From: Planctomycetota bacterium
GTDB lineage: Bacteria; Planctomycetota; SZUA-567; H5-PLA8
Assembly (NCBI GenBank): GCA_038227875.1
Contig: JBBRPR010000048.1
Location: 1 to 64,000, forward strand
DNA: 64,000 nt
Direction: 5' to 3'
The translations under genes and the position numbers were made by a program. Numbering within the stretch: position 1 is the stretch's first letter; every line of letters starts with the position of its first letter. Positions 1 to 64,000 of the stretch are shown here, piece after piece. Under the pieces are notes generated by a model that was not told the origin of the DNA, searched no databases, and worked only from the letters and a program-made list of their open reading frames with translations.

Positions 1-243
1 CCCCTCTTCTCCTTGCGCTGTGCTGTGGAGTCGCGGGCGGGCGACCGCCCCGTACACAGTCTGCACAAGGTCACGAGTTAAGGGTGCTACGTTTTTGGAC
101 CGCCGATCGGCCCTCCGCCCTCCGCTCCGGTTTTCGACCGCCGTTTACAAACCGCCGCTGGTAGGGTCGGGAACTGGCGCGCCGGTGTAGATCGACATTT
201 GGGTTCCCTGTTTTCTCGCCCTTTCGGTTGCGAGTGTCCCACT

Positions 244-415
244 ATGACCACACTCAGGAAAAAGATGATCCAGGACATGCAGTTGCGGCGCTTCGCCGTC
301 ACCCATTACCATGGATTGAAGTTCTTCTACTTCCGGTGCCTGGCGAACGACTGGGCGCTCTTCAGCCGAAAGCGAATCCGCCTACCGGTTAAGGCTCGCT
401 TGCCAGTGCCACTTA
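244..415 (+). pseudogene. Tyrosine recombinase/integrase N-terminal (SAM-like) fragment of the type associated with IS91-like elements; internally deleted and truncated
   Basis: MTTLRKKMIQDMQLRRFA followed directly by GLKFFY..L..W...P..LP resembles this family's N-terminus with the intervening segment missing; no catalytic domain follows. Confidence 0.65.
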
Positions 416-462
416 TCAGTGGGCTCTGCAGCGATGAAGATCCGCACGGTCGGCGGCAGCAT
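415..462 (-). pseudogene. tnpB: IS66 accessory protein TnpB, N-terminal 16-aa remnant
   Basis: Minus strand reads MLPPTVRIFIAAEPTD from an ATG overlapping the TnpA stop (TGATG), then breaks off before the expected MRK.FDGL motif. Confidence 0.7.
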
Positions 463-824
463 CAGCACTGGGAGTTCTCCAGCACGGAAAGCAACCGCCG
501 CCGCCCGGCCTCATCGAATGATGCGCCCATGCGGATGGTCTGCCCGCCGCGCAGCGCGAGTTCAAAGCCCTCGCTTGCCGGCGACGGGGAAATCTGCACC
601 GGGATAAAGACTCGCTTGGCCTTCTTCGGCTTGGGCGCCTGAGCATTCTCGGTTTTGAGCGCCTGATCCCGCCGCGCTAGCTCGTGCTTCCACCACGAGA
701 GGTCTGCAGGAGCCCACTTCTGCTCGCGGCAGTACTCCGCCTGTGTCTGCCCACTTGCTTTCCAGGCTGCCACGCGATTGCGCCACTGCTGTTCCTTTGA
801 CAGATCACCAAGGATACGCCGCAC
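462..824 (-). mobile_element. tnpA: IS66 accessory protein TnpA (partial IS66, no tnpC)
   Basis: QQWRNRVAAWKASGQTQAEYCRE..LSWWKHEL HTH pattern, FIPVQI motif, coupling to the TnpB remnant; GTG start with upstream GGAGG is a best guess. Confidence 0.8.
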
Positions 825-859
825 TTTTCCTCCCGCCCAATCCACAAGATTTGACAATA

Positions 860-1728
860 CCCCCCCGCCCTGCGCAAACCGTGACTTCGGCTTTGACGAC
901 AACGCGCCGCTCCTTGCCCCAGGTCCCCGCTGCATAATAAAACTCGCCATAGCATCGTTCCGACTGGCCGGACTGGTTGGCTCTGTGGCGGGCCTTCTTC
1001 AGCAGCGGCTCCGCTCGTGCTTTGAGGATGCTGTTGGCGCCCATGTTAACGAGGTATTTCACGCCTTGGGCCTCGAGGAAATCAAACATCTCCGGCGCGG
1101 CAAACCCGCCGTCCAAGCGCACGCGAATGCTGATGTTCGGAAATTCTTCGCGCAGCCTGCGGATGATCCGGCGCAGCAATCCGCGTGCACCGCCCGTCGC
1201 CGGACTGTTTCCAGGCCGCAAGACTGCGGCGCAAAGATACTGCTCCGGTTCTTCATTGCCCCATTGGTCGTGAAAGGTCAGCGAGGCCAGCAGCGGCAAG
1301 TAACAATAGCCGTCGTAGTAACTGTTAAAGAATGTGAATTCCTGCTGACCGTGTGTCGGGTCGTCAGTGGGATCGACGTCTATCGTGACGATGCGGGGCT
1401 TCCGGTTGCCGCGAAGTTTCCGTTGATGCTTGATCTGCCAATCCAGCATCGTTTGGCCGATGCGCCAGAGGTCGCGCCGGGTCAGGGAATTTTCCAGCCG
1501 GCAAAGCGTTGAGGCCGAAGCCAGTTCTTGCCCTGCGCTCGCGCACATAAATTTGAAGATGGGGTCAGCGCGAAGTTTGTTCGCATCGTTGAGGTCGTCG
1601 TGGCCGCAGGCCCCCATGTAGATGCGCTGCTCTATCATTTCATGAAGCGGGTGATCGATCTTTCCGGGCTGCCGTTTGTCGCAGATTGCGGCAACGATGC
1701 GCTTGCACAAGCCCAAGCTGTGATCCAA
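860..1728 (-). pseudogene. IS1380-family DDE transposase, truncated
   Basis: DLNDANKLRADP, LASASTLCRLEN, IDVDPTDDPTHGQQE, FNSYYDGYCYLPL, LRPGN, RLDGGF, YAAGTW..ERRVVVKAE; C-terminus replaced by IS66 sequence; 5' end degenerate. Confidence 0.9.
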
Positions 1729-1980
1729 TCCGCCAATCCCACTCCATCAATGCTGGCGTCGCGTCGCTAGCCGCTGCAATCCGACCACAAAGAATTGCGA
1801 CGAGCAACAACACCCATTCAATCCGGTAACGCATGCAGTCCTCAAGTCGACTTTGGCGCTCCAAAGTCATCAGACGTATGATGTCTTATGTATGTACCCC
1901 GCGATCGTGAGTTGTAAAAATGTTTTTTCAAATCTTGTTAAGCAGAAAGATTCAATAGAGACCGGACTTATAAGGTGCAG

Positions 1981-4113
1981 TCAGTTCTTTTCAACGCGAG
2001 GTTCCACCCAGACTGCATGGGCAGCGCTGTCGCTGTCCCCGGTCTGAATCTCCAGTTCAAGCTTAACGACCCCAGAAATATCGACCAGAACATCCTGAGG
2101 TACTCTGGATGTATTCATCGGCTTGGAAATCCAGAGGTCTTTTCCATCACCTCGAACTTTGAAAATCACGGGCGATCCTGAAGTTCCCATATCATCGTTC
2201 AACGCGACTGCTGAACGGAGCGTACAAAAGGCTTTATTTAAAATGTAAGTCACATGGCATGGAATCTTGGCAGCGGGATGCATAGATAGACCGTGAGTAG
2301 ACAACTTGCCCAGAACTACAATTCGTCCGTTCAGATATCCCAAATCCCCTTTCTTGCCAAATTTTCCATGACCGACCCTCACTTCCGTCTCCGCCATGTC
2401 GCACAAGTAGAGTGATTTCTGATCGCCGATGAAATCCATGCGCGTTTTGAGCGTCTTAAGATTCGCTTCCATGACCGCCAACCCGGCATACTCGCGCTGG
2501 ATTGTTTCATAGGCACGCTTGGCCGCGTCCCAGGATTTGTTCTCGTACAATTCTTCCGCTTTTTTCCATGCCGCCATGGCGAGAATTTCTCGCTCCGCCA
2601 GCTTTTGTACTGCAATTCGATCAAGGTACCTTGTCGCAAGTTCATTTGGACCTGAATCGCGAGACTTGGCAAAGAAATCTTCGGCTTTAGCCGTATCTCC
2701 GGCGGCGAGAAAAAGTATTCCGCGCCGTCTTAAATCGTCAGACTTGCCTTTTCCCGTATCAATTGGAACTAAATTGCACACATCTTCTGGATCCAACTGT
2801 GATGCGTTAACGGCCAATTCCGGACCGTTTTTGAGTACGATGGAAACGCCATCTTTGGTTGGTATGACAACACCAGCCAGCGTTCCTTTCTTGAGCGAAA
2901 TGAGTGTTCCCGCCTTCTCCTTTAAAGCGGCAATAGCTTCGCTGTGGAATGCCTGAAGTTCAGCCAGATCGACCTTTTCCCGCTTGAGTTCCGCTTGGAT
3001 GACGGAATTCGCCGGATTGCGCAATTTGTCGTCGAGCAAACGATCTGCATCGCCGAATTGATTCCGCTTCAGGAACGGTGCGAGCTCTTTTAGTACCTCT
3101 AAGAATTGCTTTTGCGCCGTGGCGTTATCGGCGTCGGTATGAATTTTCTCGTCGGGTTGCTTTGCCTTGGGATCCGGTTCGTCGTTAACAACTTCTGGAG
3201 TACTTTGGGTTCGTTGAATTTCCGGTGCGACACTTGGCACCGACTCAGGTCCTGACGTAGTGATGGCTAAAGGCACCGCTGGAGCTACGGCCTCTTTGGG
3301 CGCGGAGTCGGTAAGGGCTTTCGCGTCGTTGCTTTCCACTTTTGGAGTTGTCGTTGCAGGCGTTACGGAAGGCGCAGGCGCTGTCACACGGGGCGGTGAA
3401 ACAGGCGGACTGGCCTGGGGCTGAATTTTCTCGACAGTAGGTGACACGGGTGGCATTGGCACACTGCGATCGACCTTGGCCGAATTTTTTGCGGCTGGAG
3501 ATCCAGCCACGAGTGCCAGTGTTCCGATCACGATCAAGGCTGCCAAAACGGCCAGGGCAATGGCGATCGGGTTGGTTTCGGATTGTGCTGCGGTGCGAGT
3601 GAGAACAGTGGCTTTCGAAGAACGCGCTTCTGCTTGTTTGACGCCCGAGCCTGCTTTGATAACTGAGTCTTGCGTCCGTTTCGATTCTGAACTGGCTTCG
3701 CGAATCGTTGGAACAGCGTTGCCACCGGACTTGCGACTGGCCTTGCGCAAATCCTCGTCGGAAATGGCGTCGAATTCCATCGTCATCACGCCTACGGCGC
3801 AGTCCTTGCAGTACACGCCTTTCAATTTCTTGTCGCGGCCGAGGCCATCCAGTATCTGTTGATCGGTAATGCGCTTGTTGCAGGTTTCGCAGAAGTAGAA
3901 TTTCGTGACGGGAGCCGACGCCGCGGATGAAATCACGGGTACGAACTGGCCGGTTGGATCATTCGGCCCAAGAACACGTGCGTTCGGAAGATCGGGAGCG
4001 GGGATGTTTAAGCGTGCGCATTCGCTGCAATATATTTTGCCGTCCCTGCGCACGTTACCAGGCGAGCCGGGCGTTAAATTCGCGGCACAAATGTCGCAAC
4101 TTGAGATTTTCAA
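1981..4113 (-). CDS. Membrane-anchored protein: two N-terminal Cys4 zinc fingers, TM helix, Pro-rich linker, helical region, C-terminal NPCBM/NEW2 carbohydrate-binding domain
   Basis: CDIC..CSEC and CETC..CKDC; TM IAIALAVLAALIVIGTLALVA; GLSMHP..AVALND..VIFKVRGDGK.LW..VDISGV..LEL..HAVWVEP. TTG start uncertain. Confidence 0.8.
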   Translation of the reverse strand: MKISSCDICAANLTPGSPGNVRRDGKIYCSECARLNIPAPDLPNARVLGPNDPTGQFVPVISSAASAPVTKFYFCETCNKRITDQQILDGLGRDKKLKGVYCKDCAVGVMTMEFDAISDEDLRKASRKSGGNAVPTIREASSESKRTQDSVIKAGSGVKQAEARSSKATVLTRTAAQSETNPIAIALAVLAALIVIGTLALVAGSPAAKNSAKVDRSVPMPPVSPTVEKIQPQASPPVSPPRVTAPAPSVTPATTTPKVESNDAKALTDSAPKEAVAPAVPLAITTSGPESVPSVAPEIQRTQSTPEVVNDEPDPKAKQPDEKIHTDADNATAQKQFLEVLKELAPFLKRNQFGDADRLLDDKLRNPANSVIQAELKREKVDLAELQAFHSEAIAALKEKAGTLISLKKGTLAGVVIPTKDGVSIVLKNGPELAVNASQLDPEDVCNLVPIDTGKGKSDDLRRRGILFLAAGDTAKAEDFFAKSRDSGPNELATRYLDRIAVQKLAEREILAMAAWKKAEELYENKSWDAAKRAYETIQREYAGLAVMEANLKTLKTRMDFIGDQKSLYLCDMAETEVRVGHGKFGKKGDLGYLNGRIVVLGKLSTHGLSMHPAAKIPCHVTYILNKAFCTLRSAVALNDDMGTSGSPVIFKVRGDGKDLWISKPMNTSRVPQDVLVDISGVVKLELEIQTGDSDSAAHAVWVEPRVEKN

Positions 4114-4335
4114 GATATTACCTTAGCTTAGCTAGTCGCCAATAGTCACAACTTTGCACGTTCACCGTCAAAGATGCAAAAAGCATGCCCCGCTTTTATA
4201 ACTCAAATTAGTTCCATAGTTGGTAAAAACCGCGCTCTACTTTTAAAACTGCGAGATTCCGCCTCAGGTCGGCGTACTCATAAGACGTCCGATGTCTATC
4301 CGGGCTGCGGCGGACTCTTCAGGGAGAGGAATGCG

Positions 4336-7269
4336 ATGCCAAAAAATACTTCATCTGCACTCATGACTCTAATGCTCTTACTAACGTTCACGGCCGCTAA
4401 CGCCGCCGACGATAAATCCAACGCTGCTGCCGGAACTTTACTGGGATCAGCAGACTTTCTGCCCACGCCCGAACATCCCATCGGCTGGCGCGGTGATGGC
4501 ACGGGCAAGTACCCCGGTGCGACGCCAACGACCGCGTGGGGAATCACGCTGAACGGCCCGTTCGGCAAAGGTTGGACCCAATCCGCCAAACCCGCCGAAG
4601 AGTTGCCGGGACCTGATGCGAGCGCCTTAAATCCGAATTCGCCATTCAATTTTCAATTTCTGATCCTGGGGCCATTTGCGGCTGGCGCGCCCGAAGCGGA
4701 AGCCGCGTTGAAGGAAGAGACCGTGCCCAACGAATCCGAGTTGGTCGGTGCGGAAGGCGTGGCTGTGAAAAATTGCCAATGGAAGAACGGTTGGATTACG
4801 GATGCAGCTGGAAATCCCAACGGTTTCTGGACGGGGACTAATCAGGTTGCATACGCCCATACGTATCTTTTTTTTGAGGAAGCGGGAAGCATCGATCTAT
4901 CCGTCGAACATATTGGCGGTCTGAAAGTGTGGTGTAACAGCAAGCAAGCCTACGCTGACCCCAAACCTTACAAATACACGTTGGGAAGAGCCAATTGTCG
5001 CTGGTTCACTGTTCCGGTCGTGAAGGGATGGAACCGGGTCCTCTGCAAAATCCTGCAGGGTGACAAGGGCTGGTTTCGCATGATGGGAATGGCGACCACG
5101 GTTACCGGATATACCAGCAAAAATATCGAATGGTCCGTGCCCATGCCGGATTTTAGTTTATCAACTCCCATCGTGGTGGGCGACAAGGTGTTTACCACCG
5201 CGGAACCGGCGGATTTGCTCTGCCTCCAGAAGACCACGGGCAAACTTTTATGGGCTCGTACGACGCTGGCATGGTATCCCGCCGTCGAGGACGAAAAAAA
5301 CGACGCGCCAACTCTGCAATTCGTACGATTTAATAGCACGACGCTGACTCTCAATTCCAGCGCGCCACTGGACAAGGCACTGGCAGAATCCCCAAGTTCG
5401 TATCAGGTGAGCGAAGCCAAAGTCGTGAAAGCGGAGTTGAGCCCAAACGGGTGCACGGTTCGACTTACTACGGATTCGCCGTGGGGGTGGAAGAACGACG
5501 ATACCGTGACGATAAAGTTTCCCGGGCTGAAATCGACGAATGGTCTGCCTGCCGCCGGCGATCTGGTCATTCCACTCTTAGTGAAGCGACCCTGCGGTGG
5601 TGACTTGCTGCATGAATTTCTCATCGGTGAACTGCATGAAAATATCCATTTCCCTGACGTCGTTCAGCAGGCAATTCTACCCGAAGCCGATTTAAAACCC
5701 GACGCAGATGCGAATTGGAAACAAGCGCGAAGCGAAAATGGCACATTTGATTTAAATGCAATCGTTGGCGGAAAACAGAATGCGGCCGTGCACGCCTGTG
5801 TCTATCTTTTTTCGGAAACCGATCGCAAAGTTCAATTGCTGGCGGGCAGCGACGACGGCATTCGTGTCGTGGTTAATGGTAAGGTTGTGCATATGAATCC
5901 TGCCGCACGTGGATTAACCGTCGATAGCGACCATATTCCCGACGTGGAGCTGAAAAAAGGCTGGAATACAGTCCTGCTGATGATTTCCCAAGCCAGCGGC
6001 GGTTGGGGATTCTGTCTCCGCGTTATGGATGAAACTGGAAAAAGTCCCGCCACAGGCGTGAGCTACACCGCCGCATATCCGGGCAAGCTTGGCGAAAAAG
6101 TGATCTTTCCAGTCGAGGACGCGAACGCGCCAGTTGCCGATGAAGTTAAAGGCGCGGGCAATTACGGCTCATTGCGCTCCAAGGTCGAACAGTTGGAGAA
6201 AATGAACGAGGACTATGCCAAGGGCACGGTCGATCAGAATGCGCGCAAGGCACTGGAAAAAGAACTTTTAAATGCTGTGGGCGCGAGCAAGAAATATAAT
6301 TACCACTGTCCCGGCTGGGGCGGAGGAAATTCCGCGCCGACACCCTGCACCGATGGCAAAGTGATCTACGTCTGGCACGGCGAGGCGGGAACCCTGGGTT
6401 GTTACACTCTGGACGGTGAGCGTAAATGGATTCGGTACATTCATCCGTACGGCAAAGGGGACGGTTCGCATCACGGCGTCAATGGATCGCCTATCATTTG
6501 TGGCGATCTCCTGATTATCCCGGGCTGGGGTTGCCTCATTGGCGTGGATCGCCACACCGGAAAGGAACTGTGGAATCGCAACTATTCCGGACGCGCGTAC
6601 TCCACACCCGTTGTAGACACGATTGAAAATTCGCCGGTGCTCATCCTGCCGACGGGCGGCGTTGTGCGCTTAACCGAAGACAAACCGGCAGCCACAACGA
6701 ATTTCTCATTCCGCTACGACGGCGAATGCGCCTCCCCCGCGGTGGACCGGGCCGGTCATCATTACGCAGTTCAGAGTTGGGGAGAAGTATCGATCGTTCA
6801 AACTCCGGCCAAACTCGATGCCGGCCCGGTAACCGTGACCGGAACAATTCCGGGCGGGAAAATCGGCTATATGGTTGGCTCGCCCCTGATCGATAACGGC
6901 TTGGTGTATTACGTCGGAAGCCAGGGGATTTTGCGGGTGGCGGATGTCGTCACGGGAAAATTAGTTTACGAGAAAAATCTACCACTTAGCCCTACTCATG
7001 GCAGTTCATTTAGCGCGGGCGTCGCTGCAAGTTTGGTTCAAGCTGGCGAGAATATCTACGTGTTCGATAACAACGGCACCGCCGTCGTTTTTGCGACGGG
7101 ACGCGAATATAAACAGATTGCAGTGAATCGCATTCAGAACGTAGATAAAGAGAGCCTCAATCAAGAGGTTTTTGAGAGCACACCGGTTTTGGACGGAGGG
7201 CGAATATTTCTACGGGGGACACGTAATTTCTACTGCATCAGCGCTCAAGACGGAGCGAAGCGGAAATGA
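4336..7269 (+). CDS. Secreted PQQ-binding-like (BamB-like) beta-propeller protein with inserted jelly-roll domains
   Basis: Signal peptide; GWRGDGTGKYP, STPIVVGDKVF, APTPCTDGK, ESTPVLDGGRIFLRG motifs; RBS GGAGAGG. Confidence 0.85.
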   Translation: MPKNTSSALMTLMLLLTFTAANAADDKSNAAAGTLLGSADFLPTPEHPIGWRGDGTGKYPGATPTTAWGITLNGPFGKGWTQSAKPAEELPGPDASALNPNSPFNFQFLILGPFAAGAPEAEAALKEETVPNESELVGAEGVAVKNCQWKNGWITDAAGNPNGFWTGTNQVAYAHTYLFFEEAGSIDLSVEHIGGLKVWCNSKQAYADPKPYKYTLGRANCRWFTVPVVKGWNRVLCKILQGDKGWFRMMGMATTVTGYTSKNIEWSVPMPDFSLSTPIVVGDKVFTTAEPADLLCLQKTTGKLLWARTTLAWYPAVEDEKNDAPTLQFVRFNSTTLTLNSSAPLDKALAESPSSYQVSEAKVVKAELSPNGCTVRLTTDSPWGWKNDDTVTIKFPGLKSTNGLPAAGDLVIPLLVKRPCGGDLLHEFLIGELHENIHFPDVVQQAILPEADLKPDADANWKQARSENGTFDLNAIVGGKQNAAVHACVYLFSETDRKVQLLAGSDDGIRVVVNGKVVHMNPAARGLTVDSDHIPDVELKKGWNTVLLMISQASGGWGFCLRVMDETGKSPATGVSYTAAYPGKLGEKVIFPVEDANAPVADEVKGAGNYGSLRSKVEQLEKMNEDYAKGTVDQNARKALEKELLNAVGASKKYNYHCPGWGGGNSAPTPCTDGKVIYVWHGEAGTLGCYTLDGERKWIRYIHPYGKGDGSHHGVNGSPIICGDLLIIPGWGCLIGVDRHTGKELWNRNYSGRAYSTPVVDTIENSPVLILPTGGVVRLTEDKPAATTNFSFRYDGECASPAVDRAGHHYAVQSWGEVSIVQTPAKLDAGPVTVTGTIPGGKIGYMVGSPLIDNGLVYYVGSQGILRVADVVTGKLVYEKNLPLSPTHGSSFSAGVAASLVQAGENIYVFDNNGTAVVFATGREYKQIAVNRIQNVDKESLNQEVFESTPVLDGGRIFLRGTRNFYCISAQDGAKRK

Positions 7270-9749
7270 GGAGCAATGAGCTCCACGCTGGGCGTAGAAG
7301 CGCCGCGGTGCTTGGAATTTTCTTCGGTGCATTAATCTCGAATGCCTCCATTCTGGTCGCTGAGGAACGTGCTGGCGAATGGCCGCCGGTGGCCGACGGA
7401 GGCAATACGTATTCTCAATCCGTCGATGGACGAACAATTGAGCGCTTTACGCACCAAAGTCGCAGTCAATGGGGATATCCCGTCCCTCAACCGAATTACT
7501 TTTTTCTCGTTCATCCAAAAAGGGAGAGTAAGAACGCTCCGCTATGCGTGGTATTGCATTCAGCCAACCGCACTGCGCTGGATTTTCTGGGGTACTATTT
7601 TCTAAATCGCAAAGTAGACCCAAAAGATATTCCTTCAGATATCGCGATTAATCTTCCAGACGATTTTTATGTACTGTTTTTGGACAGTAACAACGCGGAA
7701 TGGTGGGGCGCAACTATCGCCTCGGCGGATCCCGTCAAATATGGGAAAGAATCTACGCCAGCCGAAATGCGCGTGCTGGATACCGTCGAATGGGTCGCAT
7801 CGAAGTACAGTGTGGACCGCAATCGAATTTATCTGTCCGGCCTATCCATGGGCGGCTGCGGCAGCCTTGGCATCGGTCTGCCTCACGGGGACATTTTTGC
7901 CGCCGTAACTGCCCGGGTTCCGGCGGGAACGGGATATGTTTCGTGCCGGATGAACTGGACCTCTCCGCCCGCCGCCGATGCATCGCGCGCTGAAAAAGTC
8001 GAGTGGCTGACGAGATCCTTAATATCCCAAATCCCCGATCCGCCGGTGGTGATTGATATTTCTGCTCAGAACGACGATTGGTCAAAGGATCAGGCTGTTC
8101 TGCTGAATGCGGCACGAGAAGCCCGCTTTCCGCTGATCTTGGGATGGGGCCCGTTTGGACATAGCGGAAATCACTCTGACCTCGCTCGTCATTCAGGCCC
8201 TTCTGTGGTCATGACGTTTCCGTGGTTTGAAATTAAGAAAAATGAAGCGTATCCAGTGTTTACGCATGCAACGACTGACCAGCGTGCTCCCTGGATAAAC
8301 AAGCAAGGTGCGCAGGATGAGACGGGTCAGATCAATGCCTATTTCCGATGGAAAAGCACATCGGATACGCCATTGGCATTCAGAATGCAGCTATGGCTTG
8401 ACCGCCCTCCTGGAAATGCAGCACCGAGCCCAAAAGAATCAACCGCCGACGTCACACTTCGCCGATTGCAACAGTTCAAAGTCGCTCCAAATGAAAAATA
8501 CGATTGGATTTTGGCGCGAGATCACCGGACGGTTGCGTCCGGCGCGGTCGCGGCTGACGAGCTAGGGCTGCTCACAATCCCAGGTTTAGTGCTCCCTGCC
8601 ACTCCGTCAGAACTAAAAGTAACTCCACAGGAAAAATGGACATCATCAGCCAGTATAGAAAAAGCCGAACCCGAAGTGTGGATTATCTCCGGACAGTCGA
8701 ATGCCTGCGGTGGTGGCGAACTCCCGGGCTGCGCGCCAAATCCAAGAGTGCAAATGTGGTACGAGCATAGATGGGTCCAGGCTCAGGAACCGCTTTTCCT
8801 TGGCGGCACTCATTGGGGAGGCATTCAGAAAACGGATCCAAAAGGATTACTCGAAGGCGGCGTGGGTCCATGGATGACCGCCGCCAATGATATTTCCAAG
8901 GCGGGGATAGCAGTGCGCCTCTGTGGACATGCACTGGGAGGTCAGCCGATCAGTTATTGGAATGACGATGAGCCCGGTTGGAGGAATTTGAGCAAATGTA
9001 TTCACGAATGCGGTGAAGGAGCAGGCGTGTTTCTTTGGTATCAGGGAGAAAGCGACGGACTTGCGAACTCAACCTGCGATGCGTACCTGGAAAAACTGAA
9101 AGCATTGATTTCGAAAGTTCGAGCAGCCGCAAAATCTCCCAAAATGCTTGTGGTAATTATTCAAGTCGCGAGACAGGGCTTCATCGGCGGCGACTTCTCT
9201 CCCATTCGCGAAGCGCAGCGGCTGTATGTAAAGTCCGATCCTGACTCCATTCTCATTACCGCGTTAGGGCGGGCAGGTAGCATTCATCTTTCCACGCCAG
9301 GTTATTTCGACTTAGGTCATGAGGTTGCTCGAGCCTTGTTGCGCGTTAAATACAAACATACCGACGTGAACTGGCCCGGACCCGTCATGGACCAGGCAAT
9401 AATGGGAGACAATTCGACAAAAGTCATCGCCCATTTTGCCGAAGTAAAACGGCTGGGCGGCGCTGCAACGGACGATTTCAGCGCGCAAGACGCGGACGGC
9501 GTGGTGAAATGTACTAAAGCAGATGGCAAAAACACGTGTGTCGAATTGACGTTCGAACGAGCACTGAAAACTCAGGCGCGTCTTCGCTATGCCTATGGCA
9601 AAGATCCCAAAGGCGAATTGACCGATGAGGCCGGCAACCGAGCGCCGGCCGCGCAACTCGAGATTCAAGTGGGTCCAATTCCCGAGGACAAGGAAACAAT
9701 GGCTCCTAATGGTGCTGGAGATGCCATTAAGCCCGCTGGAACCAACTGA
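7266..9749 (+). CDS. Secreted bifunctional esterase: alpha/beta hydrolase plus sialate O-acetylesterase (SASA)-like domain
   Basis: DRNRIYLSGLSMGG nucleophile elbow; ISGQSNA and LWYQGESD motifs; ATGA overlap with the upstream gene. Confidence 0.8.
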   Translation: MRSNELHAGRRSAAVLGIFFGALISNASILVAEERAGEWPPVADGGNTYSQSVDGRTIERFTHQSRSQWGYPVPQPNYFFLVHPKRESKNAPLCVVLHSANRTALDFLGYYFLNRKVDPKDIPSDIAINLPDDFYVLFLDSNNAEWWGATIASADPVKYGKESTPAEMRVLDTVEWVASKYSVDRNRIYLSGLSMGGCGSLGIGLPHGDIFAAVTARVPAGTGYVSCRMNWTSPPAADASRAEKVEWLTRSLISQIPDPPVVIDISAQNDDWSKDQAVLLNAAREARFPLILGWGPFGHSGNHSDLARHSGPSVVMTFPWFEIKKNEAYPVFTHATTDQRAPWINKQGAQDETGQINAYFRWKSTSDTPLAFRMQLWLDRPPGNAAPSPKESTADVTLRRLQQFKVAPNEKYDWILARDHRTVASGAVAADELGLLTIPGLVLPATPSELKVTPQEKWTSSASIEKAEPEVWIISGQSNACGGGELPGCAPNPRVQMWYEHRWVQAQEPLFLGGTHWGGIQKTDPKGLLEGGVGPWMTAANDISKAGIAVRLCGHALGGQPISYWNDDEPGWRNLSKCIHECGEGAGVFLWYQGESDGLANSTCDAYLEKLKALISKVRAAAKSPKMLVVIIQVARQGFIGGDFSPIREAQRLYVKSDPDSILITALGRAGSIHLSTPGYFDLGHEVARALLRVKYKHTDVNWPGPVMDQAIMGDNSTKVIAHFAEVKRLGGAATDDFSAQDADGVVKCTKADGKNTCVELTFERALKTQARLRYAYGKDPKGELTDEAGNRAPAAQLEIQVGPIPEDKETMAPNGAGDAIKPAGTN

Positions 9750-9771
9750 CATGCCAGGAAGGGAACTGCGG

Positions 9772-10914
9772 ATGTACTTCAAACGGTTCATGATCATCAT
9801 AATTCTTTCGCCATGCATGGCAGGTGCGGCGGCACACGCTGGCGAGGTCCTGACAGCGGGTAGCATTAATTCTACGGCATCAACCCCAACGGCAATCGTA
9901 GTAAATGCAACCGCTCCTAGCGGTGGTGTTCCGCCATACAGCTATCATTGGTATCGCTCTACAACGCCGGACTCGGGGCTGGGAACCAACGAATTGATTC
10001 CTCTGCTGTCCGATGACCTCTCCGAGGGCAATGGCATTCAAGGTTCCGCGACGTTAGTACTGGTCGATGGGTCCAAATTAATTCCGCATAAATTGTACTA
10101 TTACACGCTGGTCGCCACAGACATTCGAAATCAGAAAATTGTCTATCGGCCGCAAGGAGCGACGCTAGCGCTTCAGCCCATCATCATTCTCTATATTTCG
10201 GATAGCATTCATACGCTAAAGCAATTGGGAAACACTGTTGCTCCCGCAGAAGGCCGGTTTCCCAACTCCAACACGAACGACAGCGTTCCGACGCTCATGG
10301 GCTCTTTCCTTGGCGTGATGGGCGGCTTGCGTTCTGTAACTATTGTCAATCAGAGTCGCGGCGGCTCGTCATCGGAAGATTGGCGGCCCGACAATTCGGC
10401 CACCCAATATTTTGCAAAAGCTTTGGCCGAATTGAACGCCGCAAAGGCCGCCAATCCCAACGCTAAAGTTTATGCCTGCATCACGCACGGCACCAACGAT
10501 TGCCATGCAGCACCGCGCGGAGCTCCGTCGCATGCGGCGCTGACCGTGGAGCGCCATGTCGAAAATTTGCAGGCCATGATTAAAGCTCTCACTGCCGCTG
10601 GCTGCGATGGCATCTCGATCAATTCCTCACCTTCGTTCACGAATCCTCCGGAGTACTTCTTCGAAGGCAGCAGTAACGCACACATTCCTTTTGGTCCCGC
10701 ACAGAAAGCGTTGCTGTTCTCCTACCGTGCGGCAGAACGAGCCATGGCCAATGGAGCGACGGTGAAGTACGGCGAGGGTGCGGCATTCGAGGTGTTCGAG
10801 CAGCGTCCTGCGCTCCTTTACGACGGTGTCCATTTGACCGATGACGGCATTAAGCTCTATGCCATGTTGGACGCCCTGGCTTTTCACGACAACTGGTTGA
10901 AATCCGGGAATTGA
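9772..10914 (+). CDS. Secreted SGNH/GDSL hydrolase with N-terminal Ig/Fn3-like domain
   Basis: Blocks ISDSI, SRGGSSS, HGTND, DGVH; SGGVPPYSYHWYRS Ig-like motif; signal peptide. Confidence 0.75.
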   Translation: MYFKRFMIIIILSPCMAGAAAHAGEVLTAGSINSTASTPTAIVVNATAPSGGVPPYSYHWYRSTTPDSGLGTNELIPLLSDDLSEGNGIQGSATLVLVDGSKLIPHKLYYYTLVATDIRNQKIVYRPQGATLALQPIIILYISDSIHTLKQLGNTVAPAEGRFPNSNTNDSVPTLMGSFLGVMGGLRSVTIVNQSRGGSSSEDWRPDNSATQYFAKALAELNAAKAANPNAKVYACITHGTNDCHAAPRGAPSHAALTVERHVENLQAMIKALTAAGCDGISINSSPSFTNPPEYFFEGSSNAHIPFGPAQKALLFSYRAAERAMANGATVKYGEGAAFEVFEQRPALLYDGVHLTDDGIKLYAMLDALAFHDNWLKSGN

Positions 10915-10965
10915 TCACTCGGCCACAGTAGGCAGAGTGCAGAAAATCGAAATGCCGGAAAAAGT

Positions 10966-10994
10966 TTAACTCTTGGCGAGTGGTGCGGGGACAA
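10966..10994 (+). promoter_or_regulatory. Putative ECF-sigma promoter, copy 1 (TTAACTCT-N10-TGCG-N3-ACAA)
   Basis: Same motif and spacing recur at 12426-12454. Confidence 0.6.
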
Positions 10995-10998
10995 TGTT

Positions 10999-12366
10999 AT
11001 GGAATGTGGATGCCAGGGGACGGATGTGTGTCGAGCTAAAAGCGTAACGGATCACGAACTGCTTCGGCAGTATGCTTCAACTGGTTCCAGCGAGGCCTTC
11101 GACTCTCTTGTCGAGCGCCATTCGGCCTTGGTTTATTCCGTTTGCTACCGTGTGTTGCTGGATCGGCAGTGGGCAGAAGACGCCACCCAGGCTGTGTTTC
11201 TGATTCTGATGAAGAAGCCCTGTGTATCGCCGGACTTCAATCTTCCGGGCTGGCTACATGGATGCGCCGTTCGCATCGCCCTTAAAATCAAGCGAGTTCA
11301 GTACCGTCGTGCCCTGCGAGAACGAGGACGTATGGCTCCCATTGCAAGTCCATCAGATGAATCGGCGCGTCTGCTCTGGAATGAAATCAAGTCGCACGTT
11401 GATTCCGCATTGGCCGCGTTGCCTGCGTTGCAGCGCGACGCCATTGTGCTTCGCTATCTCAATGGACTCACCGAGCTTCAGGCGGCCAAGAGCGTTGGCT
11501 GCAGTCAGGCTACGCTGCACAGCCGGGTGCGCCTGGGATTGGCCAGGTTGCGGGAGCGATTGAAGCGTAACGGTCTAACGGCATCGGCGTCGTCATTGCA
11601 GTTGGCATTGACTCTCGCGCCCACCGAGCAGGTGTCGGCAACATTGACTGAATCTATTAAATATATTTGTACCGGGAATGGAACACCTTCGTCGGCAGTT
11701 TCCGAGCTTGCACGAACCGTAAAAACTTCCATTTCAGCCAAATTTGTATGTGGGAGTTTGTTTCTTTTAGGCGCGTGCGCTTTCACAATACTCGCGTTTC
11801 GCAATCCCTCCATTAGTAGGGGTATTGCCGCCAATTCGCCGCAATTGAATGCGGACTATTCAATGTCGAACAAAACAGTTTGGAGTTTTGAAAAGGTACA
11901 TACTCAAGAGGTCCCCGTAACGCTCCACGGAAAGGCCGCGATCGCGTGTCGCATAACACCAGATCAACTCAATGTGCCAGGCAAAGCCGTTGCCCATTTC
12001 GATTCGCTTCCAGCGAACTTCAGACTGGAATACGATTTTCAAATCGAGACAGGGCGTGGAGAAATAATCTGCTTCGCCCAAGGCATGGGCGTCTATGTCA
12101 AAGATGCAAAAATTGTCAAACCGGAATACGAAAAGGGGGTCTGGTACCATTGGACAATGGAAATTCAGCACGATTCCAATAGCACGAATTTTCCGGCGCA
12201 CCAGGTTGTCAGATACACTCTCGACGGAAAATTGATGGTCAAAGGTGAAGTCGAGAAATACGTGAGAACGGTCACGCTGGATTTCGATACAGCTAGTGTC
12301 CTGATAGCAAATTTTTCTATTACGGACCTCGGCAAGAGCCCGGATTCCAACAGCGAGCACCGTTAA
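10999..12366 (+). CDS. ECF sigma-70 factor with C-terminal TM helix and extracytoplasmic domain
   Basis: DHELL..AFDSLVERH..AEDATQAVFLIL..GWL; region 4 LP..QRDAIVLRYLNGL..SRVRLGLARLR; TM FVCGSLFLLGACAFTILAF. Confidence 0.9.
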   Translation: MECGCQGTDVCRAKSVTDHELLRQYASTGSSEAFDSLVERHSALVYSVCYRVLLDRQWAEDATQAVFLILMKKPCVSPDFNLPGWLHGCAVRIALKIKRVQYRRALRERGRMAPIASPSDESARLLWNEIKSHVDSALAALPALQRDAIVLRYLNGLTELQAAKSVGCSQATLHSRVRLGLARLRERLKRNGLTASASSLQLALTLAPTEQVSATLTESIKYICTGNGTPSSAVSELARTVKTSISAKFVCGSLFLLGACAFTILAFRNPSISRGIAANSPQLNADYSMSNKTVWSFEKVHTQEVPVTLHGKAAIACRITPDQLNVPGKAVAHFDSLPANFRLEYDFQIETGRGEIICFAQGMGVYVKDAKIVKPEYEKGVWYHWTMEIQHDSNSTNFPAHQVVRYTLDGKLMVKGEVEKYVRTVTLDFDTASVLIANFSITDLGKSPDSNSEHR

Positions 12367-12425
12367 TTCTATTTTCTGCCCTGCCAACGCCTGTCTAAAT
12401 TATTTTCTCCAATTTCGAATATTTA

Positions 12426-12454
12426 TTAACTCTCGAAGCGCGCTGCGAGAACAA
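12426..12454 (+). promoter_or_regulatory. Putative ECF-sigma promoter, copy 2
   Basis: TTAACTCT-N10-TGCG-N3-ACAA about 90 bp upstream of the 1730-aa gene. Confidence 0.6.
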
Positions 12455-12545
12455 CGTATTGTCGTTGTTTAAAAGTGATCAGCTCGGTGAATTTTCGAGT
12501 TCACGTTGATTGAAAGTGAACTGACACCCTCACGGAGATCGCGCG

Positions 12546-15500
12546 ATGAACCTTGTTTTCAAGTTTCTATCTGTTGTCAGTGCGGGCAGGTTTGCTTCTT
12601 TTCTGATTTTAGTAACGCTGGCGACAGTCAGTGGCAGGGGACACGCGTCGTGCGCAGATGCCGCGGTTCAAGTCAGCGCCACCACGGTGGAGAATCCGCC
12701 TTCAATCACTCTGACTTGGCCTAACACAGTCGGAATAACTCAATATTCAATCTACCGTAAATTGCGCACGGATAATACTTTTGGAACGGCTGTCGCTCAG
12801 GTGGGCGCCGCTGGAATCTGGACTGATACCAACGTAACGCCAGGCGTGAAGTACGAATATCATATTAGTGGGCTATACATGCAAAGTGGCTTTTCGCGAT
12901 TGGCGGACGGCTACATCTGCTCAGGAATTCGCATACCCGCCGAAGACCATCACGGAACCGTAATTCTCATCGTGGATACTACGGTCGCCTCGGCGCTCAA
13001 TGCGGAATTGGAGCAACTCAAGCAGGACTTCATTGGAGATGGCTGGTCGGTGATTCGACATGATGTTCCCCGCCACACCGGTTCCTACCGCGTCCAATTC
13101 GGTCCAATTGCAACTACGGATCCCGCCGATGTGGCAATTGTGAAAAACCTGATCAAAACCGACTACGCTGCTGCGCCGGCCGAAGTCCGTTCAGTTCTGC
13201 TCTTCGGTCATGTCCCTGTCCCGTATGCAGGATCATTTGCACCTGACGGCCATGGTGACCACGTCGGCGCCTGGCCCGCGGATGTTTATTATGGCGACAT
13301 GACCGGAACCTGGACCGACACCGGTACATCTACGGGCAATACTCCCGGCGATGGCCGGTTCGACCAAACCATTATTCCTGCGCCAGTAACTTTGGAAGTG
13401 GGACGAGTGGATTTATCCAATCTTCCTTCGTTTGCTCCTTCCGAAACAGAATTGCTGCGAAACTATCTAAACAAAGATCATAAGCACCGCCTTGCGGTGA
13501 ATGTTCTCGCGCGCCGAGCCACTGTGTGGGATCGCTTTTGGGATACCGGTCTCGTGGAGGGCTTCGGGTCGAGTGGTTATCGAGCTTGGGCAGGCATGGT
13601 TGGCGCGGCTAATATTACGTACACGGATTTCGGGGTCGCCACCACGAATTCTTATCTGTGCGGCTATCTCGCTGACGCAGGACGAATGGACGGCGCCGGC
13701 GGAACGTCCACTGTGTCCATGGCTCAACAGGATTATAAAATCGCATTTTATCTAACCTTTGGAAGTTGGTTTGGGGATTGGAATAGTACCGATAATTTTC
13801 TCCGCGCACCGCTGGCCACATCCAGTTATGGATTGATTAATGCCTGGTCGGGCCGCCCCAATTGGTTCGTTCATCCTGTGGCGCTGGGCGCGACGTGGGG
13901 TGAGGCTGCAAAATTGACGCAGAATAATAATAATCAGTTCAGTGAGTATACGCCGCAAGGCTTCTACCCCAATTGCGTACAAATTGCCTTAATGGGCGAT
14001 CCGACATTGCGACTTTTCTCAGTGTTGCCTCCGACCAATCTGACTCTCGCGCGGGCTGGCAATCACCCGGTGTTGACATGGGTCGCGTCGCCTGACGCAA
14101 CATTGGGATATCATGTTTTCCGCGCCAGCAACGCGGCGGGTCCTTTCACCCGTGTTACGGCCACTCCCATTACCACTACGACATGGATTGACAGCACTGT
14201 CTCCGCCGGCTTGGCGTATTATCAGGTTAAGACCATCAAGTTGGAGACAACCAGCAGCGGCACCTACGAAAATCGCAGTCAGGCTCTGAGTGGCAGCATC
14301 GACGTGGGCACGGGCAACCAGGCGCCGACGGCCATTGCCCAGTCGGTAATCACGAATGAAGATACGGCCAAGTCCATCACGCTTCGCGGCAGCGACCCGG
14401 AGGGCAGTCCCCTAACATTCGCGATCGCCTCCCAACCAGCGCATGGAACCGTGACCCTGAGCGGCGCGGCGGCGACCTACGCACCGTCGGCCAATTACAA
14501 CGGTGCCGATAGCTTCACCTTCACGGCAAACGACGGCGCGCAGAATTCTGCGCCAGCCACAGTTTCAATCAGTGTGGCAGCGGTCAACGACGCCCCCGTA
14601 GCGACAGCACAGAGCGTCACGACTGTGGCAGGGACTGTTAAAGCAATCGTCTTGACGGGCACCGATGTAGAGGGCAGTGCTTTATCCTTCGCCATTACGA
14701 CTCAGCCTGCTCACGGCACAGTGACGTTGAGCGGTGCGACAGCGACCTACAATCCGGCCGCCAACTACACGGGCGCTGACAGCTTCACATTCACAGCCAA
14801 CGACGGAGCGCTGACCTCCGCGGCAGCAACGGTAAGCATCGTCGTCACTGCCAAGCCGAACACTCCTCCGAACATTGTTTCTCCGGCTACGGCGTCACCC
14901 AACCCGGCGACAGTGGGTCAGAACGTGGGATTTGTCGTCGCAGCAAACGATGCCGACAACGACGCGCTGACGTATGTCTGGAATTTCGGCGACAGCAGCA
15001 CCGCCTCGACCGCCAACACGACTCACAGCTATGCCGCGGCTGGCACGTATAATGTGAGTGTGACCGTCAGCGATGGCAAAGCGTCGGTTGTCAGCAGCGT
15101 ATCCCTCGTCGTGAATATCCCGCAGAACAATCCGCCTGTAGCTCTGTTCACCGCGACGCCGACGACAGGGGTGGCGCCGCTTTCGGTCAATTTCGACGCC
15201 AGTGCATCGAGCGATTCGGACGGAACAATCGCAGCGTACGCCTGGCAATTTGGCGATGGAGCGACGGCGGCCGGAAAGACTGCGTTGCACGTGTACGCCA
15301 GTGGCACGTTCTCTGTGACGCTCACGGTCACCGATAATCTCGGCTCCAAAACCAGCACGACTAAAAGTATTATCGTGTCCGCTGGCGATGGCCTTGTCGC
15401 CTATTGGAAGCTGGATGAAACTACGGGCGCGATCGCCAAGGATTCGTCCGGCAATTCTCGCGACGCCTCAGTGAAAGCCGGCACAAGTTGGACGACCGCA

Positions 15501-17738
15501 GGTGTGATTAATGGCGCGCTTCAGTTCGGGGGCAGCGGTGGTTATGCGATGGCACCGGAGATGCGCAACGCGTTTCCCGACAAAACTGTGACGATCGCGG
15601 CGTGGTTCAAGGCCGATGGTGCCGGCGTCATCATCGACGAATTGAACACCACGGCACCGAACAACAATCAATGGCACGACAGCCAGATCGAGATTCTCTC
15701 CGATGGCACCGTGAAAGTGCGCGTTTGGAATCTTACAGCGGAGACCATAGGCAAAGTCGCTTTTGGGCAGTGGCACCACGCAGTGGTTCGGTACAACCAG
15801 GCCACGCGAACCCTCGACGGATTCCTGGACGGCATCGTTGCGGCCAGCAGTACCGTCGCTGACCGGACTGCGCCGTGGGATTTGGGCTACGGTCTGTGCT
15901 ACGGGTTGGGTGCGACTGACAGTACGAATCTCGGCTCCGGTGCGTATTTCAAAGGTTCGATGGATGAAGTTCGGATCTATAACCGCGCGCTGACGGCCGC
16001 GGATGTCGCCACCCTGTATTCGTTGCGCGCAACCAATATCCCGCCGGTGGCCCGCCTCACCGCGACGCCGACTACTGGGCCCGCGCCACTCACGGTCAGT
16101 TTCGACGGAAGTACGTCGAGTGACTCGGATGGTACAATCGCGACGTACGCGTGGCAATTCGGCGACGGCGCAACGGCGAGTGGCAAAACCGCGACCCATG
16201 TCTATTCGCTCGGAACGTTCACTGCGACTTTAACGGTCACCGACAACCTCGGCGCGACCAACAGCATCACGACAACAATCACTAGCACGGCACCAGCGAC
16301 CGGTTTGCGCGAAGGAGGCTTCGAGACTCCAAATGTGGGCCCCGCTGGCAACTGGTTTTCATTCCAATATGGGCCACTCGGTTCAGCCTGGAGTTTCGTC
16401 GGGGGCGGGGGGATCGCGGCTAACGTCAGCGGCTTCACCGTCAGCAATCCCAGCGCGCCTGAAGGCGTGCAGGTTGCCTTTATTCAGGGGCAGGGCTCAT
16501 TTAAGCAGACTTCGACTCTCAACCCTGGCACCTACCAACTTACCTTCCAGGCAGCGCAGCGGAAGAACGCTCAGGCCAGTGCGCAGACATTCCGAACGCT
16601 CGTGGATGGTCAGGAAGTCGGCCGCTTCACACCCGCGAGCGGCAATTATGAAAACTGCACAACTGCGCGCTTCACGCTCACCGCAGGGGCGCACACGGTT
16701 ATGTTCGAAGGTCTAAATCCGAACGGCGGCGACAACACGGCATTGCTGGACAATGTGATTCTGAAAAATGCCTCTGTCGCGACCGCCACAATCTCCCTGA
16801 CGGCAGATAACGAATACACCGAATTGTATTTTAACGGCAATTCGATCCCTCCCGGTGCCAATGCCAAGAACTTGTTTGCCGTCGATACCTTTGCGGACGT
16901 GGCGGCGTTAAACTGCATCGCGGTGAAAGCTGGCAACTATGAGCCAGGAACAAACTGGGCCGGCTTTTGCGCGAAAGTAATCCTGAGCGGCGGGACGAGC
17001 TTAGTCTCGGATGCGACGTGGAAGGTCTATTCCAACGGCACGGGTACACCGCCACCGAACGATGCAAGCGGTCGCAAGTGGAGTGATTCAGGCTACGACG
17101 ACAGTTCGTGGCAAGTGCCGACGTCAGGCGGAACCTTCGGCGTTGGACCCTGGGGCAATTTCACGTCGAGCCTCAGTGGCGCCCAATGGATCTGGGCCGG
17201 CGACATTGCGCGTGGCGTCAGCCCGGTTTACTTCCGCAAAACGCTCGCGCCTGCCGCTGAAACAGCGCGCCCGCTCTCCTCGCTCGCGGAGGCAGCGACG
17301 CCGCCCCCCAATTCACTCACGGTTACGAAACTGTCTGGCTCAATACTGCAGAAAAAGCGAAACATGAACGCCTGCGCAGTCGAAGGGCAATTCAGCTCGA
17401 CGCTTGCCCTGAAGGGACTGACGCTGAATCTGGACGTGGGTGGCGCAATCGAACAGTTTACACTCAATGCCCGCGGCCAGGGAAAGACGGCGCATGGAAC
17501 AATCCGGCTGACGCCATCGCCAAAAGTGAAAAGTTCCATAATATTCAAGGCGACGCTCAAGCACGGCGACTGGCCGTCACTCTGGGTAAACCAAGTTGAT
17601 CCCACGACCAAACAGACACTCGCGCCCGTGTACGTCAACTTGGCCATCAGGATTGGCGATGCGCTCTACATCGGTGGTATCGAGAGCCTGTACTCCAATC
17701 GGTCTAAATCGACAGGAACCTTTCATTCAATTCAGTGA
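12546..17738 (+). CDS. Large secreted multidomain protein: Fn3-like, gingipain(C25)-like, two Big_9/tandem-95, three PKD, LamG, carbohydrate-binding-like domains, C-terminal beta domain
   Basis: VLLFGHVPVPY..PDGH..WPADVYY..EVGRVD; NQAPTA..TNED..DPEG..APSANYNGADSFTF x2; W.FGD PKD motifs x3; LVAYWKLDE..MDEVRIYNRALT. Confidence 0.85.
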   Translation: MNLVFKFLSVVSAGRFASFLILVTLATVSGRGHASCADAAVQVSATTVENPPSITLTWPNTVGITQYSIYRKLRTDNTFGTAVAQVGAAGIWTDTNVTPGVKYEYHISGLYMQSGFSRLADGYICSGIRIPAEDHHGTVILIVDTTVASALNAELEQLKQDFIGDGWSVIRHDVPRHTGSYRVQFGPIATTDPADVAIVKNLIKTDYAAAPAEVRSVLLFGHVPVPYAGSFAPDGHGDHVGAWPADVYYGDMTGTWTDTGTSTGNTPGDGRFDQTIIPAPVTLEVGRVDLSNLPSFAPSETELLRNYLNKDHKHRLAVNVLARRATVWDRFWDTGLVEGFGSSGYRAWAGMVGAANITYTDFGVATTNSYLCGYLADAGRMDGAGGTSTVSMAQQDYKIAFYLTFGSWFGDWNSTDNFLRAPLATSSYGLINAWSGRPNWFVHPVALGATWGEAAKLTQNNNNQFSEYTPQGFYPNCVQIALMGDPTLRLFSVLPPTNLTLARAGNHPVLTWVASPDATLGYHVFRASNAAGPFTRVTATPITTTTWIDSTVSAGLAYYQVKTIKLETTSSGTYENRSQALSGSIDVGTGNQAPTAIAQSVITNEDTAKSITLRGSDPEGSPLTFAIASQPAHGTVTLSGAAATYAPSANYNGADSFTFTANDGAQNSAPATVSISVAAVNDAPVATAQSVTTVAGTVKAIVLTGTDVEGSALSFAITTQPAHGTVTLSGATATYNPAANYTGADSFTFTANDGALTSAAATVSIVVTAKPNTPPNIVSPATASPNPATVGQNVGFVVAANDADNDALTYVWNFGDSSTASTANTTHSYAAAGTYNVSVTVSDGKASVVSSVSLVVNIPQNNPPVALFTATPTTGVAPLSVNFDASASSDSDGTIAAYAWQFGDGATAAGKTALHVYASGTFSVTLTVTDNLGSKTSTTKSIIVSAGDGLVAYWKLDETTGAIAKDSSGNSRDASVKAGTSWTTAGVINGALQFGGSGGYAMAPEMRNAFPDKTVTIAAWFKADGAGVIIDELNTTAPNNNQWHDSQIEILSDGTVKVRVWNLTAETIGKVAFGQWHHAVVRYNQATRTLDGFLDGIVAASSTVADRTAPWDLGYGLCYGLGATDSTNLGSGAYFKGSMDEVRIYNRALTAADVATLYSLRATNIPPVARLTATPTTGPAPLTVSFDGSTSSDSDGTIATYAWQFGDGATASGKTATHVYSLGTFTATLTVTDNLGATNSITTTITSTAPATGLREGGFETPNVGPAGNWFSFQYGPLGSAWSFVGGGGIAANVSGFTVSNPSAPEGVQVAFIQGQGSFKQTSTLNPGTYQLTFQAAQRKNAQASAQTFRTLVDGQEVGRFTPASGNYENCTTARFTLTAGAHTVMFEGLNPNGGDNTALLDNVILKNASVATATISLTADNEYTELYFNGNSIPPGANAKNLFAVDTFADVAALNCIAVKAGNYEPGTNWAGFCAKVILSGGTSLVSDATWKVYSNGTGTPPPNDASGRKWSDSGYDDSSWQVPTSGGTFGVGPWGNFTSSLSGAQWIWAGDIARGVSPVYFRKTLAPAAETARPLSSLAEAATPPPNSLTVTKLSGSILQKKRNMNACAVEGQFSSTLALKGLTLNLDVGGAIEQFTLNARGQGKTAHGTIRLTPSPKVKSSIIFKATLKHGDWPSLWVNQVDPTTKQTLAPVYVNLAIRIGDALYIGGIESLYSNRSKSTGTFHSIQ

Positions 17739-18440
17739 TTTGCCGCGATATGACGACGACGTGATCATGGGGATTTCATTGGGTTTACTTCGGTGAGATC
17801 TGCGCTATTGCTGGTGGAACTTCAATCATGCCCGCGCTGCACGCGTACTTTTTGATGTGCGCGAATCCCGTGGTTTCGAAGGTCGCATACAATGACTTGC
17901 TGACTGAAATCACCACTACTGAAAGCCGTTATCGCTCTCCGTCTTAGATTTCAAGACGGGCGGAAAACCTTGAATTGCCGAAGCGCTCCCAAAAACGCAT
18001 GGTCAAGTCGCCCCCAAATTTCGCATTTTTCGCACTTCTGAAATTCGGCAATCCAATTAAATCGCCTCCATGATACTGATGAGAAACTTCATTGTTGGGA
18101 AGTGCCTTCAGTCGAATGATCAAGTCAAGGTGTCGGCATCAGCAATGCGCATACGAAGTCGAACAGATAATCTGGAGCAAGTTTAGTGTGGTAAAATTTG
18201 ATGGTAATATAGATTATTCAACGTATTGATTTGAAACGACTTGCATTAGGACGCTCTCCCTGTGAGGGAAGGTGGAGCCGGCTAGGCGAATCGGATGGGC
18301 TGAGGTTGTTTGCGAGGGCGGCACTGGTGGTTAAGGGCCTGCAACAAAGGACCCAACTCTCAAAGTGCCATTCTTAGCGTCTTCGCGGCGGCTCGACTGA
18401 GCTCGCCGAAGTCTTTGTGTGAGAATATAAACCCGCAGTT

Positions 18441-18472
18441 CTTTGCGTCTTTGCGTTTCTGCGTCTTTGCGC
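18441..18472. repeat. Octamer tandem repeat (CTTTGCGT)x4, imperfect
   Basis: ctttgcgt ctttgcgt ttctgcgt ctttgcgc. Confidence 0.7.
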
Positions 18473-18613
18473 GAGACCAGAAACCCCGCGAATGTAATGT
18501 GCGAATTGATCTAATCCATGGGTTCTTTGCCGACGCATAGCGCAATTGCACCCGTGAGGTGTAAGAAGGATGCACGATTCTTACGCGAAATGTTCAATTC
18601 AGGAGCAAGCCCC

Positions 18614-21600
18614 ATGACCTGCGTCAACGTTCTCAAGTCTGTGTTGCTGGCCTGCGCGATCGTCGTTGCGCCGAACCTCTTCAGCGCCGAATACGTCTGG
18701 ATCGAAGGCGAAGCGCCGACGGCGTCGAGCGTCAAGGTCGAACCGAGCGCCTGCGAGAACGCGCAGTACCTCTCCGGAGGCAAGTGGCTCTCGTATGCGG
18801 TGCCGCCGACGGAATCCGAAGCGAAAGTGCCGAAGGATGGCGCGACGTTCGATTACGAATTTCAAATCGCCACGCCCGGTACGTACCAGGTCTGGGACCG
18901 CATCGGTTTCGAATCGATCCGCACCGCGTTTCAGTGGCGCATCGACGAAGCGGCCGCGTGGAACGACATCAAGGGGGATGAACTCACGACGGACCTGATG
19001 CGCGGCGGATTCTTCTGCGAGATCTCGTGGCTGAAACTGGGGCAGGCGGAACTCACGGCCGGCAAGCACACGCTGCACTTCAAAGTCTCCGTGACGTACA
19101 AGACCGAGAAGGACGTCAAGAAGCCCAATGGCGTCAACTTCACCGCCGATGCGTTCGCGCTGACCCTGGGCGACTTCCATCCGCACAGCAAATTCAAGCC
19201 CGACGAAGCGTGGCAGACGGAGAACGACAAGAAGGCCGCCGCGCAGATTTTCAACGTCGCCGCGCCGAAAAATCCCGGTGAGCGCGTCAATCTGTCGCTC
19301 AGCGGATTGTGGGAGATCACGCGCTTCGACGAAGGCGCGATCGACGACCGCACCGGACCGATCAAAGCTCCGCCGAAAGCCGAAGACTGCATCTGGATGG
19401 GCATCGACGTGCCCTCCGACCGCAACACCGCGCGACCGGACTTGGTGATGTGTCACCGTTACTTCTACCGCTGCAAGCTGAACGTGCCGGCCGAACTGAA
19501 AGGCAGCTCCTTCTGCCTGCATCTGCCGCTGACGAGCATGATCACGACGGTCTTCGTCAACGGCGAACTCTGCGGTTCAACCCACGCCGCGCTGGCGTAC
19601 TGGGAATGCGATATCTCGAAAGCGATCAAGCCCGGCGCTGCGAACGAAATCTGGGTCGGCATCAAGGACACGTACTACGCAAAGATCGAAAACACACGCA
19701 GCACGTTTCACGTCCCGACGGAACACTGGGTCGCGCAATGGACGACGGAGCACTTCGACTTCCCCATCGCCGGGCATCTCCAGAACGGCATCCTGCTGGA
19801 ACCGACGCTCACCGTCAGCGGCGGCGTCTATGCGGCCGATGTCTTCGCGATGTCTTCCGTGAAGAACAAGACGCTGACGCTGGAAACCACGCTGCGCAAC
19901 ACGACCGGCGAAGACGCGGCGTTAACACTCAACTACGAAATCGTGCCACTGGCTGGCGGCGCTCCGGAAAAGACGTTCGCGCCGGTCCAGGCCACGGTGC
20001 CAGCAGGCAAGGAACTGGTCATCAAGCCCAACGAGAAATGGGAGAACCCGAAACTCTGGTGGCCCGACGCGCCAAACCAGTACCTCGCCGTGACGAAAGT
20101 CTCGCTCAACGGCAAGATCGTCGACACGACGCAGATCAAGTTTGGGTTCCGCGAGTGGGAATGGGAAGGCATCGACTTCAAACTCAACGGCGTCCCCTGG
20201 CACGGCCGCGCCGACACCACCGGCGGCTCGATCGCTTCGCTCAAAGCTCACAGCCAGAACATGGTCCGCCTCTGGGGCAGCCCGCTGAACGTGACCGAAA
20301 AAGTGCTCGATGAACACGACGCCGAAGGCATGCCCGCGCGCTGGACGGGAACCTTCGACGGCGAGGGCGGTGCGTACGGACAGTTCTACGGCGGTCAGCC
20401 GCTCTTCGAACGGTACATCGATCAGACCGCGGCGTGGATCAAGGCGCACCGCAACCACCCGTCCATTTTCATCTGGTCGATCGAGAACGAAATCACCTTC
20501 ATCAACGCGCGCAACTGGGGCAAGCTGCCGATCTGGGAACCGTGGGCGAAAAAGTGCTGGGAGACCGTGCGCGTGATCGATCCGACGCGGCCGGTCATGG
20601 TCGATGGCGGCCGCGCGCTGATGGATAACTCGCTGCCTGTCTACGGCGGCCACTACGAAGAAGGCGACGGCCGCACCTATCCCGATGAGAGCTACACGTT
20701 GACGCATCTGATGAACGATCACGGTTGGGCGCAGCCCTGGCCCATCGACCGCAACAAGCCGATTTTCATGGGCGAAAGCTTCTACGTCCGCGGCTATCCG
20801 CCGGCGTACTTCGCGATGTTCGGCGGCGAGAAGGCGTTCCTCGGGCGCAGCGAATCGGCCGACGGCGCGGGGCTGATGCTGAAGATGCTCAGCGAAGGCT
20901 ACCGCTGGAACAACATCACCTACCACTTTTGGGCCGGCGGCAAGGACCTGAGCGACTACTACAATTGCTGGAAGGACGTCGCGATTCTGAGCCGCGAATG
21001 GAACTGGTCGTTCGGCAGCGGCACGACCGTGGCGCGCACGCTCAAAGTCTTCAACGACACGCACACCGCCGAACCCATCGACGCCGCGTGGCAATTGAAG
21101 GTGAAAGACCAGGTCGTCCAGGACGGCAAGCGCGCCTTCAACACCGCGCCGGGCATGGCCGAACAGTTCGAGATCTCGTTCAAGGTTCCGGAAGTCCAGG
21201 AACGCACGCCGGCGGAATTCATTCTCACCTGTTCGCGCGGCGGCAAGGAAGTCTTCCGCGATGTGAAACCCGTCGCGATCATCGCTCAAAACGGCGCGGC
21301 CAAGCCCACGATCAAAACCGAGGAACTGCTGGTGCTCGATCCGAACGGCTCAGTCAAAGCGCGCCTGAAAGAACGCGGCGTCGCCTTCACCGACGTGGCG
21401 AAGTTCGACGACCTACCCGCCGCCGCCAAAGTTGTGATCATCGGCAAGGATGCGCTCGATGCGCGGCAGTCGACCGATCCGAAGTTTCAGGCGCTCGCGG
21501 CTAACGGCGCGCGCGTGCTGATTCTCGATCAGGCCAACCCGCTCCATTATCTGGCCGTGCCCGCGGATCTCGAACCGGCCGGCGTCACGGGGCGCATCGC

Positions 21601-23623
21601 TTTCATCGAAAACCTGCAGAACCCCTGCTTCGCGGGACTCGACCAGCAGGATTTCTTCACCTGGTCGAAGGACCACGTCGTCTACCGCAACGCCTATCGT
21701 AAGGCGCTGCGCGGCGCGACGTCGCTGGTGCAGTGCGATGAGGAGCTCAACTGCACCGCGCTCACGACCTGCGCCGTCAACGACGGCCTGATTGTGCTCT
21801 GCCAACTCGTCGTCGGCGAGAAACTCGCCACCGATCCCGTGGCGCAGCGGCTCTTTGACAACATGCTCAACTACGTCGCCGCCTACGCGCCTATCCGCAA
21901 ACACACCGCTGTGGCGATGGCCGCCGACCGGCCCGAATACAAGATGCTTGTCAACTCCGGCCTGCAATTCGATCCCGCCACCAGCGCGCTCGACGCACTC
22001 ACCGACGGCAAGCACGAAATCGTCGTCGCTCAAGCGACGCCGGAAACGCTCCACGCTCTCGCCGGCGCGCTCGACAAGGTCAAGACCTTCACCAACGCCG
22101 GCGGCACGCTGATGCTCTGGGGACTCGACGAGAAAGGCCTGGCCGACTTCAACACGATTGTCGGCGTACCGCACATGATCCGGCAATTCGAAATGGAACG
22201 CGTCACGCTGCCCGCGCAGCGCGATCCGATTCTCTCCGGCCTGACCTCGCGCGACATCGTGATGGACTCCGCGCAGGCGCAGAACCAATGGGCCGGCGAC
22301 CGCTTCGCCGCCAATGACGTCTACTCGAGCATCGTCGATGTCGAAGACGTCGCGCCGTTCGCCACGATTCCCGGACCCGAGTACTGGGGTTTCCCCGGCG
22401 CGACGCCCGGCTTCGATCACTACCCGCGCAACATGTTCAACGGGTTCACGTCCGCCGATTCGTGGAAGTACAGCTTCACGATCGTCACCACCAAAACACC
22501 GACCGCGACCAAGTGGCCGCTGACGTTTCCGCAGGAACAGGAGTTCACCGATCTGGAAATCCTCTTCGCGCCGATCTTCTCGCCCGTGGGGAAACTCAAC
22601 TTGTACTTCGACGCCGACCCCACGCCCGTCACGCTCGAGATCAAGGGCGATTGGAAAGCGCTGCAGCGCCTTCCGCTTCCCGCGCCGCGCAAAGCCAAAG
22701 TTCTCACGCTGGAGCTGGCCGATTTCGAAAAGAAACCGCAGGGCGATACGCTGGTGGGCATCGACAATATGCGCCTGTTCGTCAAGCGTCCCGCCGACAT
22801 CGGCGAACGGGTGCGCCCTTTGCTGAACATCGGCGGACTGGTGAAATACCGCATGGGCCAGGGCTGTATTCTGCTGAACAATCTCCGCGCCACCGACAAA
22901 GAAGCCGTGCCGGTCAACGCGCAGAAAAAGCAGAACATCGTGTCGACGCTGCTGCGGAATTTGAACGCGACCTTCGCGGGTTCCAAGACCGTCGTCGCCG
23001 GAGCCGGCATGGCGTACACGCCCGTGGCGCTTGACGAGAAGTGCAACATGTTCCTGACCCACGACAAAGGATGGTTCGACGCGCGCGACTTTTCGCTGCT
23101 GCCCAAAGGCGAACAGAAGTTCACCGGCGTGACCTACCTGATCCGCGATTTCAAGACGTCGCCGCTGCCGTCGTGCATCATGCTCGCCAGCGAAGGCAAC
23201 AAGGTCAACCTGCCGAAGGAAGTGAAAGGCATCAAGGTCAACGCGAAAGCCGACGCGCTGTTCTTCCTCCACACCGCCTTCTACCAGCACGAATGGAACA
23301 AGCCCAAGCAGGGAGACCAGACGCCGCCGGTGATCTTCAAGTACGTTGTCCACTTCGCCGACGGCAGCGCCGCGGATGTGCCGATCCGCTTCAAGACCGG
23401 CGTGGGCCCGTGGGCCGTCGAGAACCCCGCCGGCCTGAAAGAAGCCGCCGTCGCCTGGGCCGCGCCGTTCGCGACCGGAAAAGAGCAGGCCGTGGCGTAT
23501 CAGTTCCAGTGGGACAACCCGAAACCCGAAGCCGTCATCACGGAAGTCGACATGGTCTACACCGGCCAATACTTCGCCGCGCCGGTACTGCTGGGCCTGA
23601 CCGCCGGAACCGCGGCGAAGTAA
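18614..23623 (+). CDS. Large secreted glycoside hydrolase family 2-like protein
   Basis: Sugar-binding domain TVFVNG..G; PKLWWPDAPNQY..KFGFRE; HRNHPSIFIWSIENE acid/base motif; KPIFMGE nucleophile region; RBS AGGAG; strong GC3 codon bias. Confidence 0.85.
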   Translation: MTCVNVLKSVLLACAIVVAPNLFSAEYVWIEGEAPTASSVKVEPSACENAQYLSGGKWLSYAVPPTESEAKVPKDGATFDYEFQIATPGTYQVWDRIGFESIRTAFQWRIDEAAAWNDIKGDELTTDLMRGGFFCEISWLKLGQAELTAGKHTLHFKVSVTYKTEKDVKKPNGVNFTADAFALTLGDFHPHSKFKPDEAWQTENDKKAAAQIFNVAAPKNPGERVNLSLSGLWEITRFDEGAIDDRTGPIKAPPKAEDCIWMGIDVPSDRNTARPDLVMCHRYFYRCKLNVPAELKGSSFCLHLPLTSMITTVFVNGELCGSTHAALAYWECDISKAIKPGAANEIWVGIKDTYYAKIENTRSTFHVPTEHWVAQWTTEHFDFPIAGHLQNGILLEPTLTVSGGVYAADVFAMSSVKNKTLTLETTLRNTTGEDAALTLNYEIVPLAGGAPEKTFAPVQATVPAGKELVIKPNEKWENPKLWWPDAPNQYLAVTKVSLNGKIVDTTQIKFGFREWEWEGIDFKLNGVPWHGRADTTGGSIASLKAHSQNMVRLWGSPLNVTEKVLDEHDAEGMPARWTGTFDGEGGAYGQFYGGQPLFERYIDQTAAWIKAHRNHPSIFIWSIENEITFINARNWGKLPIWEPWAKKCWETVRVIDPTRPVMVDGGRALMDNSLPVYGGHYEEGDGRTYPDESYTLTHLMNDHGWAQPWPIDRNKPIFMGESFYVRGYPPAYFAMFGGEKAFLGRSESADGAGLMLKMLSEGYRWNNITYHFWAGGKDLSDYYNCWKDVAILSREWNWSFGSGTTVARTLKVFNDTHTAEPIDAAWQLKVKDQVVQDGKRAFNTAPGMAEQFEISFKVPEVQERTPAEFILTCSRGGKEVFRDVKPVAIIAQNGAAKPTIKTEELLVLDPNGSVKARLKERGVAFTDVAKFDDLPAAAKVVIIGKDALDARQSTDPKFQALAANGARVLILDQANPLHYLAVPADLEPAGVTGRIAFIENLQNPCFAGLDQQDFFTWSKDHVVYRNAYRKALRGATSLVQCDEELNCTALTTCAVNDGLIVLCQLVVGEKLATDPVAQRLFDNMLNYVAAYAPIRKHTAVAMAADRPEYKMLVNSGLQFDPATSALDALTDGKHEIVVAQATPETLHALAGALDKVKTFTNAGGTLMLWGLDEKGLADFNTIVGVPHMIRQFEMERVTLPAQRDPILSGLTSRDIVMDSAQAQNQWAGDRFAANDVYSSIVDVEDVAPFATIPGPEYWGFPGATPGFDHYPRNMFNGFTSADSWKYSFTIVTTKTPTATKWPLTFPQEQEFTDLEILFAPIFSPVGKLNLYFDADPTPVTLEIKGDWKALQRLPLPAPRKAKVLTLELADFEKKPQGDTLVGIDNMRLFVKRPADIGERVRPLLNIGGLVKYRMGQGCILLNNLRATDKEAVPVNAQKKQNIVSTLLRNLNATFAGSKTVVAGAGMAYTPVALDEKCNMFLTHDKGWFDARDFSLLPKGEQKFTGVTYLIRDFKTSPLPSCIMLASEGNKVNLPKEVKGIKVNAKADALFFLHTAFYQHEWNKPKQGDQTPPVIFKYVVHFADGSAADVPIRFKTGVGPWAVENPAGLKEAAVAWAAPFATGKEQAVAYQFQWDNPKPEAVITEVDMVYTGQYFAAPVLLGLTAGTAAK

Positions 23624-23677
23624 GGAACGAGCCGATGAAAGGAAAGGAAAGGAAAGGAGCCGAAGCGCGGTGTTTAC

Positions 23678-23705
23678 TTGACAAGCGCCGCGCGCTGACG
23701 ACACT
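23678..23705 (+). promoter_or_regulatory. Putative sigma-70 promoter of tRNA-Ala
   Basis: Perfect TTGACA at 23678; weak -10 (GACACT) 16 nt downstream. Confidence 0.5.
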
Positions 23706-23726
23706 GTTAGAACCTTGCCCGTCCGT

Positions 23727-23802
23727 GGGGGATTAGCTCAGCTGGGAGAGCGTCAGGCTGGCAGTCTGAAGGTCACCGGTTCGATCCCGGTATCCTCCAC
23801 CA
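23727..23802 (+). tRNA. tRNA-Ala (GGC)
   Basis: 76-nt cloverleaf: GGGGGAT/ATCCTCC acceptor stem with G3:U70, anticodon arm TCAGG-CTGGCAG-TCTGA, GGTTCGATCC T-loop, encoded CCA. Confidence 0.98.
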
Positions 23803-24081
23803 AAATTTTAAACCACCACTGATTGGACACCGTTCCAATCCTCCCATGCTAAGAATCAGAGTTCGATCCAAGGCCGATTTTCCGGACGCGCTGTATCGTT
23901 TTAAAATACTGTGTATTGAAAGCGGATTGTGGAGGGAATGGCGTAAAACGCAATTCTACACAAAGCCCAGCCAAATCCGACGGATGGGCAGATTCTACTG
24001 AGCACTGCGAACGCCGCAGTGACATCCTGGTTCGTTCGCATTCACAGTCTTCGGACTGATGAAGGAAAATTCAGCGACCGC

Positions 24082-24402
24082 TCAGGATTTCACCTGAGTC
24101 GGCACCTCAGTAATGTTGGAGTGTACGGCGAGTTTGCGCATCAGGCGCGATTTGAAAATACTGATCTTGCGGTAGCGGCTAAAGAGCCACAGGCTGGGGA
24201 TGTACACGATACAAAATGCAGCCCACGCGGGCAGCGCGGTTCGTTCGATCCCGTGCGCCGTAACGATCAGCAGCGTGATGACCAGTAGTGAGCGCAGAAG
24301 CGGGCGACCTTCCTGTTCTCCGTATTTATTAACTATTCGCGTCAGAAATTTCTTTTCGCGTTCTGAAAATTCCACGGCTGGAGTCTGTGCTGGTTGATCC
24401 AT
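24082..24402 (-). CDS. Small hypothetical membrane protein (2 TM)
   Basis: 106-aa ORF with two hydrophobic stretches; no family recognised. Confidence 0.5.
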   Translation of the reverse strand: MDQPAQTPAVEFSEREKKFLTRIVNKYGEQEGRPLLRSLLVITLLIVTAHGIERTALPAWAAFCIVYIPSLWLFSRYRKISIFKSRLMRKLAVHSNITEVPTQVKS

Positions 24403-24816
24403 TTTGTACCTGCTTTCGTCGGATGCGCACGCTTCGCGCTGAACTATTGATACTTTATCCGACAACCAAACGCCTTCGCAAGCGTTTTGAAAAATCCATC
24501 ACTGCGTGTCCAAAAAATTAAATCCAACGTGTCTCATCAGAGAGGAGTCAATGGATTTAGCCAAACAAGATGTGCTCAATTCCGACAATTAGTATCGCTT
24601 TCCCATTTATGGTTCTGCTCCGCGACTCGTGTTTCTGACGCGACATTCCCAGAACTGCGTTGTCTCACATCAATTCCAACGTCCACGCCAGTCGTCGTAT
24701 TTCGAATGCGCATTGAGGTTTGTGTGCGCGCATTGAGGTTGCGCTAGCAGGGCATCGGTTTTGCGCTTGGACGGTTGCGGCACCTCGTAGCAGAGCCGAG
24801 TAAGGGAGTCTCAACA

Positions 24817-25458
24817 ATGCTTCAGCTTCCGGGCAGACCCAAGCTCTTACTTCCCGTTGTTGTGGTGCTTTCCCTTGGCGTCTTGATCCTGGCGCGATCT
24901 GAAGAAGACCAGCCTAAACCCCGCGAATCGCCCCCAGTCGAAACCAAACCCGCAGAACCAAAGCCTGAAGCCAAGGCGCCTGTCAGTGCGCCCAAGGCGC
25001 CCGTTGCGGAAACCGCAGCCGCCGAAGAATCACCCGGCGAAACTCTGGCCGTAGCCCCTCCTCCCTTTACTCCCGGCATCTTTCCCTGTTCCGGCTGCCA
25101 TGAAGAATTGACCCCCAATCCAACGCAGCGGCAACTCAAGAAACGGCACAAGGAAATCGTTCTCAAGCACGACGAAGGAAACCGCTGGTGTCTCGATTGT
25201 CACACGCTCGGCAACATCGACAAATTGCATCTGGCCAGCGGCAAGACCGTGGAATTTACGGAGTCGTACAAACTTTGCGGCCAATGCCACGGCCCCACTC
25301 TGCGCGATTGGAAAGCGGGAGAGCATGGCAAACGAACCGGCTCCTGGGACGGTCAGAAACAATATTACCTCTGCGCCAGCTGCCACAATCCGCACGCACC
25401 CAAATTCGCACCGCTGAAACCGCTACCACCGCCCGTTCGGCCGAGGGACATTCGATGA
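24817..25458 (+). CDS. Membrane-anchored tetraheme c-type cytochrome
   Basis: CSGCH, CLDCH, CGQCH, CASCH; N-terminal hydrophobic segment; RBS AAGGGAG. Confidence 0.92.
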   Translation: MLQLPGRPKLLLPVVVVLSLGVLILARSEEDQPKPRESPPVETKPAEPKPEAKAPVSAPKAPVAETAAAEESPGETLAVAPPPFTPGIFPCSGCHEELTPNPTQRQLKKRHKEIVLKHDEGNRWCLDCHTLGNIDKLHLASGKTVEFTESYKLCGQCHGPTLRDWKAGEHGKRTGSWDGQKQYYLCASCHNPHAPKFAPLKPLPPPVRPRDIR

Positions 25459-26489
25459 GCATCCAGGAAGAAAGCGGCCACACCGGCGGCACGTGCGGCG
25501 AAGGGTCTTGTCAAAGCGGCTCGTGTCAAAGCGGTTCCTGCCAGAGCGGCCACTGCCCTACCGACGCCCCCAAGGAATTGGGCGTCGAGCAGGAACCCGA
25601 ATCCCCCGAACGCCGCGCGTGGTTGAAGAGCATGACGGCGGTGGCGGCTGGGCTTCTTGCGGCGTCGACCAGCGGCTGCAACGAGAGCGACATGGAGAAA
25701 CTGCTCCGCACCAATTTCAAGGAACTCTCCAAGCCTGAATTACAGCAACTCCTCGCGATACTCGAAAAGGAATACAGCGAGCAATACGGCAAGCCGGTTT
25801 CTGTGAAGGCCACGCCCGCACGCGAAGGCGTCACTTTTGCGTACGCATTGGATATCTCGCGTTGCATCGGTTGCCGCCGCTGCGTCTATGCCTGCGTTCA
25901 GGAGAACAACCAGTCACGCAATCCGCAGATTCACTGGATCACGGTCCTTGAAATGGACAAGGAGAAGGGTGTCAACCTGGAGGAATCGGATGCCTTTTAC
26001 GATGGGGACACCGTTCCGCGTCCGGGAAAGTTCTACATGCCTGTCGCCTGTCAACAGTGCCGCAACCCGCCCTGCGTCAAAGTCTGTCCGGCTCATGCCA
26101 CCTGGCAGGATCAGGACGGCATCGTGGTGATTGACTACGATTGGTGCATCGGCTGCCGCTGCTGCATGTCAGCCTGCCCCTATGGTGCACGCCATTTCAA
26201 CTGGACCGAGCCCAACGTTCCTGCGGACGAACTGAACACGAATACGGAATACCTCGGCAATCGCCCGCGGCCCAAGGGCGTCGTCGAAAAGTGTACGTTC
26301 TGCGTCCAGCGCACACGCCAGGGTCTCTACCCCAAATGCGTGGAAGTCTGCCCCGTCGGCGCGCGCAAGTTCGGCAATCTGCTCGATCCCAAGAGCGAGA
26401 TTCGCTACATCCTGGAACACAAACGCGTCTTCATTCTGAAGGAAGAACTCAAGACCATGCCCAAGTTTTTCTACTACTACGGCCTGTAA
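25455..26489 (+). CDS. NrfC/DsrO-like 4Fe-4S protein with Tat-type signal
   Basis: CIGCRRCVYAC, CQQCRNPPCVKVCP, CIGCRCCMSACPY, EKCTFC..CVEVCP; ERRAWLK twin-arginine motif; ATGA coupling. Confidence 0.93.
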   Translation: MSIQEESGHTGGTCGEGSCQSGSCQSGSCQSGHCPTDAPKELGVEQEPESPERRAWLKSMTAVAAGLLAASTSGCNESDMEKLLRTNFKELSKPELQQLLAILEKEYSEQYGKPVSVKATPAREGVTFAYALDISRCIGCRRCVYACVQENNQSRNPQIHWITVLEMDKEKGVNLEESDAFYDGDTVPRPGKFYMPVACQQCRNPPCVKVCPAHATWQDQDGIVVIDYDWCIGCRCCMSACPYGARHFNWTEPNVPADELNTNTEYLGNRPRPKGVVEKCTFCVQRTRQGLYPKCVEVCPVGARKFGNLLDPKSEIRYILEHKRVFILKEELKTMPKFFYYYGL

Positions 26490-26538
26490 TGCGGCCCGTT
26501 GGAGCAGTCGAAGAACAGCTACTTGATGGAGAACGCGC

Positions 26539-27798
26539 ATGACAGGACCGCTTAAATTTGTCTTCTCAAGCATCCGCACAATTTTGCGCGGCAGCTCGTT
26601 CTACTACTGCTGGGTTGCGGTGCTGGTGCTGCTGATTGCACAGGGTTTGTTCGCGTACAACGACCAGTTCCATCGCGGACTGATTGTGACTCACATGCGC
26701 GATTCGGTCTCGTGGGGCTTTTACATCGGCAACTTCACCTTCCTGGTGGGAGTTGCCGCGGCAGCCATCATGCTGGTGATTCCCGCGTACATCTACGATT
26801 GGAAACCCATCAAGGAAGTGGTGATCTTCGGCGAGCTCCTGGCCATTGCCGCGATCATCATGTGCCTGCTCTTTGTCGCCGTCGACATGGGACATCCGGA
26901 GCGCTTCTGGCACATCATGCCGATCATCGGCAGCGTCAACTTTCCTTCATCGCTACTGGCGTGGGACGCGCTGGTACTCAACGCCTATCTCATGCTCAAT
27001 TTGTTCATCGCCACGTACTTGATTTACTGCGCCTACTGCGGCCGCAAATACAACACGCAGATCGTTGTGCCGCTGGTGCTGTTCTCCATTCCCATGGCCA
27101 TCAGCATTCACACCGTGACCGCGTTCCTGTACAACGGCATGGCCAGCCGTCCCTACTGGAATTCCGCGATTCTCGCGCCGCGCTTTCTCGCTTCGGCCTT
27201 CTGTTCCGGCCCTGCCATTCTGTTGATCCTCTTTCAGGTCGTGCGCAAGGTTACGACGTTTGAAATCAAGGACGAGGTCCTGCACAAAATCGCGGAGCTG
27301 ATGTCCTACGCCATGGGCATCAATCTGTTCCTGGCCGGAGCTGAGATCTTCAAGGAATACTATTCCAACACGCAGCACCTCGTTCACATCCAGTACCTTT
27401 ACAGCGGACTGCGCGGGGAGACCAGTCCCATCGCGATCTACGGCTGGAGTTCCCTGATCCTGGGCTTCATGGCGTTCCTGTTGTTCCTTCTGCCGATCAC
27501 GCGCCGCAATATTGTCACGATGAATGTCGGGTGCGTCATGATCTACGCGTCCGTTTACATTGAGAAGGGCATCGCGCTGATCATCCCCGGTTACACGCCG
27601 GACACGCTGGGCCAGGTTTACGAGTACACGCCGAGCATGACGGAGGTGCGAATTTCCGCGGCCATCTTCGGCATCGGATTTCTGATCTTCACGTTCCTGG
27701 TCAAAGTCGCGGTAGCCGCGCTCTTCGAACTTCACAAAAAGGACGTGCATGCCGATGAGCCAGCCGTTGTATTGGAAACGCCTGCGACGGTTTCGTAG
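26539..27798 (+). CDS. NrfD/DsrP-family integral membrane quinol oxidoreductase subunit
   Basis: VSWGFYIGNFTFLVGVAAAA, DMGHPERFWH, SIHTVTAFL, LAPRFLASAF; about 10 TM helices. Confidence 0.93.
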   Translation: MTGPLKFVFSSIRTILRGSSFYYCWVAVLVLLIAQGLFAYNDQFHRGLIVTHMRDSVSWGFYIGNFTFLVGVAAAAIMLVIPAYIYDWKPIKEVVIFGELLAIAAIIMCLLFVAVDMGHPERFWHIMPIIGSVNFPSSLLAWDALVLNAYLMLNLFIATYLIYCAYCGRKYNTQIVVPLVLFSIPMAISIHTVTAFLYNGMASRPYWNSAILAPRFLASAFCSGPAILLILFQVVRKVTTFEIKDEVLHKIAELMSYAMGINLFLAGAEIFKEYYSNTQHLVHIQYLYSGLRGETSPIAIYGWSSLILGFMAFLLFLLPITRRNIVTMNVGCVMIYASVYIEKGIALIIPGYTPDTLGQVYEYTPSMTEVRISAAIFGIGFLIFTFLVKVAVAALFELHKKDVHADEPAVVLETPATVS

Positions 27799-28014
27799 CT
27801 GAAAGGCGTAGTTGGATCTAACCAGTGGGGCAATTGGCCCGTTGATTAGTATTCATCGCTCGTCGCCCATCCGGAGGAAGATCAAACCATCGCCCTCTGG
27901 TACAGCGCGGCAACGACTGTGCTACGTCCAGCGAGGCGAGTTAGCCCAACTTCAGTCGGCCTTTGTAGCGTTTCTATTTGATAGTCTCGTCAGTCGGATG
28001 TCGAACATGGTTCC

Positions 28015-28398
28015 TTGAACGCTGAACGAAACTCAACTACAAGTTGCGCTGTGGCGAACCATGCGAAGAGACCAATCGTCGGAGATACCGTCGCTTTTTT
28101 CTGGATAGTGGTGGCGCTGTATCTCTCCATCAAGCACATCGGACCATACTTGTTGCTGATATGGCATTACGGTTGGACTAAGGTCAGGGCAGAGAATCTT
28201 AGTATCAGAATTATGCCGAAACCTGGGCCTTGGATTGTATCCAATGGTGACCGCCTGGATGCCGGATTTGATTCGTGGCTGTCTACCATGTTGTCTTGGA
28301 TGATTCTCGTAATTGGCGGTCTATATTTGTTTGGGTTGATATCCAGTTTGCTAACAAAAAAGCGGCGCGAAGTTCAGGACAGAAATGACTCAAATTAG
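28015..28398 (+). CDS. Hypothetical membrane protein (AT-richer)
   Basis: 127-aa ORF with two hydrophobic segments; start uncertain. Confidence 0.45.
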   Translation: MNAERNSTTSCAVANHAKRPIVGDTVAFFWIVVALYLSIKHIGPYLLLIWHYGWTKVRAENLSIRIMPKPGPWIVSNGDRLDAGFDSWLSTMLSWMILVIGGLYLFGLISSLLTKKRREVQDRNDSN

Positions 28399-28577
28399 CA
28401 TGCGCAGTTATCAGCCTGATTCTGCGCGACCCGTCGCAGTCGAAGCCCCCATGCTGGGAAGTCGTAAATAATTATTTCGAAAGAATCTCACTGTTACTGT
28501 TCTCATCGAGCGTAAATGCCTAAAGGGTAGTCGTCGAATCAGGGGGATAGCCCGGGCCGCACTCGCCCCGCCCTCAC

Positions 28578-30536
28578 TTACTTCGCCGCACCCACCGTAT
28601 CCTTGGCGCCCAGCGCTCGCGCTTCGTCGATGGGGTCGGCGTCGGTCAGTTTCATCCCGCGCTCTTGTTTCACCGCCGCTTGATAGTTCACGTAGCGGAT
28701 CGTCGCCGCTGCGAGGAAGATCAGATCGATGGCGACGGCGCTGAGCACGTAACTCTGGCCACCCGCGCCGAAGCCGTACGAATGCAGCCCGGTGCCGAGA
28801 ACGAAATTCACGCCGTACCAGGCCATCACCACCGAGTTAAAGCAGAGCACCGCGCCGAAGCTCAGTCCAAAATTGCCCCACAGCCCCGTGAAGCGGCCGT
28901 GCAGCACGACCAGGTAGCACAGCAGCGTGATGAAGGCCCATGTCTCCTTCGGATCCCAGCCCCAGAAGCGTCCCCATGAATAGTAGGCCCAGACTCCCCC
29001 GAGGATCGTGCCACAGGCGATCAGCAGCACGCCCACCTGCATCGCCCGGTACACGTACTGATGCAGCTCGCGGTGCGTGTCCCGAGCGCCGGGATTGCGC
29101 AGATGCTGCCAGAGCGTCACGTGCCCCAACACACAGGTCAGCATGAAGGCCGCGTAGCTGAGCGTGATAGTGAGCACATGAACCGTCAGCCAGAAATTGT
29201 TGCGCAGCACCGGCACCAGCGGTTTGATCTCCTGCCCGAATCCCGGGACATCGGAATTGCCCGTGATCACCGGAAGCATGTCCATCAGCACCAGGCAGAG
29301 AAATCCGGCGATCGCGCCACAGAGCATGAAGTAGCGCTTGCGGTAGATCAGTTCGAAGATCATGCTGAAGAACACCGCGCCGAATCCGACCCAGACCACC
29401 GACTCATACATATTCGAGACCGGCGGCCGGCCGGCAATCAGGCAGCGCAAGACGAAGCCATAGACGTGGTAGGCCAGACCCAGCATGTAGACCGAGAAGA
29501 TACCGCCATACACGAACTTGTTTTTGACGCGGAAGCACAACGCCCCGGCGATCGTCGCCACCAGATACAGCAGCCATGCCGAACGAAACGGGCGCATTTT
29601 GTTGTAGCTGATTTCGCGGTCCAACGCGTCGTGGCTGGGATAAACGGACGGGCTCAGGTTGATGAGCGTACTGCGCAGGCTCTGCGAGGCCGTGTCGAAC
29701 AATCCGGGATCGCGCATGCGATAGGACTTCAGCAGTTCACTGAATGCCGCTTTGACTTTCTCCGTCTGCTCCTTCGTGTAGTACTTCGGCACGGATGCAG
29801 CGTCGGCACTGTCGGCCAGCTTCGCCAGTGAGATCCACGTGCCGGATGCATCGCTGGGATGAGGAATCAGATTCAGCGATTCAAAGCCCGCGTTGATTTC
29901 CGACAGGGTTTCCGTCCGCTTCTGGACGATCTCCGCCTCCTGTTCCAACGAGGACAGATCGCGCTCCCGATCCGCATGGCGCTTCTCCATCGCGCTGCGG
30001 CAGAGCTTGTCCAGCGCGCCATTTTTCTGAATTTCCGACAGGCTGTATTGCTTCTCACCGCGAGGCAAGCCCAGCGCATCGATCAGCGGACCATAGGCCA
30101 CCAGGATCACCGGCGTGCGCGACCAGTCGCGGGTGTGAAACCAGATTGAAAGAAACACGTCCATCGCCGGCAGTTTCTGGCCGGTCTCCTTGTCCTTCAG
30201 GTATGGCGCCGAAGAAAATAGCGGCAGCCCCACCAGTTGTTCCACGCGCTCGTTGGCATAGGTCTGCAGCGGCTTTTTGCGTCCACCTTCCTGGATCGCC
30301 AGCATTTCCAACACGGAGAAATCCAGTTCGCCGGTAAGCTTCACGCTGGGAAGCTCTTCCTCACCCGCTGAGTTCGGGCCGTCCGCAGCAGGCCCAGCCG
30401 CCGGATCCACGCCCGCATGCGGATTCACCGGATGCTCGTCCTTCGGGGCATCTGAGGCGCGAGCCGTTCCTACTGCAATTAGCACCATGCCCGCCACAAA
30501 CATCGCGGCACTCTGTCGAATTCGAATCGTGTACAT
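28578..30536 (-). CDS. ccsA: Cytochrome c biogenesis protein CcsA/ResC (system II) with large periplasmic N-terminal region
   Basis: WWD domain WAYYSWGRFWGWDPKETW; PVSNMYES; WLTVHV; GLHSYG. Confidence 0.95.
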   Translation of the reverse strand: MYTIRIRQSAAMFVAGMVLIAVGTARASDAPKDEHPVNPHAGVDPAAGPAADGPNSAGEEELPSVKLTGELDFSVLEMLAIQEGGRKKPLQTYANERVEQLVGLPLFSSAPYLKDKETGQKLPAMDVFLSIWFHTRDWSRTPVILVAYGPLIDALGLPRGEKQYSLSEIQKNGALDKLCRSAMEKRHADRERDLSSLEQEAEIVQKRTETLSEINAGFESLNLIPHPSDASGTWISLAKLADSADAASVPKYYTKEQTEKVKAAFSELLKSYRMRDPGLFDTASQSLRSTLINLSPSVYPSHDALDREISYNKMRPFRSAWLLYLVATIAGALCFRVKNKFVYGGIFSVYMLGLAYHVYGFVLRCLIAGRPPVSNMYESVVWVGFGAVFFSMIFELIYRKRYFMLCGAIAGFLCLVLMDMLPVITGNSDVPGFGQEIKPLVPVLRNNFWLTVHVLTITLSYAAFMLTCVLGHVTLWQHLRNPGARDTHRELHQYVYRAMQVGVLLIACGTILGGVWAYYSWGRFWGWDPKETWAFITLLCYLVVLHGRFTGLWGNFGLSFGAVLCFNSVVMAWYGVNFVLGTGLHSYGFGAGGQSYVLSAVAIDLIFLAAATIRYVNYQAAVKQERGMKLTDADPIDEARALGAKDTVGAAK

Positions 30537-30566
30537 TCGCGTTAGCCTCAAATGGAACGGTGTGCC

Positions 30567-32732
30567 TCAACCCTTGGCGTGAACGGTTTCTGATTCCTGC
30601 AGATTGGTCTTCACGGTGCTTCTGGCCATTTCAGGCACAACGGCGTGCACGGTTTTCACGCGCCGGGTGAAGTATGGCTTCAGGTAAAACATGGTGAAGA
30701 TTCCAAAGCAGATCATCAGGCAGCCCACCCACTTGGGCATCCAACCCGGATCGCGGACCACCTGCACGCCGGAGTAATCTGGATCCATGGGCATGCGGTG
30801 ATCGGCCTGTGAAAACTTGTACGTCGTGCCCAGCCATGGACCCCACCACGTCGCCGGATATGTCGTGGGCGAATTCATGAAAATCTTGTGTGTCTTCTGG
30901 CGGTAAGCAGCGATGTCGGACTTCTGGATGGTCAGCGACTTCCGGTTTTCAAATTCCAGCGTCAACTTCGTCGCGTCTTCGCTGATGATCGCGCCGGAAA
31001 GTGCGAGGTTATTTCCGTCGTCGAAGAGTTCGTGGAAATCGGTCTTGTCCTTTTCCTGCCCGTTTTTCAGCTCCTGCAGGAGCTTCGCGTCTGGTTTGAG
31101 TTTCACGCGATCGATGCGTCCATCGAAACTGAGCGTGCTTTCGAACGATGCGAAACTCATGCTTTCTTCCAAGCCCTCATCGTGCGGCGCCGAGAATTTG
31201 AACAGTCCCACCGTGAACGGCAGAATTTGATGCTCATTCGCATAGGCGATGCCGACCGTTTTCCTGCCCACGCTGAAGTTCTTTCGCGGGAGTTCCACGA
31301 TGGTGTCACCCGTATCGGAATTGGCGTGGATCTGCAGGACGCTCTGCGCCAGCCAGGCTTCCACACTCTCACCGGCCACGGTCACGCGGCATTTCAACCC
31401 CGGCGTGCGGCCGTCACGATCAGCAGTCTTCGTGATCGGCTGCCACAGTGCTGTGGACTTGGAATGCGGAAGAAACTGGTCGATCGTGAACGTGGTTCCG
31501 GGAACCCAGCGCACGTCCTCCGACTTGCCCTCGGTCAGTTCGCCCGTGAACTCACCCTTCTTTGCCGACTTGATCAAGTAGCGCAATTTGCCATCGTCGC
31601 CCAGGTACACCCGTAACGCGTTGCCACCTTGTCCGGACAACTGTTCACCGTTGCCGTGCCCATTTGTGGGATTCTCGAGTTTCGCGTTCACCAGCGGTCC
31701 CAGCAGATCAAAAAAGAGCGCCGGGTTTTCGGGTTTGTTGTCCTGGGTCGTGGCCTGCTTGTTGATCATCCGGAAGTTCGGGTAGTAGTTGAAAATGAAA
31801 ACCTTCCAGCCATCCAGGCCCTCGAGCGGCAGATCTTTTTTCTCGTTACCGTTGATCGCGAGATTGAATTCGCGTCCCAGCAATTTCAGCGACAGCGTGG
31901 GCAGGGCCGTTTTCGGGTCGACAACCAGCATGGCCTCCGCCTGGGTCGGCTCGCCGACGCGGAGGGTGATCATCGGGTTGTCTTTCTGTTTGGAAAAGAT
32001 GTAGTACCGTTCCTGGCGCGGCGTGAGTTTCACCGCGTCCTCTTTTGCGCTGGCATCGACGGGCTTCGTCAGTACCGGCATGCCCTTCTCAAAGGCCAGG
32101 GTCGCCGGCCCATCGGACTCGCTGTTGCCGAGGAACAGCCAGCGCTCCTGCCGGCCCATCATCGGACCTTCCAGCCGCAGTCGGATCGCAGGGTCGCCGC
32201 TCTCTGCCTTCGAAACTTCCTGGTACGACTCGACGTCGCCGGAATCAATCACCTCCACCTTGACGTCCGGCGTCGGAGATTTCACGGTAAACGCGCGGTC
32301 GGCGGACTTGTTATTGAACGAAGTATGGGCCGATTCAGCCACGCCATCCACGCTTACGACCAGTTCCTGCTGGCGCAGTTCCATGACATCCGTCGGCGCG
32401 GCGCCACGGTGCAATTGCACGAATCCTTCCACGCCCCAATGCCGGTCGATCATCGAACCGATCAACAGAATGATGATGCCCGCGTGCGTGATCACGAATC
32501 CGTACTGATGCGGCTTCCACGGGTAGCGGATGGCCGCGACCGCGAAGAGATTGACGCACAAGAGCGAAAGCCAGAGATCAAACCAGAGGCTCCCATAGAC
32601 CAGTTTCCTGGCGACTTCCGCACTGATTGACGACTCCCAATACGTCCCCAGAATGGAGGCGATAATGATGACGGCCAGAAGAATCAACGCCAGTTTCAGC
32701 GAGCCCAGAAATTGGAAAACTTTACGCATCAT
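30567..32732 (-). CDS. resB: Cytochrome c biogenesis protein ResB/Ccs1-like
   Basis: FLGSLKLAL, VYGSLWF..L.VNL, GFVITHAGIIILLIG, large periplasmic region, VVRDPG..KWVG C-terminal TM; adjacent to ccsA. Confidence 0.88.
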   Translation of the reverse strand: MMRKVFQFLGSLKLALILLAVIIIASILGTYWESSISAEVARKLVYGSLWFDLWLSLLCVNLFAVAAIRYPWKPHQYGFVITHAGIIILLIGSMIDRHWGVEGFVQLHRGAAPTDVMELRQQELVVSVDGVAESAHTSFNNKSADRAFTVKSPTPDVKVEVIDSGDVESYQEVSKAESGDPAIRLRLEGPMMGRQERWLFLGNSESDGPATLAFEKGMPVLTKPVDASAKEDAVKLTPRQERYYIFSKQKDNPMITLRVGEPTQAEAMLVVDPKTALPTLSLKLLGREFNLAINGNEKKDLPLEGLDGWKVFIFNYYPNFRMINKQATTQDNKPENPALFFDLLGPLVNAKLENPTNGHGNGEQLSGQGGNALRVYLGDDGKLRYLIKSAKKGEFTGELTEGKSEDVRWVPGTTFTIDQFLPHSKSTALWQPITKTADRDGRTPGLKCRVTVAGESVEAWLAQSVLQIHANSDTGDTIVELPRKNFSVGRKTVGIAYANEHQILPFTVGLFKFSAPHDEGLEESMSFASFESTLSFDGRIDRVKLKPDAKLLQELKNGQEKDKTDFHELFDDGNNLALSGAIISEDATKLTLEFENRKSLTIQKSDIAAYRQKTHKIFMNSPTTYPATWWGPWLGTTYKFSQADHRMPMDPDYSGVQVVRDPGWMPKWVGCLMICFGIFTMFYLKPYFTRRVKTVHAVVPEMARSTVKTNLQESETVHAKG

Positions 32733-33338
32733 CTCGTCTTTCAGCTCAAGGCCGGGAGCCAGAACATCTCCCAAATCACAGCGGAACCTAACGATGGAAT
32801 GCGAATGGGGTGCCAGTGCCGCCCCAGTGGGGGCAGCGCCGATTTTCCAATACTTGAAAAAGACTGACGCAGAAATGAAAAAGCTCCCTTTTCGCTGAGG
32901 CGAATACCGCTGCGGGGACTTATTCGCTGCCCTGACAAAGCGCTGCTGCGCGCTGCGAAATCCCTGCTTGGTCTCACTAAATTCGAAGCACGTTTTCATA
33001 GGCAGGCTCCTCCTTCCCAGGCCGTCGGCCTCGGGCACAGCCTTTGCAGCCACAAGCTTCTCGCAGGCCGATTTCGGCTCAACAGGGTGAGCCTGGAAAG
33101 GGGTGCTTTACGGGCAAACGTGAATCAGTCGCGAATTCGGGAGGGATTCGTGGCGGGCAGGACGGGACATTTTAATTCGTGTCGACGCGTGCCATCGACA
33201 CTTCGGCAAGCAGACGCTGGGAGGACCAACGAAGCTCAGGTGGACAACACAGCGTGTCCTGCCTGTAATTCAGGCTCGGTAGTGCAACCCTGAAGTCGCT
33301 GAAATAAGTAATTGCTACACCGCGGTAACAATGCACAA

Positions 33339-33366
33339 TTGAAGTGCTTCCTCTGCATTGTATACT
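33339..33366 (+). promoter_or_regulatory. Putative sigma-70 promoter of the c554-like cytochrome
   Basis: TTGAAG-N16-TATACT. Confidence 0.5.
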
Positions 33367-33442
33367 GCAGCACCTCAAGAACTAGGAAACGATCAACACG
33401 GCGCAATACGAACCGTGGTCACAACGAATCAGGAGGAAGTAG

Positions 33443-34129
33443 ATGAAAACAAAAAATCGCAAACATCTCTGGACCACAGCAAAGGTTTTCGTGCTGTGCG
33501 CCCTGATCCTCGTGGGGCATAACTGGCTGACAAGCGGTAGCGTCTCGCTGGCCGATGGTGACGCGATTTATGTCGGCGCAGAGAAGTGCAAGAATTGCCA
33601 TTCCTCGCCCAAAAAAGGCGATCCGTATGGGATGTGGATGAAAGAGAAGCACAGCAAGGCCTATACTGTTCTAGCCTCTGACGAGGCCAAGAAATTGGGC
33701 GCGACCAAAAACATTGCCGAGCCTCAGAAGTCCGACGACTGCTTGAAATGTCATGTTGCTGCAGTCGGCGTTGCGGCGGAGAAGAAGCACAAGAAGTTCG
33801 ATCCGACACAAGGCGTTCAGTGCGAGTCCTGCCACGGTCCGGGAAGCAAGCACGTGGAAGCCCGCCTGAAAGCCGACGAAGTTGAGGACGACAGCAAGCC
33901 CGTCGCGATCGGCAAGGATGAAATTATTGGTAGTCCCACCGCCGAAACCTGCCGCAAGTGCCACAACAAGCAGGATTCTCCCAACTACAAGCCGTTCGCA
34001 TTCAAGAAATATTTCAAGCAGATCGCCCATCTCGATCCGCGCAAAGGTCGGCCCGCGGATTATATTGACAAGTTGCCGGATGATCCGAAGGACGATCCGG
34101 ATGCAGCAAAGATTGAGTTCAGCAAGTAA
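33443..34129 (+). CDS. Tetraheme cytochrome c554-family protein
   Basis: YVGAEKCKNCH, W..EKHSKA, CLKCH, GVQCESCHGPGS.H, CRKCH; signal peptide; RBS AGGAGG. Confidence 0.92.
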   Translation: MKTKNRKHLWTTAKVFVLCALILVGHNWLTSGSVSLADGDAIYVGAEKCKNCHSSPKKGDPYGMWMKEKHSKAYTVLASDEAKKLGATKNIAEPQKSDDCLKCHVAAVGVAAEKKHKKFDPTQGVQCESCHGPGSKHVEARLKADEVEDDSKPVAIGKDEIIGSPTAETCRKCHNKQDSPNYKPFAFKKYFKQIAHLDPRKGRPADYIDKLPDDPKDDPDAAKIEFSK

Positions 34130-34150
34130 GTCGTATCTGCAGCAGAAGCG

Positions 34151-34190
34151 AAGCGTGGTGGCGAACTTATCGCCACCACGCTTTTTTGTT
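34151..34190 (+). terminator. Rho-independent terminator
   Basis: AAGCGTGGTGGCGA-actta-TCGCCACCACGCTT followed by a T-tract. Confidence 0.85.
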
Positions 34191-34309
34191 GTGCTCCGAA
34201 TGGTTCCAATTCGTTTATTGCCAGCTGCTTAATTATCGCCAAGCGCCATACGCACGCGGGTCCAAATGCGCTGAAAATGGACGTCGCGTCGTTTGGGCCG
34301 GTTTGTTCG

Positions 34310-35440
34310 TCAGCCCTTGAAAACTTCAGCCGGCTCCAACCGCATCACTTTGATCACCGACAGGATCGAAGCGAGGATGCACACGCCGACGGTGAAGACG
34401 CCGAGCACGCAGTAGGTTTTGAAGTTCAGCGACAGGTGGATGCCCACGCCGCCGATGCAGTGTTCGGCGATCAGCAGCAGGCCGCCGGCGATCAGATGCG
34501 CCGGCAACGCGCCCATGACGGCTTGCGCCACGATCGCACCGGTGATCTGGCTGTTCGATGCGCCCATCGCCTTGAGCGTGCCGTATTCCTTGAGGTGTTC
34601 GAGTGTCGACGTAAAGAGCACCTGCCCGGCGACGACAACGCCGACGATCAGACCCATCAGCGCCGACATGCCCAGCGCAGGGCCGGCGCCGGTGGCGTTG
34701 AGCCAATAGTCCTGCGCCTTTTTCGACATCTGGTCCTTGGTGTACACTTCGAAATACTCCGACTCGCCCAGCACGTGCAGATTCCGCACGACTTCCGACC
34801 GGTCGACTCCGGGTTCGAGCTTGATCAAGATGTAATGCATGGCGTCCATCGAGAGATGTCCGAACGACCTCGCGTTGTCGAGATCCGTAAAGAGCATCGG
34901 GTTGCCCTGGAAGGAGCGAATGCCGTCGGTCACGCCCACCACACGCGCGCTGATCTGGCCGATTTGCGTGTCGGAATCCAATCCGGCGCCGTCAAGTTTC
35001 TGGCGCGCGGTGGTGTCGATCGTCACGGCGCCGGGAGCGGAGAGGTCTTCTGGAAATCCGCACATCATCTGCCACGGACGGCCGAGTTCATGGTCGACGT
35101 CATAACCGACAATCTGCACGGTCTCCTCGGCTCCGACGCCCAGCTTCCAGTCGCTAAAGACGATCAGCATTGGGTACGCCGCGCTCACGCCGCGCGTGGA
35201 GCGGGCAAGTTCCAGCACGTGCGGATTGAGCATCTTGGGAAAGTCGAAGTTCTCGTGAAACTTGGCGCAGATCCACAGGTCAGCTTCGGTGTGATCGACG
35301 ATGATCGAGGCGTTCTCTTTAAATCCGATGTAGAGGCCCAACTGAATGAACGCCAGCCCCGCGGCCACGGAGATGCCCATCAGCGCCACGAGATAACGCA
35401 GCGGTTTGTGCAGGATGATGCGAAAGGCGAGCGCTACCAC
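34310..35440 (-). CDS. ABC transporter permease, FtsX/MacB (DevC-like) family
   Basis: N-terminal TM, periplasmic domain, EHLKEYGTLKAMGASN, LEPAEVFKG terminus. Confidence 0.9.
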   Translation of the reverse strand: MVALAFRIILHKPLRYLVALMGISVAAGLAFIQLGLYIGFKENASIIVDHTEADLWICAKFHENFDFPKMLNPHVLELARSTRGVSAAYPMLIVFSDWKLGVGAEETVQIVGYDVDHELGRPWQMMCGFPEDLSAPGAVTIDTTARQKLDGAGLDSDTQIGQISARVVGVTDGIRSFQGNPMLFTDLDNARSFGHLSMDAMHYILIKLEPGVDRSEVVRNLHVLGESEYFEVYTKDQMSKKAQDYWLNATGAGPALGMSALMGLIVGVVVAGQVLFTSTLEHLKEYGTLKAMGASNSQITGAIVAQAVMGALPAHLIAGGLLLIAEHCIGGVGIHLSLNFKTYCVLGVFTVGVCILASILSVIKVMRLEPAEVFKG

Positions 35441-35470
35441 TCCTGTTTACTCCGTGTGTAACCAACGCGG

Positions 35471-35851
35471 CTATTCTGGCGCGGAAAACGAAACCACGGC
35501 CGGCGCGTTGGTGGCTTTGAGACTGTCCTGATCGGTGGAGCTCTGGCTCTTCCAGCGCGAATCCAGATACAGATTGTAGCCGGCGATGATCAGGGGGATC
35601 AAATTCTGCATCACTCCCACCATGTCCTGCTTGGGGCTCAAGATGAAATACGTCAGTGTCGTCACACTACCCACGATGCTCATGATCCAGAACAGTCTCG
35701 GCGTAATCGAACGGCCGGCCTTCTGCGAATAGTACGCCTGAACGATCCAGCGGCAGCCAAACATCAGCGCACCGACCATGCCCACAATTTTCCAGGGCGT
35801 GACCACGACGTCGTAGCCGAACAAGCCAAATTCAAGAATATGAAAATTCAT
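35471..35851 (-). CDS. Lipid-A-disaccharide synthase N-terminal (LAB_N) domain protein
   Basis: WKIVGMVGALMFGCRWIVQ..SQKAGRSITPRLFWIMSIVGS..YF..D.V..YNL. Confidence 0.88.
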   Translation of the reverse strand: MNFHILEFGLFGYDVVVTPWKIVGMVGALMFGCRWIVQAYYSQKAGRSITPRLFWIMSIVGSVTTLTYFILSPKQDMVGVMQNLIPLIIAGYNLYLDSRWKSQSSTDQDSLKATNAPAVVSFSAPE

Positions 35852-35880
35852 CACGCCTCCGTGCGCGAATACCGATCCAG

Positions 35881-37764
35881 TCAATTACCCAGCGCCTTGG
35901 AAACCTCGATCTTCGGAATTTCGGGTACATCAGAAGGATCGATAGCGTAGCCGTTAGCTTCAAGAATTTTTGAAGCTGCGGTGTTTGCATACACATTGCG
36001 GTGTCCGGTCTGCTTTACGTGGGCGAGCCGGCTGTGGGCGGGCAACTTCGGCGCATCCTCCACCCAATCCGTTCGTTCGAAATCAGTGACATACAACACG
36101 GGCTTGCTGGAATTCCAGACGTCGGCGAATTCGGCGTCGTTCAACAAAAATGTGGGGCGCGCGCCGGGATAGCACGGCGGCGGGCGGCGCTTGCTTTCCA
36201 GAATCAATACCTGGGCCGGAACGCCTTCCTGGCGGAGGTAGTAGTAAATCCCGCCTGCGGCACCGACTTCTTCCGAAGCCTCCGTCACCCAGACGAAGCG
36301 GCTGGCCAGCACCGGCTCGAGATTCTGCACCAAACGTTTGGAGGAATAGAGCGGATCCAACGCTTTGAAGTACGAGACGGCGTGCGCCTCCAGCGAGCAC
36401 ATCAACACGGTCATCGCCACCACGGCGGCGATGGCGTGATTGCGTTTCATCAACACCCCGGCGACCAGCAATACCAGCCCCGCCGCGGCAGCCAGCGCGC
36501 ACACCACGGTCGTGGAACCCGCGTCGCGAACTTCCGGCGCCATCGCCAGTGCCGAAGATACAAACGGCACGCCGATCAGCAGAAGCACGCCGACCAGCAG
36601 CGGAAAGAGAAATTCAGATCGGGCGGCAGACCGGGGATTGGCGAGCCGGTCCTCAATGGCGCCCGCACAGAGCACGGCAAACGGAGGAATGGCCGGCAGC
36701 GCGTAGTAGACCAGCCGCGACGGCACCACGGTAAAGAATCCCACCACCAGCGCGAAGCCGATCGCCAGAACCAGGATGCCTTCCGTTTTTATATCAAGCG
36801 ATGCGGCTTCGCCGGTCGCGGGAGCGCTCCGCTTCCCGGCCCTCAACTGCCGCCACGTGAATGCCACAGCCTCCGGCGCGAACAAACCCCAGGGCATCAG
36901 CCAGATGAAGGTGATCATCAGAAAGATTCCGGCGCCGGTCTGCACGACTTCGTAGTCGTGTGGCACGCGCATGTCGAACAGGCGGTTGAAATGTTCGTTG
37001 ATGATCATGTACGCAATCGCGCCGGGGTTGTTCCGTTCGTAGACGTACGCCCACGGCCCCACGATCGCGGCGAGAATCAGCAGACCCAGAAAAGGCCGCG
37101 CCTTGCCGATCAGATCCCACTTTTTTCGAATGAGAATATAGAACACCAGCACGCCGGCCGGGAACGCGATGCCCAGCAGTCCCTTGGCCAGCACCGCCAG
37201 TGCCATCGTGGCGTAAAAGAAAATCCAACGGGAAAGCCGGTCGGTGACGATCGCCTTCCAGAGGAAATACAGCGAGGCCAGGAAGAGCGTGCCGAGCAAT
37301 TCGTCGATCAGCAGTTGGTGCGCGAACAGCCACCAGCCGGCAGAGACGGAGAGCATCACCGCGGCCAGGCGCGCGGCGCGGCGGCCCCATAACTCGTAAG
37401 CCCACATGAACGCCACAAAGGAACCGAAGACCGCAATGAGGATCTGCGGAAAGCGCGCGCAGAATTCCGGAGCCGCGATGGTGCTCAGCACCATGTAGCT
37501 CAACGCGATGATCCAGTAAAACAACGGCGGCTTGTTCAGCTCCGGCCAGCCGTCGAGAAACGGCGTCGAGAAGTCGTGCCGCAGGATCATCTCCTGCGCG
37601 CCGCCGCCGTACTGGGCTTCATGCGGTTCGTAAAGTCCGTACGACCCCACGCCGACGGCCATCACCACCAGAATTGCGATAAATAGTGCGGCATCGGTCC
37701 AGGTGAAGCGGGAGCGCAATTTTGAAAACAGTGCTTCAGAATTTGACAAACGTAAACGCTCCAC
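35881..37764 (-). CDS. ArnT/PMT-family (GT83/GT39-like) membrane glycosyltransferase
   Basis: LYEPHEAQY..EM..TPFLDG..NKPPLFYW; LAKGLLG..P; INEHFNR; LVYYALP.IPP. Confidence 0.9.
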   Translation of the reverse strand: MERLRLSNSEALFSKLRSRFTWTDAALFIAILVVMAVGVGSYGLYEPHEAQYGGGAQEMILRHDFSTPFLDGWPELNKPPLFYWIIALSYMVLSTIAAPEFCARFPQILIAVFGSFVAFMWAYELWGRRAARLAAVMLSVSAGWWLFAHQLLIDELLGTLFLASLYFLWKAIVTDRLSRWIFFYATMALAVLAKGLLGIAFPAGVLVFYILIRKKWDLIGKARPFLGLLILAAIVGPWAYVYERNNPGAIAYMIINEHFNRLFDMRVPHDYEVVQTGAGIFLMITFIWLMPWGLFAPEAVAFTWRQLRAGKRSAPATGEAASLDIKTEGILVLAIGFALVVGFFTVVPSRLVYYALPAIPPFAVLCAGAIEDRLANPRSAARSEFLFPLLVGVLLLIGVPFVSSALAMAPEVRDAGSTTVVCALAAAAGLVLLVAGVLMKRNHAIAAVVAMTVLMCSLEAHAVSYFKALDPLYSSKRLVQNLEPVLASRFVWVTEASEEVGAAGGIYYYLRQEGVPAQVLILESKRRPPPCYPGARPTFLLNDAEFADVWNSSKPVLYVTDFERTDWVEDAPKLPAHSRLAHVKQTGHRNVYANTAASKILEANGYAIDPSDVPEIPKIEVSKALGN

Positions 37765-37804
37765 GCGGACGGAATGAATCTCTGGCGCTGCTCAAATTGG
37801 CCGG

Positions 37805-39790
37805 TCACTTCGCGGCCAATTGCGGCACCCGTTCGACGCGCGATGGCGTTTCCTGCTTCAACCATCGTTCGCGCCACTGTTCGAACATGAACAGGGTCCA
37901 GAGCGGCTTGCGGTTGTCACTCTTGCCGGACAGATGATCCTGAACCAGCGCGTTGACCTTCTCCGGCCGCAGGATTCCAGCGTCGCGGATGCGGCGTTCG
38001 TGAAGTGTATCCAGGAGCATGCCGCGGAACTTGCCTCTGAACCAGTCCCCGACCGGCATCCCGAATCCCTTTTTCGGACGATTAAGGATATCTTGCGGAA
38101 GCATGCCCCGCAACGCGCGCCGCATAATATATTTGGAGAGGCCGCCGCGATACTTCAATCGGCTGGGAATTTCGCACACCAGCGACACAAAGTCGTGATC
38201 AAGCAGCGGCGAACGCGCTTCCAGCGAACAGGCCATCGTGGCGCGATCGACCTTGGTCAGCACGCCGTCGGCCAGGTACGTCTTGGCAAAGATGTAGCCG
38301 TCGCGGTCGATGGCGTCGCGGCCGGCAACGTTGCCGTAGAGTTTCTCCACGCCGTCGTACAGGCCGTTCATGTTCACGCCCGCGAATGCCTCGGGCTCCA
38401 GCAGTCCATTGAGTTCCTCGGGCACAAACGAACCCAGCCAGCGCCAGAGCCGTTGCTGCTCCGTCGACTTCAGGCCACGCAGCATCTGGCGGACGCGGAA
38501 ATCGAATGAGAAATTGCCATAGCTGACCGGCAGCAGCCGCGTGAGAGGCTTGACAATGTGGTGGTGCGCAAACGACGGAATGATGGCGTTGTACGCGCGC
38601 GCGTAACTCAGCGCTTTGAATGTGTCGTAACCGGCGAGCAGTTCGTCGCCGCCGTCGCCGGCCAGCGCCACTTTGACGTAGCCGCGGGCGAAACGCGCCA
38701 GCAGGAAAGTAGGCAGGATCGACGGATCGGCAAACGGCTCGTCGAGAAACGAGAGCACGTCCGGCAGAATTTCCATCGCTGTGTTGGCGCTGAGCAGCTC
38801 TTCGTGATGCACCGTGCCGAGATGGTTGGCCATGCGCCGCGCGTGCTGGCTTTCGTCAAAGCGCTTGTCGTTGAAACCAATCGAGAACGTTTTGACGTTC
38901 TTCGGGCCCATGATCTTGGCCATCATCGCCGTCACCGACGAGCTGTCGATGCCGCCGGAAAGAAACGCACCGACCGGCACGTCGGCGATCAAGCGACGGC
39001 GCACGGCAGACTCGAGTTCCTCGAGGATGCGCTTTTCCCAATATTCTTCCGGAGCGTTCGCGGGATCGTTCGGCAGGCTCAGGACGGACTCCGGGCGCCG
39101 TGCCTTATAGAAGTCCCAATAGGTCTCGACTTTCAGTTCATCCGTGTCCCAGTGGTAGGTCAGGCATTCGCCGCCCGCCAGACGCTTGATGCCTTTGAAA
39201 ATGGAGTACGGCGACGGCACGAACTCATGCATGAAATAACGGGCGGCCGCTTCCGGATCGATCACCGCGCGAATGTCCGGATGCTGCAGTAGTGATTTGA
39301 GTTCACTGCCGAAGGCAAACAGGCCGCGGCGGTGATAATAATAGAATGGCTTCTTTCCGGTGCGATCGCGCGCGCCAAACAGGCAGCGATTGCGCGGATC
39401 CTGAACGACAAAACCAAACATGCCGTTGAACTTCTCGAGGCACTTCGGACCCCAGACCTTGTAACTGTTGAGCAACGACTCCGTGTCCGAGCGCGTGCGC
39501 GCCATCACGCCGTGTCCGGCAAGCTCGGTGTTCAATTCCCGGAAATTGTAGATTTCGCCGTTGAGGACCACCGCCAGGCCGCTCTCGTTGTCGACCATCG
39601 GCTGGATGCCGCCGGCGATGTCGATGATCGACAAGCGGCGATGACCGAGCGCGACTGGACCAGACAGGCGATGCCCATCGGCATCCGGTCCCCGGCGCGA
39701 CAGTGTTGCAGTCATGCGAGCGAGCACTTCAGCGTCGTCAACGTGAAGCTGCTTGACTCCTGACCGCGCAAATCCGGTTATTCCGCACAT
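37805..39790 (-). CDS. asnB: Asparagine synthase (glutamine-hydrolysing)-family amidotransferase
   Basis: MCGITG, RGPD, LGHRRLSIID, NGEIYNF, FLSGGIDSS, GDGGDELLAGY, KVDRATMACSLEAR.P.LD, PKKGF. Confidence 0.95.
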   Translation of the reverse strand: MCGITGFARSGVKQLHVDDAEVLARMTATLSRRGPDADGHRLSGPVALGHRRLSIIDIAGGIQPMVDNESGLAVVLNGEIYNFRELNTELAGHGVMARTRSDTESLLNSYKVWGPKCLEKFNGMFGFVVQDPRNRCLFGARDRTGKKPFYYYHRRGLFAFGSELKSLLQHPDIRAVIDPEAAARYFMHEFVPSPYSIFKGIKRLAGGECLTYHWDTDELKVETYWDFYKARRPESVLSLPNDPANAPEEYWEKRILEELESAVRRRLIADVPVGAFLSGGIDSSSVTAMMAKIMGPKNVKTFSIGFNDKRFDESQHARRMANHLGTVHHEELLSANTAMEILPDVLSFLDEPFADPSILPTFLLARFARGYVKVALAGDGGDELLAGYDTFKALSYARAYNAIIPSFAHHHIVKPLTRLLPVSYGNFSFDFRVRQMLRGLKSTEQQRLWRWLGSFVPEELNGLLEPEAFAGVNMNGLYDGVEKLYGNVAGRDAIDRDGYIFAKTYLADGVLTKVDRATMACSLEARSPLLDHDFVSLVCEIPSRLKYRGGLSKYIMRRALRGMLPQDILNRPKKGFGMPVGDWFRGKFRGMLLDTLHERRIRDAGILRPEKVNALVQDHLSGKSDNRKPLWTLFMFEQWRERWLKQETPSRVERVPQLAAK

Positions 39791-40759
39791 CGGGCTGTCC
39801 TCAATTTCCTGACACACATCTGAATTTCACACATCACAAAAAACGTTTTTACGACCGGCTCACTTAGCCGTTGATCACGAAATTAGCCTATTTTGTAAAT
39901 TTAAAGTCAGGGATGCTCCTGCAGTGCGGAGGCATTCGCAACGTTGGCAGAGCGCTTGTCCTTATTATATGAATTATTGAATTGCAGGACGAAATTGATG
40001 TCACCTTTTATTACCATAAACAACCGGATTAAAAATAAGTCGACACCCGACGATGCCCTGAATCGAAAATCCATTTGGGAATTTTTCCGAGGGCCGACGA
40101 AAATTCCACGCAGTCCCGTCGAACGCAAACGAATCATCGAAAGCAACATTTCAGTGCGAACTTCCTGTGAATTTGGAGGAGTTTCAGAACAGCAGTCTAG
40201 CAGCAATCAACACTGCTGCCGAGTCTTAATGGGATCGAAATCAAGAAAATGAAATGTTGCGCTATGTGCGCACGAAAACTGTGATTCAATTTCTAAATGA
40301 ACGAAATTCACGATATTGCGTCTTCAATGTTACGGAAATGTAATTTTGATTGGTTGGGTGATACTCAATGTAATTTGGAAATTTGGCGCGATTGAATCAT
40401 TTTGCTCCGAGACACCACAGCGTTTTTCGGGTGCGGCAGGCTGATCTTCAACGCGCGATGCGTGGCGACGGAGTGAACATCGCGATCGTAAACGGCCGTC
40501 ATGGCCGAGGATGCTTTCGTGCAGGCCGATTCAGCCATGTTTGTGCTCCCATTTTTGAGGCCAGCGCGTTCCAGAGGTCACTACACCGGACCATTGCGGG
40601 TATCGAAAGAATTCGTACGTATACGTAATATGAGTATGTTTAAGCGTTTGTGGCTTCGATTCAAGAAAATTATTTGCATATTTGTGCAAATAAGCAAGGA
40701 GAGGCGAGCAGACTTCGGATGATGTTCAGTACGCGGATTTGGAAGGCGGGATAAAAGGC

Positions 40760-41113
40760 TTAGCGCGAACTGGCGACGATGGCATCAAGCTGGAACTGGC
40801 AGCACTTCAAGTCCAGCGTGCGGGTGGTGCGGTCGACCAGTACTTCGCACGCCGGCGAGAGTCCATACACGCGGCGCTGGCCGTCCTTCCGGCAAATTAA
40901 CAACCCCGCCTGCTGCAGCGCGGAGAGCTGCCGGCTGGCGGTGTAGGTCGTGAGTTTGCAGCGCGTGGCAATGCGGCCGGCGGTCAGCTGTGCGGTCAGG
41001 AGCAGGTTGAGAATCGCGATGCGCCGCGGGTCGCTGAGCGCCTTCAGCGCCTTGAAGCAGTCCAGACTTTTGGCAGAGGCTTTCGCTTTTACTTTCGCTT
41101 TCAACGTCTTCAT
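40760..41113 (-). CDS. ArsR/SmtB-family transcriptional regulator
   Basis: LKALSDPRRIAIL..SRQL..L.QAGL..RKDGQRRVY.L; C-terminal LDLKCC; RBS GAGGAG. Confidence 0.88.
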   Translation of the reverse strand: MKTLKAKVKAKASAKSLDCFKALKALSDPRRIAILNLLLTAQLTAGRIATRCKLTTYTASRQLSALQQAGLLICRKDGQRRVYGLSPACEVLVDRTTRTLDLKCCQFQLDAIVASSR

Positions 41114-41233
41114 ACTACTCCTCGTTGTTGCGCTTGAGACCAGAGAGCATAGCCTGTTCTCAAACTGTCGCCACACGCATACGCACCCGCGAAACGGTCA
41201 ATCTTTGCAGCCCATCAGCCGATACCCGTACAC

Positions 41234-41437
41234 ATGAATTGGAAAGACCGCTGTCCCAATCCACTCTGCATCAAGCCTTCCGATTTCCATTTCGACGACT
41301 TCACGCCGCCGGTCGTCGCGCTGATGCGCTGCCAGCACTGCAAGACGGTCTTCAAGCTCAAGGTGAACAAGGACCAGATCGTCCAATTCTCCCTCTACGA
41401 TCCCGCCAGCGAACCACCTGGGGCGTGTGCGTTGTAG
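41234..41437 (+). CDS. Small putative zinc-ribbon protein
   Basis: 67 aa; CPNPLC..CQHC; native-like GC3 codon bias. Confidence 0.6.
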   Translation: MNWKDRCPNPLCIKPSDFHFDDFTPPVVALMRCQHCKTVFKLKVNKDQIVQFSLYDPASEPPGACAL

Positions 41438-41700
41438 GCTTGCCTCCATGTAACGAACTTCGGTTGCTCGCGAATTCGAATATTCCGTCCAGCTAAAAGT
41501 GGTCGGTATTTGTTGCGCAACGCGCCAGTGCTGTACCGACTACTTTTCGCCGGACGGATGTCGAATTCGCAAGCGCGCGACTGCAACGTCGCCAATTTCC
41601 ATCGGGGCGAGCCCTCTTGGCATGCGCCGTGTATCCATTCTACACGGGGCGCTTCGCTGTCGAAATTCCCCTCAGAAAGATGTGCTATCGGAGAGTATGT

Positions 41701-42777
41701 ATGCGCTTTTTGTCTCGCGTGTCGCGAATTCAAACGCCGTTGATGATGTTGCTGCTCGTGAGTTGCTTGAGTGGGTTGAACTGCCGCGCAGAAGATGTTC
41801 ACATCACGCCGTGGCGCGATCATGCCGCCCAACTGGATTGGTCGGCGAAGCTCAACCGCATCGCGTACGCGATCAAGAACAAGCAGGGCAGCTACGAGGT
41901 CCACACGTCCGATCCCGATGGCAAGAACGACTTCAGCGTCTCCGCGCATTATGCGCCTTTTGACAAGCGACACGTCGGCGCTCCGTTCTGGCATCCGTCG
42001 GGGAAATTCCTGGCCGTGACCGTGGAGAAAAAGCAGCACAAAGGCAGCGCGTACGAAGCCACGCCCGGCTTCGGCGGTTGGACGGACATCTGGGCGCTGG
42101 CCGCCGACGGCTCGGAAGCGTTTCAGCTCACCGATCTTCCTGACGACGCCGATCATGGCATATTGATTCCACGCTTCTCACCCGACGGAACGCAATTGTG
42201 CTGGACGCAACGCGTCGTGCGCCCGAACTTTTTCGATCCCAAGCAGGCTTTCGCGTTCTGGGCCATCAAGCTCGCCGATGTCGTCATCGCCAACGGCAGC
42301 GTGAAGCTTGAAAACATCCGCACGTTCGAACCCGGCGGTCGTGCATTTTACGAAACCTACGGCTTCACGCGCGACGGCAAGCGCATCCTCTTCTGCAGCT
42401 GCTTCAATCAGCCCTCCGTCTGGCAGCAGCAGATTTTCTCCGTCGACACAGCGACCGGCAAAGACGTGAAGCAACTGACGGAGAAGGATTACAACGAACA
42501 CGCCGCAACGACGCCGGACGGAAAGTCGATCGTCTGGATGTCCCACGTTGACAGCATCGCCGGGGGCACCGACTGGTGGATGATGGATACCGACGGCAGC
42601 AACAAGCGCCGCCTGACCTGGTTCAACCAGCCCGGCCACAAACAGTACGCCGGACACGCGGTGTGGGCGGGCCTGGCGAGCTTCTCCCCGGACGGCACGC
42701 GTTTCATCGGCGACATCCAGCAGAATTTGATCACGCAGGAAGCGAACACTGTCATGGTGGATTTCCTCCGAAAATAG
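41701..42777 (+). CDS. Secreted TolB-like (PD40 repeat) beta-propeller protein
   Basis: WHPSGK, PRFSPDGT, FTRDGKRI, TPDGKSI, FSPDGT repeats. Confidence 0.85.
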   Translation: MRFLSRVSRIQTPLMMLLLVSCLSGLNCRAEDVHITPWRDHAAQLDWSAKLNRIAYAIKNKQGSYEVHTSDPDGKNDFSVSAHYAPFDKRHVGAPFWHPSGKFLAVTVEKKQHKGSAYEATPGFGGWTDIWALAADGSEAFQLTDLPDDADHGILIPRFSPDGTQLCWTQRVVRPNFFDPKQAFAFWAIKLADVVIANGSVKLENIRTFEPGGRAFYETYGFTRDGKRILFCSCFNQPSVWQQQIFSVDTATGKDVKQLTEKDYNEHAATTPDGKSIVWMSHVDSIAGGTDWWMMDTDGSNKRRLTWFNQPGHKQYAGHAVWAGLASFSPDGTRFIGDIQQNLITQEANTVMVDFLRK

Positions 42778-42922
42778 TTTGTTGGGCGGAGTGGTTCGTT
42801 ACGCGAGTTCATCGAACTCGTGAAGTGTGAAGATTCTCGCAGCTCGCCCATTCTCGCTTGTGCGCTTCCCCCGATGTTGTATTTTTCAGGAGCAAAGTCA
42901 CACGACGACACGGAGCACCTCA

Positions 42923-43870
42923 ATGAGCAAGCGCACCATATTCATCGACGGCGAGGCGGGAACCACGGGGCTGCAGATCCGCGCGCGGCTGAGCGGACGC
43001 ACGGACCTGGAACTCGTCAGCATCGCGCCGGAGAAGCGCAAGGACGAGCAGGAACGCAAGCGGCTCTTGAATGCCGTCGACCTGGCGATTCTCTGTCTCC
43101 CCGACGACGCGGCCAAGGCTTCCGTGGCGCTGATCGACAATCCGTCCGTCCGGGTGCTCGACGCCAGCACCGCGCACCGCGTCAATCCGGAATGGACGTA
43201 CGGTTTTGCAGAACTCCTTCCTGGCCAGGCTGAGAAAATCCGCGCAGCCAAGCGCGTGGCCAATCCTGGCTGCTATCCGACCGGCGCGGCCGCGCTGCTG
43301 CGCCCGCTGGTCGACGCGAAGCTGCTGCCGCCGGATTTTCCCGTCACCATCAACGCCATCTCCGGCTACAGCGGCGGCGGCCGCCAGATGATCGAATCGT
43401 TCGAAGGCAAGAACGACAAACCGATCACCGATCCTTACCGCATCTACGCACTGGAACTGAACCACAAGCACGGCGAAGAAATGCGCGTCTTCGGCGGCCT
43501 GGCGCACAAGCCGCTGTTCGTGCCGGCCGTCGGCAAATTCGCGCAGGGCATGATCGTCCAGATCCCGCTGCAGCTCCGCACATTGCCGAAGGCTGTTTCC
43601 GGCGCGGACCTCCACCGCGCAATCTCCGAGCGCTTTGCAGGCCAGCGCTTCGTTAAAGTACTTCCGTTGGAACCGCGTCCCACGACGCTCCAGCCGACCG
43701 CGTTGAACGGCACCAACAATCTGGAACTGTTCGTCTTCGATAATCCGGTTGAGAAGCAAGCACTGCTGGTTGCACGATTGGACAATCTTGGCAAGGGGGC
43801 GTCGGGGGCCGCGGCGCAGAATGCAGACTTGATGCTAGGGTTGGACGCGCACAGTTACGATATGCCGTAG
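42923..43870 (+). CDS. argC: N-acetyl-gamma-glutamyl-phosphate reductase (type 2)
   Basis: [53 protein letters not shown]. Confidence 0.97.
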
Positions 43871-43876
43871 ATGGGC

Positions 43877-43941
43877 AGTTTTGAGTTTTGAGTTAATAGT
43901 TCTGAGTTACATTTCAGTCGAATCAATCACAACTCAAAACT
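43877..43941. repeat. Heptamer repeats (AGTTTTG-like) with an inverted copy between convergent genes; possible terminator
   Basis: agttttgagttttgagtt..agttctgagtt and aactcaaaact. Confidence 0.55.
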
Positions 43942-43949
43942 TTCGGCAA

Positions 43950-44336
43950 TCACGCCTCGGGCGGCTTTTCGCGCATCTCCAGCGCCAGCACTTCGTCGAT
44001 GCCGAATTCGATGCGGTGGACCTTGGTGGCGACGTCGCTGATCATCGTCACGTCGACGGGTTTGCCGTCGACGCGGGTGCCGTTGGGGCTCAGGTTTTTT
44101 ACTTCAATCGAACTGAGATTGAACATCGTGACTTGAACGTGCTTGCCGCTCACGGTCTGAGCGGCTTCGTCTTTCTCGCGTTCCGCTTCGCTCAGCAGGC
44201 GGTACTTCTGCGTGCGCCGCAGGGAGATGTCCACCATGCGGCTGCGTCCCACGATCATCGCTTTGCCGTATTCCAGCGGGTAAAGCTGCCCTTTGAAGTG
44301 CCCTGAAATACCGACCAACGTGGGAACGCGCTGCAT
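43950..44336 (-). CDS. FHA domain protein
   Basis: IVGRS, VSGKH, LSPNGTRVDG motifs. Confidence 0.85.
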   Translation of the reverse strand: MQRVPTLVGISGHFKGQLYPLEYGKAMIVGRSRMVDISLRRTQKYRLLSEAEREKDEAAQTVSGKHVQVTMFNLSSIEVKNLSPNGTRVDGKPVDVTMISDVATKVHRIEFGIDEVLALEMREKPPEA

Positions 44337-44349
44337 GGTTATGAGTGTC

Positions 44350-45315
44350 TCACGGAGCTGGAGCAAACGGCGTCGCGGTGCTTTCCCGCAACGTTCCCAG
44401 ACCCATATCCGGCCCGGGGAAATCCTGCACTTTCGGCGTCTCTTTGGCCATGATCGCGCGCGCGATCTTGATCCGGTCGTCATCGGTCAGCGGCGTGCCG
44501 TCGGCCGGCAACGTGATGTCGGCGCCGACGCTCGCGGCCATGATCGCCGCATCGATTTTCTCCGCGTCAGCGTTTTCCGGTGAGGGCTTGTCGGTGATGT
44601 AGATCGCGTGGTCTTTGACTTCCGCGTAGGTCTCGGTCAGTTGCGTGATCCAGCGAATCGCCGTGCCGGCGTCCATGTCCTTGATGCGCAGCGTGATGGT
44701 CGGATTGGCCTGCTGCACTTTCGGATTGATGATGATGTTCAGGCCGGTGATGCTGGAAATCAGCGAGATGGTATCGGTCAGCGAATCGCCCTGCAGGTCC
44801 AGCGTCAGCGGCTTGTTCAACTGGCGGTCCATGCGTTCCATCCAGTTCGATGTTTCGGAGAACCGGGCGACTCCGAGCTGCGGCCGGGAGACGCCACCTT
44901 CTTCATTGCGAGCATGACGCGGCGTGCCGGGTTCGCGCGAGACTTCGCGTTCGACAATCGCCAACTGCCGGTCACTGGCGAGGCGCCGGTGCGCATCGGC
45001 ATCACGGACCGCGACGCGGATCGAAGCCTTCTCGGAATCGCTGAGTTCCTTGCGCGATTTGACGATATCGGTGCGGTGAAACGAGAGCGTACCGTAGACG
45101 GTGAGCAGCTCCAGATCCTGCGCGTCGGAGCTCCTCTGCACGATGCCTTGGTATTCCAGTCCGTTGAAAAGCGTGATCGCGATCAGGTCGGAATCCGGCG
45201 CTGCTACTTCCGGAGCGGCCACTGGGGCGACGGGCTTTTCAGCCGCCGACACGCCGACACCGAAGCCACTCAAGACAAACAGCACCGGAACCACAGCAGC
45301 GCGCAGGTGACTCAT
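44350..45315 (-). CDS. Secreted protein with STN/secretin-N0-like domain
   Basis: Signal peptide; LNKPLTLDLQGDSLTDTISLISSITGLNIIINP..ITLRIKDM..AIRWI..VKDHAIYIT. Confidence 0.7.
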   Translation of the reverse strand: MSHLRAAVVPVLFVLSGFGVGVSAAEKPVAPVAAPEVAAPDSDLIAITLFNGLEYQGIVQRSSDAQDLELLTVYGTLSFHRTDIVKSRKELSDSEKASIRVAVRDADAHRRLASDRQLAIVEREVSREPGTPRHARNEEGGVSRPQLGVARFSETSNWMERMDRQLNKPLTLDLQGDSLTDTISLISSITGLNIIINPKVQQANPTITLRIKDMDAGTAIRWITQLTETYAEVKDHAIYITDKPSPENADAEKIDAAIMAASVGADITLPADGTPLTDDDRIKIARAIMAKETPKVQDFPGPDMGLGTLRESTATPFAPAP

Positions 45316-45499
45316 GGAACCTCTCCTTTCGGCGGCGCCCAACTCGACGCGGCCGAACGCAAGAAAGCCTACCTCTAAACTAAGACGTACAAAGCAGAAA
45401 AAATGCGGCATCGGCGACAGGCCGGGCGCGTAGATTGGACTGGTTCGGGGGCCACGCATTACGCGCAAAATGGCCATTTTCCGCGCGGGCGCGCTGACG

Positions 45500-45686
45500 C
45501 GCGAGGGGTCAGGGGCCAGGGGTCAGGGGCCAGAATAGAGGACGCACACGGTAGGTCGTACGAGTACTTTGCCTTTGGACAAAAGAAGCAGTAGCAGTAC
45601 TGCTTACTTTGACCAAAAGGCAAAAAACACACACGACCATTCCGTGCGCGTCCTCTACTCTAACCCTTGGCCCCTGACCCCTCGCG
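45500..45686. repeat. Long imperfect intergenic inverted repeat (187 bp, 4-nt loop)
   Basis: Arms pair colinearly from CGCGAGGGGTCAGGGGCC/GGCCCCTGACCCCTCGCG inward to AAGCAGTA-gcag-TACTGCTT. Confidence 0.9.
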
Positions 45687-45704
45687 GCTAAGCCGCGCTG
45701 CGCG

Positions 45705-47288
45705 CTAGCCGGCTCCTGAGATCGGCGGGGCTTTTTCCAGCATGTCGCGGACTTTCGCGATCAGCGATGCGACCTGGAACGGTTTCTGGATAAAGCCGGC
45801 CAGTCCCTTTCCGGCGAAGCGATTCGTTGCGTCTTGCTCGTTGTAGCCGCTGGTCAACAGTACCCGGACGTCCGGGCGGAGGCGGCGGAGCTCGCGGAAC
45901 GTCTCTTCGCCGCTCATGCGCGGCATGGTCATGTCCAGGATCACGCCGCGAATGTCGGCCATGTGTTTCTGAAACGTATCGACGCCGTCGCGGCCATCGA
46001 CGGCCGTGAGCACCGAAAAACCGAAGCGCGTGAGACTGTGCTGGATCACGTTGCGCAGGATCTCCTCGTCTTCGATGATCAGCATCGTGCCTTCGCCGCG
46101 CCAATTGTCGCCATTGCCCGCGGGGAGTGCGCTGGGCATGACCGTCTGCGCAGAACAGGGGAAGAGCAGTTTGAAGGACGTGCCCCTGCTGGGTTCGCTG
46201 TAAACTTTAATCGCGCCGCGGTGCGCGCGGACGATGCCCATCACCGCCGCCAGCCCCAGGCCGCGGCCGGTGAACTTCGTCGAGAAGAACGGATCGAAGA
46301 TTTTCTTGCGCGTCTCGCGGTCCATGCCGCAGCCGGTGTCGGAGACTTCCAGGTATGCGTAGCGCCCCGGAATCAGGCCTTCCTGCAGGAAGATATCGGA
46401 GAGGTACTGCGCGTCGGCGTTGACGATGCCGGTGCTGATCGTGACCACGCCGGAGTTTTCAGTCAGGGCTTCCGAGGCGTTGATGATCAGGTTCATGATC
46501 ACCTGCCGGATCTGCGCGGCGTCGGCGTCGATCAGCGGCGTCTCGTACGAGAGGTCGTACTTCAGCACGGCTTTCTTCGAGAGGGAACTCTGGATCAGGT
46601 GACCCATCTCGCGGATGATCTCGTTGACCGCCAGGGTTTCGACGACGAACTTGCCCTTGCCGGCGTAGGCGAGCATCTGCTTGGTCAGTTCCGAGGCGCG
46701 GATGCCGGCGACCTTGATGTCGCCGACGCGCGAGTACGCCGCGGAGTTGGGTGAGATTTCCAGCAGCGCCAGGTCGCTGTTGCCGAGGATGCCGACGAGC
46801 AGGTTGTTGAAATCGTGAGCGATGCCGCCGGCCAGAACGCCCAGGCTTTCCAGGCGCTGCGAATGCTGGATCTGAGCTTCCAGCTTGCGGTGCTCTTCCT
46901 CCGCGCGCTTGCGTTCAGTGATGTCGATGATGCAGACCAGCACGCCGACGATCTCGCCGTGTTCGTTGAGAAACGGGCCGATCTTGCCCATCGACCAGAT
47001 CACGCCGCCGTCGGGCGCCGGCGAACTGACGTCAGGCCCCGTCGAGATGTGCCCCTGCAGCGCGCGTTGAAAGAGCGCCAGAATTCCCTGTTCGGCGAGA
47101 AACGGAAAGAGCTGCATGGGCGTCCTGCCGATCACGTCCTTGGCCGGCACTCCGGAGAGACGCTCCATGAAGGGATTCCAGACGACGTAGCGCAGTTCGG
47201 AATCCAAGACGATGATACCTTCCTGGACGGAGTTGATGATCTGATGAGCCAGATGGTTTTGGCTGAATTCGGGGGGGTCAACGGGCAT
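45705..47288 (-). CDS. PAS-domain hybrid sensor histidine kinase/response regulator (CckA-like architecture)
   Basis: PAS (DITERKRAEE), LAGGIAHDFNNLL, NLIINA, DTGCGM, PFFSTKFTGRGLGL, receiver ILDMTMPRMSG..KPF. Confidence 0.95.
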   Translation of the reverse strand: MPVDPPEFSQNHLAHQIINSVQEGIIVLDSELRYVVWNPFMERLSGVPAKDVIGRTPMQLFPFLAEQGILALFQRALQGHISTGPDVSSPAPDGGVIWSMGKIGPFLNEHGEIVGVLVCIIDITERKRAEEEHRKLEAQIQHSQRLESLGVLAGGIAHDFNNLLVGILGNSDLALLEISPNSAAYSRVGDIKVAGIRASELTKQMLAYAGKGKFVVETLAVNEIIREMGHLIQSSLSKKAVLKYDLSYETPLIDADAAQIRQVIMNLIINASEALTENSGVVTISTGIVNADAQYLSDIFLQEGLIPGRYAYLEVSDTGCGMDRETRKKIFDPFFSTKFTGRGLGLAAVMGIVRAHRGAIKVYSEPSRGTSFKLLFPCSAQTVMPSALPAGNGDNWRGEGTMLIIEDEEILRNVIQHSLTRFGFSVLTAVDGRDGVDTFQKHMADIRGVILDMTMPRMSGEETFRELRRLRPDVRVLLTSGYNEQDATNRFAGKGLAGFIQKPFQVASLIAKVRDMLEKAPPISGAG

Positions 47289-47412
47289 AGCAAACCTCGA
47301 TTGGCGATAAAACGTGGGGCGTGGCTAACGGTCAATTATAGGAATATTAGTTTTGGCGGACCATTTATACAACGATATAGCGTTCTCCTTATCGTTATTC
47401 ATTGAATTTCCG

Positions 47413-47448
47413 TGTCACATAATGTTACGAATTGTTACAAAATGTTAC
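47413..47448. promoter_or_regulatory. Four TGTYAC direct repeats at 10-bp period; putative regulator binding array
   Basis: TGTCAC 47413; TGTTAC 47423, 47433, 47443. Confidence 0.6.
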
Positions 47449-47600
47449 ATGGCTTGGGCTCTCCGTCATAGATGCACGTTGTTATGGCATGTGCAGGTGG
47501 CCGTGCGCTGTTTGGAGCTCCTATCCGGTGGGATCAAGTGTGGAGGTCAGTTGAGGCCATCCGGCGACAACATACGGTCGTGAAGAAAGCATCGCATAAT

Positions 47601-47697
47601 TTTCTACAGTATTAAGCAACCGTCGAACCCAAAAGTCAAGTGTTATTTCTAACATTTATTAAAAAGATTTTATAATACAGGATGGTTAGTAGTGCAC
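47601..47697. repeat. AT-rich direct repeat, copy 1
   Basis: CAAAAGTCAAGTGTT..TTAAAAAGATTTTATAATACA..AGTGCAC shared with 47920-48018. Confidence 0.8.
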
Positions 47698-47919
47698 TCG
47701 GTGCGTCTTGATCCGTGTCTTGCGTGGGCATAGTCGCGACCTTGTCATTTGCGTTCTGAAGGGCTGTGGATGCGTTGAAGGTCACTTCGGCTTTAAAGTC
47801 GGATCGCCGTTGCGGAATCGCTCATAGGCCTCAGGAACGCAATTTTAGCCATGCCTGGAAACGCATGGCGATGCGTGGCGTCGAGCCTTCGTCGGTGGTG
47901 TTAAACGACCAACACGTAT

Positions 47920-48018
47920 TTCTCTATAGTATCTAAGCGGTCGAGAAACGCAAAAGTCAAGTGTTTTCTGTGAATTTAGTTAAAAAGATTTTATAATACA
48001 TGACATGCAGCAGTGCAC
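47920..48018. repeat. AT-rich direct repeat, copy 2
   Basis: Same blocks as 47601-47697, 321 bp downstream. Confidence 0.8.
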
Positions 48019-48117
48019 GGAAAGGGGTAGGTCGGATCGGGAGTCGACGGAGTTTGAGGTCCCATTGAATCGGATTCATGACGGACGCAGAGCCCTGTGG
48101 CTGTTCAGGGGCAACGG

Positions 48118-48840
48118 CTATCGGCCAAGTACCCTTTTTCCAGACGGGTGCGGAGTTGGCAACACAATGACGGACGGCAACGGTTCCGCAATCTTGAAAT
48201 CTACGCCGCCGTACAACTTCATGGAAACTGCGTCGTCATCAGGAACGATCGCACTGGCTCCGAACCATATTTCGTTCTCTGGGTCATCGGGCAGCCAGGC
48301 CTTTGGCAACTCTATTCTAAGCTCATGGCGGTCAACTCGGTGGCTGGGCAGATGATGCGTCAGCAGAAAACCAAAGGTAACAGGCCCGCCCCGTGCAGGT
48401 ATTTCGAGATCATCATCGTCGTGTGCCCACCAACCACCGAGCCAACGACTGCCAAATCCTCCAACCACGCGCGTTTCATCATCAGAAAATCTTGGGATCT
48501 CGATCATATAGCCGGATTCGGCGGAGACTCCCGCCACCCTTGTCAATGGACAGGTTCGAAAGACATCGTAGCCCCATTCCCCCTGCCCAGAGTGTCGTTG
48601 AGTAACGAGCCAGGATCCGGAAGGTGAAGCGGCGATTTCGTCGATGGAGCAGCCACAACTGGTGTTAGGGCAGACTATTTCATCGAGGATGGCTCCGCTG
48701 CTCCATATACGTCGGCGTACTGTTTGATGTTCGTCATCGACGGTAACGAACTGTTTCTTGCCTTGGCAGACAAACGGATTCGTTGCCCGAAAATAGGGAT
48801 TGTCTTTTTGGTTCATGTTGTTGGCCAAAGTCCATCGCAT
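48118..48840 (-). CDS. Hypothetical protein (partial beta-propeller-like)
   Basis: 240-aa ORF; IAASPSGSWLV and PRFSDDETRVV blade-like motifs; start uncertain. Confidence 0.6.
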   Translation of the reverse strand: MRWTLANNMNQKDNPYFRATNPFVCQGKKQFVTVDDEHQTVRRRIWSSGAILDEIVCPNTSCGCSIDEIAASPSGSWLVTQRHSGQGEWGYDVFRTCPLTRVAGVSAESGYMIEIPRFSDDETRVVGGFGSRWLGGWWAHDDDDLEIPARGGPVTFGFLLTHHLPSHRVDRHELRIELPKAWLPDDPENEIWFGASAIVPDDDAVSMKLYGGVDFKIAEPLPSVIVLPTPHPSGKRVLGR

Positions 48841-49042
48841 CCGGTCAGGATCTGGTGATCGAGACAGACTACAGACTATAAATTCAAGAGCCCAGTTTCA
48901 ACCTTTGCATTTTTATTGCGATGTGCACGCAAGGTCTGATTTCGCAACCGGGTTCAGTTCCAGAGGCGACGCGCATGTGGCTACTTGGCGCGGCCCTGGT
49001 AATGCGGCGGCGATTGGGTTTTTTCCTGAAGGGACAATCGGG

Positions 49043-49113
49043 CGTAAACGCATCGGCGGCGCGTTTTAAATTGTCCCTTCAGGGCAATTTTGAATTCCGG
49101 ATGCTTCATTTCC
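49043..49113. repeat. Palindromic repeat A, copy 1 (core AAATTGTCC-CTTCA-GGGCAATTT)
   Basis: Core at 49068-49090; an extra inverted partial copy at 49025-49038. Confidence 0.9.
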
Positions 49114-49164
49114 TTCCGCCGAATCTGGGTGGTCCTCAACGCGGCGGCATGATAAACTTCGCAA

Positions 49165-50019
49165 ATGTTGCAGCTTCCATCCGACCTCGCTCAGCAGGTC
49201 ACAACTGCCCTGGCTGAGGACATCGGCGGCGGTGATATCACCGCTCAACTGGTCCCCGCCGCGCAGCGGGTCACCGGTAAAGTCATCACCCGCGAGGAGG
49301 CGACCTTATGCGGCCGCCCTTGGGTGACTGAGGTATTCCGTCAGCTGGATCCCGCTGTCCAATTGACCTGGCATGCCGACGACGGCGACCGCGTTACTGC
49401 GAATCAAACTCTGTTTGAGATCGCCGGCCTGGCCCGGCCCGTTCTCACGGGAGAGCGCACTGCGCTCAACTTCCTCCAGCTCCTTTCCGCAACGGCGACC
49501 GCCACTCGCCGCTATGTAGATGCGATCGCGGGCACCCGTTGCGCAATTCTGGATACGCGAAAGACGGTCCCAGGACTACGGACGGCGCAGAAATACGCGG
49601 TTGTGTGCGGCGGCGGCCAGAACTACCGCATCGGGCTCTTCGACCAGATGCTGATTAAGGAAAACCACATCGCCGCAGCCGGCTCCCTGACGGCCGCAGT
49701 GGCAGCAGCCCGCCGCGCAGCCGGTTCACGCAAAGTCAACGTGGATGTGGAAGTGGAAACGATGAAGGAGTTTGAGGAGGCGTTGCGCGCAGGCCCGGAC
49801 ATCATCATGCTCGACGAATTCAGCCTGGCCGACATGAGAACCGCGGTAGCGCTGAACAACTCTCAAGGCCATCGGGTCTCCGTCGAAGCATCGGGCAGCG
49901 TAACGCTCGAGACCGTCCGCAGCGTCGCAGAAACCGGCGTTGACTACATCTCAATCGGCAGCATTACCAAACACATCCGCGCTGTGGATCTGTCAATGCG
50001 GTTGGCATTCGCCTCTTAG
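49165..50019 (+). CDS. nadC: Nicotinate-nucleotide diphosphorylase (carboxylating), quinolinate phosphoribosyltransferase
   Basis: [74 protein letters not shown]. Confidence 0.96.
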
Positions 50020-50038
50020 GTCAACTATTCGCCGGCCA

Positions 50039-50399
50039 TGGGGTCGCGGAATCTCGTGTGTTGGATGATCCCGGCGGGAGGTCCGCCATTTCGTGGCGTG
50101 GGGACATTTCGCTCTTTCAGAGCTTTTGAAAATCGTGCGGGTCAGTTCCAGGGGCGGTGCCCCTGGCTATCGCATTTCAGCCCGTTGGGCTGGTTCGGGA
50201 GGGCTGCGCGCGAAGGCGGGCGTGTGAAAACGGGCAAGACGCGGGTTAAACGGCACGGGAGCTCGACGACAGCGATGGTGCGGATCGCGCGGCTCGTCTA
50301 GCACCCCTGCCGGGGTGCGCGCGGGAAGGACGCTCTTTTCCGGCGGTGTCGCTGCGCTCAACCACCGGCTACCGTCTATGAACCCTCCGGTTCACGCCG
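50039..50399. repeat. Long direct repeat B, copy 1 (cluster of REP-like hairpins)
   Basis: Near-identical to 51813-52176; contains GCTCTTTCAGAGC, CCAGGGGCGGTGCCCCTGG, AGCCCGTTGGGCT, GCACCCCTGCCGGGGTGC. Confidence 0.95.
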
Positions 50400-50435
50400 C
50401 GGTTGAGTGTGTTGGGACACGTTGGACACGGTTCT

Positions 50436-50507
50436 CGTAAATGGCGGCGCGGTTTAAATTGTCCCTTCAGGACAATTTCGAACGCGGGTGCTCCGTTTCC
50501 AGGGCGG
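50436..50507. repeat. Palindromic repeat A, copy 2
   Basis: Core AAATTGTCCCTTCAGGACAATTT at 50456-50478. Confidence 0.9.
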
Positions 50508-50526
50508 GATCGCGCGAAGGGGGGCC

Positions 50527-51045
50527 CTATTTCCAAAAATCGAGTGCCCGATCGAATTGTGCTTCGAGGTCTCGCAGCATTTGCTCTTCGAAGAACTCCT
50601 GGCCGCGGAATTGTCGAATGATTTCACGGCGATGCCGTTCCCAGTTGGGATTGCCGAGCGTTTTTATCCCGGCGAGGGCTGCGGCGTAGGCATCCAGTAG
50701 ATCAGGGTCGATCGGTTGTTTCAAAAAGTCGACTAACAGTTGGATGGATGCCTTGTCGTTTAACAGGGTCAGTGCGAGGCAAACTGGACGCTTAAGAACC
50801 GGATAATTCTCCGATACCAGTATTGCTTTCAAGTGCTCTGTTGTTGTCTTGTTGCGGGTAAACAGGACGCAGTGGATTCCGACTAATTTGGGGCGCCAGT
50901 CTCCGGCGCACAGCAGCTGTTCCACGTCGGATTCAGATAGCTGGTCGAGCCAATCTTGGAGTTTGGATTTCTTGAAATTCTGTTCGGACTGCAGGTAATT
51001 TTCGCGGTGCAACTTGAGGTAGTCGTCTTTAATAATCGTCTGCAT
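50527..51045 (-). CDS. Hypothetical helical protein, DUF6000-like
   Basis: YLKL..DVEQLL..DWRPKLVG..CLALTLL..LVDFL..AALA..L pattern; AT-richer codon use. Confidence 0.6.
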   Translation of the reverse strand: MQTIIKDDYLKLHRENYLQSEQNFKKSKLQDWLDQLSESDVEQLLCAGDWRPKLVGIHCVLFTRNKTTTEHLKAILVSENYPVLKRPVCLALTLLNDKASIQLLVDFLKQPIDPDLLDAYAAALAGIKTLGNPNWERHRREIIRQFRGQEFFEEQMLRDLEAQFDRALDFWK

Positions 51046-51578
51046 GATCTTTTGAATAAGGCCTCGTTTGTCCTGCATCCCAGTTGGACTTTGTAAACCC
51101 AATCGATGGAGTCTTCCTTGCCATTCAATTGCCGCAATTGGGAGCGCTGATCCTTGCCGGACATTCGCAGCATCCCGCTCTCACCTCTTTTGCCGATTTT
51201 GCATTGAAAGAAAGCTATTTCGTCGCAGTGTTGTTGAATTTGAACAAGCAGATAAAGCGGAGTAATGGTTTGGTCGGCAATCAACCAGCAGAGTCCATAG
51301 TACACCATTTCGTATTCGTTGCTTTTACGAACGTAAAATGGAATCAGACCGTCCAGACTATCATGCCATTCCGGATAAATTTCTCTCAGCACTGTCGGAA
51401 CGTACCACTCAAGACAGCTCAATGCATTTGAACGATGATCGGAAGCTGGAATGTCATCGCCGATCGACAGTGGCGCGAGTGCCAGTCGAAGATTGCTCGC
51501 GATCCTTGCGTCGAGGGTGGTCACGGTTTCGCTCGCGTTTGAATAGATGCACGGTTTATAGGAGCGTGATGATACCAC
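50883..51578 (-). CDS. Hypothetical protein; plausible coding part ends near 51075 and the frame reads on into the next gene
   Basis: LEWYVP.VLRE..EW..SLDG..GLCWLI.DQTITP..IDWVY; no family confidently named. Confidence 0.55.
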   Translation of the reverse strand: MVSSRSYKPCIYSNASETVTTLDARIASNLRLALAPLSIGDDIPASDHRSNALSCLEWYVPTVLREIYPEWHDSLDGLIPFYVRKSNEYEMVYYGLCWLIADQTITPLYLLVQIQQHCDEIAFFQCKIGKRGESGMLRMSGKDQRSQLRQLNGKEDSIDWVYKVQLGCRTNEALFKRSCRRLLKTTTSSCTAKITCSPNRISRNPNSKIGSTSYLNPTWNSCCAPETGAPN

Positions 51579-51592
51579 GCGACAAATTAGAC

Positions 51593-51669
51593 GTTAACAC
51601 ATGGACAGCGCGTTTTAAATTGTCCCTTCAGGACAATTTTGAATACGGGACGCTTCATTTCCAGGGCGG
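51593..51669. repeat. Palindromic repeat A, copy 3
   Basis: Core AAATTGTCCCTTCAGGACAATTT at 51617-51639. Confidence 0.9.
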
Positions 51670-51812
51670 CGGAGCGTGGACGCATTCGCGTCCGCGCTCC
51701 TTCGCCCTTCGCTGACGAAAACGGACCCCGTTGGGGTCGGGGCGGAATGGCGGGCGCAGGGGGCGACGTGCGCCCCGGCAGGGGAGGCATTACGTTGCCA
51801 TTGCGTGAGCCT

Positions 51813-52176
51813 TGGGGTCGCGGAATCTCGTGTGTTGTATGAGCCCCGGCGGGAGGTCCACCATTTCGTGGCGTGGGGACATTTCGCTCTTTCAGAGCTT
51901 TTGAAAATCGTGCGGGTCAGTTCCAGGGGCGGTGCCCCTGGCTTTCGCATTTCAGCCCGTTGGGCTGGTTCGGAGGTGTTGCGCGAAGGCGGGCGTGTGA
52001 AAACGGGCAAGACGCGGGTTATTCAACGGCACGGGAGCTCGACGGCAGCGATGGTGCGGACCGGGCGGATCGTCTAGCACCCCTGACGGGGTGCGCGCGG
52101 GAACGACGCTCTTTTCCGGGGGTGTCGCTGCGCTCAACCACCGGCTACCGTCTTTGAACCCTCCGGGTTCACGCCG
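51813..52176. repeat. Long direct repeat B, copy 2; overlaps the arsC stop codon
   Basis: Near-identical to 50039-50399. Confidence 0.95.
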
Positions 52177-52648
52177 AAGTTTTTGATGTCAGCTTCGCGC
52201 CGGGCATGTAGTCGCGGGGGAGGGCGGCGATCCAGGATTTGATCCTGGCGCTGATTTCGTCGCGGACGCGGCGGAAGACTTCGAGGCGTTCTTCTTCGCT
52301 GCCGGTGGCGCGGGCGGGGTCTTCGAAGGGCCAGACCAGGCGTTCGAGTACGCCGGGCCAGACGGCCGGACAGGCCTTGTCGGCGTCGTTGCAGACGATC
52401 AAGACGATCTGGGCCGACCAGTGCCCCAGAAATTCGTTGAGGTGCTTGGAACGGGCTTCACTCAGATCGATCCCGATTTCGTTCATGACGCGTACGGTCA
52501 GCGGGTTGACGCCCTTGGGATCGGTGCCGGCGCTGCGGACGTCGAAGCGTTCGGATCCAAACTTTTTCAGGAACGCCTCCGCGATCTGACTGCGTGCGGA
52601 ATTGCCGGTGCAGAGCACCAGAATCTTGTGTTTGCCGACGGTGGCCAT
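52169..52648 (-). CDS. arsC: Arsenate reductase, thioredoxin-coupled LMW-PTP type
   Basis: LVLCTGNSARSQIAE, SAGT, VCNDADKACP, WPFEDPA, FRRVRDEI; RBS AAAGGAG. Confidence 0.92.
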   Translation of the reverse strand: MATVGKHKILVLCTGNSARSQIAEAFLKKFGSERFDVRSAGTDPKGVNPLTVRVMNEIGIDLSEARSKHLNEFLGHWSAQIVLIVCNDADKACPAVWPGVLERLVWPFEDPARATGSEEERLEVFRRVRDEISARIKSWIAALPRDYMPGAKLTSKTSA

Positions 52649-52675
52649 GAGCACTCCTTTCGGGTTTCGGAATTC

Positions 52676-52697
52676 ATATTCGCTTGCGCGAATATAG
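52676..52697 (-). promoter_or_regulatory. Putative ArsR operator upstream of arsC
   Basis: Palindrome ATATTCGC-TTGC-GCGAATAT; related site at 54214-54233. Confidence 0.7.
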
Positions 52698-52997
52698 ATC
52701 GGGGTGAAGGGCAGTCAAATTAAGATGGGGTTAAGGTTGAGGGGGCGGTTTGGAGTGGATGGGTCTGTACGGCTGACCCCGGACCCCCCAGCCCCCCTTT
52801 TCAAGGGGGGAGAGGTGGACGGCACGTGCTTGTTCTCGGGACGGGTTTTGGTTTACTTCTGCGCTCCGACGAGGTTCTTGTTCGCCGCGCTCACCCACCC
52901 TCGCGGGTTTGGAAATTGCGCTTCGCCGATTGCTAAGTCCTCAGCCCTCAGCCCCATTTGAGTTGACCTTGAATTGCGATCTGCTTCAATGAACTTC

Positions 52998-53375
52998 ATG
53001 GTGAAAACGCCGATGGCTTCTCGTCCGAAAAAACGCGCTGCGCCTTCCGTGGATTCTGTGTTTCGTGCGTTCTCGGACGTGACGCGGTTGCGCATTCTGC
53101 GGCTGTTGCAACAGGGCGAGGTCTGCGTTTGCGATCTGGTCTCGGCGTTGCAAGTTCCGCAACCCAAGGTGTCGCGGCATTTGTCCCGATTGCGGAAGGC
53201 CGGCCTGGTTAAAGTGCGCAAAGACGGGCTGTGGTGTTACTACACGCTGGCGCCGGCCACGAGCGCGTTTCATGGGAAGCTGATCGAATGCATGGCGTGC
53301 TGCTTCGATCAGGTTCCGTCTCTGCACGAGGATCAGGTGCGGCTGAAGAAGTGTGCGACGGCGAAGTGTTGTTAG
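52998..53375 (+). CDS. arsR: Arsenic-responsive ArsR/SmtB regulator
   Basis: FRAFSDVTRLRIL..GEVCVCDL..QPKVSRHL..RKDGLW.YY.L; additional CC pairs; lies between arsC and the aquaporin. Confidence 0.9.
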   Translation: MVKTPMASRPKKRAAPSVDSVFRAFSDVTRLRILRLLQQGEVCVCDLVSALQVPQPKVSRHLSRLRKAGLVKVRKDGLWCYYTLAPATSAFHGKLIECMACCFDQVPSLHEDQVRLKKCATAKCC

Positions 53376-53442
53376 TGAAGTGCCCCACCCTGATTGAAAA
53401 TTTAGCTTGCGCCGTTCGGCCGTGCTCGTCTTCGATCTTTAT

Positions 53443-54174
53443 TCAGCGTGGCGTGTTCAGCGGTGACGGCGAAGTGGCTGTCGCGGCGACTGGGCGAGGG
53501 GAACTCTGCGGCGCCAGCAGCCATCCAAACACCGCGAAGGCCGTAAGCGTGGCCACGATCTGCGCGATGACGAAGGAAGGCACGTCCACCGGACGGATGC
53601 CGGAGAAAGTGTCCGTTAGCGATCGGGCGACGGTCACGGCCGGATTGGCCAATGCCGTCGACGCGGTGAACCAGTATCCGGCGGTGACATACGCGGCCAC
53701 GCAGGCGGCAACCGACGATGGCTGATACCGGACGCCGCAGGCGATCACGCCCAGCAGGCCGAAGGTCGCCACGAATTCGCTGAAGACCTGGCCGAATCCG
53801 CTGCGTTCGTGCTGCGAAAAGGCGAACGCGGCGAGGCCAAACATGGTGTGCGCGGTCCAGACGCCGGCGATGGCGCCGCCGAACTGCGCGGCCCAGTAGG
53901 CCGGGACTTCGACCCAGGGCAGCTTCCGGTTCATCGCGCCGGTCAGCGTCACCACCGGATTAAAGTGGGCTCCGGAGATGGGCCCCAGCACGGTGATTAG
54001 CGCAAACAGCCCGGCGCCGGTGGCGATCGCATTGGCCAGCAAGGCGATGGCGAAATTTCCGCCGGATAGCCGTTCACCCATGATTCCCGATCCGACAATC
54101 ACGGCCAGCAGGAACGCGGTGCCGAGGAGTTCCGCGACGAAGCGGCGCTGAAGCGTGGGTGGATCCTGATTCAT
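53443..54174 (-). CDS. MIP/aquaporin-family channel of the arsenic-associated (AqpS-like) type
   Basis: AELLGTAFLLAVIVGSGIM, ISGAHFNPVVT, EFVATFGL, YWFTAST..ANPAVT..SLTDTFSGIRP. Confidence 0.92.
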   Translation of the reverse strand: MNQDPPTLQRRFVAELLGTAFLLAVIVGSGIMGERLSGGNFAIALLANAIATGAGLFALITVLGPISGAHFNPVVTLTGAMNRKLPWVEVPAYWAAQFGGAIAGVWTAHTMFGLAAFAFSQHERSGFGQVFSEFVATFGLLGVIACGVRYQPSSVAACVAAYVTAGYWFTASTALANPAVTVARSLTDTFSGIRPVDVPSFVIAQIVATLTAFAVFGWLLAPQSSPRPVAATATSPSPLNTPR

Positions 54175-54213
54175 GGCCAAAAGTCCAACGGGATTAGGAT
54201 GACAACGAACTTC

Positions 54214-54233
54214 ATTCGCTTAGACGAATATAG
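54214..54233 (-). promoter_or_regulatory. Putative ArsR operator upstream of the aquaporin
   Basis: ATTCGCTTagaCGAATATAG versus ATTCGCTTgcgCGAATATAG upstream of arsC. Confidence 0.7.
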
Positions 54234-54339
54234 TGAAAGCGGACCCCGGTCAAGCGGAATCGAGATTTTCCAATGTTTGTGCCCATATTCGTTCCGTTTG
54301 GCGGGTAATATGGGTGGCTGATATATCACAGGAGGTGCC

Positions 54340-55881
54340 ATGTCTACGACATCCATTGCGCTCTGTTCGGTCCTTGCACTCTTCGTTACAGCCGCCTCCC
54401 CGGGGCTCCTGGCGCAGGAGCCGACCGTCGTGGGCTGGCGCGGGGACGGGTCGGGGCGTTATCCCAACGCCAATCCGCCCACGACCTGGTCGCGGGATGA
54501 CAGCGGCGCGAAGAAGAACATCCTCTGGGAGACAAAACTTCCCTGCTACAGCTGGGCCACGCCGATCATTGTCGGCGATAAGATCTTTGTGCGATCGGAC
54601 CCCTACGATCTGATCTGCCTGAATAAAAAGGACGGGAAGATCCTGTGGATCCGATCGCACGGCCCGCAGGTGGCGGTGACCGATGAGGATCGCAAGGCCA
54701 ACCCGGGCCTGGCGGCCATCGATCCGCTCGTCGCGCAGCTCAAGCAGGTGAACGACGCGTATGTGGAAAAAGGCTCATCGCCAGAGCTGTTGAAGCAGAA
54801 GCACGATTTGCAGCACCAGATCGACGACATCTTTTTAAAGAACGATCGAAAGTACAAATTACCGAAGGACATGTGGGTGGAAAGCTGGTCTGAATATACC
54901 GGCTCAACGCCCTGCTCGGATGGCACGAATATCTATTTCACATCTGGTGCGGGAGTGACGGGCTGCTTTGATTTGAACGGCAATTTGAAATGGTCCAATT
55001 ACGAGTCTCTGGCGGCGGGATGGGGGGAGCATGGCGATCCGGATTCGCCGACGCTTTCCGGCGACAAGTTCATCGTGGCCGAAGGACCCAAGGCGCTGGA
55101 CAAGGCGACGGGCAAGCAAGTCTGGTTCATGGATTCCAAACCCGCCAATGCCTCTGAAAACCGCGAACAGTTCGGCATGGTGACGTTCAAATTCAACGGC
55201 ACGGATTTCGTGATTGCGCGCGGGAACGTGTTGCGCGTCAGCGACGGAAAATCGTTCCTGAAATTGCCGTGGGTCTTTTCGGCGCCCGTGGTTCATGACG
55301 ACATGATCAACAACGTCCACGGCGGCGGCGGCTACTCCTTCAAAATGGAAGCGCTGCCCAACGGCGAGATGCAAGGCAAGTCCGTCGTCAACGGCCCCGA
55401 ATATCCCGGCTTCATCTTCCCGCTCGAGAACCCGGAAAAGAAGGACTCGACGTTTTACACGGCGTCGCCGCTGTACCACGACGGCCTGCTCTATTGCCTG
55501 TCTAACACCGGCTGGCTGGTGACCGTCGACACGAAAGCGACGACGCCGAAAGACGCGATCGTCTACGCCAAAAAGCTGCCCTTCGATTTCAAGAATCCAC
55601 CGCACCGAAAAACCTTTGGCTGCGGCATTGGCGCCAGTCCGGCCTTTGCAGGGAAATACATCTACCTGACCGACAACGCCGGTTGCACGATCGTGATGGA
55701 ACCGGGCCGGGAGTACAAACAGGTCGCGAAGAACAATCTCGATCACATCATGGACAAGGGCTGGGAGGAGTTTCACTGGAACGATCACTACCACGAAACG
55801 ACGCTGGCCTCGCCGATTTTCGAAGAGAACCGGATCTACATTCGCGGCGAGCAATACCTGTATTGCATCGGCGAGAAGTAG
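54340..55881 (+). CDS. Secreted PQQ-binding-like beta-propeller protein
   Basis: Signal peptide; GWRGDGSGRYP, ATPIIVGDKIF, STPCSDG, ASPIFEENRIYIRGEQYLYCIG; RBS AGGAGG. Confidence 0.9.
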   Translation: MSTTSIALCSVLALFVTAASPGLLAQEPTVVGWRGDGSGRYPNANPPTTWSRDDSGAKKNILWETKLPCYSWATPIIVGDKIFVRSDPYDLICLNKKDGKILWIRSHGPQVAVTDEDRKANPGLAAIDPLVAQLKQVNDAYVEKGSSPELLKQKHDLQHQIDDIFLKNDRKYKLPKDMWVESWSEYTGSTPCSDGTNIYFTSGAGVTGCFDLNGNLKWSNYESLAAGWGEHGDPDSPTLSGDKFIVAEGPKALDKATGKQVWFMDSKPANASENREQFGMVTFKFNGTDFVIARGNVLRVSDGKSFLKLPWVFSAPVVHDDMINNVHGGGGYSFKMEALPNGEMQGKSVVNGPEYPGFIFPLENPEKKDSTFYTASPLYHDGLLYCLSNTGWLVTVDTKATTPKDAIVYAKKLPFDFKNPPHRKTFGCGIGASPAFAGKYIYLTDNAGCTIVMEPGREYKQVAKNNLDHIMDKGWEEFHWNDHYHETTLASPIFEENRIYIRGEQYLYCIGEK

Positions 55882-55956
55882 GGGCTACGTCGGCGGAATA
55901 AGAGAGGGTGCCGGATTGCGGTATTCCTGACATGAGCGCCGCGGTAAAATGGCGTG

Positions 55957-56508
55957 ATGGCAGACGCGACTCCCTCACGCCGCTGGTTTCAGTTTCACCT
56001 CAGCACGATAGTGGCATTGTCTTTGACCGCGGCGTGGCTGATGTTCTGGAATTTCGTTCCTCGCAACGTCTCCGGAGCGTACGGGTGGCCGTTCAGCCAC
56101 GCGTGGCACGATGCCAATTTGGATACCGCCAATGGGCTCTCGGCGCTGTTGGTGCTCTATCTTGTTTTCAAACTTTTCAACAGACTGAATTCACCGGCAG
56201 GCCAGCAACGACTCAAGGAACTGAAGGCGCGGCTGAGGCGAACACGGCTGGTCACGCGCGTGGCCACTGCGATCTCCACGGCAGCGGTCGGTTATCTGGG
56301 TTATGCCAACGGCGTTCGCGAAGGCGCATGGGTGAATTACGGCTGGCCGGCTCACGCCGTGCGGATTTATCAATTGCAGCGCTCGTATTCGTGGGGCTTT
56401 ATCGCCAATGAGTATGCATACGGGGACCTTGCCTTAGACCTGCTCATCAGCGCGTCGATCGTGAGCTTGACGTTTGTCCTATGCGAGTGGGGCAACGACG
56501 AGGCGTGA
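55957..56508 (+). CDS. Hypothetical membrane protein with two YGWP motifs
   Basis: RRWFQFHLST..; two TM-YGWP-TM halves. Confidence 0.65.
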   Translation: MADATPSRRWFQFHLSTIVALSLTAAWLMFWNFVPRNVSGAYGWPFSHAWHDANLDTANGLSALLVLYLVFKLFNRLNSPAGQQRLKELKARLRRTRLVTRVATAISTAAVGYLGYANGVREGAWVNYGWPAHAVRIYQLQRSYSWGFIANEYAYGDLALDLLISASIVSLTFVLCEWGNDEA

Positions 56509-56513
56509 GTTCA

Positions 56514-56789
56514 TCACACCGCCACGCCATCCCGGATAACAATGATGTCCAGCGCCGGCCAGCGGGTCTGGATGCGCGCGACGAAATCCTGGAGGTACTC
56601 GTCCAGCAGGTCGCCGTCGACCAGAACCACCACCGGCCGGGAGCGGCGGGCGAGTTCCAGGGCGATCCGGCGGTCGTCGACGCTCTGAATGACGCACTGA
56701 AAGCGGTCGGAGTAGAACTCAACGACCGCGGCCGGTTCGTCCTCGTTGAGCACCGCGAGCCCCACACATCGATTTATGATCGGATTCAT
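56514..56789 (-). CDS. Small receiver-domain-like protein (partial)
   Basis: ALELARRSRPVVVLVD..FVARIQTRWPALDIIVI; lacks the C-terminal Lys segment; native codon bias. Confidence 0.6.
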   Translation of the reverse strand: MNPIINRCVGLAVLNEDEPAAVVEFYSDRFQCVIQSVDDRRIALELARRSRPVVVLVDGDLLDEYLQDFVARIQTRWPALDIIVIRDGVAV

Positions 56790-57090
56790 ACGCGGGGTCC
56801 TCCGTTGAAAAAGATTTTGGATTGAGCGCTGATCGAGCCGGCGCCCCACAGCGCTGGCCGAACCTGTATCACGTAAAAGGTGCGCACTTTTTGCGCCACG
56901 ACGGGCGGGCGGTTCACGAACTTTTTGCACCGAGGACGAATGGCGCAAGTGCGACGGAATGGCAAGAGTGGGAATGCGGGAGTGCGACTGATTTCAGTGC
57001 AGAAGTGCGCGGTATTCGGGCGAAAGAGGACGACGACGTGAAGTTCCTTGTTGCGGTGATCGATGCGGGCTTTACGATTTTCGGGTGCTT

Positions 57091-58932
57091 ATGCGGATCG
57101 CTTCGATTCTGATTTTTCTCTCGCTGGCGTGTGGGGTGGCGCACGCGGAGGACGCGGAACGCTCGGCGTTGACGGCGCGGCTGGCGCTGGAAGTCGCGGG
57201 CGCGGTCAAGGCGGGCGATAAGCCGACGGCGTGGATCACGGTGCTCGGCACGCGCGGGCAGTATCGCATCGATGGCGCGGATGAGCACGCGGTCTCGCTG
57301 ATCGTCGAAGGCAACGCGTTTCCGGTGAAATGGGAAACGCTCCCGCCGGACGAACTGCTCAACGTCGCCAAAGCGATCGCCGGAAACAATGGCGCGCGGT
57401 TGATGCTGGCGGGAGAGATCGCGCTCTCGACCGGCAAGGGCGATCAGGCCACCGACCTCTTCGCCAAAGCCCGCCAGAGCGATCCGGCGCTCGCCGATAA
57501 GCTCAACGCGCTCTCGGCGAAGGCTCCGAAAGCGCCGGCTGCAGGAACAGATGCGCCGACCACGCCTGCCACGCCGGATTCGCCGGCGAACGCGCCGCCG
57601 GGTCCACCCAATCCCCCCGGCGGAAAGATGATCGACGCAGCGATCGAGGAGGACACCACTTCGCCGCTCCACCTGCCCGACGCGGGATTGCAGACGCGGA
57701 TGTGGAGCGCTGCGAAGGACAATTACCTGCCGCGCGCCAATATTCTCTACGCGCGCTTCACGTGGAAAGATTGGGGGCTCGACGGGCGCGGCAAGATCGA
57801 GCACTACAAAGCGTGGATGGCGAAGAAGCGCTACGTGGCCTTCCGCATGTACTGCAACGACGACAAGGAACTGCCCGATCCGAGTTTGCCGTTTGTCACC
57901 GTGGACGGGAAGACGATTCCGAAATACTGGGATCCGAAATTCGTGGAGGCCCACAAGCGCTTCATTCAAGCGGTGGGCAAGGAGATCGCAAACAATCCGT
58001 ACCTCGCATATGTCGACATCGGCGGGGTAGGCAATTCCGGCGGCGAGTGGCTGGTCTATCCCGACGACCGCTACGAAGCCAAGCCGATGCTGGCGCAGTA
58101 CGGGTACACGGCCGAGGTGAAAGAGAAGCTCGTCTGGGAACTGATGAAAGCGTACCGCGAGGCGTTTCCGAACGTGCGGCTGTACCTGGCGGGCGCGGGG
58201 TACTCATGCGTGAAGGACCGCGCGGCGCTGAACGCGTACATGATCAAGAACAACATTGGCGTGCGCAGCGACGGACTGTGCTGGAAGACCGTCGGCGACG
58301 GCGACGAGTGGAGCGCGCGGAAATCGGGCTCGGATAAAATCTGGCGCGACGTGCCGTTTCAATGGGAAGGTTCGTACACCACGATGGAATGGGAGAAGGA
58401 CGGCTGGAGCACCGAGAAGACGATGGAGAAGGCGATGGACTTCGGGCCCATCTCCTTCTGCTATGCCGACGCCGACAAGGACGCGCTGCGTTTCGAGGGC
58501 GATCCGGCGAAAGTCAAAATTCTCGACACGGCGGCGTTGAAGCTCGGTTACCGCATCGCCATCACGCACGCGAAATACTACGACACGCTCCGGTCAGGCG
58601 GCACGCTGCAGGTGGAATTGAAACTGACCAACCGCGGCGCATCGAAAATCTACGCCGACCGCGATCTGGAGCTCTCGTTCCTGGGCGCGGACGGCAAGCC
58701 GGTGGCGAGCGTGAAAGTCAAGCCGACGCCGGGCACGCGCGACTGGGAGCCGGGCAAGGAGCTGACGGTGACGCTCGCGCCGGTGGTCAAGAGCGTGCCG
58801 CTCGGATCGTGGCAACTGGCGATCGGGATGCTCGACGAAGATCCGCGGCGGCCGGATTCGCGACTGGAAATGGCGATGAAGAAGAAGGCCGCGGGGAACC
58901 GCTACATTCTCGGGAACATTACGGTGCGCTAA
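57091..58932 (+). CDS. Secreted glycoside-hydrolase-like protein with C-terminal DUF4832-like domain
   Basis: YARFTWKD, IPKYWDP.F, YVDIG..G..GEW, GVRSDGL, KLGYR, L.NRG...Y. Confidence 0.75.
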   Translation: MRIASILIFLSLACGVAHAEDAERSALTARLALEVAGAVKAGDKPTAWITVLGTRGQYRIDGADEHAVSLIVEGNAFPVKWETLPPDELLNVAKAIAGNNGARLMLAGEIALSTGKGDQATDLFAKARQSDPALADKLNALSAKAPKAPAAGTDAPTTPATPDSPANAPPGPPNPPGGKMIDAAIEEDTTSPLHLPDAGLQTRMWSAAKDNYLPRANILYARFTWKDWGLDGRGKIEHYKAWMAKKRYVAFRMYCNDDKELPDPSLPFVTVDGKTIPKYWDPKFVEAHKRFIQAVGKEIANNPYLAYVDIGGVGNSGGEWLVYPDDRYEAKPMLAQYGYTAEVKEKLVWELMKAYREAFPNVRLYLAGAGYSCVKDRAALNAYMIKNNIGVRSDGLCWKTVGDGDEWSARKSGSDKIWRDVPFQWEGSYTTMEWEKDGWSTEKTMEKAMDFGPISFCYADADKDALRFEGDPAKVKILDTAALKLGYRIAITHAKYYDTLRSGGTLQVELKLTNRGASKIYADRDLELSFLGADGKPVASVKVKPTPGTRDWEPGKELTVTLAPVVKSVPLGSWQLAIGMLDEDPRRPDSRLEMAMKKKAAGNRYILGNITVR

Positions 58933-58949
58933 ACGGCAGGTGCGGAAGG

Positions 58950-59531
58950 TCAGACGGCTTCGACGGAAACGAGCTCCGGAAAATCCTTGCGCAACCGCGC
59001 TTCGATGCCGTTCTTGAGCGTGCCCAGGGCGCTGGGGCAACTGTGGCACGAACCGCGGAGATGCAACTTCAGGATCCCGTTTTCGTAGCTGTTGAAGACG
59101 ATGTCTCCGCCGTCCATAGCGACAGCCGGGCGGATTTCCGTTTCCAGCACGCGGATGATTTTCTCGGCGGTTTCGGACATCTTGATGGGCGCATCGGCGG
59201 CCGGCACGGCGGCGTTTCCGGCGACATTGAGGACGGCGGGTTGGCCCGACGCGATGTGGAATTCAATGCACTGGCGGACCAGCGGCGGCAGCGCCCAGTT
59301 GTTGCTGGTGGCGGTGGTGACGGTGACGAAGTCCGCGCCGATGTAGATGCCGGTGACTTCCGGGAGCAGAAACAGTTCGCGCGCCAACGGCGACTGGACC
59401 GCCGCTTCCTTGCTGGGAAAATCCCGGCCCGATCCGGTGAGCAGCGTGCGGTTGACGGCGTAGCGCGTGCAATTGGGATTGGGCGTCAGCTCGGGGCTGA
59501 CCGTCAGCGGCGGCAATGCGGCGGTGCTCAT
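58950..59531 (-). CDS. Nfu-type Fe-S carrier (Nfu_N plus NifU-C domain)
   Basis: TPNPN, SPLARELF, DFVTVT; IRPAVAMDGGDI, LRGSCHSCPS, TLKNGIE. Confidence 0.92.
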   Translation of the reverse strand: MSTAALPPLTVSPELTPNPNCTRYAVNRTLLTGSGRDFPSKEAAVQSPLARELFLLPEVTGIYIGADFVTVTTATSNNWALPPLVRQCIEFHIASGQPAVLNVAGNAAVPAADAPIKMSETAEKIIRVLETEIRPAVAMDGGDIVFNSYENGILKLHLRGSCHSCPSALGTLKNGIEARLRKDFPELVSVEAV

Positions 59532-59603
59532 GCGGTCGGTCTCCGGTCGTGCAGGACTCACTATAGTACATCGGGGTTGGCGTGCCAGCGGCGGCAGCAC
59601 CCC

Positions 59604-59635
59604 AATTCAAAATTAAGAATTAAGAATTAAAAATT
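59604..59635. repeat. Heptamer tandem repeat (AATTAAG-like)
   Basis: aattcaa aattaag aattaag aattaaa aatt. Confidence 0.7.
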
Positions 59636-59742
59636 GCTTCACCCGCCGCCCCACCCCCCTCCCCTTGACGCGCGCCGTCTCAACCACTAATAACACCAGT
59701 TCGTCTTTGTCTTTGGCAGCCTCACGTAAAGGGATTCCACGC

Positions 59743-61140
<1,398 letters not shown>

Positions 61141-61162
61141 TCGCAGAATTTAAGAGCCCGGC

Positions 61163-61209
61163 AAAAAGAAACCGGCTTGAGGAGCGATCCTCAAGCCGGT
61201 TTTGTTTTC
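61163..61209. terminator. Bidirectional rho-independent terminator
   Basis: AAACCGGCTTGAGGA-gcga-TCCTCAAGCCGGTTT flanked by A- and T-tracts between convergent genes. Confidence 0.9.
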
Positions 61210-61224
61210 ACGGAACTTCAGTCC

Positions 61225-64000
61225 TTAGTTCACGGACTGAGGCGGATTCAGACGCGTCCAGCCCTTGATCACCAGATTCCACTTGGGATCGGCACTGTTC
61301 GCAGTGAACTGCACCAAGCGCCGTACACGCTGGTCGTAATTCATGATCAGCGTTTTCGGATGCTTTGCATTGGCGCGACCAGTGACCAGGAGTCCGAGAT
61401 CCGGAGCAACCAACGCGCCGTTGACCACCATGACGCCTTCGGAGCTGGACGCCATTTCCTTCGCATACTGTTTGAAATCCTTCGCATTCGCACCAGCCGT
61501 GGTGGCCGGGTACGCATAGGTCGGATTGGTCGGAGCGAGCTTGGTCGGATAACCCGCCGGAGCAGCGCTACCGTAGGGAACCTGAATCGTTGCCGTCGCC
61601 GGCGAGCCAGGAACGGTGCCAGTCTTTTCTGAGGCGATATAGCTGGCCGGCACCGCAGGCGGGGTAGTGCCCTGCATGTAGTTGGCGGTCTTGGTGGTGG
61701 TCGTGGCCGAAGTCGTTCCGGTTGGACCATAGCTGCTCGTATCCATGCTGTATCCGCCCGGCATCGCTGGCTGCGAACCGGTGCGATATGTGCCGGATGC
61801 GACCTGCTGCACCGATCCTGTCGTCGTGCTAGTCTTGGTGTAGCCGGCGGGCACCGATGGCGGGGCAGCCGTATTGTAGTATGTAGCCGAAACAGTGGTG
61901 ATATTGGTGGTGGTCGTGCTGGACTTCGTGAAGCCGACGGGCACCGTCGGAGGTGCGGCCAAATTATAGTAAGCGACCGAGGTGCTGGTATTGGTCGTGC
62001 TGACCGTGCCGGTCTTGGTAAAGTTCACCGGGACCGCTGGTGCGACCGTCGTGTAGTTGGCTGACTTGCTGGTCACGGTCGTTCCTGTGGTGGTGCTGAC
62101 CTTGGTCCAGCCCGCGGGAACGGCTGGAGGAGAAGCCAGATTGTAGTAGACGGCCGACGTGCTGGTGACAGTCGTGGTCACCGTGCCCGTCTTCACTGCA
62201 TTGGCCGGTACGGATGGCGCCGTGGTCGTATAGTTAGCCGACTTGCTGGTCGTCACAGTTCCCGTCGTGGTGCTGACCTTGGTCCAACCCGCCGGCACCG
62301 CAGGGCCTGTGCTGGGTGCGTAGTAGACGGCCGAAGTGCTGGTCGTCGTCGTTGTCCCGGTGCTCGTCTTGGTGTAACCAGCCGGCACTGCCGGCGCTGA
62401 TGTGGTGTAGTTCGCGGACTTCGTGGTCGTCGTCGCGCCTGTCGTGGTGCTGGCAAGCGTATAGCCTGACGGAACCGCGGGATGGGCGGCCGAATTGTAG
62501 TATACCGCCGAGACGCTCGTGACCGTCGTGGAGCTGGTGCTCTGCAGCGTATAGGTGGCCGGGACAGCAGGCTGAGCGCCAGCCGCATATTGCGCGGACG
62601 CGCTCGTCTGGTTCGCTCCCGTCGCGGTGCCGGTCTTCGTATACGTTGCAGGGACCGCCGGAGGCGCGCCAACCGAGTAATAGGCCGCTGAGGCGGAGGT
62701 CTGAACCGTACCCGGCGTGGTGCCTGTCTTGGTAAAGCCTGCGGGTACCGCCGGAGGCGCTGTGGAAACATAGTAAGCCGCAGACACGGAAGTGTTGGAC
62801 GAGGTGGCCGTGCTGCTGGACGCCTGAGTCACCGGCGCACCACCATATGTTGTAGGCTGACTGATCGTACCTGGAGGAGAGACCTGGACGACAGAGAACG
62901 GACCGACGCGGGAATATCCGGTTCCGGTATACACCAGCCACGTTACCGTGCTCACCGCCTGCGTATAGTTGTCGGTGTACGGTGTGCGTGAATAGTTGTC
63001 GGTGTAGGGCGTGCGCACATAGACGTCGGTGTACATCAGCTTGGTGAAGTTGTCCGTGTAAGCCGTGCGGGAATAGTTGTCGAAACTCTGAGTCTGGCTG
63101 TAGTTGTCCGTCAACGGCGTCACCGAGTACGTGTCGTAGTATTGAGTCTGAGTATAGTTGTCCGTATAGGGCGTCTGTGAGTATGTGTCGTAGGACGCCG
63201 GCTGCGTGTAATTGTCGGTGTATTTCGGTTCCGTGTAGTTGTCGGTGTACGGCGTGCGGCGATAGTGGTCGGTGAAGAGCGTCGACGAGTACGTATCGTA
63301 GACCACGTTGCCTTGGTAATTGTCGTACTGGTAGGTCACGTCCGGCACAGGTGTCGGCCAAGGACCCGGCTTGCTCGGATCCGGAGCCTGCGGTCCGCTG
63401 GTGATCGGGCCACTCTTATCCTGGTAATCCCCGGCAGCCTGGGGCGCCAACGCGCGGTTACGCTGAATGCCGAAGATGGCGTTGTTGGTGTAGAACAATC
63501 CATCCAGGCGGAAGGGCTGGCCGTCACGAGCGCTCAAGGCAGGACTTGGATCGCTGCTCGAGGCGTAGACTGCCTGCGACTGCGGCGTATGGAACTTGCG
63601 GTCCCATTCCTCATTCAGCAGGATGCTCCACATCGTCTGGGTGGACTTGTCGGGCGTGGCACCCAGCCACTGCGGATTGATCGCGATAACTGCAGCCTTC
63701 TGCGTATTCGTGACATCGGAGCTGTCGGTGAGAATGTTCTTTGTTCCTGAAGATGGATACTGCAGCTTCGTTGCAACACCATTGACAATGCTCCCGTTTA
63801 CGCCTTGGGACGCATCGCCTCCAATTGTCGTAGTGTCGTAAGCTTTCGACTTCTCTCCGCCCTTCCACATCGGCGGTTCCGTCGCCGTGCCGTTGCTCCA
63901 GTAACTGCCTTCTGTACCCGAGCGCTTGGAAGCGTCCGTGGCCATCTGCAACGAGTTCGTCACAGGCGCTTGGCTGCCGTACACAAACGCACCCACGGGA
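61225..64000 (-). CDS. 3' part of a large PilX-like/beta-helical surface protein with a long Thr/Tyr-rich repeat insertion; gene begins outside the window
   Basis: Frame open to the window edge; LDGLFYTNNAIFG..MVVNGALVAPDLGLL..MNYDQR..W C-terminal pattern; family call tentative. Confidence 0.7.
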   Translation of the reverse strand, partial: PVGAFVYGSQAPVTNSLQMATDASKRSGTEGSYWSNGTATEPPMWKGGEKSKAYDTTTIGGDASQGVNGSIVNGVATKLQYPSSGTKNILTDSSDVTNTQKAAVIAINPQWLGATPDKSTQTMWSILLNEEWDRKFHTPQSQAVYASSSDPSPALSARDGQPFRLDGLFYTNNAIFGIQRNRALAPQAAGDYQDKSGPITSGPQAPDPSKPGPWPTPVPDVTYQYDNYQGNVVYDTYSSTLFTDHYRRTPYTDNYTEPKYTDNYTQPASYDTYSQTPYTDNYTQTQYYDTYSVTPLTDNYSQTQSFDNYSRTAYTDNFTKLMYTDVYVRTPYTDNYSRTPYTDNYTQAVSTVTWLVYTGTGYSRVGPFSVVQVSPPGTISQPTTYGGAPVTQASSSTATSSNTSVSAAYYVSTAPPAVPAGFTKTGTTPGTVQTSASAAYYSVGAPPAVPATYTKTGTATGANQTSASAQYAAGAQPAVPATYTLQSTSSTTVTSVSAVYYNSAAHPAVPSGYTLASTTTGATTTTKSANYTTSAPAVPAGYTKTSTGTTTTTSTSAVYYAPSTGPAVPAGWTKVSTTTGTVTTSKSANYTTTAPSVPANAVKTGTVTTTVTSTSAVYYNLASPPAVPAGWTKVSTTTGTTVTSKSANYTTVAPAVPVNFTKTGTVSTTNTSTSVAYYNLAAPPTVPVGFTKSSTTTTNITTVSATYYNTAAPPSVPAGYTKTSTTTGSVQQVASGTYRTGSQPAMPGGYSMDTSSYGPTGTTSATTTTKTANYMQGTTPPAVPASYIASEKTGTVPGSPATATIQVPYGSAAPAGYPTKLAPTNPTYAYPATTAGANAKDFKQYAKEMASSSEGVMVVNGALVAPDLGLLVTGRANAKHPKTLIMNYDQRVRRLVQFTANSADPKWNLVIKGWTRLNPPQSVN

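Follow-up and report, generated by a model that had tools for sequence, protein, structure and literature searches.

A probable fold-back stalk built from two count-matched repeat arrays in the large protein of a planctomycetal pseudopilin cassette

How can a protein loop that is short in ordinary relatives hold hundreds of residues of two unlike repeats, and which structure might such repeats form? This question is raised by a 1680-aa gene at the end of the window, that is, of the whole stretch of 64,000 nucleotides of planctomycetal DNA that was analysed. The gene occupies positions 61225-66267 of the contig (C48, minus strand); its 5' part lies beyond the window and reaches C48:66267. We suggest that the insert is probably a fold-back stalk made from two previously undescribed repeats. 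The features on which the argument is based are as follows.

61225..64000, minus strand: part of the gene inside the window, the C-terminal 924 codons and the stop codon
63469..63507, minus strand: core motif 1, LDGLFYTNNAIFG, with invariant columns, where the chain exits the conserved core
63331..63453, minus strand: N-terminal base linker, proline-rich (..PDP.KPG.WPTPVP..), start of the insert
62953..63330, minus strand: outgoing arm of 14 units, each exactly 9 aa long (Y-T-D-N-Y-T-x-T-P), with a super-period of two units (18 aa)
62791..62952, minus strand: unique tip of about 54 aa (T.TW...G.GY....QVSPPGTI.QPT), read from the translation
61483..62790, minus strand: returning arm with 13 clear units, 28-37 aa each, of the consensus xxSAxYYxxxAxPAVPAGYTKTSTTTGTxx
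61483-61599, minus strand: degenerate 14th unit of the returning arm, adjoining the base
61429..61482, minus strand: C-terminal base linker, conserved (..DF[KR]xYAKE..SSS.G..)
61387..61428, minus strand: core motif 2, VVNGALVAPDLGLL, with invariant columns, where the chain runs back into the conserved core
61169..61202 (L001 5203-5170), minus strand: terminator-like hairpin with a 15-bp stem and a T run, 22 nt past the stop codon

Measured between YTNNAIFGIQRNR and VNGALV, the insert is 676 residues long. The initial annotation had described an insertion of more than 600 residues between two motifs, both of which are present, and its limits for the arrays (61531-63333) are correct, with a deviation of no more than about 50 nt at the 3' end. 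Its estimates of about 14 nine-residue units and of a unique segment of about 50 residues also hold: 14 consecutive units are read in one frame in the translation of 62953-63330, minus strand, without stray indels, and the segment at 62791-62952 comprises about 54 residues. The second array, described as about 14 units of 28-33 aa, contains 13 clear units and a degenerate 14th, with spans of 28-37 aa.

Both units are conserved position by position. In all 14 nine-mers of the window, position 3 is Asp and position 5 is aromatic; across the homologues Asp3 is found in 84 of 92 nine-mers and the aromatic residue in 92 of 92. The 13 clear 30-mers each match their unit profile in a whole-genome search with E-values between 5.6e-13 and 1.4e-7; two prolines and an aromatic residue are almost invariant, and each unit is characterised by a PxxP motif together with a pair of conserved aromatics. 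Arm 1 is composed of 2% Ala and 18% Tyr, arm 2 of 24.7% Thr, 12.4% Ser and 10% Pro. At the DNA level, direct repeats are spaced by 27/54 nt in arm 1 and by 87-93/177 nt in arm 2, which implies a two-unit super-period in both arms (54 nt and 177 nt); since their identity is only 60-78%, the repeats are old and diverged rather than low-complexity noise. In the contigs of four sequencing runs no indels, joints or length variants of the arrays were found. Enrichment of N-x-S/T sequons is not general among the homologues, and conservation of the tip does not exceed that of the arms. Descent of both repeats from one ancestor was considered and gained no support (hhalign probability 0.1%).

The insertion site is well defined by comparison with ordinary relatives. 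The flanking motifs are separated by 14-38 residues in 44 of the 53 proteins with both motifs recognised, which supplies the insertion-free versions whose existence the initial annotation had left to be checked. Because of this short distance, the two ends of the insert must meet. Insert-bearing sequences known to date number nine and come from about five lineages. Long open frames in two further genomes (G214 and G208) are ordinary family members with over-extended frames; the G208 protein has a 14-residue loop at the insertion site, and in that of G214 motif 1 is unrecognised. The idea that the short loop of ordinary relatives represents one ancestral module was rejected, as the unit profiles score it at about 0 bits.

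The two repeats occur only together, and neither has been found outside the insert-bearing clade. Searched with either unit profile, the 53,153 six-frame ORFs of the genome and 400 other genomes of the phylum yielded no further match, and no fragments below 924 aa bearing the repeats were found. An Atlas search using the insert returned no usable match, and nothing was found in PDB sequence searches (A1 profile, 30-mer arm and 30-mer unit profile) or in a single-protein scan of the genome contigs. A literature search retrieved no description of these repeats or of the protein family.

The central observation is that the copy numbers of the two repeats vary together, as the initial annotation had proposed from hand counts of a single protein. 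The number of 9-mers equals that of 30-mers in all eight countable homologues over a range from 6 to 16 (14/14 twice, 12/12, 16/16, 10/10 three times, and 6/6 in L004a), the counts for P0005, P0006 and L004a being based on weak unit matches and hand parsing. Across nine sequences, with the irregular P0008 among them, the arm lengths between conserved anchors correlate with r=0.991, and the slope of 3.33 aa per aa corresponds to 30/9. This relationship is retained in phylogenetically independent contrasts, for which the tree was computed from the core only (8 contrasts, r=0.994, slope 3.36). On the core tree the unit count has changed at least four times, and equality was kept each time; the sister taxa P0004, P0007 and L004a have 16, 10 and 6 units. 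A global alignment of the close relatives P0001 and P0003 contains exactly two gaps of 9 aa in arm 1 and, in arm 2, one gap of 32 aa and one of 30 aa; the remaining gaps measure just 1 and 2 aa.

Relatives that share a fold-back paired-repeat stalk, taken as a design class, should all have as many outgoing as returning units, and the matching counts from 6 to 16 suggest that the arms pair into such a stalk of adjustable length. In our proposal, a short surface loop of a conserved beta-rich head would have been replaced in one clade by a stalk, in which the chain runs outward via n nine-residue units, turns in the tip of roughly 50 residues and comes back via n thirty-residue units, with one outgoing unit paired with one returning unit. 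If the pairing is indeed unit by unit, n would therefore set the length of the stalk, and any change would need gain or loss in both arms. The paired arms would run antiparallel and form a rigid projection, which may serve as a spacer or in adhesion. We consider a fold-back stalk of n paired units, carried by the terminal protein of a pseudopilin cassette, to be on balance the likely reading. Its fine geometry could be one of interleaved small beta modules or, alternatively, of a 9-mer beta-meander under a cover of 30-mers.

Structure prediction addresses the pairing directly. A split-chain co-fold of the 9-mer arm, used as partner, with the tip plus 30-mer arm scored 0.47 ('weak support'), and the best of three controls 0.00. 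In the benchmark, 116 of 157 solved complexes attained the mark, as did 2 of 215 mismatched pairs, and scores of 0.60 or less among those passing came from only 18 of the 157 solved complexes and from both passing mismatches; these counts hold only roughly here because a custom alignment was used. At least 96% of contacts agreed between the co-fold runs, with a partner pLDDT of at least 79, the contacts themselves not being reported. The arms reached pLDDT values of 80-83 and 78-81 when co-folded, and of 27 and 31 beside unrelated partners. AlphaFold2 applied to the homologue L004a (6/6 units, 488 aa, 9-row alignment) yielded a mean pLDDT of 40 and a pTM of 0.25; both arms stayed below 50, so that a folded stalk has no independent prediction, and the sole confident region was the tip (residues ~140-210, pLDDT 73-91). 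The hairpin rod of paired modules envisaged in the initial annotation agrees with the counts, the insert-free relatives and the prepilin-type neighbours; its structural part is a hypothesis, with a co-fold score of 0.47 and AlphaFold2 confidence at the tip only.

Several measures bear on the register of the arms. Matching of unit types (9-mer position 2 versus YY-type or single-Y 30-mers) gave similar values, 0.54-0.75, for a number of offsets with correct parity, antiparallel as well as parallel, and summed mutual information singled out no register. Per-unit divergence profiles showed a mirror rho of +0.43 (p=0.12) in one pair of homologues and of -0.54 in another, and the two pairs of indels that separate P0001 from P0003 are, as we read them, compatible with a mirrored as well as with a parallel, shifted register. 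The charges of the two arms are complementary in P0001-P0004 and P0008, and not so in the other homologues. More tentatively, the stalk may be pictured as a modular all-beta 'zip', each module consisting of an outgoing 9-residue strand and a returning unit of ~30 residues; this would make it a length-programmable pilus-tip rod evolving only by compensated double indels, one per arm, at mirrored positions, a picture we regard as possible though somewhat doubtful. The module of an outgoing strand and a returning strand-loop-strand makes a good working hypothesis.

A layered geometry would explain the same counts differently, since both bodies would advance by one rung per unit. The 9-mers would then form a single-layer antiparallel beta-meander similar to the G-box of CPAP, with one strand and an Asp-x turn per 9-mer and a rise of about 0.48 nm, covered by a second body of 30-mers, e.g., one solenoid coil or PxxP clamp per strand; the stalk would be short, about 7 nm at 14 units. 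The TCP/G-box comprises about 20 antiparallel strands with type I turns, and it is described as a single-layer sheet that binds a polyproline-II peptide by aromatic-proline packing (PMC3776556). In phmmer the 9-mer arm aligns in register with the CPAP G-box (4bxp_A, 4ld1_A) over 100 residues with one gap, and the invariant Asp of the 9-mer falls on the Asp of the PDG turn of the G-box (15.6 bits); however, an E-value of 0.2 falls short of significance, and such an alignment might arise with any nonamer that has a fixed Asp. The up/down course of a meander would account for the two-unit super-period in both arms, but Pfam Tcp10_C (PF07202) gave no match to the gene at E<=10 (eight weak matches elsewhere in the genome), and the arm pLDDT of 27-31 in the co-fold controls, a measure of model confidence only, would be surprising in a meander or solenoid that folds on its own. 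We rate the layered geometry as unlikely.

A less probable alternative is that the arms fold or extend independently, with no contacts from unit to unit, and that their equal reach is forced by closure onto neighbouring points of the core. Loop closure is required under any model, since the loop that holds the insert is short in relatives, and the lack of confident arm structure in the AlphaFold2 model of L004a would fit this idea. Closure, however, demands equal lengths and not equal counts; 1:1 counts in 8/8 homologues from units of 9 and ~30 residues would need a coincident rise per unit, the arms are confident only together in the co-fold, and neither arm is ever found alone, which makes independence improbable. 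That the insert is a largely disordered, possibly glycosylated spacer with counts equal by accident of shared ancestry is very improbable: the Thr/Ser/Pro-rich arm 2, the low AlphaFold2 pLDDT of the arms and a glycosyltransferase-like gene (PMT_2 plus TPR) downstream at one homologous locus would suit it, but the strict position-specific conservation of 9-mers and 30-mers, the undisturbed single frame of the 9-mer array and the equality retained through at least four count changes on the tree all speak against it.

Returning to the fold-back stalk of paired units, it would probably represent a new variation, all beta, on the design of streptococcal antigen I/II, whose repeat units comprise 82 and 39 aa. 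The stalk of antigen I/II proteins (SpaP, SspB, BspC) is built from alanine-rich A and proline-rich P repeats (domain scheme in PMC6586375), and in the crystallised A3VP1 fragment the A3 alpha-helix and the P1 polyproline-II helix wind around each other along 155 A, held in part by proline-aromatic packing (PMC3707005). As proposed for the insert, a distal domain lies between two unlike repeat arrays, which fold back repeat on repeat to form a long stalk that carries the tip outward. The insert differs in that it has no alpha-helical Ala-rich arm, no LPXTG and no Pfam match (at E<=1 and E<=10); its arms look beta or PPII-like, its units measure 9 and ~30 aa, and it is a loop insertion in a pilus-cassette protein of a Gram-negative-type bacterium. 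Judged from sequence, the likeness is one of design only, with no family model recognising the insert.

Other known systems share single aspects of the proposed stalk. The G-box of CPAP/SAS-4 in complex with the STIL peptide (4bxp, 4bxr, 4ld1, 4lzf) resembles the 9-mer arm in its nine-residue repeats with an aromatic residue and an Asp turn, and its sheet is a platform for a proline-rich partner held on aromatics (PMC3776556). This domain is, however, eukaryotic, centriolar and free-standing, and its partner is a short peptide of another protein, unlike the count-matched array in the same chain of the insert. In the gp37 needle at the tip of the T4 long tail fibre, the chain runs out to a distal head and back, as proposed for the insert, and forms an antiparallel beta needle (PMC9659904); this needle is a trimer with six strands from three chains and lacks two count-matched repeat families, and no sequence relation was found in PDB and PHROGs searches. 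Si3 of cyanobacterial RNA polymerase, an elongated loop insertion of ~645 residues with a folded-over chain, contains repeated small beta domains built from distant parts of the chain and may serve as a precedent for nested modules (PMC10895346), but it is cytoplasmic, consists of sandwich-barrel hybrid motifs of ~80 aa, and has no split into a strand array and a body array. In periscope proteins, which are surface proteins of Gram-positive bacteria, the stalk length is apparently tuned by repeat number (PMC8201768); these are one-way tandem arrays of whole domains, whereas a length change of the insert would need compensation in two arrays.

If the arms pair unit by unit, the insert would add to the alpha/PPII stalk of antigen I/II a second means of making a rigid projection from unlike arrays, here as an all-beta stalk in a loop of a pilus-associated protein, with the rule that a length change needs one indel per arm. 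Should the 'zip' arrangement prove true, it would constitute an undescribed fold class and a clean natural case in which two repeat numbers evolve in a coupled manner inside a single polypeptide. The modules occur naturally in sets of 6, 10, 12, 14 and 16, a series that could serve biophysical work or provide a scaffold for design.

Where the stalk would be displayed depends on the protein that carries it. The head of the 1680-aa protein is an undescribed, beta-rich domain of ~900 residues with a conserved CxxCH, and the family, itself undescribed and without a Pfam match, is present in 59 of 401 genomes of the phylum. Scans of the 1680-aa protein with Pfam and NCBIfam identified no families, and none of seven scanned clade members matched any Pfam family at E<=10, PilX_N included. 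Sub-threshold matches to PilX_N (PF14341, E 0.03-0.07) and to the GspK N-terminus (NF037980, E 0.002) occur in short relatives, all from P0015 and P0010 only; one nearest Atlas cluster has PilX_N in 43% of its members, which is a lead only. The 1680-aa protein itself has no match at all to these two models; it has an N-terminal hydrophobic segment similar to that of PilX/GspK.

The gene is the final and largest member of a conserved four-gene pseudopilin cassette, in which a small membrane/coiled-coil protein is followed by two prepilin-type proteins and the 1680-aa protein; the terminator-like hairpin appears to mark the cassette end. Both prepilin-type genes lie directly upstream of the 1680-aa gene, where pilin or T2SS genes had been anticipated. 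The 358-aa protein encoded immediately upstream matches N_methyl with 22.9 bits, above the Pfam cut-off of 21.2, and the 301-aa protein with 16.1 bits, under the cut-off; the latter also matches PilV, XpsH and GspI, all below the respective cut-offs. An orthologue of the cassette prepilin at L006 scores 27.2 bits for N_methyl, and the order of the cassette genes is kept at L004 and L005 and partly at L006. Assembly machinery is encoded in the genome, with 24 T2SSE matches over the cut-off (11 near full length), nine secretin matches and one Peptidase_A24 match, none of them located on contig C48. Prepilin-motif neighbours and assembly genes, the two hallmarks of a type IV pilin-like cassette, are hence both present. 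PHROGs contained no family for the 1680-aa protein or either pseudopilin and gave five weak matches for a 163-aa protein (E 6e-4 to 3e-3), and a PDB sequence search with both pseudopilins and the N-terminus of the giant protein returned nothing informative.

From gene order and the weak N-terminal similarity we infer that the 1680-aa gene encodes the large terminal protein of the cassette and that this protein may be located at the tip of a fibre resembling a type IV pilus or a type II pseudopilus. It would thereby resemble the GspK/PilX-type minor (pseudo)pilins, which cap type II secretion or type IV pilus fibres, in its place in the cassette and its hydrophobic N-terminus, while differing in that no family model reaches its cut-off and in its own beta-rich head of ~900 residues. 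Surface fibres of Planctomycetota are poorly understood, and our proposal, if true, would hint at length-tuned tip structures among the many uncharacterised pseudopilin cassettes of this phylum. At one homologous locus, the glycosyltransferase-like gene with PMT_2 and TPR regions lies directly downstream.

The insert-bearing reading frame extends past the window (61225-66267 of the contig, C48, minus strand; 1680 residues counted from the first ATG), and its translation bears out the anatomy drawn in the initial annotation, in which nine-residue units (arm 1), a unique segment (the tip) and units of about 30 residues (arm 2) lie between two core motifs. The insert is 676 residues long, and the translation reads as follows:

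63469-63507, minus strand: core motif LDGLFYTNNAIFG
between core motif LDGLFYTNNAIFG and the nine-residue units: proline-rich linker
62953-63330, minus strand: 14 units, each of exactly nine residues
62791-62952, minus strand: unique segment of about 54 residues
61483-62790, minus strand: units of about 30 residues
between the units of about 30 residues and core motif VVNGALVAPDLGLL: short conserved linker
61387-61428, minus strand: core motif VVNGALVAPDLGLL

The nine-mers of the window protein keep an Asp at position 3 and an aromatic residue at position 5 in 14/14 units; over eight proteins the Asp is found in 84 of 92 units and the aromatic residue in all 92. Thirteen of the window protein's 30-mers individually match the unit profile (E 5.6e-13 to 1.4e-7), while the fourteenth is degenerate and adjoins the base of the insert. 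The repeats are also apparent at the DNA level (identity 60-78%), with spacings of 27/54 nt and 87-93/177 nt, and both arrays thus have a two-unit super-period. Cysteines occur in the tips of some homologues (two in P0004 and P0007, one in P0006) and are absent from the tip of the window protein; judging from sequence, they may represent a lineage-specific disulfide at the turn.

The hand counts of 14 and 14 in the window protein hold, and the earlier claim that the two arrays expand and contract together is upheld as 1:1 co-variation, the counts being equal in 8/8 countable homologues over a range of 6 to 16. The insert-bearing set consists of nine sequences, namely P0001-P0008 and L004a, a C-terminal fragment on the metagenome locus L004; P0008 is too irregular to count. 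Nine-mers were counted by a frame-locked parse, and 30-mers by an iterated unit profile plus the base unit.

Unit counts in the eight countable insert-bearing sequences (nine-mers, 30-mers)
P0001: 14, 14
P0002: 14, 14
P0003: 12, 12
P0004: 16, 16
P0005: 10, 10
P0006: 10, 10
P0007: 10, 10
L004a: 6, 6

The counts of P0005, P0006 and L004a rest partly on manual parsing, since several unit matches are weak. Arm lengths can also be measured without counting, between the anchors PG.W.T..P and QVSPP for arm 1 and between QVSPP and DF[KR]xYAKE for arm 2; across all nine sequences they give r=0.991 and a slope of 3.33, the expectation for 30 residues per 9, and phylogenetically independent contrasts give r=0.994 and a slope of 3.36 (8 contrasts). 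The number of modules, each comprising one unit per arm, changed at least four times on the tree, and the sisters P0004, P0007 and L004a have 16, 10 and 6. In a global alignment of P0001 and P0003 (insert identity 63-72%), arm 1 has exactly two nine-residue gaps and arm 2 has gaps of 32 and 30 residues; as read from the aligned sequences, these are four separate indels that left the counts equal.

The topology forces the two ends of the insert together. A two-chain co-fold of the nine-mer arm against the tip and 30-mer arm was classed as "weak support" (score 0.47, best control 0.00). This mark is reached by 116/157 solved complexes and 2/215 mismatches, and at scores of 0.60 or less by 18/157 and both of the passing mismatches, counts that hold only roughly here, as the co-fold used a custom alignment. 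At least 96% of contacts are the same from run to run, with partner pLDDT of at least 79, and by the model's own confidence the arms reach pLDDT 80-83 and 78-81 together, as opposed to 27 and 31 beside unrelated partners. AlphaFold2 applied to L004a, the homologue with six units in each arm, yields a mean pLDDT of 40 and a pTM of 0.25 from a nine-row alignment. Only residues ~140-210 are confident (73-91); this stretch runs from the last nine-mer through the tip into the beginning of the first 30-mer and is modelled as three long strands. Both arms lie below 50. Taken together, this suggests, short of establishing it, that the insert forms a folded, paired stalk.

As to geometry, the idea put forward in the initial annotation remains, according to which interleaved or nested modules would each consist of one outgoing strand and one returning unit. 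The Si3 insertion of cyanobacterial RNA polymerase, described in the cited text as several small beta domains assembled from distant chain segments, offers a precedent (PMC10895346). A layered arrangement also remains, in which the nine-mer arm would form a G-box-like beta-meander covered by the 30-mers. The CPAP G-box is described as a one-layer beta-meander, in which each nonamer is linked to the next by a PDG turn, that binds a polyproline-II peptide on aromatic residues (PMC3776556); the nine-mer arm aligns with it in register, albeit weakly (E=0.2), every 30-mer has a PxxP motif along with two conserved aromatic residues, and a two-unit period is what an up/down meander would produce, but the Pfam Tcp10_C model finds no match in the gene. 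We lean towards the interleaved modules because each arm alone has low confidence in the co-fold controls.

The pairing register can be read in several ways, and the sequence comparisons did not single out the proposed contact of nine-mer i with 30-mer n+1-i: since both arms alternate two unit types, antiparallel (offsets 0, -2) and parallel (offsets -3, -1, +1) registers match about equally as long as the parity is right, and mutual information between the arms is dominated by small-sample bias. A single hint comes from P0001 and P0002, where divergence among the nine-mers peaks at units 10 and 11, in mirror position to 30-mers that are likewise diverged (units 5 and 4); this trend falls short of significance (rho 0.43, p=0.12), and the divergence profiles of P0005 and P0006 run opposite to it.

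A count-matched fold-back design is already known from streptococcal antigen I/II, in which, as these reports describe it, an alpha-helical A repeat is intertwined with a PPII P repeat (PMC3707005; PMC6586375). To the extent of those descriptions, the common design would be one in which two different arrays with matching counts fold back on each other and enclose an element at the far end. The T4 gp37 needle, described as an out-and-back beta structure, differs in being trimeric (PMC9659904). In line with the earlier remark that no named family was recognised, the repeats match nothing in the family and solved-structure databases searched, and literature text searches found no description of them. 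For the whole 1680-residue protein, too, searches of Pfam, NCBIfam, PHROG and PDB sequences gave no match.

With residues 1-940 as query against 1.84 billion representative proteins, 369 relatives are found at E<=0.001, mostly of 600-950 aa. Among 154 relatives examined, a pattern search recognised the two flanking motifs together in 53, and insertion-free versions do exist: the motifs lie 14-38 residues apart in 44 and 520-764 apart in the eight of the insert clade, with no intermediate lengths among the 53, the remaining value (510, P0064) looking like a false motif match. Direct reading of the loop in relatives gives 7-32 residues. The insert-bearing proteins group as a single clade (support 100/100) when the tree is computed from only the core. 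The family is present in 59 of 401 species genomes sampled from the phylum, the insert only in the window's own (1/401 matched by either unit profile; 1/20 within its order, where a second match spans the C-terminal core only).

The gene belongs to a four-gene cassette whose other three members lie immediately upstream of it, and the upstream check for pilin or T2SS genes proposed earlier finds one with a prepilin motif above cut-off:

upstream, same strand: 358-aa protein gene, prepilin N-methylation motif at 22.9 bits (cut-off 21.2)
upstream, same strand: 301-aa protein gene, prepilin N-methylation motif below cut-off, weak PilV, XpsH and GspI matches
upstream, same strand: 163-aa membrane/coiled-coil protein gene
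61169-61202, minus strand: strong terminator-like hairpin (15-bp GC-rich stem and T run) just past the stop codon

The hairpin separates the insert-bearing gene from a convergent isocitrate dehydrogenase-like gene, as read from translation. The cassette order recurs in the metagenome loci L005 and L004 and in part in L006; L004 (3-8738) holds two cassettes in tandem on one contig, the first giant protein having 6/6 modules and the second, of the irregular P0008 type, being broken off by the contig end. The large protein begins with a hydrophobic segment, which in short relatives gives sub-threshold matches to PilX_N and the GspK N-terminus, and in one nearest Atlas cluster 43% of members carry PilX_N. 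Genes for many GspE/PilB-type ATPases, for nine secretins and for one prepilin peptidase lie elsewhere in the genome, all off C48. The genome also has four PSCyt2 genes, and FtsZ_C was not found in it (88% completeness), in keeping with the Planctomycetota assignment. Weak paralogous matches to core residues 524-631 occur at C80:9656-9811, ~2 kb from a GspE/PilB-type ATPase gene (C80:11978-13129), and at C20:28543-28833.

We infer that a pseudopilin cassette has the insert-bearing protein as its large terminal component, which is probably displayed at the fibre tip. The head of this protein would bear a stalk that differs in length between lineages, from 6 to 16 modules. The most economical reading would be that the stalk holds the tip segment at a defined distance, or serves as a spacer or probe.

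Proteins that bind haem c covalently carry a CxxCH signature. Such a motif (N-V-S-C-T-L-C-H), here in a pilus-cassette protein, lies outside the window at L001:9579-9593 (C48 ~65578-65592), L001 being the locus around the cassette; it is invariant in the insert clade and occurs in 104 of 109 family representatives of at least 550 aa, 44 of those having no other cysteine. The genome carries cytochrome c assembly genes, and a Cytochrom_C_asm gene lies within the window at 28797-29420, minus strand. In Myxococcus, a non-canonical cytochrome c is described as acting with PilY1 (PMC8833165).

The gene directly downstream of P0008 (L005:8783-11626) encodes a protein of 948 aa that combines a PMT_2 (protein mannosyltransferase-like) domain with many TPR repeats. 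This gene, seen at that one locus only and absent from the window's locus, prompts one to ask whether the Thr/Ser-rich arm carries O-linked glycans. Divergently upstream of the window's cassette, outside the window, lies a hydroxylamine reductase/hybrid-cluster protein gene (L001:13309-14622, plus strand).
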